This document shows, one piece after another, positions 1 to 64,000 of a DNA stretch of 64,000 nt. The notes below the pieces were generated by a model. The model made no database searches. It was not told the origin of the DNA and was given only the letters and a program-made list of their open reading frames with translations. How positions within the stretch are numbered: position 1 is the stretch's first letter; each line of letters starts with the position of its first letter. This DNA comes from Podarcis muralis (taxonomy: Eukaryota): contig NC_135655.1 of NCBI RefSeq assembly GCF_964188315.1, forward strand, positions 68,820,001 through 68,884,000, read 5' to 3'. The position numbers and the translations under genes were made by a program.

Positions 1-419
1 CCTTTAAAAATAAAATAAAATTAGAAGGTCACATCTGTTTATTTTGAAAGAAAATGCTAGCTCATTTTATCAAGAGTTCTTTCCTTGAAAAGCCCAAGCT
101 GCGAGTGAAAGATGCAAGACAGACAGCCTAGTACAGCAAAACATTGCTTTCCGCCCCCTCAAAAGGAAGCTGGTAATTCCTAGACTGATTGTGAGCCAAC
201 TCATGCCATATTCGATGTGTGTAACATATTGCAGTGTACATAACCCCTCCTTTACTACGCCGCACTGGCTGGGATACCTGCTGTTCTCAAAAACGTCACG
301 CGGATTCTGTTATAAAGTCCACCACAATAGATCGCCGGGCCATTTGTTTCCATATAGACGCTTGGCAGCAGCTTGGGGGGAGAGAAAGAAAGGCAGGCAA
401 GAGGAGACAGATCGGAAAG

Positions 420-587
420 ATGTTTTACTCAGGGCTCCTAACAGACAGAAAGGATGTGGACCTGAGGGAAGCTGCATCTCTCCGACAACAGAGGAGAATG
501 AAGCAGGCAGTGCAGTTTAACCACAAGGACTCGGCTGACCTGCTACCATTAGATGGGCTGAAAAAGCTGGGGACTTCGAAAGACACC
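420..587 (+). CDS. NRIP3: NRIP3 coding exon 1 (model: 420-587, 13659-13838, 14408-14490, 19551-19690, 23002-23054, 23161-23255, 24452-24467; 735 nt, 244 aa)
   Basis: Translates to MFYSGLLTDRKDVDLREAASLRQQRRMKQAVQFNHKDSADLLPLDGLKKLGTSKDT, which matches the vertebrate NRIP3 N-terminus. Donor ACC|GTAAGA, phase 0. Confidence 0.96.
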
Positions 588-600
588 GTAAGACGCTGTT

Positions 601-641
601 TGTGTGTGTACGTGTACGTGTGTGTGTGTGTGTGTGTGTGT
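601..641 (+). repeat. (TG)n microsatellite
   Basis: Read directly; interrupted twice by TAC. Confidence 0.95.
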
Positions 642-2496
642 AAAAATCTATATCGAGAAAACATAAGATTAAAAGGATGGATTTAAAACATTTTGGTCTG
701 TTGATTCTAGTGGTGTTTTAAAAATGTTTTGAAGATAATGATCTTTGTTGCCTTTGGAAGCCATAGAAAATTAGCATTTTAATTAAGCTGTTGGGGATGC
801 AGAGGGAGGATAAAGACTGAGGAAATGGTGGGGGGAAGAGCTTTACATGAGATATGTTTTCTGTTTTTGTTATCAAAAATAGTTTATATTTGGCGGTGCA
901 GCTACGTAATTCTGAACTCTGGACTTTATGGTCTTATGGGGGACTTTTCATATGGAAATGTATAATTAAAACACATCCGTCAAAATGTGGTAATAAGCCA
1001 CCCCAGCTCATTCTGTTGAGCAGGACCCTGGACTTCTATCCCAAAGTCCTGTCCCTGACATAACGTTTATATAGCCATGCTTGCAAGTGCAATCAAGCAT
1101 CCTTTACATTGTGATTTAAAAAAGAAAAGAAAAGATGGCCTTATTCAGCCATATTGATATATAGTCAATTCAATGTATTCTGTACAAATGTTAGATATGT
1201 GAATTGGTCAGTTGGTGAGTTGATCAGATTAGGCGTAGTTTTGTAATAAGAAAACTGGAGATCAAACACAGGTGATGACTTCCTGAGTTTGTACTTTAAC
1301 TTCTCTTTATTAAGGTAAATTTCAGTGAAACTTCCTTCCAGGGAACTGTGTTCAGAACTGCAGCTTTGGGGCCTTATTGCTGCATTGCCTGTCTTGTCTT
1401 TTGCAGATAGCAGTTTCAGAATGGTACTAAGCAGTAAAAGCAGTGTTGGGGAGAGGGTTTTTAAAATTATTCCCTTAGCTTCATGACCTTGATAGAATGT
1501 TTTTTTGGGGGGTGGGGGAGGAGTACTGTGGCTGCATTCCTGATGATGTTCATTTGTTTGGCCCTCAGTCAAGTCTATTGTCTCCCACATCAGGGGAAGC
1601 TATATTCCTTTGAGTTCTACAACATACATCTGCAAAGCTTTCTAGCTTTTGAAAATAGAAGCATACATCAGAGACACAAAACAGGATGAAAATCTATTTG
1701 AGCAGGAAGTTGTGTCCATTCTGATTTTTATCCCCCCCCACCCCGAGTTCAATATGTTGCCTACTCACAACATTTGACGATAAGATGAATATAGTGAATC
1801 TTTTTTTTTAAAAAAAAAAACTTTAACCTTGTATAGTTTTTATGACACCAGAATTTAGGATTAGATGTGTAACAGTGAAAAAGGAAAGTGGTGGTGTTTT
1901 GCTTAATATATAGGTGTTTCTAAAAACCATATCAGTCTTTAGCCTCAGAACAAGTACTGGCCAAAACTATGATTTCTGCTCCAATTTAAAACTCTGGGAA
2001 TTCGCACTCCAGTCCAACCTTCACAACGTATAGTCTGACCACCACAGAGGAGAAAATTGCACCCCATATACTGTCAGTCCATTCCTCATATCATTTGGGG
2101 TAAATACTGCATCAAGGATATGCCATTCCCCCCAAGTTGGACCAGTAGCCATTTGACACAACCCCATTGAAATTAAGTCGTACAATGCACTTGCTAGAGT
2201 CCTACACATCAAATCACCCTGTAGTAATCACAATATACTCAGAGGTGAACAACAGTGTTTGAAATATATAACTAGTAAAGGGAGAGGGATGGGGCATTTA
2301 GTGCTATACCGTATCTATGGCTTTGCATAAAACTCCCTGTACAAAGATTACAAATTAGTGGTGTAAGGACTTCTTTAGCATTTTCTAGAGCAGGGGTGGT
2401 AAACCAATGGCCTGTAGCTGTATCTAGCATCCAGAAGACATTTTTGTGCCCCCTCCTGAGATCCCTTCCCAAATTTTGGTGGTTGAAGATCACCGA

Positions 2497-3400
2497 ATCA
2501 TAGAATTGTAGAGTTGAAAGGGACCCTAAGGATCATGTAGTCCCAGCCCCTGAAATGCAGAAATCTCAACTAAAGCACCCAACAGATGGCCATCCAACCT
2601 CTGCTTAAAACCTCCAGTGAAGGAAAGTCCACGACCTTCCAAGGGAGTCCATACCACTGTTGAACAGCTCTTACTGTCAGAAAGTTCTTCCTGATGTTTA
2701 GTCAGAATCTCCTACCTTGTAACATGAATCTGTTGGTCCGGGTCCTGCCCTCCAGAGCAAGAGAAAACATTTGGCAGCCCTTTAGATATTTGAAGATGGC
2801 TATCCTATCTCCTGTGGGTTAAACCACAGAGCCTAGGACTTGCCGATCAGAAGGTCGGCGGTTTGAATCCCCGCGACAGAGTGAGCTCCCGTTGCTCGGT
2901 CCCTGCTCCTGTCAACCTAGCAGTTCGAAAGCACGTCAAAGGGCAAGTAGATAAATAGGTACCGCTCCAGTGGGAAGGTAAATGGTGTTTCCGTGCGCTG
3001 CTCTGGTTCCCCAGAAGCGGCTTAGTCATGCTGGCCACATGACGCAGAAGCTGTACACCAGCTCCCTCGGCCAATAAAGCGAGATGAGTGCCGCAACCCC
3101 AGAGTCGGTCACAACTGGACCTAATGGTCAGGGGTCCCTTTACCTTTACTTTATCCTATCTCCTCTTAGTCTCTTTTTTCCAGCCTAAGCATACCCAGCT
3201 CCCTTAACCACTCCTCATAACTGTTCCTTGATAATATTGGTCGCCATCCTCTGCACATGTTCCAGCTTGTCAATATCTTTTAAAAATTGTTTTGCCCAGA
3301 AATAAACATAGTATGCCAGATGCGGTCTGACCAAGGCAGAATAGAGCATTACTTTTACTTCTCTTGATTAGGACACTATACTTCTGTTGACCTGGAATAC
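2497..3400 (-). mobile_element. CR1 LINE 3' fragment, interrupted by a Sauria SINE
   Basis: Begins with the reverse complement of the CR1 3' tail (ATCATAGAATTGTAGAGTTGAAAGGGACC); degraded RT C-terminal sequence continues after the SINE. Confidence 0.8.
2814..3151 (+). mobile_element. Sauria SINE, nearly full length
   Basis: tRNA-like head (GGTTTGAATCCC B-box), diagnostic body, (ACCTTT)n tail; 13-bp TSD TATCCTATCTCCT at 2801-2813 and 3152-3164. Confidence 0.92.
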
Positions 3401-4043
3401 AATATTGAACTGATGGTTGTGTTGTGCAAGTCCTAAAAATGTGTTCATTGTGTTTTTACTCCATGGGTCACCAAACAATTCCCCCAGATTTCTTTATAGA
3501 GGGCCCTTCTGCAGTGCTTTACAATCTTTGTGAGCAGCACTTCCTGTGCACTGATGGCTTCCAAACAGAGGTGGCTTCTCACCGTCATTTTCAAGAGCAG
3601 CTGAAGTTATGAAACTATAGAAAGCACAGAGTGCTTCACCTGTTTAGTTGTGAGAGTTCAGAGCCAGAAGGCAGAGAGTCAGAGTACAAACTAGAGAGCA
3701 TGTGGCAGTTTAAAAGGGGAGGAATGCTTATTGCTCCATGAATTTAATAAGGAAGAATAAATGAGCTTAAATAATTTTATATTTAATAGAGCCCACTTTT
3801 ACACTTTAGCCACATCCACTTGCTTTGTCCATGCCAACATTTACACTTGCCCACTTTGATAAAAAGTACCCAGAAGCTTAGCTATGGATCAATGTAATTC
3901 TTGTCCTGAAAAGTGTTAGCCACCTATGCTTTAGAAATTAAGTGTTAACTTTCCTAAAAATGGAAGCCAAACACCTGAGATAACCATCCTCCTGTTTAAC
4001 GAACATCATTTCGTTTGAAAATGCCCTCCTCCCTCCTCTCCAA

Positions 4044-4045
<2 letters not shown>

Positions 4046-4085
<40 letters not shown>
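4046..4085 (+). repeat. (CA)n microsatellite
   Basis: Read directly. Confidence 0.95.
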
Positions 4086-4086
<1 letters not shown>

Positions 4087-4239
4087 GTATTGAGTGACTT
4101 ACTGACATCTACTGAATGAATAGATCAGGGTTTGATGACACAGTGAATCACAACAATAAATTTTGCATGGTTTGTGATGTCACCCCAAGGCTTCAGGTTA
4201 CACTCAAGTGGCCACAGAGGCCTGCATCAAATATTTGTT

Positions 4240-4241
<2 letters not shown>

Positions 4242-4278
<37 letters not shown>
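4242..4278 (+). repeat. (GA)n microsatellite
   Basis: Read directly; ends about 36 nt before the CFAP77-like ATG. Confidence 0.95.
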
Positions 4279-4283
<5 letters not shown>

Positions 4284-4314
4284 GAAGTGTTTGATTACTA
4301 CTTATTGATCAGCA

Positions 4315-5142
4315 ATGGAATCATTCGTAAGAAGGTACCTTGATAAGCAGAAGAGGAGGGCCAGCGTTAGTGACATTTGCCCACCCCCACTGCTACCACT
4401 GACCAGGGATGATATCAAGCCAGGGACAGAAAATGACAGGCTTGGACTGGTGAGAGACACCATGTTTCAGAACCACCTCATTCTAAAACCAGAGCTAGGA
4501 AGGACCCTCAGAAGGTGTGCAAAGATTCCTGGTTCAGATTTTGTGTATGGATTAACTCTACGCGGGACCGACGGAGGAATGCCTGAAGCAATAGGGAACT
4601 GGCGGGTAATGACACCCACTGTCACCAAAAAGAAGGAGAAGCCAAAGGACTACATAGTCATGAACTATAGAGGAATAAAAGCTGGTCTTTTCACAGCAAA
4701 GGAACACTACCTGTATCGCCAACACCATGATGTGCGCCGCAAAGGAGCTGATGGGGACAGGTTCCCAAGGGATCCACCTCGTCTTCCCGATGCCATGACC
4801 TATGGGAGGCCCTATCGTCCTTCCACCCCCTTCATAGATGTCTTTCAACATAAGTTTGGGGACCAATGGGTGGAGGAGAACCGAAAAAACTGTGTATATG
4901 TTAAAGAAAACAAGCATAAGAAAAGGCGAAAGATATATGATACACGGGCTGTCATGCTGAGGAAATATCAAATGCCAGTAAAGGAAGATCCTCTGTGGAT
5001 CATGCCACAATTTCGGAAAATTGCTCCCCATCTTAACACCTTTCCAAGTCTAGAAGATCGAGTGAAGGCTTTCAAAGCCAAGGAAATGGAAGCTCCAGTT
5101 CGACATGGCCAGCTAGCTCAGGGCATTTATACACATTTGTAG
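4315..5142 (+). CDS. CFAP77: Intronless CFAP77-like (C9orf171 family) protein, 275 aa, nested in NRIP3 intron 1
   Basis: One uninterrupted ORF with CFAP77 hallmark blocks in order: ICPPPLLPLT, ENDRLGLVRDTMFQNHLI, DGGMPEAIGNW, YIVMNYRGIKAGLFTAKE, TYGRPYRPSTPF, LWIMPQFRKIAPHLNTFP and C-terminal QGIYTHL. It is a paralogue, since the locus is not the canonical CFAP77 neighbourhood. Confidence 0.9.
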   Translation: MESFVRRYLDKQKRRASVSDICPPPLLPLTRDDIKPGTENDRLGLVRDTMFQNHLILKPELGRTLRRCAKIPGSDFVYGLTLRGTDGGMPEAIGNWRVMTPTVTKKKEKPKDYIVMNYRGIKAGLFTAKEHYLYRQHHDVRRKGADGDRFPRDPPRLPDAMTYGRPYRPSTPFIDVFQHKFGDQWVEENRKNCVYVKENKHKKRRKIYDTRAVMLRKYQMPVKEDPLWIMPQFRKIAPHLNTFPSLEDRVKAFKAKEMEAPVRHGQLAQGIYTHL

Positions 5143-5206
5143 GATTCAGCTTTTATCAATATGCAACCTCTTTGTATGTCTCAAAAGTAACACTTGCTAT
5201 GTTATG

Positions 5207-5240
5207 ATTAAAAAAAGAAAGGTTGTGATTTGTTCTTGCT
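5207..5240 (+). terminator. Candidate poly(A) signal of the CFAP77-like gene
   Basis: ATTAAA at 5207-5212, then an A-run and a GT-rich downstream element (GGTTGTGATTTGTTCTT). Alternative AATAAA at 5455-5460. Confidence 0.5.
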
Positions 5241-6868
5241 ACTGACAATACAGTATTAAAATGAAGTTTCCAGCAAGAAGTTGCAATTGGTTCTCTTGTA
5301 ACAGAACATACTCACTGCCAGTGAGAAAGATGGAATACATGGCTGCCACTGTGCCACCAAAGAACCACATCACAACCTGTGGAATCTGCATGCTGCCACA
5401 ATTTAACACAGTGCAATAGCCCACCTGCTACATTAGCAGCGGTTGGCTTCAGTAAATAAAAGTGTGGCAGTGTTATGCAAAACTGTTAACTATAGAAGAG
5501 GTCAGAGAAGGGCAGAGCAGAGACAGGACTGGGGATAAATTGTTTAAACATCACAGTACCCTCTATTTTCATGCAAAACTGCATTCTTAATAAATGGGAG
5601 TAACCAGGCATATGATTCTATGATTGCAGCCGACATCCAGCACTGTCAGGTATATAGCTCTACTGGCACAAAGAAAACCGCTGTAAAGAATTGTAACGGC
5701 ACACATCTTGGGAATTAGTGTTTCTGACTGATATAAATCCAATATTGCAATTCTTCAAAACAGGTTCTTAATATATAATAATCAATTTATAGGTACACAA
5801 ATAATGATACTTTTGCCACATATCTATGCCTCCTGATGTAAATTATGTCCCCCAGTTTTGTCACAGCATTTATTGTGATTTACTGCATCAGAAGATTTAT
5901 TTCCTTTATATAAATGAAGCTGTGGTGTTTGCTTTCTCTCCTCCCACCCAGAGCTACCTACTTGCACACATCTCCAAACCACATATAAATAATAATAGGC
6001 ACATTAAAACAAAAGAGAGAAAACATGTTTAAGGCTAAAGTACATGTGACATTATACTCTACCGGTATTTCTTTTTTAAAAAATGCTTACATTTGTTACT
6101 TTTTTAAAAGAAAAAGGCAGTTACAGGGCTGCAATCTGAAACATGTTTCCATTCCAGAATGAGTTCTTAAAAGGCCAATGGCAGCCAGGCAGGCGGGATT
6201 TCCAGCAAGAAAGAGGTTTGGGACCCTGAACTAATAATTCCATGTTAGTGGAACATCCGGTCGATTGCAGAAACTCACCTGACTTTCCCTGCCATAATAT
6301 CACTAACCAGACAGACCTCTCCATCTTTCTTATCAACATTGGCAGCATTTCTAGGACAGCACTATAATGCTCAGGTCAAATGGGTCTTAGCACAACTGTG
6401 AAGCAGAGCTCATGCTTTGTATGCAAAAGTTATTGCCCAGGTTCAGTAACTGGCATCTCCTGTCAAAAACCCTGGAGAATCACCACCAGTCAGTGTTGAC
6501 AATACTGATCTTGATGAACCAATCGTTTGGCTCAATATAAGGCAGCTTCACATGTCCCTATGTTGTCACTGCCAGCAGCCACTGGTAGCAATCCGAAGGG
6601 CAGGGGGGGCACCAGAAAAATGTGAGGGGACCATACCCCCTATTTTTTACCTGAACCTATAACAACGGCCTACCCTGTTCTCACAGTGACCTAACAGGAG
6701 GTACTTGGGAGAAGTTATTGCCTGACGCCTATTCCCTTATCCCCATGTAAGAGAAAAATGAAGCACACCTATCTATCATTCAGCTTGATCCCAAGGCAAG
6801 GAGCTGCAGCCAAGAATTTGTAGTCTATGCATTCAACAATTCTCGCATGTGGCCTCCCACTTTGGACA

Positions 6869-7460
6869 CATAGAATCATAGAGTTGTAGACTTGGAAGGG
6901 ACCCCAAGGGCAATCTGGTCCAATCCCTTGCAATGCAGGAATCACAGGAAAAGAATCCCTAACAGATGGCCCTCTAACTTCTGCTTAAAATCCTCCAATG
7001 AAGGAGAGTCCACCACCTCCCAAGGTAATCCAATCCAGTGTTGAATAGTCCTTACTATTACACCAGATATTTCTTCCTAATGTTTAATTGGAATCTCCTT
7101 TCTTGTGTTTGAATCCATTGGTTCAGATCCTACCCTCTGGAGCAGCAGAAAACATGCTTGCTCCATCTTCCATGTGACAGTCCTTCAGATATTTGAAGAT
7201 GGCTATCATATCACCTCTCAGTCTTTTCGTCTTCAGGCTAAACAAACACAGCACCCTCGATCAATCCTCATAAAGCTTGGTTTATCATCTTGGTCAGCCT
7301 CTTTTGCACACGTTCCAGGTTCTCAATATACTTAAATTGTGATACCCAGAACTGGACATTAGCTACCCCTCCCAGTTTAGTGTCATCTACAAATTTGATG
7401 TCATCCAAGTAATTGTCATCCAAGTAATTTATAAAGATGTTGAATGAACAATGGGCCCAG
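6869..7460 (-). mobile_element. CR1 LINE 3' fragment
   Basis: CATAGAATCATAGAGTTGTAGACTTGGAAGGGACCCC tail; minus-strand RT remnant (FVDDTKLGGVAN...LERVQKRLTKMI). Confidence 0.85.
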
Positions 7461-10400
7461 GACACAACCTTGAAGCACACCACTTATCACTTTTTTCCAG
7501 GCTGACAAAAACTGTTGGTGAGCATTCCTCGTGTTTTGTCAGTCAACCAGCTACAAATCCACCTAAAAGTAACTCCTTGAAGCCACATTTTGCTAGCTTC
7601 TCCACAAGAATATCATGGGGGATTTTATCAAAGCCCTCACTAAAATAAAGAAAAATTACATCCAGAGCCTTTGTCCATGAAAAACACCTAAAGGGAATAT
7701 TGTACAACTAGTGTAAGATTGAAGCTAGTTAACATAGCGCTAAAAATAAAATCCAGGGTTGTAAAGATCATTTGGGAAGGCCTTTTCTGCATATAAATTC
7801 CATGTTTTATAAATTCTGGCTGTTTGGTAGAGGGATGCTAGCAGAAATATCAAAGTATAATTTAACTAAAAATCTGAGGCAAAGACAGATGGTCTCACCC
7901 CTTAGTTTTTGCCAGGGAAAAATATCACTTCCTTGGAAACAACCCACTGATGGACTGTATTTCCTCGCCAGATTATTTTATCCACTTCATTTACTGTCCA
8001 ACCTTCTCCATTCTTATAGTCCGTTCCTGTAGAACATTCAGAATGCATAAACTAATGCATGATATTCCCTTTTTATTTAAAACATCACACATTTTGACAA
8101 ATGGTATTGCTGTTTTAGATTTGCTATTTTGTTATTTGTTATCAACATGTTTTATGTGCAACATATGTATACATATATAATCTGGAGATTCAGATAATCT
8201 GAAGATTCAGATAAAGGGAGTTCTAAGCTTTTCCAAAGTGCAAATCTTCCTTTTCAGGAAGCCTCTGTTAGATGATTTTTTACTGCTGCTCTTATATCTT
8301 TCTGGTTTTCACTGCCCAGTTTCTTCTTGTTTGCATTCTTTTGCTCATATTTTCTAATTGTATTTCCTATAGAGAGAGCTATTTATGTGTGTTAGCAGCA
8401 TTGAACTTTCTCGAAAGATGGGTTATGTCTAGAATAACTAAAAGGTCAAACAAGATAGTGCAGATATGCAAGACAGTATGAAATATTGCTTTAAATGTTA
8501 CATTACACATACTAATTTTTAGCAATTACTGCCTGTTCATTATGCTGATTGCTAGTTAACTAAAATATCATGTTACTTGTCTATCATGACTCATAATCTA
8601 ATATATACAGTACATATTGGCTGCTTGCATTTTATTTCCATGGCTTTTTCAGCATTTCCCCCCCTGAAGTTTATTTCATTTGCAAGGCTCCAGCTCTCCA
8701 CCTATATACTTCTGCTATCTATTTCTAGGTCATGCTAAAGTTAATGGTTGCATGACAAGCTAGTCTACTGAATTTCAGTCCTCATACAACCTTTAAGGGT
8801 CCGGGAACATTGTCCTCTTTTGCATCTTACCAACCTGCACTAAAGTACTCAGGAATAAGTTATATAATTAGGAAAATGCCCATTATTGTGAAAAAAATGT
8901 ATGCATGGGCTTAGGATGGGGAAGAGATATGGGTCACTTTTAGTGCAAACCTACCTAATTCACACTTCCCAAAACAATATGCAAAACTAGGACAAAGCTT
9001 TTCTTTGAAATTCACACTTCTCCGAATGCTGCAATGTAGTTATACACTCAAAAATATGTCACCAAAAATAGGTGTATTGGGGAAGCCATGCATAAAGATG
9101 CAAGCATTAGTGAAAATATGCAAAAATGTGTATTTTACCACCTTATGTATCTATGATTCCCCTTCAGGTCCAAAGAACTATAAGCAGAGCTGTGTAAAAG
9201 GTTCTCTGCAAAAGCCACTGGAAATATTTCTGAGATATCTCTGCAAAGGACAATGAGAAGGAGAATAGGAATAGGGAACATATGACTATATCCAAATGTT
9301 GGACTCCAACTCCCATCAGCCCCCAGCCAGCATGGCATGGGCCACTCTCTTTCACCAGCTCAGCAGAGGTGGTTGTTTGAAATAGATAGAGTGCGTTCCT
9401 ATTGTACAACTAGGGAGTAATGTGTTATAGAGAAATATTATTTATAGCTTTGCCCTCTGTCCTTTCATCATCTAATGTATATTTGCTGAGTGCTTAGTTT
9501 GTTGATGCCTGCAGAAACACAAAAGAATTCCCCAATCTTGCCTTAAGGCGTGTGCAGTCTAGTTCTGTCAAGAGCAAGATACCAGTGGTTCTCACAGAAG
9601 TGGATAGCAAAGAAAAAGAAGCTGGTGCTGGGAATGCTTCGTGGAATATTTATGTTAGATGCAGACACAAAATGAATCTTGCTAGATAATATAGCTTGAA
9701 CCACGAGGGTCCATGGGAAATTTAGGACTAGCAGAAGAGAGAACCACAGCAGGCACAGCCATCCTATAAACTTATCATAGTAGCTTAAGTGTCATGGTTT
9801 CCTCCAAAGAACCTCAAATCTGACAAGGATCCTGAGGGTTCCATTATGGAAATGGTTAGTTACTTCACAGAAATAGAGTTTTCCTTAACTTGGAGAGAGT
9901 ATGTATTGTATTCAGGCCTGAGGCTTCAATTGGTGTTTTATGTGAATGTGAGGGCTGCCTTGATTCTGGGGCATATGTTTGATTCCACTTCCGAATTTTC
10001 CTTCCTATTAACATCTTTAAGTGATGTGAGATGTGAGAGAGACTCCAGTGTGCTCTTTAGTAGTATTCCATACAGTGCTGAGAGAGTAAGTTTGTTTTAT
10101 TATCACTCTCTGTTGTTATGTTGGCTTACCACTTTAAGTATAATTTACTGCTTTATGATGTAGCGGCTCAAGTTCTTTATGTGATCGCTTGTGTCATTTC
10201 TTTCTCAATTGTTTCCCTTGTGATGTAATAAGCGTGGCATGCTCACACCCACAACCCTACCCCAGGTGTGAATATTCAAAGGCATCAAAACAGTGCTATA
10301 TCACAGATTGCAGAAAGGACAGGGGCATTAAACAGGAATGTGTGTTTTTTATATATAAAAAGTCAGTGTCAAGATATTTAAACACTTCTACTTCGTGAAG

Positions 10401-13400
10401 AAAGGACAGAAAGCAGGATAGAGGAAAATAATAAAAAGCTCGTTAAATTTAAAAGAGTACTCTCTATGATTCTCACAATGATTATTGATCTGTGTTTTTC
10501 AGTGTCAAAAGCAGCCTGGTGAATATTCCCTTGTTTCATCTTGTAATTCACAACACCCCCTTAGTTCATTCTACTTTCAGGAGGTGGTGAGTTGCAGTCA
10601 ATTAGAACATGCACTGCAACATTCATGAGGCTGATTCTGGTTCAAACCACCCAAATCTGCTTAACAACACATTCTTCCACATGAGGGATGTGAAAATTGT
10701 TCAATGGGCTGATTGTAAAACTGCATAAAATTGGTTCTTATACGTTTACCACATGATGAAGCGGCCAAATACAGTATCCCCAAAAGTCCCTTCCAGTGCT
10801 ATGGGGGTGGGGGACAGGAAGAAAGTGCCTTGATTGGGTAGTCAGGTGAAACAGAGGAAAGGGAGCTCCTGCACCTTTAACAGTTGCATAGAAGACTGAA
10901 TTTCAGCAGGTGCAAGCTGTCATACAAGCTTTATTTGCTCTTCTATGCATCTACTAAAGGTGCGTGTCTCTTTTTCTCTCACCCAGCCAGCCAAAATTCA
11001 AACTATTAAAAAAATTGTTTATGAAGACAAAAAAAGTTATATGAAAACAAAAAGCTCTTCTGAGAGTGGGGGGTTGGTTGGTTGGGTTTTTAAATCTTCA
11101 CTACCATCATATCAGACAATGTGGTGCTGCAGTTTCAGGAACTGTATGTTCAGCAGCCCACTGCTACATGCACATATAACTGGATCCCATTAAGTATTCT
11201 GTTTTTCATATAAATATAATGAATACAACTTTGGAATCATTACTTCCCATCTGAGAAGCTTATGGCTGCAATCCTATGTGCACTTACTTGAGATTAAGCA
11301 CCACTGAACAAAGCGGAACTTATTTCCAAGTAAACATGGCTAGACTTGATCTGCACAAGTATGTGAGATTATTTGGAGGATTGCGAGTGCTGCTGCTTTG
11401 TTATTCCAATAATATTCATCACCCTATCCTTGGTATATAGCAGAGTATTTTGAAGGAAAGAGTATCAACAGTATCTCCAACCTTCTCTTATTTCCATGGT
11501 GATGACACTGTCTGAATGTTGTGACAGCCAACCTGTTTCAGAATCCCTGGTAAACTGTACAATGGTGTCATGCATGAGATTAAAAAATAATAATCAAGTT
11601 TGTAATGCTAGAGAGTTTTGTATAGTAAAACTCAACAAATAAACATTAAAAGCCACTGGATTGACATGGGCTGATTTACTATAAGAGTTTAAGACAAAAT
11701 AACACAATCAACAGTGAAGATGGAAGAAGGAGAGAGTAAAAGTGCATAGAATGAGGCACTTCATCCTAAGGAAGCAGAGAGGGAGGAGGATGAGAAGAGA
11801 GTCCAAGAAAGAAGGAAGGGATTGGGGAAAGCCCACGGCTACAAAGTCTTGGCACTAAGAGTAATAATTGCTCAATAGTAATTTATTTGGCCAAATCAAA
11901 TAAACATTGAACAACCATTGCATCCCAAGTCCCAAGAAATGGGGAGTCCCAAGGCTGAGAGAATGTTCATCCTGTCATGTACTACCAAGCAGAAAATGGA
12001 AATACTAGACCCCCCTGATTTTTTATAGTATATCTTCATCCTGGTCTGGCTTTTGCACTCATATTCCCTGTTCCAGTACTATGAGACTACTTATGTAGGA
12101 TATACAGTATTACATTTAGAGCAGCCTCACTTTTGTTCAGAGAAGCTCTATGTCTTTAATGGCTATGGCTTTTTCCGGTATGGAAATGCAGCAGTTGGAA
12201 AGCAACACGATTGGAATTTGAATGTCATGAAGTTGTTAAAGGCATCCCTAATAATAAATGCAGTTCAATCCAATGCATATTTACTCAGAAGCTTCCAGGC
12301 TGCGTGTGTCTGCATGCCTTCAGAACTGAGCAAAATATATTCAGTATTCCAGAGCCGAAGGCAAAATGAAAAACCTGCCCCAGAAGTCCACAGAACGCAA
12401 CCGAACTTTTTAATTTTTCCACATAAAATCCCAGATATACCTGTGATTGGAGCTGTTCTAATTCAGAGAAAACAGTGAATGGGCATCACAAAACCACATC
12501 CTCAAAAATTATTTCCCCAATATCTCTGACATTAGCCTACCGTGTTTGTGCACACATTAAAATAATAGCAACATATTTATGCCACTTACTAAATTTTACA
12601 TGCTGCTTCGCTCTTTAGAGATAAATATACTCTCATTTAGAAAATAAGTGATAATGCTTTTTTCCAAATTGAACTCCTGTCCCCTATATGTGAAATTGTT
12701 TTCCTCATCCGAGCAACTAAATATGTCAAAATGTCCTGAAATATCTTTGAGCCACCATTTGTAAATACTGAATGACAACAGAAATTATTCACTCCTTTAT
12801 AAATTTCAGCCTGCCATTTTCTCCATGCAGAACCTTTGGGATGAGGACTTTGTTGACTGCAAGAAAAAAAATAGGTATAAAAGGAGAATTCCCTAGATGG
12901 CAAGATTCAGGTTTGGGGACAGTACTCTTCAGTGAGAGAACCCAAGCAGAGTTTAAAAAACACAAAATATGTAGCAAAGTAAAGCGTGGAAATATAGGCA
13001 ATTAGACCTTTAAAATATGTTCATATGAGTTGCAAAATGCTCCTCTTCCTCAGTATAGGAAAATACCACATGTTTGAAAAGTTAAAAATTAGGTTACTTA
13101 CAAACTCTTCAAAGGTCTGGTTCATGTGCTTTTCCATATAGCATTCAGAAAAAGTTGAACGAACAACGAAACTTGACTTAGTTACAGTGGTGAAAGTTCC
13201 TAAATTATTGATAGGGGAACTCAAAAGTTGCTTATAAGAGCCATTCAGCTAAACTGAAGTAACCAGTTTAGACTCTTCACATGCTGAGCTTCTCAGACAG
13301 AATAAGGGGAATAAAGTCTTGATTACCTACTCTCTCCCAAGCTGAGCTACACCTGCCAGAACAGCTAACTCTTTGGTCTTAACCCCTTCATGCATTAGAC

Positions 13401-13658
13401 TTAAACTTGTTGGTTATAGGAGGCTGGTTATCCAACAGATTTTAGGCTGAGTCCTGTTCTTTGACTTTTCAACAACAAAGGGCCACATATTTTGTCACTG
13501 TGTGTGTGTGTTTAGATACAAAAATACATATTTAATGCTGCCAAAATATTTTTTTCTTGAGTTGCATAACTAATGCAGGTATTTAAAGGACAGCATTCTT
13601 CAACTGTTTGGTTTCAATCAACCTATATTTTCCCCTGCCCTCATTTTCTTTTTTTAAG

Positions 13659-13838
13659 CAACCACACAACATTCTCCAGAGACGGTTGATGGAGACAAAC
13701 ATGTCCAGGTTGCGCCACAACCGGGGCAGCTGCTCTCAGAAGAACGAACTCTCACTCCAGACAAATAAACTGAATCAAATGAAACTGGATGGCCCAAAGA
13801 AAACAGAGCAAGAAGACCTCATCCTGGTGTGCTGCCAG
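13659..13838 (+). CDS. NRIP3: NRIP3 exon 2
   Basis: Pyrimidine tract and AG|CAACCA; encodes QPHNILQRRLMETNMSRL...EDLILVCCQ; donor CAG|GTATGC; 180 nt, phase 0-0. Confidence 0.95.
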
Positions 13839-14407
13839 GTATGCTTCATGGGCCTACATTTGATATTTCAGCCAGCCTTCCACTACAATGAGAATGCTGC
13901 ACCCAATTCCCTATGTGGCCGAACCCAAATACAGCCAAAGCTTTATGTGGCGGCAATATTTGTGATCACAGCAGCATTTTTAAGAATCCATTGTGACCAT
14001 GGGGGGATCATTCTTAGTAGCTGCATCTGTCTCCACAGTGTGTTGGTGGGGTTACATTTCATGTTTGCTGGATGAATACATGCCTGGAGCCATCATGTGG
14101 AGGAAAAAATGCACAGTGTGAACCAAGTTATACATAAGTTAGGCAGATAAAATTGATGAGATTTTGAAAAGCACATCCTGGGTGATGGAATACTAAACTT
14201 GAATGAGTGTTCACATGTAAAGCTGGAGAATGAATTTCTTCAAGAGTAGAATTAGTAACTGAGAAATTTGCTTTCCACTGGTGATACAAAAAAAGGGTTC
14301 CAGAGATAGATCACAATGGTGTTTGTTTCCAGAACTCTACACTACAGCACAAATAAAAATCGAAGCTGTCAGCTGATTCTTTCAAATACTCTGTTTTGCC
14401 TCAACAG

Positions 14408-14490
14408 TGCGCTGGGAAGGAACTGCAAGTTGTGGTTGATACTGGATGTCAGAGGAATATCATATCATCTGCATGTCTGGAGCGACTAGG
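14408..14490 (+). CDS. NRIP3: NRIP3 exon 3 (retroviral-type aspartyl protease DTG motif)
   Basis: CAG|TGCGCT; encodes CAGKELQVVVDTGCQRNIISSACLERLG; donor AGG|GTAAGG; 83 nt. Confidence 0.95.
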
Positions 14491-14825
14491 GTAAGGAGTT
14501 TGTTTTCTAGACTGTTAGTTAAAAGCATGTGACAGTGTTCACCTGACCTCACTACTGCACACCAAGATGGACAGGGGAAGGGAGCAGGTCAGTGCTTTGC
14601 AAATCCTCCAGTGGGAGTGCCAGATCTGCTTCACTAATGCATTTGCACTGGGCTGACTTGGAGAGCACGCTTCTTTACCTTTAAGAGCTGGATGGCAGAC
14701 ACAAATTCCACTGGGGATGCTTTTTCCCACACCAGAAAACTGAGTACTTGTTGAATTTCTATCTGTTGCATAACTTTTAAAGGTAAAGGACTGCCAGACA
14801 AAAAGTTGACAATTTTGCTCTAGAG

Positions 14826-14961
14826 CAGGCATAGGCAAACTCCGGCCCCCCAGATGTTTGGGACTACAGTTTTCATGATCCCTGACCACTGGTCCTGTTA
14901 GCTAAGGATGATGGGAATTGTAGTCCCAAACATCTGGAGGGCCAGGGTTTTCCTATGCCTG
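14826..14961. mobile_element. hAT-type MITE (136 bp)
   Basis: TIRs CAGGCATAGG/CCTATGCCTG; 8-bp TSD CTCTAGAG/TTCTAGAG; near-palindromic body. Confidence 0.85.
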
Positions 14962-17900
14962 TTCTAGAGTGAGTTCTCATTGAACAGGGAAAGGTTGTAG
15001 CTTAGTGGTAGAGATGTTTTACATGCAAAGCAGCCCTTGAGTCTTAAGAAGAGCAGGAAAGACTCCCGAATGAAACCCTAAGAACATCAGAAAAACCTTG
15101 GTCTATGGTGTTATCCAACAATCAAGTCCAGGATTAATTTCCCACAATGGCCAACCATACGCCTATGAGAGGTTCACCAACATGATGTAAGTGCAATAGC
15201 ACTCTGGGCACCTATTGCCAGCTAGTGCAGACCAGGGATGCAGAACTTGTGCCACCCCAGATGCTGATGGGAATTGCAGTCCAACAATGTCAGGGGGGTG
15301 GCGGCACAGGTTCTGAACAAGGTGGTAACAATACTGAACTAGATAGATCAAGGAACTAGATGGGCTTGGTATAAGGCAGTTTCCTAGGGTGTTGCAACTT
15401 GAAAGTAGGTTTGCTAACTTTTCAAACTGGTTACTGTAACTGTGTTTTTAACAGCAGTGATATGAAAATATTAGCAAGCCAGGAAAATCATCTCTATACT
15501 TTGACCTTAAGTCTACCTTCTGCCCACTTCTGCTTTTAGAATAACTTTGTGTCTGTGGCTATGGTGCTTTGGAGCACTCTCTACAACTGTGTCCAAAAGA
15601 GGGGAAATGTTGTCTGATGTTTGTATTTGGACTTCCTTTTTGGAGTGTATCTCATGTTAAGTTTCTCATAAACATCTTGTTACAGGAATACTGATCAAAC
15701 AATGGGGGCAGTCAGATGCAAATGAGATTAAAAGCTGTATCTGCAGAAATTCCCTCTTCTATACAACTATTAAAAGTGCAGGAGATCTGCCCTCTATATC
15801 ACCTGCCTGGCCACTCTAAAACCAATTGCTAGGAGGCTGAGTTGCCTGCTTTTGATCTGGCCCCTGCTAAGGTGCCTTTAACAGCTGTTTGATCTGCAGC
15901 AAATTAGCAGATGATGATGTGTGTTTCCATCTTGTGAAAAACTTGCTAATTCCTGCTTTTCAAGATGCTATGAAAGAGACAAGAGCAGGTCAGGCCCATT
16001 TCTTTTTCTCCGCCAGCTGGCAATCCACTCAGATGCATTGTTTGGTATGTCAGCAGCTAAAATCCATGTTGCTAATTGCAAAGGTGATGATAGATGTCTT
16101 TGCTAATTATTTATAGCTGTTAGCTTGTATTCCTCCTTTTTAGATATGATATTGTCTATTTTTTTATTGTTACAGCATTTGGCTGCATAGCATGATGTTG
16201 ATTGAACTGATAAAAGGTTTATTCTGTTTTACTGTTAATCTTAACATCCTTCGAATTCAAGTCCTCTTCCAGTGCACCAGTCAGAGGTGGGAACACCCTA
16301 GTCATTTAAGAAAGACTTCCAAGGCTCCTCCTCTCTTGAAATAATGTCATACCATTTGATGAATTTTTTCCTTAAAAAAAACTCGAGTAAAGTAGTGTGT
16401 TGCAGTGTGGAGTACTGTTGTTCAGGGTTTGGGGCAGCCATCTCCTTGCCCAAGATACTCAATTTTATCCCCCACCTCCCTTGTTCTGCTTCCCATCAAA
16501 ACAAACGCAACATCCTATGGGCCCTGAGCATTGGGCCCTCCCTTAGTCTTTTCTCTTGTTTCTTTTTCTGTATTTTTGCAAATGTTGGGAGTTATTTCAA
16601 GCTTGCTGATGCCTCTCTTGTGTGTGGATGGTGCTATTTTGGCTAAATAAAGAGCTGTATGCAGATTATTAGTTTGTTATTGGTATAGGATGGGTTCTCT
16701 GAAGGTCATGCACTCTTCCTCCTAACTGAGTCTTAATTTGCATATATATTAAGTTCAACCCTTGGACTTAAGCTGAGCCATTTTCAGTATCAGTGCCCTA
16801 TCTTGAAACATGTGAAATACAAATGAAAGAAGTGCCTCTGAGCACATAAGGAGTGTGTAAGCCTTGCCACAACCCAGCACATGAATGTGGGCCTTTGTCA
16901 GAAGAGTTTTTATATTCAGTTGTTGTGACACAGTGGGGAGAGTTGAACTCCAGTCTGCTCTAATTTTTGAAATTATCTTAAAACCTTGTGGGCTCAGACT
17001 GTGCAATCTTAACTTGTGCCAGGGAAATTGGAGCCTATATTTCTTGGGAAGGAAGGAGAGGGAACATTGAATGTTGTACTCGCCATATGGTGATCTGTTC
17101 TTTAGCCATGTATCTCAGCCAGAAGTACTGTCTACCAACCAGGGCAGCACAGAGCGTGCTTCCATGCCAACACACTGATAAATGTTTAAACTTTAGCTAA
17201 CCAAATGAGATCTTCCTTGACAAGGCAATAAAAATTAACATGGGTTCATACACTGACTTGTTTAACTAAAAGGCAGGCACGAGTGCATTGCAATCAGTGC
17301 CCATGTCATAGAAGCATTCATATCTCCTATAAGCAGATCTTAATAATCTGAAGCATAGAAGATGGGGCCCAAACTAGTTATCTTAGAGACTGCCTGCCAA
17401 GTAAAAGGATTGCTGTTCTGAATTCTTAGCATGGAGGGTGGGATACAATTTAATTATCAAGCACAAAATACGCATTAAGTAATTGCAATGTACTTTGCAG
17501 AAAGGGGCTATGGAAATTATTAACATGTTAATCAGAATATTTAACGATGGCAAATTATATAAAGGACTGGGCGTCTTAGCTATCAGAACTGGTCATACGC
17601 TGTACAATATTTAACTTGTTGGAAGATCAAAGGAAGAAAAAGTTGAGGAAATGGATAGAGCATTTTTCTCGTCTTTTGCTCTGATCCATCTAGCTCATTT
17701 AATAGATAGGAGAATGGGTTCTTCAAAGTAACCGTATCAAAGTGCCTTTAGCATTGACTCATCTCTGCATAGGTCATAAATCAGTCACTGATGACTCATG
17801 TTGCAAAGCAGTGCAGTAGAAAAATACCACAAAGGAGGCACAAATGAAAGTAGGTTCTCATGGAAAATGAAAGGAATTATAGCTGTTGGACAGACTGTTT

Positions 17901-19263
17901 TTAAAAAAACAAAAAACCGTCAGTCCAGTACAGGCACACTGTTAGGACAAAGCTAAGAGTGAGGAGGGAAGAATAGCAAGCATTATGGAATTGTGAGTTC
18001 CCTCAGAAGTACTTGGTTTGACCCTATGGAATGTCACAAATCCACTAAGACACTGTCTCCTGTGTAGGCCCCACTGAAAAAAAAGGAAAAGGAAGGATTC
18101 TGTAAGAGCCCAGCCAATAGTATGTTGTGATATCAGAAGCATTTTTTTTTAAAAAAAACCCTTTTAAAAATAGATAACTAAATGTTTATATAACCAACAT
18201 TTTAAATTTAACATATAAATTTAAAAGATCCCCAAGATGTATACATTTCCCCAGCTCTCTCTCTGTGTCTCATCTAATCGCCTGCCTAATTCCATCATGC
18301 TCAGCTTTTCTTTTCCCTATAGGAACTCTGCTCTGGTCATCCTAGGAAGGTCCAAACATGGTGGTTGCCCATAACCCTGTTTGGATGCTGTAAGAGCATG
18401 GCTGAAAGCATGGGATGCAGCCCTGGAAGAGATTTATTATTCAAGGACGCCTCTAGAGACGCTGCAGGAAAGTGCGTGTCCAGAACGCACCATCCTGACC
18501 TTGTCTATTATGTAATGGGGCAAGAAATTAGCACAGACTAAACTCCCCAGTGGGTTTGATCCACAGGGATTAGATATCCTATCCAAGCTCATCCAATTGC
18601 TGAAATAAGCACGGTGATGAAAATGCCCTAAGAAAAAACAAGTCTAAGAAACAGAGGGAAGAATTCTCATTTTTAGCTGAATGGTAGTTCTGGTAGATCA
18701 GAAAAATCGCTATACTCTTCTTGAGCACTCCCCAGACGTGGATTTGGTTTAGCGTAAAGAGGGGGTATGTAAGAAATGAAAAGAATCCAAATAATCCTCA
18801 AATGTTACTTGACAGAGCAGTAGAACATTGTGTATTAGCGAAAGACAAAAGGCTTGCCAGGTTTTAATGTCTTACTAATTTGTTCCTTTTTCCCACGAGT
18901 CAGGCTAGCACAATCTGCCACTAAGCAAAAACATCCGTGCTTTCTTCTTTCTGTAAAAGTGCCCGTTGTCACCCTTGTTGTTCATATGAATTTTAGACAT
19001 ATTGGCACAAAGAATAAGAGGTAACCAACAAATTAAAAGTATAAGAGTGGGACCGTGACAATATAAATTAAAAGCATTTGCAGACAATGCGGTGATATCT
19101 GTGGAAGAACCAACAGAGTCAATCCCGAAAGTCTTACAAGAGTTTTAAAAAAAGGGGGGGTGTAGCAGGATTTAAGATTAATAAAGACAAATCAAACTCT
19201 TGGTAAAAAATATGAATGATGAGAACAAAAATTACAAGATGTGTCAGGACTAAAGATTGAAAG

Positions 19264-19367
19264 AAAGGTAAAGTATCTAGGTGTATACCCCCCCTGACCG
19301 TACGGTCCAGTCTTGACAGACTCTAGGGTTGTGCGCCCATCTCACTTAAGAGGCCGAGGGCCAGCGC
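19264..19367 (-). mobile_element. 5'-truncated Sauria SINE
   Basis: AAAGGTAAAG tail plus GACTCTAGGGTTGTGCGCCCATCTC body, the same as the copy at 50409. Confidence 0.75.
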
Positions 19368-19550
19368 ACAGCAAATAATATAAACCTGTATAAAAATAAT
19401 TATTTATCTGTATCAGATACTAATTACAGAGTAGGAATGACTATGCTCAGTTCCAGGATACAACACAACACAACACAACACAACACAAGTACTGGCATCC
19501 TAAAATGAACAAACTCCTGACGTAAACCCAGTGACTTTTTCCTTGTGCAG

Positions 19551-19690
19551 ATTAAAGGAGCACATGAAACCCTATAAGCCCGAAGGCGAGAAGATTTCAT
19601 TGCCACACAGTATGAAAGTGATTGGCCACATAGAACACCTGGTTCTTACCATGGGGACTATTCACGTGGATTGTTCAGCAATTGTGGCAG
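19551..19690 (+). CDS. NRIP3: NRIP3 exon 4
   Basis: CAG|ATTAAA; encodes LKEHMKPYKPEGEKISLPHSMKVIGHIEHLVLTMGTIHVDCSAIVA; donor CAG|GTGAGT; phases fit exons 3 and 5. Confidence 0.95.
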
Positions 19691-20214
19691 GTGAGTGTTC
19701 AGGCAGGTTAGATGCCATACAAGTATAGTACTTGTTAAACCTATTTTTGTACATTGTGGTGCAATTTGTAAGTTTATTTGGTAAACAGGTTTGGGAGGCT
19801 TTTGACTTGTTTCTAAAATCTGTTGGATTGAGAGTATAAAAATATGTTGCGGTTGTACCCTAAGAAGCCAAACCTCTCTCAATTCACTGTCAGTTTCCTT
19901 TTTTTAAAAAAAATCTATTTGGTTGGATCCAGACTAAATTAATCGAGCTTAGGGCTGTTGTGTGGCATACTTGTTAGAGTATCTTTCACCATGACTACTG
20001 GCTCTGTAAGTTAGGGCAGATGGAAGCTGCAGCCTAGAAGCATCTGGAGGACATCAGGTTAGGGAAGGAGGGCTAAAACAGTCTTAGCCAACCTGGTGCC
20101 CTCCAGCTGTTTTGGACTACAACTCCCATTAGAGCTGTTAAGCATGTTGGACTAGGACTGGGAAGACAGGTTCAAATACCCACTCAGCCATGAAGTTAAC
20201 TGGATGGCCTAGGG

Positions 20215-20701
20215 CAGGGGTGCCCAACAGTGGTGTAGCGTGGGGGGTGCAGGGGGGGCCGGCCACACCGGGCGCAACATCTGGGGGGGGCGCGCGCTTG
20301 CACTCGCAGCTCTCTGCCCCTACCTGGCTCACTCACTCGCTCTCAGTTAGGGGGCGCAAATTACTTGCCTTGCCCCGGGTGCTGACAACCCACGCTACGC
20401 CACTGGTGCCCAAACATTTTTCAAAGAGGGCCAGATTTGATGGAAGTGAATATGCATGAGGGCTGACCAAAGTTGAGCTTTTTTTTAGGATTGAAGAGCT
20501 TTTTGGGGGATGTCCCCCCAAGGTTTATTGACCTTTTTAAAGGATTTGATAGCAATAAATGAATGAACTGCCACAGGGGCCTGATAAAACCGGCCGGAGG
20601 GCCGAATTGGGCCCCAAAGCAGACTTTGGATATGCCTGCCTTAAAACTAGCACAAAATAACCCATATATAAAACACAGTACTTGTTGCTTCTTGTTATGT
20701 G

Positions 20702-20742
<41 letters not shown>

Positions 20743-21643
20743 AAACACGGTACTTGTTGGTTCTAGCTCCTGAAAGCTCTATTGTAAAAGACCTCCAACC
20801 CCTTTGCCACCATCTATTTCCCGAATTCTTCCGTTGTCCCCCTGTTGTTGTCTTTTTATAATATAGCATTCATCAAGAATACAAACAGCAAGTAATGGAT
20901 ACTGGTCACCAGCTACAAAGCGAAATGAGGTGGAAAATAATAGCAGCATGCTAAAATTGTACTTTGGCTTCAGGATCAGTGCTACAAACTTTTCTGTTTG
21001 TTTGTTTTTTGGAGGGGGGGGAGGAAAGCTGCACCCTACTTTGCTAAATTCCGACTTATCCTCATGAGGGAGGTTATAATCCCACCGACACCAGCCCCAT
21101 ATTTTTTCCACCTCTCTGACTTCCCCCTCTCTCATATCTATATCTATATCTATATCGGGGGAGGCAGCCTCGCCTGCACAATAAGCGATAAAAAGAATGG
21201 CGCTGCTGCTGCTGGGCTTTTCTTCGCGGGCTTTCTGCTGGGTGGGGCGGGTGAGGCGGAGAGCGCTCTGCACATGCTCAGGAGACCCCTTAGCCCACAA
21301 TAAACACCCCCCCGGACCCTCAGGAGGCAGCCCGGCCTCTCTTTGCGGCTCCCTACCTGCACTGCTCCCGGACGAGGCTCCGCTGTTCTCCTCCACGGGC
21401 ATCGCGCCGTCGCTTCTGACTCGCGCCGGGTTTCGAACGCCTTGCAGCGCTTCCGGCGGAGTGAGCGGGGGAGGGGGGGGAAACCGTGCGCTTTCCAAAT
21501 ATCGCGAGATAAAAGCGGCGGCTTCGCGGGAAACTGCCGAGACAACAAATCCCTAGACTGGCGGCCGGTGGTGGCTACACAGGCCACATGACGAGGTCTG
21601 GCGGGCCGGATTCGGCCCGCGGACCTTGTGTTTGACACCCGTG
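20215..21643. mobile_element. Non-autonomous composite hAT element (1.43 kb) with CpG-rich cargo
   Basis: Exact 8-bp TSD GCCTAGGG at 20207-20214 and 21644-21651; ends CAGGGGTGCCCAAAC / GTTTGACACCCGTG; no transposase ORF. Confidence 0.85.
20228..20405. mobile_element. 178-bp hAT MITE inserted in the left TIR of the outer element
   Basis: TIRs CAGTGGTGTAGCGTGGG / CCCACGCTACGCCACTG; exact 8-bp TSD GTGCCCAA at 20220-20227 and 20406-20413. Confidence 0.92.
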
Positions 21644-23001
21644 GCCTAGGGTCAATCACTGCCTTGCAACATAACAGGGTTCTTGTGAGGATAAAATGGG
21701 ATAAAGAACCATGTTGCTGCCCTGAGATCCTCAGAGGAAGGGTAGGATATAAACTCTTTGTAAAAGGAAAATGCAAAAGCCTTACTTGCCACTGATTTCA
21801 ATGAGAACTAACTAACATTACTTCCAATCCTCTAAGTGCAACTAACTCACTCTAGGCCCAACCCTATTGGATTAAAGTGACTCACAGTGGAAGGACCCAT
21901 CCTCAGTAATGGAACACATGCTTGGAATGTATGAGAACACAGCTTAAATCCCTAGTTTCTCAAGTTTAAAAGGTTTAAAAGTTTAAAACCATTTACCAGA
22001 GATGAAAGTAGGATAAGTACATATACCAGAAGTTGAAATTCCTTTTTCCAATTGCCTTTTAAAACTTTCTTTCAGCTGTCTCCAGCCAGCTACTTTATAA
22101 TTTCCATTTCACACATTTCTATGTGAATTTAAGCTTGTGCTTTGGACAGGAATGCTTTGGGGACTGACCAAGAAGGGGATTATAGTTAGTACATTGCTTT
22201 TCCTAGCTTAATTTGGGCATGCAGAATCATGTTCTCTTAGAACAAGTGAAAGTATTAAAGTTATTAAGCACCTCTCAATACGCCTTTCCCACACCATCAA
22301 GTAAAGACAATCAGACTACAAAGTTCTGAGATTAAGCAGCAGGGTTACAAACTCAGGGTATAATTTATATAACTGTATTAGAAATATCTATATATTTATT
22401 TGGATAATAAGTATATATGAGTATATATGAACTGAAATTTTTAACTGTTAAGTGTCATAGTGATATACTAAACCCTAAAATAAATAATAATAATGATAGA
22501 GTATTATTTCCAGGCAGTACTGGCACCTCTCATGTATAAATGACAGCCTTTACAATTCTAAATTTGGCTCAACAGAAACTACCCTGAGATCACTAAGAAT
22601 TCTTTGCCATCAGCAATGATTTATTATCACTGTTCTACAGAGGAATCAATTCAGTGACTTAGATATAAGGAACAGGTCACAGAAAGAACGGTTACTTGCC
22701 TGAAAAGAAAATTCAGAAAGGAAAAGAAATTAATACATCCTTCAGCACTATTGATTAATACTTGGTTTCACAGAACAAGCAAAGGATAAGATTTACATAG
22801 TGACTGAACTATTAAGAAGGGTAAAGTGTGAGGGAAGAGCAGGTTATTCTCCGGCTGCTTTAGACAAATTGAGTTGGCAGGGACCCCTTCACCGCACTAA
22901 GGGACCTAACACATCTCATGGAAATATGAGCTTGTGTATGTGTTAGATTGATTCATCATAGCATTTTATCTCTATCTGAACATGTTTCTCTCCCTTTCCA
23001 G

Positions 23002-23054
23002 AAGATAATGATAAAAACTTCTCCCTGGGGTTACAGACACTGAAATCTTTGAAG
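23002..23054 (+). CDS. NRIP3: NRIP3 exon 5
   Basis: TTCCAG|AAGAT; encodes (E)DNDKNFSLGLQTLKSLK; donor AAG|GTAAAA. Confidence 0.93.
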
Positions 23055-23160
23055 GTAAAACTCTGTTTCCCTCCCAACTTTTGGTATCCCCTATTTTCTT
23101 TTACTGAGGTGATCTTAACCTGTTGTCTAATTTGTTTTCTTATATTCCCTCTAATTTTAG

Positions 23161-23255
23161 TGTGTGATAAACCTTGAAAAGTATCACTTGATCTTGGGGA
23201 AGACAGACAGGGTAGAAATTCCTTTTGTCATTAATGCCTCTGCACACGAAGAGAA
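23161..23255 (+). CDS. NRIP3: NRIP3 exon 6
   Basis: TTTTAG|TGTGTG; encodes CVINLEKYHLILGKTDRVEIPFVINASAHEE(N); donor GAA|GTGAGT; preceded by a 106-nt intron. Confidence 0.93.
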
Positions 23256-24451
23256 GTGAGTATTGAACTCTAAAGCTGCACAGATATATTTAGAGTGACA
23301 ATATCCAGTCAAATCAGTGGCATAGTGAATGTGTGGAGGAAATGGATCCTGACTAGGGATGGCATATAATTTGAGGGTTTCATGATAGTTTACCATGTGC
23401 TATCCAAAGTATGTTTAGTGCAGCACGAAAAAGCTGCTGTAAGTAGAGAACTGAACGGTGAAACTGTCATTATTGAATTCGCCCCTAGATGTGAGTGAAG
23501 AAGATATTAATAGTTTTTAAGGTCTTTTTTTTAACACCAATCAGACTGAATATGGTTTAAAACATTGGTTCTGATTACCAAAGCCTATCGTACAGGCAAT
23601 GTGTTTATTTTCTGCTTCATTTGGCGGGTTTGCACTGGGATATCCTGCTTTCAGTAAGTGCTTAGGACACACTCCTGCATTTTAGTCAGGGAATAGCATG
23701 GAAGTTTCCAAGAAAGGGAGAAAGAAAGAGAAAATGAGACAATGGGATACCATTCAGCATTTTTAATGTTGATGGGGACCATATTGCTCCTGAGCATGTG
23801 TGTTAACTGTACCATGGGAGGTTTATTTCTGGAATTTTTCCCCCCCAAAGAGGTATAGAATTACAAAGGTGATGAAATAGGCTCTTTTACACCAAGAATA
23901 TAATAAATTAGGCTTTCAGTTGCCCCAAGTACATTTGTGCCCCCTTTCCACAATTTAAGTGCTGATTAGGAGTTTGATAAATAATATATATAGGATCTAT
24001 GAAATCAGAGGTTTTAGGTAAGGAAATATATTTTGCACACAGTTATGAGGTGCCTTGCTTGCTAAACAGTTATTTTCTAGGGCACATCCTCATGGCAGCC
24101 ACCTGCGCTCCTGGTTCAGAGCTGTAGGACACAGCTGGAAGCCTGGGAAGTGTCCCTGGAAAAGGCAGGTACCTTCTTCCTCCAGGATATCCTGTGCTGG
24201 CTATACAGGTGGTACAGCCCAGGCTGGTCTTATAGCCATCCCTGTCAGCAGAGTGGGCAGGCTGGGAAGCAGCATGGGTTGCATGCAGCCCCTGGTGCTT
24301 ATGGAGTGTGGGGTTGAACGACTGCATGAGCACATCCAGCCCCCAAGTTAGCGCTATGTGCATATGTATTTGCTATAATGAGATCGAGCTTGGCAAAAAA
24401 CCAAAACAGAGCCAACTCTTTTGTCACACTGGTTTATGCTTCTCATTTCAG

Positions 24452-24467
24452 CACTTCTGAAGCCTGA
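24452..24467 (+). CDS. NRIP3: NRIP3 exon 7, coding part (TSEA-stop)
   Basis: CTCATTTCAG|C ACT TCT GAA GCC TGA gives ...NTSEA*, the NRIP3 C-terminus as I recall it; the phase fits exon 6. Confidence 0.9.
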
Positions 24468-26025
24468 AGAGAATGCACTGCTGGCTTCAGAGAATAAGGC
24501 TTTGTGGTTGAAAGGAGAGTCGGCAATACTGATATCCCCACCTTGCTAGACTGTAGCTAGCTTGTAGCTAAATGAAGGAAGGAGTCTAGGGCAACTTCAG
24601 GCATTCACTCACCATGCCAAGAGTGTGGACAGTGGACTTCTAAAAGCACATCTGAGTCCACTCTTAAAAATGATGTCCTCTTTATGGTCATCTAAATATG
24701 AAAATGTTTCTTTTACATCTTTTTTGTTATGAATGGATTATTGAAATGAATTGCCTCTTGTGAGACTGAAAAAGACAATTTTTATAACTTTTGAACTAAC
24801 TGTATTTAGCTGCAATGAGAGGCTGTGAGAATCAGATTTTTAGAATTATTTTTAAACAGAGAATGATTAATAATTGGACATGATTGGGTTCAAACCAGAG
24901 CTTATTTACAATTAAATAAGTTCATCCAAATGCTCACGTAAGTTGAAGAGAATATATTTTTTCCAAGGGTACTGAAGGTGGTATGATGCAACTATTGTTG
25001 CTTGTATTATTAGATATTTTCCAAATCTCAATATCTCAGAAAAATGTTGTTCTTAATTTCTCATTATGAAATATTGGTGTCAACAGTAAGAAGGTGGAGC
25101 ACAATTTAAATCTATAGAATACTCAGCTTTTCATAATAGCATAAGAAACTGGATTTCCAGATTTTAAACAAATTATCTAGAACCACAGTGTAGCATACAT
25201 AAGAATTTTAATGTCTACTTGTTCAGCATTAATATTTTAGTTTATTTTCTTCAAATTTTGTTGCATAATTTTCTCAGTTGTGATTGTTTTAAACTGTATC
25301 TGTGAGCCTTTTATTAGCCCATAATTCCTGGCAAAAAGATAATATCAGTAGACAAGGACAGACCTCTAAATAGTTACCAACATTTTGGCATAATAATTTT
25401 CATCACTCCTTAAGGCTGGTTATGAGATAATTTTGGAAAAAACCATTTCATTCTTGGTTTAAATATGTATTCATCATCTTAATGCCTAGATACTTGTTGC
25501 CTTTGTATCTCCAAGGCATTCTACAATATATATATTACTAGAATTTCAGGTGTATTTACCTTTATCTTGTAAGCAGCAAACTCACCAAATAATTTAAAAA
25601 CATTGAGTTCTGGACTGATTCTTCAGCATGGTTATTGTTTTATAGTATAAAACCAGATTGAGAAATGAGAGAAAGAGAGAATGAGTGTACTGTATATAAA
25701 AATACACTGTGGGAAACAATGTTGCTATGGCAGCCCCTTCCATTTTCTCTAAAAAAAATGAATATCCGTGTCCTGTCATACTCCCTTTGGGGTCATTCTC
25801 ACTAATGGCATGACTGCTTGATTCCCAAGAAGAGCAATTATCACTCAATATTATCCACCGAACAGGGAATTTTAACACTTACCACCAGAGACAATATTAC
25901 AGTAATGATATATATTCAAGCAGGCTCTCCACTGTTCTAAACATCATATGATGAGCCACAGGGAAAGAAAGAACCACTTCCTCCCTGCTCCTGGGCAGCA
26001 CCTTGTTTCTTTTATTCCCTTAGAG

Positions 26026-26433
26026 CAGGGCAGTCCAACACATGGCCCAGGGGCCGTATGTGACCCTTGAGGCCTTTTTTGGCGGCTCTCAGCAATATTT
26101 AATGACCCCCCCCCCGCCCTTGCAGTGCCCTCACAAAGCTGGCTAAGCAAGGCACTGAGCTTGGGGAGAGAGGCATGAAGACTCCCCCAGCCTCCTTCCC
26201 AAAGCCTAGAAGGAGCTAGGAGGGCTCTAGGTACCTTTCAGAGCCTCATGGTGCCTCCCCAAAGTCCACCTCACTTAGCCAGCTTTGGGAAAGCAGTGTG
26301 AGGGCTGGGGGAGCCTCAGATTTTGGCCAGGCTCCCCCTCCCTGCACATGCGTGCCAAGGCAGTGTGCAGCCCATGGGCTCCATGTTGAATCACTCTTGC
26401 AGCCCACTTGGTATGAAAAGTTGGACTACCCGG
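26026..26433. mobile_element. Non-autonomous hAT element (408 bp)
   Basis: TIRs CAGGGCAGTCCAAC / GTTGGACTACCCGG; exact TSD CCTTAGAG at 26018-26025 and 26434-26441. Confidence 0.85.
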
Positions 26434-28499
26434 CCTTAGAGTCTCATAAGTCAATAATGCTGTATGTTATGACACACTCTTCAGCGAACTATCTGGTTTT
26501 CTCCATTAGGCTGATAATACCACAGACAATTCCTGTCCTATAACTTCTTGGCACTGCTTTCTATAATGGTCTTGAGCTTTTTGCTACCAGCAATAGGTAT
26601 TCTTCAATTGGTTCTGGGTGATACGTTTAGTTGTGCAAATTTACTCAAAAATAAGTGTGTTGTGGCCGCAGTGTGGATTAACAACATGTGTAGCACATAA
26701 TTGTCTGATTGTTTCAACATGCAGTTCAACTTGCACTAGCAGCTACGTTACAAATGTGTTGAACTGCAAACTGAAGTGTGCTCAAGCAATCGTAAAACTT
26801 ATATAGTATGTGCTCAAGTCTGCATATATCTGCTTAACCCATATTCACAACAGGCTAGGGTGGTCTTACTTGTGCACCAATCCATATAAACAAAAATAGC
26901 AAGCAATATATACAGGAAAATGATCTTACACACATGCACTCTCTTCCTTCCTGAGAACATGGGGAGCTGTTTTGTATATAGACACCCCTCTCCCTTGCTC
27001 CTTGTTCAAGCTATTTTCTCTAAGCTTCTGTCCATAGTACACCTCAAGCCACCATACCAAGCTCCCATATATGGAGCTGTGTGGTTAGCTATATGACTAT
27101 ATGATTAGCATCACAGATGTGCTTCTAATTACACCAGTTAATTAAATGCTTTGCAGGAAAGAAGCTTTGGTAGACTTGGGTGTGGGTGGGTGTTGTCAAA
27201 CCATCAGGATGCAATACACACTTAGACACAACAGATCCCTTTTAAAACTTATCTAGTAGACTTTGTACTGAATATGCACTTACATTTTGAAGAACCCTAA
27301 TTAAATTCAATGGAAATAAGTACTGGCATTGAATAAAAAGGGGTAGAGAACCAACGCTTTTAGGCTAGCGTTAGTTTTCAATATTTGATCTGGTTTGGTC
27401 ATTCTGGCAGTGACCACAAAGAATATGCAATGGCTACAACATCTTTAGCACTCCCAAACTAGTATATATATTTTAATAATTTGTAGTTTGGCTTTTTGCA
27501 ATGGGTTTGATAACATCCATGTACAGCGCTGGTGTTGCTCACAGATTTGAAGTGTAAGTGTTTGGATATATTTTTATCTTTCTGTGCATCATTGCCCTCA
27601 ATACTTATATATCTATATTTACAAAACAAAACTTTTATGTGTTTGCGAGGTGAACTGCACTGTGTGTATACCTGCCAACATGTAGTTGAAAAATAAAATA
27701 TATTTGTCTATGCTACTTATGTGGCATTTGGCTACTTTAGTGTTTATTACTGTGATGATTATGAAAATAAATAAAATGTAAAACTTCTATTAAGGTGTTT
27801 TAATTTCTGCTTTATCTTCTCTCATGGTATGTTTTGCCAAATACACACCCTGATCCAATGCTTTCTGGTGCAAATTTGGTAGGCCTTGTGTCCTACATTA
27901 CTAAGGGCAGTCCTAGATTAGTAGCAGTAGTAGTATTTCAATACCATCCTTCATCCAAGAAACACAGGGCAGTTTAAGAGACAAAAATTCATACCATAGT
28001 ATATCTGAATGGCAGTCTGGTCTGAGCCCAGTTAAAAGATAAAGAACCATAACAAGGGAAAGCTGTAGCCTTTAAGTTGCTCTTTAACTTTTAGCACCTG
28101 GGAAGCAGACTGAACAGCTAACCTGCTCACATCTTCCCCACTAAGGTGAAATATATTGCATTTCTATTTATATTTTAGTAATTATCTTCAAATTTAAATA
28201 TATACAAATAAATTAGCATATGTAAAATTTATATTAATCTGCATCATCTTTTGTTCTCTCTTTTTTTTCTTTTTGGTAAAGCCACCCTAAAATATGGAGC
28301 TGCTGTGTAAAGGGTGGCTCTGACTGAGATCAAGTTCTGCAAGTGCAAGTGCAGGGGCTTCTCATTCTTCTAGAACAGATTGCACCCCGTATAGCAGAAT
28401 GTACAGTAATAAAAGTGAATGGGAAATGTATGTGTGTGGAGGGGGGCCATGTTTCAAAAAGCCACTGGAGGGAAAAAAGCAAGTAACAGAAATTATTAG

Positions 28500-28912
28500 T
28501 GCCCCAACAGCTGTGTTTCAGGAAGGTATTTGGATCCCTCTGGTTACATCTGGCCAACAACATGTGACCCCATTGTTAAGGCATTTGCACTGGCTGCTTA
28601 TCTACTACCAAGTCAGGTTCCTGGTCCTTGTATTAATTTTCAAAGGTCCAGACAACTTCAGTCCAGGGTACTGCCAGGGCTGCCTGAAACCTTATATTCC
28701 AGCTCAATCACTGAAATAATCTGCTGGAGCATTCTTGGCCGTTTCCTGAGTTGGCAAGGCTCATTTAACAAGGAACCAAGCTTTTAGGCTCATCAGTCCA
28801 GTATTGTGAAATACTCTACCAACCGAGATTCAGAAGGCATCTTCTATTTCAACTTTCAAATGGCCGCTGAAAACTTTTCTATTCCATCAGGCCTATGCAG
28901 GCAATAAATAAT
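28500..28912 (+). mobile_element. L2-clade LINE 3' fragment
   Basis: Remnant translation HVTPLLRHLHWLLIYYQVRFLVLVLIFKGPDNFSPGY, typical of the L2 ORF2 C-terminus. Confidence 0.75.
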
Positions 28913-31303
28913 ACATATTTATTATAAACAAGTTTCTGGCCTCATGCTGTGGGACCACCAACTCTCAAACATGAAAACCAGACCACAAACATACAGCAGA
29001 GCAAAATACCCACAGATTCAATCAGGTTATCCGAGGCGCATGCTGCAAGGGGAAAGCAAAAGCTATTACTGGGCATTTGTATTGAATGTTAGTATTCTAA
29101 TGTTATTTATTTATTTATTTTATTTACTTAAAAGCGATTTTATCCCACACTTCATCCCAGTAATGATAGGCTACAACCACGTATGCTGCTGCTGTTGTTA
29201 ATAACTAGCAATTTATCTCCTGGTCATTATATATCAGAACATAGTTATCTTTCTATATGAAACATTTTGATGCTGAGTTCCGGGAGACAAATGAGGGGAA
29301 CTTTTGCAGACTTCTTTCCTACCTAATTATGCTCTCAGGGGAGCATGTTGTCCTGGCTTTTATTTATGGCACTGGTATACTAATGGATCTCAGATATTTG
29401 AACATAGCAAGGGCACCTTATTTCATGTTTTTGTCAACATCTAATTGGCTGCCTTATTTTAAAAGGCGTCATGATGAAAGAAGAATGTACATTGCCTGTG
29501 TTCTTCTGTCTTTCTTCTTCTGCGTAATGAGTAGTGCATTGGCCTTTCATCAGCATGAAAGTCTACTGCCATTTCAGAATCCACTTTTTCCATACTGAGG
29601 AGATATTCTACATTTAGGGTTGGGCTTTTTTTAATGGGTATTAAGCATATTGACAATGCTTCCACCTTGAGTCTCTCACATGATACAGTCAGTTATATTT
29701 GTGCCTTTACAGGATCTAGGCTTAACTGCTACAAACAAAAGTCTTTGCTGGACTTGCTTTATTGAGAGAACAATTCAAGCAAAACTGAATTTTAGTGGCT
29801 TAATTCCAGGCCAGTCGATACTGAATATGACAAAGTCATGGCACAATGCCTCACAACCAAGTAGATACTATAGTAGTCTGACATTTACCTCACAAAGAAG
29901 TTGGTCAACATTTTTCCAGTCAACAAGCACCACTTTTGGATATTCTGACAATATATCACCCCTGGCTACTTATCTGCATAAAGGCTTGACAATTTGAGGC
30001 AGCTTTACTGAAGAGCTTCCAGTCCTAGGCACTGCCTCAGGCAGTGCCTTTATTTAGCTTACTCACAGGACCAGCCTTGGGAATTATGAGCACCTTTCAC
30101 TAATTTCAGTCCAACTGTTCTTGACTTGGAGTAAAGGGTAAGTTTGCTATATTTAACTTAAGATTATGCTCCTACCTCTCATTGTGGGTGGTGTGAAATT
30201 CCATAACACTAATAAACCATCTGGATAAGACAGAAGCCACTCTATTAACAAGACTCAAAATGGAAATCTTTTGGGGAAAGAGGGTCCCCCCCCCAAGATT
30301 TCTGGTTTAACACAACATGTCAAAATTACTGGGGTCCATGAGCAGTGTCTGTGTCACCTAGCAACCAATGTTTCTACCAAGTCCATGTGTCCGTTTGAAA
30401 AAAGAACCAGGCTTCTTTGTCATAAGAGGAAGTATTCTTTTCACAGGGCTTTGCAGGTTATTTCAGGCTGGCGTGCTGGGAAAGTGGTGCCTCTATTTAG
30501 AAACCCAATTACAGGAAACACTGTCAGATAACTGCTCTATTAGAAAATCTTTGTGAGAGACCCTGTCCCTCCACTACAGGAGCACATGATAATAGCTCCT
30601 TCAGAAGCCTCTCTGCCCAACTCCAACCAACATTGTTAGTAGAAATGCAATTTTTATGTGGACAAAAGGAAGGTAGGGTTACATAAGAGCCCTGCTGGAT
30701 CAGACGCAGTGCCCATCTACTCCAGCATCCCCATTAAAATTTGGATTTCCCCTTTCTGAACCTTTCCCAGCTGCTTTTTAAGGAGGAGCAACAAGAACTG
30801 TTGCATTTAATAGCAATATAGTCACCGTCCCCAGTTGGTTCAACAATAAATTCATCTTGTTCCTAGTCCTGGACATCACTTAAGATTAAGTCCAGCTTTG
30901 CTGCCCCTCTAGCTGGTTCTGTGACAGTTGGAAGGTCATGCTCCAAGTTTGCTTTCTGGGAAGGAAGTTTGGAAGCCTACACAAGCACATTTGTCAAAAG
31001 AACTTTTATTATAAATGAGGGAAGGAACGTATCTTTTCTCTAGCATACAAGACTGTATCCTTTCCTATAAAATAAACTAACGCCACTTTTTTATATAATA
31101 TGATCATGAGACATCCAGAAATTAGAAAACAATGTAGCTAGATAACAACATTAATCATTCCCAAAATATAATATTGATTGTCCTTGAATCTTCCGGCCAC
31201 ACTTGCCATCCTCTCCTGTCACGCCAGTATGGTGCTCTACAACCTTTGAGAACTAGTGAGTATGGGCTTACCTTTTGCTTATACAATAGGCTCCCTTGGT
31301 AAG

Positions 31304-31639
31304 GGTAAAGGGACCCCTGACCATTGGGTCCAGTCATGGACAATTCTGGGGTTGCGACGCTCATCTCGCTTTACTGGCCGAGGGAGCCGGCATACAGCTT
31401 CCAGGTCATGTGGCCAGCATGACTAAGCCGCTTCTGATGAACCAGAGCAGTGCACGGAAACACCGTTTACCTTCCGCCGGAGCAGTACCTATTTATCTAC
31501 TTGCACTTTGTGCTTTCGAACTGCTAAGTTGGCAGAAGCAGGGAGCAAGCAACGGGAGCGCACCCCGTTGCGGGGATTCGAACCGCCAACCTTCTGATCG
31601 GCAAGCTCAAGAGGCCACAGTGCCACCCGCGTCCCTTGA
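31304..31639 (-). mobile_element. Sauria SINE, full length
   Basis: Diagnostic body; 13-bp TSD CTCCCTTGGTAAG at 31291-31303 and 31640-31652. Confidence 0.92.
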
Positions 31640-32829
31640 CTCCCTTGGTAAGTTTCCTTAATTTATAGCCCTGTCTAACTTTCCTCAGCTGCTACTTCAA
31701 TTAAATCAGGTGGTGGTCCTTTGAAAAACACAAGGAAGTGTGGCTCAGCTACTGGGCTGAGTTTGTACTCAGTTCCAATGAGCAGAACTTTGAATGGAGA
31801 ACTTAGGTCAGTTTAGGCCCCTAGCAATGGGAATGTTTGTCAGGGGAGTGGACAATGGCTGGATTAAACAGGGATTAAAGGGAGGCTGTGGCTAGATGAA
31901 ATGTAAATTGGAAGTTTAAAAAATATTATAGATTTTAACTGATTTTGAAACAGAACCAAAATCAGAGTTTTTAACTTGGGCTGAGACCTATCCTTACTCT
32001 TTGGTTGATAAGTTTAACCAAAGCTTACATGAGTTGAAATGAAGTTTTTGCAAGTGTAAGTTTACCCTCTAGTTTTAAGTTGTAATTCATACTCTAGTTT
32101 TGAACTGTTTTTCAAAGTGAACTGAAAGCTGTTTTTTAAGTTGAACTAATTTTTAATTAATGCTTAAATGTCTGACTTGGATTGAGGCCTAGCCTTATGT
32201 TTTGCCCATTATTATATAAATTTCTGGTTGCTGTTTACTGCAGGCCCTGCACTGGAATTTAGCTCCTAGCTCACAATGCCTCTGCTGTACCCTATTTTAG
32301 CAGATGAAATAAATAAATACATAAATACATAAATAGAATGAATGAATGAAACACTTACCTTCTTGAATGACTTGATTGTTAATTTAATGCTCTGTCATTG
32401 GGGCTTAGATGCTTCATCAGCTGGGGCTCCTTTCTTGCTCACAGAAGTTTTAGTTTACTCCTTGGAATAGAGATAATTATCCATTTTTCAACATAAAATG
32501 ACCTATAGACATATGAGCTAATTAATCTGGCATTTGCAATATCAACTTCATTATTTTTTCATAGCAGTTTTGCACACACTGAGCTAAAGAACTGTTGCAA
32601 AGGAAGCTTGGGAACTCTGTTGTAGCCTGCCGGCTTCTCTCTGCAAGATAAGGTCATAAGGTGTTTGCAATTGTCCCATTCTGTGAGTTCCAATTAGAGT
32701 TAATTACAAACTTGAGGAGCCCTGTGGCATTTTAAAATGAGGCTTCATGAAGATCTTGCAGCCCATGATATGAGCTGATACAGTACAGGTCAATATTCAT
32801 GCAGCACAATCCTATGTACGGTATCTTTA

Positions 32830-33751
32830 CAGTGGTGCCCCGCAAGACGAACGCCTCGCAAGACGGAAAACCCGCTAGACGAAAGGGTTTTCCGTCGCGG
32901 AGGCGCTTCGCAAAACGAATTTCCCTATGGGCTTCCTTCGCAAGACGAAAGCCCATAGGGAAATCTCCGGGACAGCGGGGAAGCGCAGCGCCTCTTCCCC
33001 ACTGTCCTCGGACCTCCTCCCGCCGCCAGGCTTCGGACGGCTGCTCCGAAGCATGGCGGGGGGGGGGGGCGAGAGGTGTTTTAAAAACCCCGGGACAGCG
33101 GGGGACTTCTCCGCTGTCCGGGGCGATTTTAAAATGCTGCCGGGCGGCAGCGCTGACGCTGCCTTTCTCCGCTCTCCTGGGAAGGCAGGCAGGGGGGAGC
33201 AAAGACTTTCGCCCCCCGCCCGCCTTCAGAAGAGGTCCAGGACCTCTTCTGAAGGCGGGCGGGGGGCGAAAGTCTTTGCTCCCCCCCGCCTGCCTTCAAA
33301 AGCCGTCGGGGACAGCGGAGAAACGCGCCGCGTTTCTCCGCTCTCCCGGGAAGGCAGGCAGGGGGGAGCAAAGACTTTTGCCCCCCGCCCGCCTTCAGAA
33401 GAGGTCCAGGACCTCTTCTGAAGGCTGGCAGGGGGCAAAAGTCTTTGCTCCCCCCTGCCTGCCTTCCCGGGGGCTTTTAAATCGCCCCGGGACAGCGGAG
33501 AAGTCCTCCGCTGTCCCGGGGTTTTTTAAAATGCTGGGGGTGGGAAGAAAAGCCCTTCGTCGTCCCCCCCAGCCTTCAGAAGAGGTCGGGGGACAGACTG
33601 TCCCCGGACCTGGTCTGAAGTCGGTTTCCCTAGGAACGCATTAATTGATTTTCAATGCATTCCTATGGGAAACCGTGCTTCGCAAGACGAAAAACTCGCA
33701 AGAAGAAAAAACTTGCGGAACAAATTAATTTCGTCTTGCGAGGCACCACTG
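32830..33751. mobile_element. Tc1/mariner (Tigger/pogo-like) non-autonomous element with internal foldback repeats
   Basis: TA TSDs at 32828-32829 and 33752-33753; TIRs CAGTGGTGCC(C/T)CGCAAGACGAA; CpG-rich palindromic interior; the overlapping ORFs have no transposase motifs. Confidence 0.9.
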
Positions 33752-34349
33752 TACTTGGAAGCAAGTCCACTGTCCTCAGCGGTACATATGCTCAGATCTG
33801 TGTGCAGTGGGTTACAATCTAAGTTAGCCATGAGAGAGGACCTTGTTTTGTTGAGCCACATTTCTGAATTCTTATGAAATAGTTTCCCATATTCATGGAA
33901 GACAATCTTACTTGGCTATGAGTGATCACCAAAGAAAAAGAAAGTAAATACCACTGGAGACCTATGGTGTTTTGTAATATTTGATTTTACTTATAAGCTG
34001 AACACTGGTTGAGATACACAGCATAGAACTCCTGAAAACAGCAGTTACGCTGCCCTGCATCAGATCTCCAGAGGCAGTCTAGCATTCTGAGATGCTTTCA
34101 AACTTCCAGAGCTCAAAACTCACTTTCATTCCCAAGCTGCAATTTCTGTCTCACTATCCCAAAACCCTTTTCTGTTGTTCTGTTAAAACTCACCAGATCT
34201 TGTTTATATAATCCATTGTAGGTGGGGGATGAGATGTGCCACTACTCCTAAACTCTAATGGATTTTCCTATTCAAAACACTCAAGGAAGACCTACCTATT
34301 TCCTAACCATCTTGGGCCATTTGCCTGTAAATTTCCCTAACAAAAGATG

Positions 34350-34730
34350 AGGCTGCAGTGTTTGGCTGCAGCTTCATTAACAAAACCCTACAAAAGGACT
34401 TCAAAACTTTGGATGTTTTGTACATCCCACCATGTTGTATTTCTGGGTGATACCTATGAGCCACAGTTTGACTATCAATTACTCAGTTTGGGAGGTGCTA
34501 CAAAATGCACAGTTCTCATTACAAAACCCTATGAAACAGCTACAAAACTTGGGCACCAGTTTGAAGTGAATCAGACAACGTTGGATTTCTGAGTGTTAAC
34601 TACAAACTGGCCCACTCTGATGTATCAATTACTCAGTTTGGCGGGGGAGTACAAAACTACTTCAAAACTTTGGCACTGGTTTTGGGGGGATCCAAAACTT
34701 CAGGATTTGTAGTTAATGAATTGGCCACTG
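34350..34730. repeat. Degenerate tandem repeat, about 120-150 bp period, about 3 units
   Basis: TATCAATTACTCAGTTTGG at 34473 and 34623; ACAAAAC...CAAAACTT(T/G)GG at 34380, 34521 and 34651. Confidence 0.6.
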
Positions 34731-34810
34731 CCAATTCAAGAACTTTTAAGCAGTCATTCACAGGGTTGGCTTAAGACTTTTTCTTGCCTGAGGCAAAGGA
34801 CACTATTAGA

Positions 34811-34815
34811 GTGCG

Positions 34816-34854
<39 letters not shown>

Positions 34855-34862
34855 CACACACA
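34811..34862 (+). repeat. Compound (GC)n(AC)n microsatellite
   Basis: Read directly. Confidence 0.9.
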
Positions 34863-36369
34863 TTCCATGTATAAAAACAGCCTAAACTGGCAGTTAAATC
34901 TTATTTCAACTCTGGCAATAGGACAGTGTTCTCCAGTAGACTTGAGAGCAGCAAACTAGTTAATGGGGTGACGCAGAGGCACCATCTTCTGAAAATGATT
35001 TGGGGTGGGTGACGTCACACGTGCAACATCGTGAGGAGCCAGGGTGCATAGTCGAACACACAGCCCCCTCCTCCTGCCGTGCAGTGGTTTCAACTTGAAC
35101 AAAATAAGAATCCGGGTGTTCCCGGGCAGCCTCCCCTCTATTCAGTTTGGTCATGCCAATGTAATGCTAGTACTTTATTATCTGCTTCCAGACCCCCCTT
35201 TGTCATATAAATGAAACATTCAAAACACAGATTTAGGAAGCAATCTACATTCCCCTTAAATGTGTTTGTACTCCTAGTCCTGACCCATTTCATACTGTGT
35301 GCCTTCTAGATATATACACCGTGCTGCTTTTTGTAACTGTGTTACTTAAAGCCATAGACATTTCAATTGTGTTTCATTTCAACAAAACATTGGTGATTAA
35401 TTGGAAGAAGAAACACCTTCAGGAGATGAAAGTCTCACTCGGAGTACAGCTGTGAAATGTAATAAAGACACTGGTAGTGGGGACGGGAGCTGTTTTTCTA
35501 ATAGTTGTCATGGAAACACAGAGCAAGTAGGGCATCTGCTATGCTGTCATCATACTCTGGAAAACCTTGTGAGCCTGATGACATAAAATCAATACAGTGA
35601 AAGCTCTTTGGGGACAGTCAGTTTTTGGTGCTCCATCAAGAACCTGGAGGTTAAATAGGGCCTTGGTGCTCATAAGCCTCTGATGCTGGTTAAACTTCAA
35701 AAAGCATCCAGTTGATTACAGTCTATTACAGTTGTTGATGTTGCATTGTTGTTGTTTTTTTAAAAAATAATCTCCCGAAGACCTAATGCAATACTGGGTG
35801 CAGAAGTGTACAATCAGTTTGACTTTGACAATTTCCAGAGGAATACCTTTTGCATCAAAAATAGCAACCTTAAAGACTAACATGTCTATTATGGCTCAAG
35901 TTGTTGTAAACTACAACCCATTTACTCAAACACATGAAATGTTATACTGATGTTGCTATCCTAGTTGCATGATCATATGAGTGTGTGTTTTTTTGGGGGG
36001 GGGAGACAGAAATGGTATAATGTGAGGTCAAAGGAAAACAAAATGCAGAAAAGTACAGTCAGGAATAATTACATGCTGAAGACAGTTCTTGATTACTTGA
36101 ACACCCCAGCACTAATAAGACAATTAACACATGCTAAAAATACTTTGATTTTGGTTTCTTTACCTGTTTCTTGGATGTATATCTAGCGACCTCTTCAGGT
36201 CAACATCCCAAAAGCAAACTATAGCAGAACCAAATTTGACAATCTGACAAGTGGTGCTCATTTTCCTCTTCAGCCTGAGAAAAAGCAGTTAAAGAGAAGA
36301 GAAGCATAAATAAGATTCCATTATTAATTTCTATAGCTGCTCAAGAGTGCTAACTTTTTTCTGTCCTTA

Positions 36370-36729
36370 AAAGGTAAAGGGACACCTGACCGTTAAGTCC
36401 AGTTGTGGACGACTCTAGGGTTGCGGCGCTCATCTTGCTTTACTGGCCGAGGGAGCCAGTGTTTGTCCACAGTCAGCTTCTGCGTCATGTGGCCAGCATG
36501 ACAAAGCCGCTTCTGGCGAAGCAGAGCAGCGCATGGAAATGCCGTTTACCTTCCCGCCAGAGATGTACCTATTTATCTACTTGCACTTTGACATGCTTTC
36601 AAACTGCTAGGTTGGCGGGAGCAGGGAGCGAGCAACGGGAGCTCACCCCATTGTGGGAATTCAAACCACCGGCCTTCTGATTGGCAAGCCTTAGGCTCTG
36701 TGGTTTAGACCACAGTGCCACCCGCGTCC
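36370..36729 (-). mobile_element. Sauria SINE, full length
   Basis: AAAGGTAAAGGGAC tail to CCACCCGCGTCC head; GTCCTTA duplicated at both ends. Confidence 0.92.
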
Positions 36730-36757
36730 TTACTGACCCGCGACCACACTGACCCGT

Positions 36758-37011
36758 GAGAGCCAGTGTGGTGTAGTGGTTAAGAGCGGTAGTCTCGTAA
36801 TCTGGGGAACTGGGTTCGCGTCTCCACTCCTCCACATGCAGCTGCTGGGTGATCTTGGGCCAGTCACACTTCTTTGAAGTCTCTCAGCCCCACTCACCTC
36901 ACAGAGTGTTTGTTGTGGGGGAGGAAGGGAAAGGAGAATGTTAGCCGCTTTGAGACTCCTGAAGGGGAGTGAAAGGTGGGATATCAAATCCAAACTCTTC
37001 TTCTTCTTCTT
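36758..37011 (+). mobile_element. tRNA-derived SINE, Squam1/POM-like (lacertid)
   Basis: A-box TGGTGTAGTGG, B-box-like GGGTTCGCGTCTCC, body GGTGATCTTGGGCCAGTCAC, (TTC)n tail. Confidence 0.8.
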
Positions 37012-39691
37012 AACCATTCCCAATTCTAAGCATGTTAACTCTGAAGTAAGTCCCACTGACTTCAGTTGGACTTACTTCCAGATTGGTTTATTATATTTAT
37101 TTATTTATTTATTTATTCCCCGCCCATCTGGCTGGGCTTCCCCAGCCACTCTGGGTGGCTTCCAAAAAAATATTAAAATACTGTAATACATCAAACATTA
37201 AAAGCTTCCCTAAACAGGGCTTTAGTACTGCAGACTGGCAGGTAGGTTATAATATCCCAATTTACGGGCAGCAAACCAAGGCTGTGATTAACTATAACCA
37301 GGGTTGTACATTGATGAATAAATGGTTGAGCAGGAGGCTTCTGTGGTCAAAGGGCAGCTAACATTTGGATCACTTAAGAATGCACTTTTGCAAAGGATTC
37401 CAAAATATCAAGGAGAAAAGCTTTGGCTTCCGACCTTTAGGGTCAATGTGGCATAACTTATGAAGAAGAAGCAAGCAGCAGTGGATAGAAACAGTATATT
37501 GTGCAGTGAAGAATGAAATTGATGTTCTAGTCTGCTGAAAACATAGCTTCACTTCCACTTGGAAATTCAGCATCGTTTGTTTTTTTTTGCCAAAGGCAAG
37601 GAAACTCTAATATTAGACTATGTACATGAATCATGTACACAAGTTGATAACAGCAACAAAATAATTTGAAACTATACACTGCAATGCTAACTTCTGGACA
37701 CCATTAAAAATGAGACCTTCGCTTACCAACAAGTCAAGAAGTTAGCTACACAGTAATTGAAATGTTCCTTATTGTAAACTAATTTCTATACAACTCATAT
37801 ACTCAGATTGAGTCTACTATTCTAAATGGGAGTCTTAGACTTTTGATACAGACCTCAATTTCCCAAGTTTAATTAATGTCCAAACCACTCACAAACATGT
37901 GGAAGTAAAACAGGTTATAGCACTTTTAAAATGTACGGTATCTCTGCACAATACTGGACAGAGCTAGTATAAGCCTATATAAGGACCCCTATGCTAGGGG
38001 GTCGGTCTTAAGGAAGATACATATTTACAAGATTTAAAGAGTTGTCCCATTTGTTCAGGCAATCCATATGGACAACACAGCTGCAATACATTTGTTTGGA
38101 AAGGGAGTGGAAATGGAGTGGGTTCTATCGCCTGTCTTACTAAGACAATCCCCCATCACAATGAGGGACACAACACCTGACCAAAATGGAATCAGCATGG
38201 AAATGCCTCACAAACTTTATAGTTTCCCACTCTTATTGGTGAATCATGGTCTCCAGTGAGGTGAGCCATTATCAGACCATCACAACCATTCATGACCCTG
38301 AGGTAAAAAGTTTGTGGCAAGAACTGTAGCAAACTGCCTAGCTGCTCTCTAACTGAATGGAGGGTTAGCAAATTAATAAAGTCAGTCAAATGATGTGAAA
38401 CTACATGCAAAAAAGATGTATTTTCTGTAGCAGTTTTTCATGTGTGGTTAATTTGTTTTCACACACGTTATAAATAAAGCTTGCCTCCCTACTAAAATAA
38501 AGCACTGTTTCCACTGGATTTAACCACAACTAAGAATATCCACATGAAAGCAGGGTTGTTTTTAATTATATTTTCTGCAGAGATGTCACTTGCTTTTGAG
38601 ATGGCAAATACATAAGGAAAAAAAATACTTGTTCTTTTTCAGTTCCTTGGCATGAATATTTAGACAAAGGCAATGTTCTTCCCAGTAAAGACCAAAAGCG
38701 GGCAGGTGGTTGAACAGATTGGGAGAGTGGGTTGGTGAAACTGGCATCAAATACTAATTTGCAGTTGCAGGAAATGGCTATAATGAGATTGATTAAAAAT
38801 CAGGGGGTGTGCAACCTTCCCTCTGTCTCCTTTAATCTGGGCACATATTTATTAGCAGGTAATGAATCATACTCAGAGAAATCTACAGGCTATAATATAC
38901 TTATTACATACTGCTTAGTGATTATTTGACAAGAACAAAGATTTAAAGGCACTTTAAGCTCAAGAGTGGTCTGAGACATCCAGATAAAGCAAGGCAAATA
39001 TCTTCATTGTTCCAGTACTGAAAACTAGCTATTAAATGACACAGATTACATTATTATGCTAGAAATTCAAAGAGAGATAAAGATGTTGCTGTACCAAGTT
39101 GTGGTATACAGCCTTATGCTCAATGACACTTACTCTGAGTAGACATGTTTAGGATTGTGCTGGAAGGCAATGCTACAAGTATGCATCAAGCACACATGAG
39201 GTAAATACACTCCCCTGAGCAAGAACACAAACAGAAATTAATCTGACACTATGAAGCTCTGCTGATGTGAACAGCTGGTTGGGTTGGGGAAAACACATAG
39301 AAAAAAATTAACTTTGCTGCACTTTAAGGCAGTAATATGAACACACTGTAAGATAGTGGGGGCAGGGTTTTGTGCCATATCTATGCATTAGGGTCTCAGA
39401 GGCAGCACAACCAGTTCCTCTGCACTGGGCATTGAACAGGCCGCAATGTACTACAACTATGATGTAGCGAATTGAGCAGAAAGGAAGGCAAGAGGCCAGG
39501 GTGCCAAATTTTGGGCTCACACAGGGTACCATTTGAAAGACCAAAGCCTGCCCCTGAGGGTGTACTAGGGTGGACAGATAGATGCAGAAGAAAACTCTAC
39601 CTTTAATAGTTGTGTAGAAAATGAAACATGTGGCATACCTGCTGAAATTCCTTCTTCTACAGAGCTACTAAATGGCAGGAACTTTGTAGTA

Positions 39692-39917
39692 CAGTGGTAC
39701 CTCAGGTTAAGTACTTAATTCGTTCTGGAGGTCCATACTTAACATGAAACTGTTCTTAACCTGAAGCACCACTTTAGCTAATGGGGCCTCCTGCTGCTGC
39801 CGTGCCGCCGGAGCACGATTTCTGTTCTCATCCTGAAGCAAAGTTCTTAACCTGAAGCACTATTTCTGGGTTAGGGGAGTCTGTAACCTGAAGCGTATGT
39901 AACCCGAGGTACCACGG
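39692..39917 (-). mobile_element. Tc1/mariner-type MITE, copy 1 (strand is relative to copies 2 and 3)
   Basis: TA-flanked; TIR CAGTGGTACCTC(A/G)GGTT; reverse complement of the copies at 57486 and 59202. Confidence 0.9.
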
Positions 39918-40289
39918 TATTAGAACAACCAAATAAAGGTTGTTCAGCCATATGCAATGAGGATTTCCCTCAAAATGAGTAACTTAAAAAGGGCTACAAC
40001 AGTCTAGTATAGCTTGAGCTGCTTTGGAAAGTCCCCTACTGTAAGCGTTCACAAATTTGCAGCAACAATCAAGTTGTACTTTTATGTGACATGCCTCTTT
40101 ATAAGCTTTTACCATGAACGCATTAAGCTCGCCAACGTCCACCCGGCAAACAGCTGTTGAAGAAACAAAAGCCAGACCAGAAAAAGACAATGCTGCAATA
40201 TCAATTCAGGTCTCCACCTCTGGGGCCTCGATTCTGACTCGTGGCAGCAGCATCAGGAAAATGAATGGAGGGAGGTACAGAAGTGGCAA

Positions 40290-41230
40290 AATGGATTTGG
40301 GGGAGCGCGGCGGGAGGAAACTACGCCCCAAAAGTAAGATTTCGGCAAGAGAAATAATAAAAGCATTTCACATGAACGCTCTCATCTTAAAACACTTCCC
40401 CCCCCCCGCCGGCAAATCCTCTTGGTTTCGATCGAGCTAACTTTCAAGTAAGCATATTTAAGGTCTGGAGTCTCAATTTTGACGTCCAGTTTCCCAGAGG
40501 AGAAGCGCTGCTCCTTCAGGAAACCCCGCCGAGGCCTTGTCGCGGGGGCTGAGGGGAGCCGCCTCCGTCTCTACTAGCAAAAAGCAGGCGACGGAACTCG
40601 AGTGAGAGACGAAGAGGGCCACACCGCCGGTTTTATCTCCTCGCGTGATTTCGCCGTAAGGCCGCGAGACTGCCCTTCGAGCAGTGGGCGGTGGGAGGAG
40701 AGCCCTTTCCCGAAAAGGAAGGCCCCGCGGCGTCACGTGACGAGGCGCGGACGGGCCCGAGCCTCTGTCGAAGGCGGAAGTCGGGATGGTTCCGGAGCTG
40801 GGAGTTCGCGCCCCGCCTCGGCGGCGATAAGGGGAGGGTCTCTGGGTTGGCTCGGCGCGGGAGTCGGGCATGGCGGCCCCGGGAGGAGCGCGGGCGGCGC
40901 TGTGCGCGCTCCTGGCTCTGGCCGCGCTCGCCGGGCACGTAGCCGGCGAAAAGGTATGCGACGCACGCGACCCCTCCCCGTCCGTTCCCGTGGCGCTCGC
41001 GCTCCCTCTCCCTCCACTGAGTCCGCCCGCTTCCTCTCCAGTCCCCGGAATATCTCTGAATCTAGGAGGCAGCGGCAGCGGAAGCCGCCCTCTCCGGAGG
41101 GTTATGCACAAAAAAGAGCTTATGTTCAAAAGGCCAGGGCTTGTCAAATCCATACATTTAGGGAATAAGGCGTCCCCGCTTCCCCACCACCCGCAACGCC
41201 GGGACTGTCAATCTCACCTCCGTCACTGAC
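40290..41230. promoter_or_regulatory. TMEM9B CpG-island promoter with CLEAR/E-box, ETS and GC-box motifs
   Basis: Dense CpG and high GC; GTCACGTGAC at 40732-40741; CGGAAGT at 40775-40781; CCCCGCC near 40810. Confidence 0.85.
40870..40953 (+). CDS. TMEM9B: TMEM9B exon 1, signal peptide (model: 40870-40953, 42719-42810, 44865-44973, 46361-46495, 48153-48308; 576 nt, 191 aa)
   Basis: GGC ATG G Kozak context inside a CpG island; encodes MAAPGGARAALCALLALAALAGHVAGEK; donor AAG|GTATGC, phase 0. Confidence 0.92.
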
Positions 41231-41744
41231 GCTTGTTTTCTAGTTATCGACGACTTTTAACTTCTGAAAATGCATATTTCTACAGCACTCTTAAAATATC
41301 CCTTAAGCAGAATGCATGTAGGAGCTCTCCTTCAAAAAGAAAAGAAAAAGTGGTAGGGCGAGGTAGGAGGATTGCAAAGCACAGCAGAAAGAATCGGTTT
41401 TCGGACAGGGAGGTTTTTGCAATGTGTTTATCCGATTTACCCCACCCCGAAATGTTTGTCGTTTTCTCATCTCAGATGCCGTGAAGAGCAAAGGGAGGCA
41501 TTTTGCTTAAGCTTATAATTACAAACATGTTCAACTTCGAAATACATTCCACTTAACTGAATAGTATTTGATGTTGACTTGGGCTTGTTGAGAGTTTCAG
41601 TGGCCACCTTTAGTTTTAGCATCATGTTTGTGGCCAACAGCAGTTACTATGGATTTTTATGATGCTTCTAATTCTGACTGCTGTCTTGCATTCCTATCCT
41701 TTGTTCATGTTGTCATCTTGTGTATTTAGACATCTGTAGATGTC

Positions 41745-42110
41745 TTCTTTTCTTCTTCTTTGGCAATCACTCATAGCCTAGTAAAATTGACTTCCATGAA
41801 CACAGTCTTAGCAATGTGTCCATAAGTGACTGTGGAGGCCATAGGTTTCTGGGTGAGGATTTGACGTGCCTTACTCTTAGCCTTACTCGTTTCTCCCTTT
41901 CCTCCTGAGTTCATGTTCAAAGTCCATGACGCCTTTGGTAAAGGCTATTCTCCAATTGCATGCTTGCAGACTGCATTTTGAAGATTTGCCTCAAGAGCGT
42001 CTTTAAACCAGTATTTTGCTTTCCATTCTTAAGTTGGGAATAGAGTAGTTGCTTTGGAAGATGATAGTCAGGCATCTGAACCACATGACCAATGTAGGAG
42101 TTGTTTTTAA
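41745..42110 (-). mobile_element. RTE-clade LINE 3' fragment
   Basis: Minus-strand remnant GHVVQMPDYHLPKQLLYSQLKNGK, the RTE ORF C-terminal motif; (TTC)n tail on +. Confidence 0.75.
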
Positions 42111-42655
42111 AATTCAAGCACAACTGGTTGTGTTTGGGTGTTTCATGATGAGTTGTGGTGTATAAACTGGTATAAAAGATTGCCTGCCTAGATGGCTTTG
42201 AGGAACAGTGGGAAATGGAAGATATTTTGTGTTGGAGTGGGGGATGTCAGAATCCCTGGGTTTATTGCTGGAATTTAAAAGTGGAAAAAGTGTGTAACAA
42301 GATTTACCTTGTTTCTCAAAGCTGCTGAAAGGCTTCAAGGTACATAGCTTGAGGTGTGTTGGCTTCACATTAATACACTACCAAAGGAGGTAATCTATCT
42401 AGTTCCCATTTTTACAGTTCTAGTCAAACCAAGCATGGTTCAATTTATAGAGCCAAACATCTAATCAGAAGTGTAATTTTTGTGAAGTTTTCTTTCTCTT
42501 ATTCATTTTTTGAAGGTAGGTTGAAGCCTTTGAAGACATATATAAATTCCAACAGGGTAAAAATCATAAACACTCTGTAAAAAGAGATGCACTATTGTCA
42601 TTATACATCATTTATACTCTTAAGTATTATTTTTTCAACATGTTTCTCCTGTTGA

Positions 42656-42811
<156 letters not shown>

Positions 42812-43859
42812 TAAGTATATGACACTTTTGTCTTGTTCTTGTACTCTTAACTAAAATTTTTGCCCTTTATTTAATTGCCATTTCAAAGGTACTGTTGTTG
42901 ATACAGAATTTTGTAATGTGGAAATTAATCCTTATGCTGAACCTAAAGGAGCAGTAAAGGCAAAAGATAAGGAGCTGTTGAATTTCAGGCTATTTAGTAA
43001 ACATAGGTAATAAACTATAGTTTCTTTTTTATGATGGAACTGAAATACAACAGCATTTATGAAAGAAAAGCCTTTAGTTCAAAAATGGTTTATTTTCAAA
43101 CACTTGCATTTAAGGCAATCAGACAAAACTCCAGTTCTAATAGTTTGGCATACCTTGAGTTGGCTGTCAAAAGTAGTCAAGCAAAGGCATGTGGGTTAGC
43201 CTAATTTGTATATATGAACTTGAAACAGTGGCTTTCATAGTGTCTTTCAATATATAGGGCAAGTCTTGGAGGGAAAAACAGTATTTCCTCTCAATGAATG
43301 CTAATACCTACACTGTGGTGCTTTTCTGTTAGCAGGGCCAGCATAGGGGCCCTTAGCATGGAGCAGACAATAGATCCAGAATACCCTCACCCAGTCATGG
43401 CGCAGGCTTACTTGTGGTGGCCACTGCTACCACTCTGAGGGTGGCAGCAACACCAAAACTACTCACTGCTTTCCACCATGGTCCCACACACGGTGGAGAG
43501 GCAAGAACACTTTTGAACAGAAGATGAGCTCTGCTCCCATTCAGTCTGGACTGTGGATCCATGAAAATCAATACATTTCATCGTAACATCCAGACATTAC
43601 GTTTTGGGTAACTTGAAAAATGGTGGGCGGCCACCGCAAATGGGAACTAAGCTTTGCTCTCTTTCAAAAGCAAGGCTGCTCCCTACTGCTAAAAAACATC
43701 CCGTAAAGAGATTAGTGAATGGTGACCTGGCCAGGTCAGGCTGGTGGCTGCTGGCACCGGTCCCGTCTATTAGTGTAGTGACTGGAAGCTTTTCTTCATG
43801 ACTAGCTACACCAATGTATAACATGCCCTTTGGCGATAGCTACTATATGTTCCTTAGAT

Positions 43860-43995
43860 CAGTGTTTCCCAACCTTGGGCCTCCAGCTGTTTTTGAACTA
43901 CAATTCCCATCATCCCTGACCACTGGTCTTGCTAGCTAGGGATGATGGGAGTTGTAGTCCAAAAACAGCTGGAGGCCCAAGGTTGGGAAACACTG
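43860..43995. mobile_element. hAT-type MITE (136 bp, nearly palindromic)
   Basis: TIRs CAGTGTTTCCCAACCTTGGGCCTCCAGCTG and its reverse complement; exact TSD CCTTAGAT at 43852-43859 and 43996-44003. Confidence 0.92.
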
Positions 43996-44796
43996 CCTTA
44001 GATGATACCAAAGTAATCCAACTGGATGAAGTTTGGTTTCATTTACAAACTTTAGGAAGTATGGTTTCATCTTCTTTCTGGCTCAACCCAGAATGATTAG
44101 ATGTCATAGGCATTAGCTTGGAAGGTTTTATGAGGCTAGTAGCATATTTATTTAATGCCTTTGCCATGTACTGAATCTCCTTAGGTTGGCCATCATGAAT
44201 TTGATCATTTGCCCTTGTCATTTGAACAATGCAGGAGTCAATACAAACAGAGTGGAACAATTAATAAATTAGCTGTGATAAGTAAGTGTTGTCCAGAAGG
44301 TATATGAAAGCAGCCATATACAAAGGACTTGTAAATTTGGTTTTTCATGCACATGTTCACTTTCATTGAGAAAAGTAAGTGCATTCTGGCATATACAGTT
44401 AAACCCTCTTCTAATGAAGATAAAGGGATGGTACAGTGCAGTTCCTCACAGTGTAAGCCTCATTCTGTGCTTGAAACCAGAGAAGAAAGGTTTCCATACC
44501 AATACTGTCTTGTCTGTATAGGATTAGGCTTTTAGTAGATCGTACAGGAAGAACGCATGGTAGTTCCATAAAAAGAGTGTATGGTATTTCACATGGTGGG
44601 AGAACTCTTAGATACTCCCATGCTGGCATTTGTACTCTAATGTGTTTTCCTCTTCCTAAGTGACTTAAGTTCTGTTGCACCAAATTAAATATTTAAGCAG
44701 ATCATTATTTGGGTTAAATGTCAATTATTTCTAACTTCCAAAAATATGAATAATAGGTTGTGAGTTCTTGATACATTCAGCATGTGTTCTCACTGA

Positions 44797-45036
<240 letters not shown>

Positions 45037-46360
45037 TAAGACTTTTGCCAAAATCCACATTTTAGATTAGACAAACCTATAAAGTAAAAGTTTGTATAGT
45101 AGAACCTACATAAATTGCATAAAAATCCTTCCAGAGAAAAAATATATACTAAAATCATGACTCTTGAGTATTATGTGTGTGATGCAGCAGCTACGGTAAT
45201 GGAATGTTGGTAGCTAGATTTTGAAGAACATTTTTGCCCTATATAATATTGATTCTGTACTTTGCTTAGTGTAAATAAGCCAGCTCTCCTATTTCGTTTC
45301 TTTCTACTAACCACAGTTAAGGGCTTTCTACAGTTTGTCCAGGTTCAGTTGTCACAATAAACTGCAGTTAAAATAGAAGCGGAAACTTGCAAACTCCTCA
45401 CAGCGATGCCAGAGGAGCACAGGGGGTACATGTGAGGTCAAAGAGTGTTATGGCTTGTCTTCATAATGCTAAACTATTGTTTAGCATCACTTGTGAATGC
45501 AGCCAGTCTCATGCTTCCTAGACCGTTTATCGGTCAACAATTTGTGATGTTTTTCTATCAAGCGACAATGGCTAGCCCCCATAGCACATGTTTTGCCAGT
45601 CAAGGCATGCTTAACAGGCATAGCATTTGGTCTATTGGTGTCAGTACCATAAATTATTTAAGTTATGATTGGAAGTAACATTAAGTGCTAAGAGTTAGTC
45701 ATGTTTAAATGCTCACATACAGTAAATCTGCCCACCCTGTTCATTTTTGTGTCCAGTTCTTGAATTGCTTAATATTTTGTTAATATTTTTGCAAGGCTGT
45801 TGTAACAGCATCAGAATTGCTTAATTTGTGCATCCAGCTTAACCTTTCTCTGCTGTGCTGACAGTGGCCTTGTTTATTGATGTACAGTCTGCTTTCATGG
45901 ATGGCATTCAAAGCAAGTTTGTGACAAGCTTTACATTGGAGCAGTCCAGGCCCCTCACCCGCTTGTTGATCTCTGCTCTCACAAATTCACTTTGTGCTGC
46001 ATCCAGAGGTTCTGTTTTTGCTGCTGTTTCCTGTTTTTTAAAGACTCAATTGGAATGGGCACCTGTTTAGCCATGATAAGTTTCTCTGAGAAAATGAACC
46101 CATATTATCTGAAGAAATTGAGTTTTGATTTTCCTACTCTTTAATCCCTTTGATAGCTTTGGTGCATTTTCTCTTTGTTTCACTTACTCATGCTAAATGC
46201 TTAAGTGGTTTAAAAGTCCATTTGGATACATTGCTGAGAATGGAATGCCTAAATGTTTACAATGCTGTAATAGACCGTTTGTTTCACTTGCCCAGCCAAC
46301 ATTCTCCCTGTTAGTGTGTTTTCAGATGGCATAACTGAACTATTGTCTTATGCCATGTAG

Positions 46361-46513
<153 letters not shown>

Positions 46514-48146
46514 TAATATTCAAAATCCATATGTTCAAGGTCCCTAGTTGCGAAATTTCAGGTTGAATTTTGATCGTTCAAAATTCTGTTGTAAAAATAC
46601 AACAGAAATATTGTTTTAAAAATATAATACTAAAATAGCAAATAGGCAACAACCCTTACATTGGAAATGGTACTAATCAGCAGACAGCAAATGCCATGGA
46701 AAACAAGAGTATCTTTGTTGATAGTGAAAGATGTACAAAGAATACCAGATGGAAGATGGTTTCAGAGGCTTGGCCCCAAACTTAAAAGTCCTGCTTTAAG
46801 TGGCAGTTCTTCACTGATCTTCCATAGCACAGAGGAATTATTGTTCAGTTGTCTACATCCTATTTCCCTGATAGTGAATAGGCGTGGTAAGGCGTATTAT
46901 ACATATGACCATGTCACATGTTATGCACGTGGTGATGGGTATGTATAAGATCCTGAAATACTCCTTCCCATGCTCCATCAGGTATAGGATATTTTAACCA
47001 GCTCAAATGTATTCCTGGGCTTGTGCAGGTGTTGTTTTAGGCAGCTTGTGTGACTTTTTCACTTAAAACCTGATGTCAGATTTCCAGATTTTTTAAAAAA
47101 AACCCTAAAGGCCTTGAAGTATTGCTGCTAAAGGTACTAGTCAGTTTTGACATGTTAACATGGTAAACAGTTCACAATGTGGATATTTAATCCTTAGTAT
47201 ATACCACATACTTGCCCTTCTCTAAAGCTAATCTTTAAAACACAGCTTAGTGCCCAAAATCTAAACAGTAGGTTTAGCATTGAATGTTGATGTTTATGAA
47301 TGGCATTCATCCAGTGGTATGTGTAATAGGGTGGCATGCATGCTTAACATAAATATAGTAGTTCAACTTTGTCACCTAAACAGCTGTATTTTTGCTTTTT
47401 TTTAAGATATTGAATATAAACATGTGTGCTCAGTATTATTTGACATCTTGGAGTGAGTACTCTAAACAGCTTCACAACAATAGGTGTTGCTGATTAGTAG
47501 TGTAGTTGCTTAGACAGAGTCGCAAGTGTGCTGGTAGTTTAAATTTCAACGCTATCTTACAAACTGAAGAATACACAGGATCCTTTTACTACTCCTGATA
47601 ATCTTGCACTGGAAAACAATTTATATTGGGTTTAACCAACATTAGTTGTACTAATGTTGGCTAGATACGCCTAATTTCATTACATTAATTTCAATGAGTA
47701 AAACATGGATACAATCTACTGGTGGTCTCAGGGAAGTATTAGTTGATTTTCAAGGCAGTATCCAATGAAGTAGTTCTGTTTGACTTAGGGCAAGGACTTT
47801 TGGCTGTGCAACAAAACTTCCCCTTCCTTCCATCTTCCCATGTGCACCTTAAACCTCTTCTGGGGTTTCCCTTCAACTCTCCAGAGCAGATTAGGGGAGG
47901 AGGCATGGGGTTGGGGGGTGAGAGAAGAAATAAAGAAAGTTCTATTGTGCAAGTAAAAATTCTCAAGCTCACAGAATCCTCAAGCTTCGACCCTAACTTT
48001 GCTATTTTTAATTGCCAAAGAATTGTGTTTGCAAAGTGAATGCACTTCATCTCATGCACAGCAGAAAAGGGGTTGCCAACTTCTGCAGCTGCAACTTCTG
48101 CGTGCTGAGCGATAACAGTTTAATAATGAAAACTTATCTCCCTTAA

Positions 48147-48308
<162 letters not shown>

Positions 48309-50004
48309 TAAGTAGAGTAATTATCACCAAATCGTGTTGGAGGAAAATTAATGGACGAAAGGAAAGTGCCAGATTGTTTTCCTGGTGTTCCACTTCATCG
48401 GAAGACCGTTTTTGCTCGTTAGCAGCAAAGGAAGCACAAACATGAGGGGAAGGAATATCTTCAAATATTTAACAAGCCAAAATCTTAGTACACCACTAAG
48501 TTGCTTTTACTAATAAAGCATAAGCTTATTATTTGTGTGCTAATTTTGACATTGAGAGATGATTCACTATGTTTCTTAAATGCAAGTTTCCCTAATATCT
48601 ATTTGAAGAAATGAGACGGTGTGCCACATTTCTGCTACAAGTGACTTTACATATTGAACTTTTATATATGTATATTTGTTCTTTTCTAACTGTCTGATGC
48701 TGTGTATCAAAAACCTGGGTCTTTCAGTATAGCTGTTGCATCTAAAACTGGCTGGTTGTATGCATTTTATTGCTTGCACCTCTGCAACTGTAAGACAGGG
48801 AACTCTAGAGACTTGAAGTGCTGTGTAAATGAAACAATGTAGAACAGAACAGGAAGTGTTGGACCTCCTCGGTTGCTTGCTAAGTGTCTACAATGTGATA
48901 TCTAAATTTATTCATCTAAATCTTAATAGTTGGTGGATGATAAGAATCTTTAAAAATTAGCTGGATAACAGAATGCGAATAAATTATTCAGAATCTTCTC
49001 TTGTCCTGGGAGTTAGTTATACTTGGAAAAATTATTTTGATTCCATAAAATTTGTCAAGTGAAGCATTTAAAAATGAAATACCATGTGGAATCCATCTGG
49101 GTATTTCAGTCATCAGGTCAGTGCATTTGAAGGCATTCATAGTTTTAAGGCTGGAATTGGCTAGTTTTAAGTTTTTTGGGGATTTGCAGGCAACTTTTTC
49201 CCCCCAAGTGCAACAAACAGACATCTGGGCCCTCTGGAACAATTACTGTCCAAGCAGCATTTCTGTTGTGGGAATATTTCAGTTTTCCAGAAGCAATATA
49301 TTGATGTTTGAAAAGGCAATCTCCCCTGCACCAAGCTAGTGTGCTTATTGCAGTTGTGGCTGCTTTGTACCTCTGCAAATAGTATCCACAGTTTCCATAA
49401 CTGATATACTTCCCCTATGCCCCAAACTTACACAGGTTGCTGAACTTCTTTATTGTGTGTTTCTGTGTTTTCGCTTTAGACGCTGAAAATCCTTTTAATG
49501 TCCCACAGCAGCATGGGAATGCTCATCTTGTCCTTCAGCAAGAACAAAAATGAATCCATTGCAGTGCTATGTATCTCTCCCCCCCCCCCTACAGCTGTGC
49601 TCAACCATTTCAAAACCATTGTGCTTTTCTTTCTTTTTGGCTATGAGCATTCATCTTGATTGGTCATTAATTTGAAGAGAACAAGGAAAGATTTCTTTGT
49701 CAGAGCAATACTTTCAAAATGCATTTGAAGCCATGCTGTAATTACAACACTTGTGGGGTGTGTATCCAAGTCTTGATTTGACCAAAGCCTGTTATTATTC
49801 CTTCATCCTAAGGTAGGGTGTTTAAACCTGGTTTGTTTTGTCAGTGTGAGGACTTGAAGGTTTGGCTTGGTGGTGGTAATTTAAGTACATAGCCAACTAA
49901 GGGGCCTAGCCAATGTTCGTCATTAATGTAAGTAAACCCATTGATGTCACTGGACTTAATTCTATTGATTTCAAAGAGTCTATGCGGAATATAACCTAGA
50001 TTCA

Positions 50005-50092
50005 GTTGCAATTCTATAGACGTCTGCTCAGAATTAAGTCTTGCTGAGTTCAATGAGACCTTCACCCAGATAAGCGGCCATAGAATTGCAAC
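50005..50092. mobile_element. ~88-bp hairpin MITE (related degraded copies near 11265, 21770, 37020, 39120, 60040)
   Basis: Perfect 13-bp TIR GTTGCAATTCTAT / ATAGAATTGCAAC. Confidence 0.65.
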
Positions 50093-50408
50093 CCTAATTC
50101 TCTTGGGCCTAAACATACTTGGCAAAAACAAGTTTTCTCCCAAAAACCTAAGCTGTGATCAAATTTGCATTTGTGCAATGGTACTTTTAACCACCTCCTT
50201 TCATTTTGTAGCCTCTGGTGCTCCCTAAAAAGCAGCATTATTTTTAGACTGCTTTTCTGCCTGAAAGCCCTTAAAGCAGCTTACAACAATGAAAGCAAAA
50301 TAAATCGCCCCATTACAATTACTGAAAACATAATGCAGCAGAGTATAATAGTGACTGTAGTACCGCAGTAAGGCAAAATAGTCAGGGCAACATGAATTCC
50401 TCAGTGCC

Positions 50409-50770
50409 AAAGGTAAAGGTAAAGGTACCCCTGCCCGTACGGGCCAGTCTTGCCAGACTCTAGGGTTGTGCGCTCATCTCACTATATAGGCCGGGAGCCA
50501 GCGCTGTCCGGAGACACTTCCGGGTCACGTGGCCAGCGTGACAAGCTGCATCTGGCGAGCCAGCGCAGCACACGGAACGCCATTTACCTTCCCGCTGGTA
50601 AGCGGTCCCTATTTATCTACTTGCACCCGGGGGTGCTTTCGAACTGCTAGGTTGGCAGGCGCTGGGACCGAGCAACAGGAGCGCACCCCGCAGCGGGGAT
50701 TTGAACCGCCGACCTTTCGATCGGCAAGTCCTAGGTGCTGAGGCTTTAACCCACAGCGCCACCCGCGTCC
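50409..50770 (-). mobile_element. Sauria SINE, full length, CpG-rich (young), inside an older L2-like relic
   Basis: (AAAGGT)3 tail, intact head CAGCGCCACCCGCGTCC, many undecayed CpGs; CCAAAGG at both flanks. Confidence 0.92.
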
Positions 50771-63309: not shown

Positions 63310-64000
63310 GCCTACTGTAATGCTGCTCTCTGGAAATTAATAGGGGAGCCATTGTAGGCAGGTGAACCCCACATGCATTTTGCAATTCCTAAAGTTGTTA
63401 TCAACGGTTGAAACACAGGAAGCTGCCTTATACCAGATTAGACTATTGTTCATTTAGCCCAATACTCTTTACTCTTGGCTGGCAGTAGCTGCCTAAGGTC
63501 TCATTCGGAGGTCTTCCATACCATCTATTAGATAATTCTTTTAAACTGGATTTCTGCCTGCAAAGTGCATCCTCTTCCACTGAGCTTCATCTGTTTAGCA
63601 TTTTATTATGAACTTGCCCTTTGAGAATACAGTTTTTTCCAGGCATGCCAGCTGAACAGCGGCATGTTTTCTACCTCAAGTTAAGAGCAAAAGGTGGTTG
63701 TTTTTTTTTTTTTTGGTATAGTATTATTTTCTACGGGTTTAGTTAAATTGTTTTTCTTGTTATCTTGCCACCCTGATCAACTTTTTAAAAACCATGCATG
63801 AAAAGACACAAGCTTAACGTTTTCCTCCAGCATCAAAAACTTTGTACTAACATGGCCAGCATCCTGCATTTCCCCCCCTCTTCATTTCCTAAGCTATCAT
63901 AGATGTGACTGCTGATTATTTCATGACTAAAGCTTGTTAGTTTTTCGTTTTAATTCCCCATCTTGTTTCTGGCACCAGGGTGAGAAAAGAACCTTTCTTG

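Follow-up and report, generated by a model that had tools for sequence, protein, structure and literature searches.

Structure and ends of the insertion

The window, that is the whole 64-kb stretch of DNA that was analysed, contains at positions 20215-21643 an insertion of 1429 bp, which splits a SINE spanning from approximately 20130 to approximately 21760. The insertion has three components, namely a 238-bp hAT MITE (with a second MITE of 178 bp nested inside it), 919 bp of non-MITE DNA, and the 86-bp right end of a related MITE. The features of the locus are as follows.

20130-20214, no strand: left half of the target SINE, the last 8 bp of which are the left copy of the target-site duplication (TSD), GCCTAGGG (20207-20214)
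20215-20638, plus strand: MITE A, a complete non-autonomous hAT element with left TIR CAGGGGTGCCCAAACA and right end ...GACTTTGGATATGCCTG
20228-20405, plus strand: nested MITE of 178 bp with TIRs CAGTGGTGTAGCGTGG and CAGTGGCGTAGCGTGG (reverse complement)
20639-21149, minus strand: low-copy portion of the cargo, rich in AT (GC 0.41, CpG observed/expected ratio 0.30), intron-1-like on the exon model
21150-21557, minus strand: CpG-island part of the cargo (GC 0.64, observed/expected ratio 0.90, both measured over 21150-21600)
21357-21468, minus strand: first-exon-like segment, with a leader of approximately 66 nt, an ATG at 21402-21400 and 15 codons, MPVEENSGASSGSSA
21449-21533, minus strand: promoter-like motif cluster, with an ETS core, a TCTCGCGAGA-like and an E2F-like motif within 85 bp
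21558-21643, plus strand: second hAT right end, consisting of the last 86 bp of a MITE akin to MITE A, with a reverse complement that starts CACGGGTGTCAAACACAAGGTCCGCGGGCCGAATCCGGCCC
21644-21760, no strand: right half of the target SINE, beginning with the right TSD copy GCCTAGGG (21644-21651)

The 8-bp TSD GCCTAGGG is perfect. Other copies of the split SINE in the DNA run X1 have the positions equivalent to 20194-20215 joined directly to those equivalent to 21674-21683, with 25-40 SINE-like letters between the joined positions in the contigs. As the SINE is uninterrupted in these copies, the target is continuous and the duplication of GCCTAGGG is real. The hAT signature consists of an 8-bp TSD together with CAG-type TIRs, and the insertion possesses both, with termini of the form CAG.../...CTG, multi-copy ends and no transposase, as is the case for non-autonomous hAT elements. 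It also has the layout of a compound element, in which a complete element is separated by other DNA from a further end of like orientation, the TSD being found outermost only; what follows the inner right end at 20638 is CCTTAAAA, with no TSD copy. The left end CAGGGGTGCCCAAACA agrees with CACGGGTGTCAAACA, the reverse complement of the outer right end, at 13 of 16 positions with one gap, which is better than its agreement with the inner right end of MITE A itself (10-11 of 16). The pairing of the TSD with a second end at 21643, proposed in an earlier note made from the sequence alone, is therefore borne out by the presence of GCCTAGGG on both sides and the continuity of the SINE. The whole 1429 bp is a single hAT unit enclosed by one TSD. 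A blastn comparison of 20100-21750 with the 64-kb window returned microsatellite matches and one flanking repeat only; MITE A, the cargo and the second end were each found just once.

Without its nested element, MITE A is 238 bp in length (20215-20227 plus 20414-20638). Its family is repeated in X1, where the summed contig depth is 7920, 778 and 2993 over 20436-20636 and falls to 35 in the next bin. This fall from 2993 to 35 at approximately 20637 indicates that the repeated family truly ends at the inner right end of MITE A. The left MITE with its own right end at 20638 is thus a complete family element, as the earlier note had described it, but the nested MITE at 20228-20405 had been missed there. 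The nested element has its own 8-bp TSD, GTGCCCAA (20220-20227 and 20406-20413). The family to which this 178-bp MITE belongs is extremely abundant, with a summed depth in X1 of 2-6 x 10^5 compared to approximately 15 for single-copy DNA, and it is also plentiful in RNA reads, where internal deletion variants (for example with a joint at 20287-20346) are found.

The outer right end stops at 21643 (reverse complement CACGGGTGTCAAAC) and is likewise of high copy number, the X1 depth being 18,649 over 21575-21641, 540 over 21508-21574 and 38 over 21441-21507. It is homologous to the right end of MITE A over approximately 55 nt, the inner and outer right ends being approximately 70% alike. A motif G(A/C)GGGCC(A/G)(A/G)ATT recurs in the same orientation at 20426-20437, 20597-20608 and 21601-21612, which places it 30-45 bp from the left, inner right and outer right ends respectively; it could serve this MITE group as a subterminal binding site for the transposase. 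To the left of the SINE, positions 20088-20129 are occupied by a fragment of a very-high-copy repeat (...GGTGCCCTCCAGCTGTTTTGGACTACAACTCCCAT), which is cut at 20129 where the SINE begins and which continues as CAGCCCCAGCCAGCA... in most genomic copies. This repeat is also present at 14911-14940, 43880-43910 and 43945-43975, with an opposite-orientation pair approximately 35 bp apart at 43880-43975.

The low-copy interior and its homologous RNA

Steps in depth at 20637 and approximately 21557 part the high-copy MITE segments from a low-copy interior. All the features listed in the earlier note were confirmed as present; the low-complexity tracts of this interior are (AC)17.5 at 20704-20738 within the AT-rich part and (ATATCT)3.8 at 21134-21156, just ahead of the CpG-island part. 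A direct repeat of 42 nt brackets the (AC)17.5 tract (20651-20692 and 20723-20764); its copies have 81% identity, rising to 88% over a 33-nt core, and it looks like a small duplication about the tract.

Copy number was judged against a single-copy reference depth in X1 of 13-16 (records 1 and 8). The summed depth amounts to 20-77 over 20639-21507 and to 7-50 over the AT-rich part (20639-21149). At 21307-21373 it is 38.5, made up of 15.3, 13 and 10.2 from records 6, 5 and 4, these being an exact window contig and two diverged ones. Some differences from the window in the X1 contigs are common to the two paralogues and others are private to one of them, and record 2 is the paralogue contig for the AT-rich part. 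The genome thus holds approximately three copies of the interior, 4-10% apart and each at single-copy depth, which are paralogues and not alleles; the three are about equally diverged in a star-like pattern. For the exon-like stretch there are at most approximately four DNA copies in X1.

One of the diverged copies is seen together with its MITE ends. A contig of 1136 nt in run X15 (record 14) aligns to 20411-21598 with 47 mismatches and 64 gap letters, approximately 4-7% diverged from the window copy, and it bridges both the junction of MITE A with the cargo and that of the cargo with the second end, with more than 31 nt on either side. It has the differences of one of the X1 paralogue contigs, which coexists with the exact window version. 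Since a diverged copy keeps both internal junctions, the composite was formed once and then copied, and is not private to this locus; the cargo has in this case been copied with its ends, as far as can be viewed over 20411-21598. The unique flanks of the window copy are at zero depth in X15. This second copy of the composite, designated P1, has a depth of 21 in the same run while the window copy and its flanks are absent, which indicates that P1 lies in a transcribed or otherwise enriched region and the window copy does not.

The 451 bp at 21150-21600, already described in the earlier note as CpG-dense, have a GC content of 0.64 and 41 CpG with an observed/expected ratio of 0.90, compared to 0.29 for the whole window, and so exceed all three limits used for CpG islands (length >200 bp, GC >0.5, observed/expected ratio >0.6). 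CpG sites account for approximately half of the listed differences between the copies, and CpGs have been lost from the window copy as well as from others, which suggests from sequence that the copies were methylated at some time. Other CpG-island-grade stretches of the window are found at 32751-33700, 40401-41250, 50351-50850, 31301-31650 and 2801-3150 (GC 0.55-0.74, observed/expected ratio 0.6-1.18). These may be promoters of neighbouring genes, and none of them shows similarity to the cargo.

Three promoter-like motifs lie in the CpG-island part. The first is an E2F-like TTTCCCGC (21533-21526), which is the sole TTTSSCGC in the 64-kb window, where the count of E2F-type matches is below the shuffle mean. 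The second is TATCGCGAGA (21500-21509), the 9/10 match to TCTCGCGAGA that the earlier note had picked out; it is the sole match with at most one mismatch in the 64 kb, and at least one such match arises by chance in 17 of 100 shuffles. The third is an ETS core, GCCGGAAGC (21457-21449), of which the window has one further example. Taken singly, none of these matches is significant, as such motifs arise readily in CpG-rich DNA. Their order and strand would be compatible with a TATA-less promoter.

Downstream of these motifs on the minus strand is the first-exon-like segment with its ATG, MPVEENSGASSGSSA and a predicted donor CAG|GTAGGG, for which the exon ends at 21357 and the GT lies at 21356-21355; these coordinates, given in the earlier note, were rechecked and found correct. 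A homolog of this segment is present in run X18 which, like X15, carries an RNA label that is a guess in the run table. Record 24 of X18 is a contig of 1848 nt with a depth of 197.5, whose positions 6-106 correspond to 21463-21364 of the minus strand, differing by four mismatches and one gap (approximately 95% match). The match thus takes up the terminal 100 nt of the contig, the remainder of which is unlike the window. A depth of 197.5, set against at most approximately four DNA copies in X1 and a depth of approximately 4 for the neighbouring paralogue contigs in X18, reflects RNA abundance. The contig ends 5 nt past the match at 21463, which fits a start site at approximately 21468, at the ETS core. 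At its other side it departs from the window at 21364, 7 nt short of the predicted donor; two of those seven positions (21361 and 21363) differ between the window and the other copies, and these differences may explain the early stop of the match. Record 24 agrees with the second X1 paralogue (record 4) at 21405, 21410 and 21417. As the end of an abundant RNA in X18 is a homolog of the exon, a close relative of the cargo is probably the real first exon of a spliced RNA.

The window copy itself gives a different picture from that of its relative in X18. Raw RNA reads of X24, of which approximately 12% of the run was read and reads were counted from 80% likeness, give zero depth over the cargo at 20637-21440 and approximately one read at 21441-21507, with zero or near-zero depth over the unique flanks. 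The suggestion of the earlier note that the captured promoter could drive antisense transcription at this locus is consequently not upheld in X24, where no RNA reads were placed on the window copy. Paralogue P1 is found only in unspliced contigs (depth 21.4 in X15 and approximately 4 in X18), a pattern that read-through would produce and initiation at its own promoter would not. The window copy itself seems to be carried along silently and has lost some of its CpGs.

Pfam analysis of six interior ORFs gave no domain and no transposase remnant, and two word-based protein searches with the exon frame were blank, the exon of 15 residues being too short to register (in a phmmer test, a perfect 15-residue match scored 17.7 bits with an E-value of 360 at large-library size). 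A possible origin from thymidylate synthase, considered on account of the 'MPV...' start, was set aside, the read-through frame showing none of the conserved sequence of that enzyme. An Rfam match to SCARNA7 over the (CA)n tract has 24 bits compared to a gathering score of 65 and was taken to be due to chance.

Origin of the interior

The explanation considered best, and one which could equally well prove right or wrong, is that the insertion is a compound, transposase-less hAT element carrying the 5' end of a host gene. A hAT transposase would have used the left end of the complete 238-bp MITE and the right end of a truncated related MITE, situated in the same orientation approximately 0.9 kb away, with both ends and the interior becoming mobile as one 1.25-kb unit. 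Insertion of this unit in the SINE would have given rise to the 8-bp duplication, and the 178-bp MITE would have landed in the left arm afterwards. The composite has been copied at least once more. The cargo would most likely represent the 5' end of a transcription unit on the minus strand, comprising approximately 90 bp of a TATA-less CpG-island promoter, a first exon of 112 nt and the first 716 bp of intron 1. Insertion of hAT elements is known to favour the 5' ends of genes, and two insertions may therefore have bracketed the 5' region of a host gene. The earlier note had likewise proposed that two hAT ends moved a host promoter and exon 1, into a site which it took to be intron 4 of NRIP3. 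Of this, the copying of the unit is established and the promoter and first-exon reading is supported by the X18 RNA, while we infer the use of two ends, the host-gene donor and the direction of transfer.

Capture of filler DNA during the repair of an excision gap within a single element is an alternative route to the same structure, which on its anatomy would fit as well as the mobilisation of two elements; as the left end pairs better with the outer than with the inner right end, a single element with internal filler is equally compatible. Several findings count against a host donor by whichever route. Among the sequencing-run contigs matched, no host-type donor locus without hAT ends was found, and neither paralogue looks better preserved than the window copy, as a parent gene under constraint might be. 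X15 lacks the RNA homologous to the exon and X24 is almost devoid of it, so that this RNA is not a ubiquitous housekeeping transcript. In addition, the promoter adjoins the transposon end and reads inward, as it would in an autonomous hAT element.

This last feature leads to a second explanation, in which the hAT lineage itself supplied the interior, as the 5' arm of a spliced autonomous or domesticated hAT, and the abundant RNA is the mRNA of a transposase or of a hAT-derived gene. Here a MITE would have been located inside intron 1 of a large element, and use of the 5' end of the large element together with the far end of the MITE nested in it would have produced a short derivative. The transcription start would be approximately 175 bp from the end at 21643, directed inward and followed by a short first exon and a donor; the resulting order of TIR, 86 bp of subterminal DNA, approximately 90 bp of promoter, exon 1 and intron is what would be expected of a spliced hAT. 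The restriction of the homologous RNA to some samples is also in keeping with this. Vertebrate hAT genes can be spliced, as shown by Tol2 with its four exons, although the fit of Tol2 to the exon model is a loose one, its exon 1 encoding 117 aa and not 15 (PMC8151067). Moreover, there are approximately 1200 copy-equivalents of the right end, of which only two paralogues besides the window copy reach the promoter, no interior ORF has a transposase domain by Pfam, and a promoter of E2F/ETS/TCTCGCGAGA type is typical of host genes. Derivation from the transposon's own arm is considered rather unlikely, and less probable than host capture.

Less probable again, and regarded as doubtful, is that every copy of the interior is transposon-borne, its source being lost or unrecognisable, and that the RNA is chimeric or non-coding, starting in another composite copy that provides a novel promoter and first exon at its landing site. 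The roughly equal, star-like divergence of the three copies would agree with this, and transcribed sequences carried by Ds elements of which all copies are transposon-borne have been described in maize (PMC3260210). Neither the window copy (no X24 reads) nor P1 (unspliced only) shows any sign of the use of its own promoter, however, which argues against such an origin of the RNA. As for the stretch not being a unit at all, with independent nested insertions or a mis-assembly and 8-mers that match by chance, this is highly improbable and in practice refuted: the left junction does lie within high-copy repeats and is unspanned by any single contig listed, but the two SINE halves join exactly once the insertion and one copy of the duplicated 8-mer are taken out, exact-match contigs of X1, an independent DNA run, cover 21038-21602 and 21620-21899 (the latter being record 8, of 4801 nt and with no differences), a second diverged copy retains both internal junctions, and at least 14 DNA runs from five studies contain 63-83% of the words of the window version.

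Relation to known elements and significance

The capture of gene fragments by cut-and-paste transposons is well known in plants; in the hAT superfamily it is uncommon, and vertebrate cases are scarcely documented. Plants possess Pack-type TIR transposons such as Pack-MULE and Pack-CACTA, and like these the present insertion is a non-autonomous TIR element with a TSD that has multiplied with a gene-derived fragment (putative in this case), differing in belonging to another superfamily and in having only two or three copies. Macrotransposition, or alternative transposition, of Ac/Ds is known from genetic experiments in maize. It similarly employs the left and right ends of two elements in direct orientation and leaves a TSD at the outer ends only, whereas for the present element such an event is deduced from anatomy alone.

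The nearest documented parallel is the maize element Ds-l4-483, in which a regular element is succeeded by extraneous transcribed DNA and then by a truncated second copy, with a TIR and TSD at its end (Du et al., 2011, PMC3260210). Both belong to the hAT superfamily and have a complete short element followed by extraneous DNA, a second end and an outer TSD. In maize, however, the second end duplicates the first and a TSD copy is also present after the inner end, while here the similarity of the right ends is only approximately 70% and a TSD copy is lacking after 20638. The filler of maize Ds2/Ds-l4 elements is occasionally derived from genes, introns included (Du et al., 2011, PMC3260210). The present case differs from the Ds elements in its vertebrate host and in a cargo consisting of a promoter and first exon instead of internal exons.

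A broader proposal, put forward tentatively and with slightly less than even confidence, is that hAT elements of the wall lizard repeatedly acquire CpG-island promoters and first exons. The present element would then be a vertebrate Pack-hAT in which a host promoter of E2F/ETS type, exon 1 and the start of an intron have been copied to at least two new loci with the CpG island largely surviving, the cause being insertion at 5' ends combined with the use of mismatched ends.

If the cargo is the transposon's own 5' arm, the insertion would be an ordinary deletion derivative, useful only for tracing the autonomous partner of an abundant family of lizard MITEs. If it is host-derived, the element would illustrate how promoters and first exons can be distributed, ready for use, across a vertebrate genome, and promoters transplanted in this way could create antisense or chimeric transcripts.
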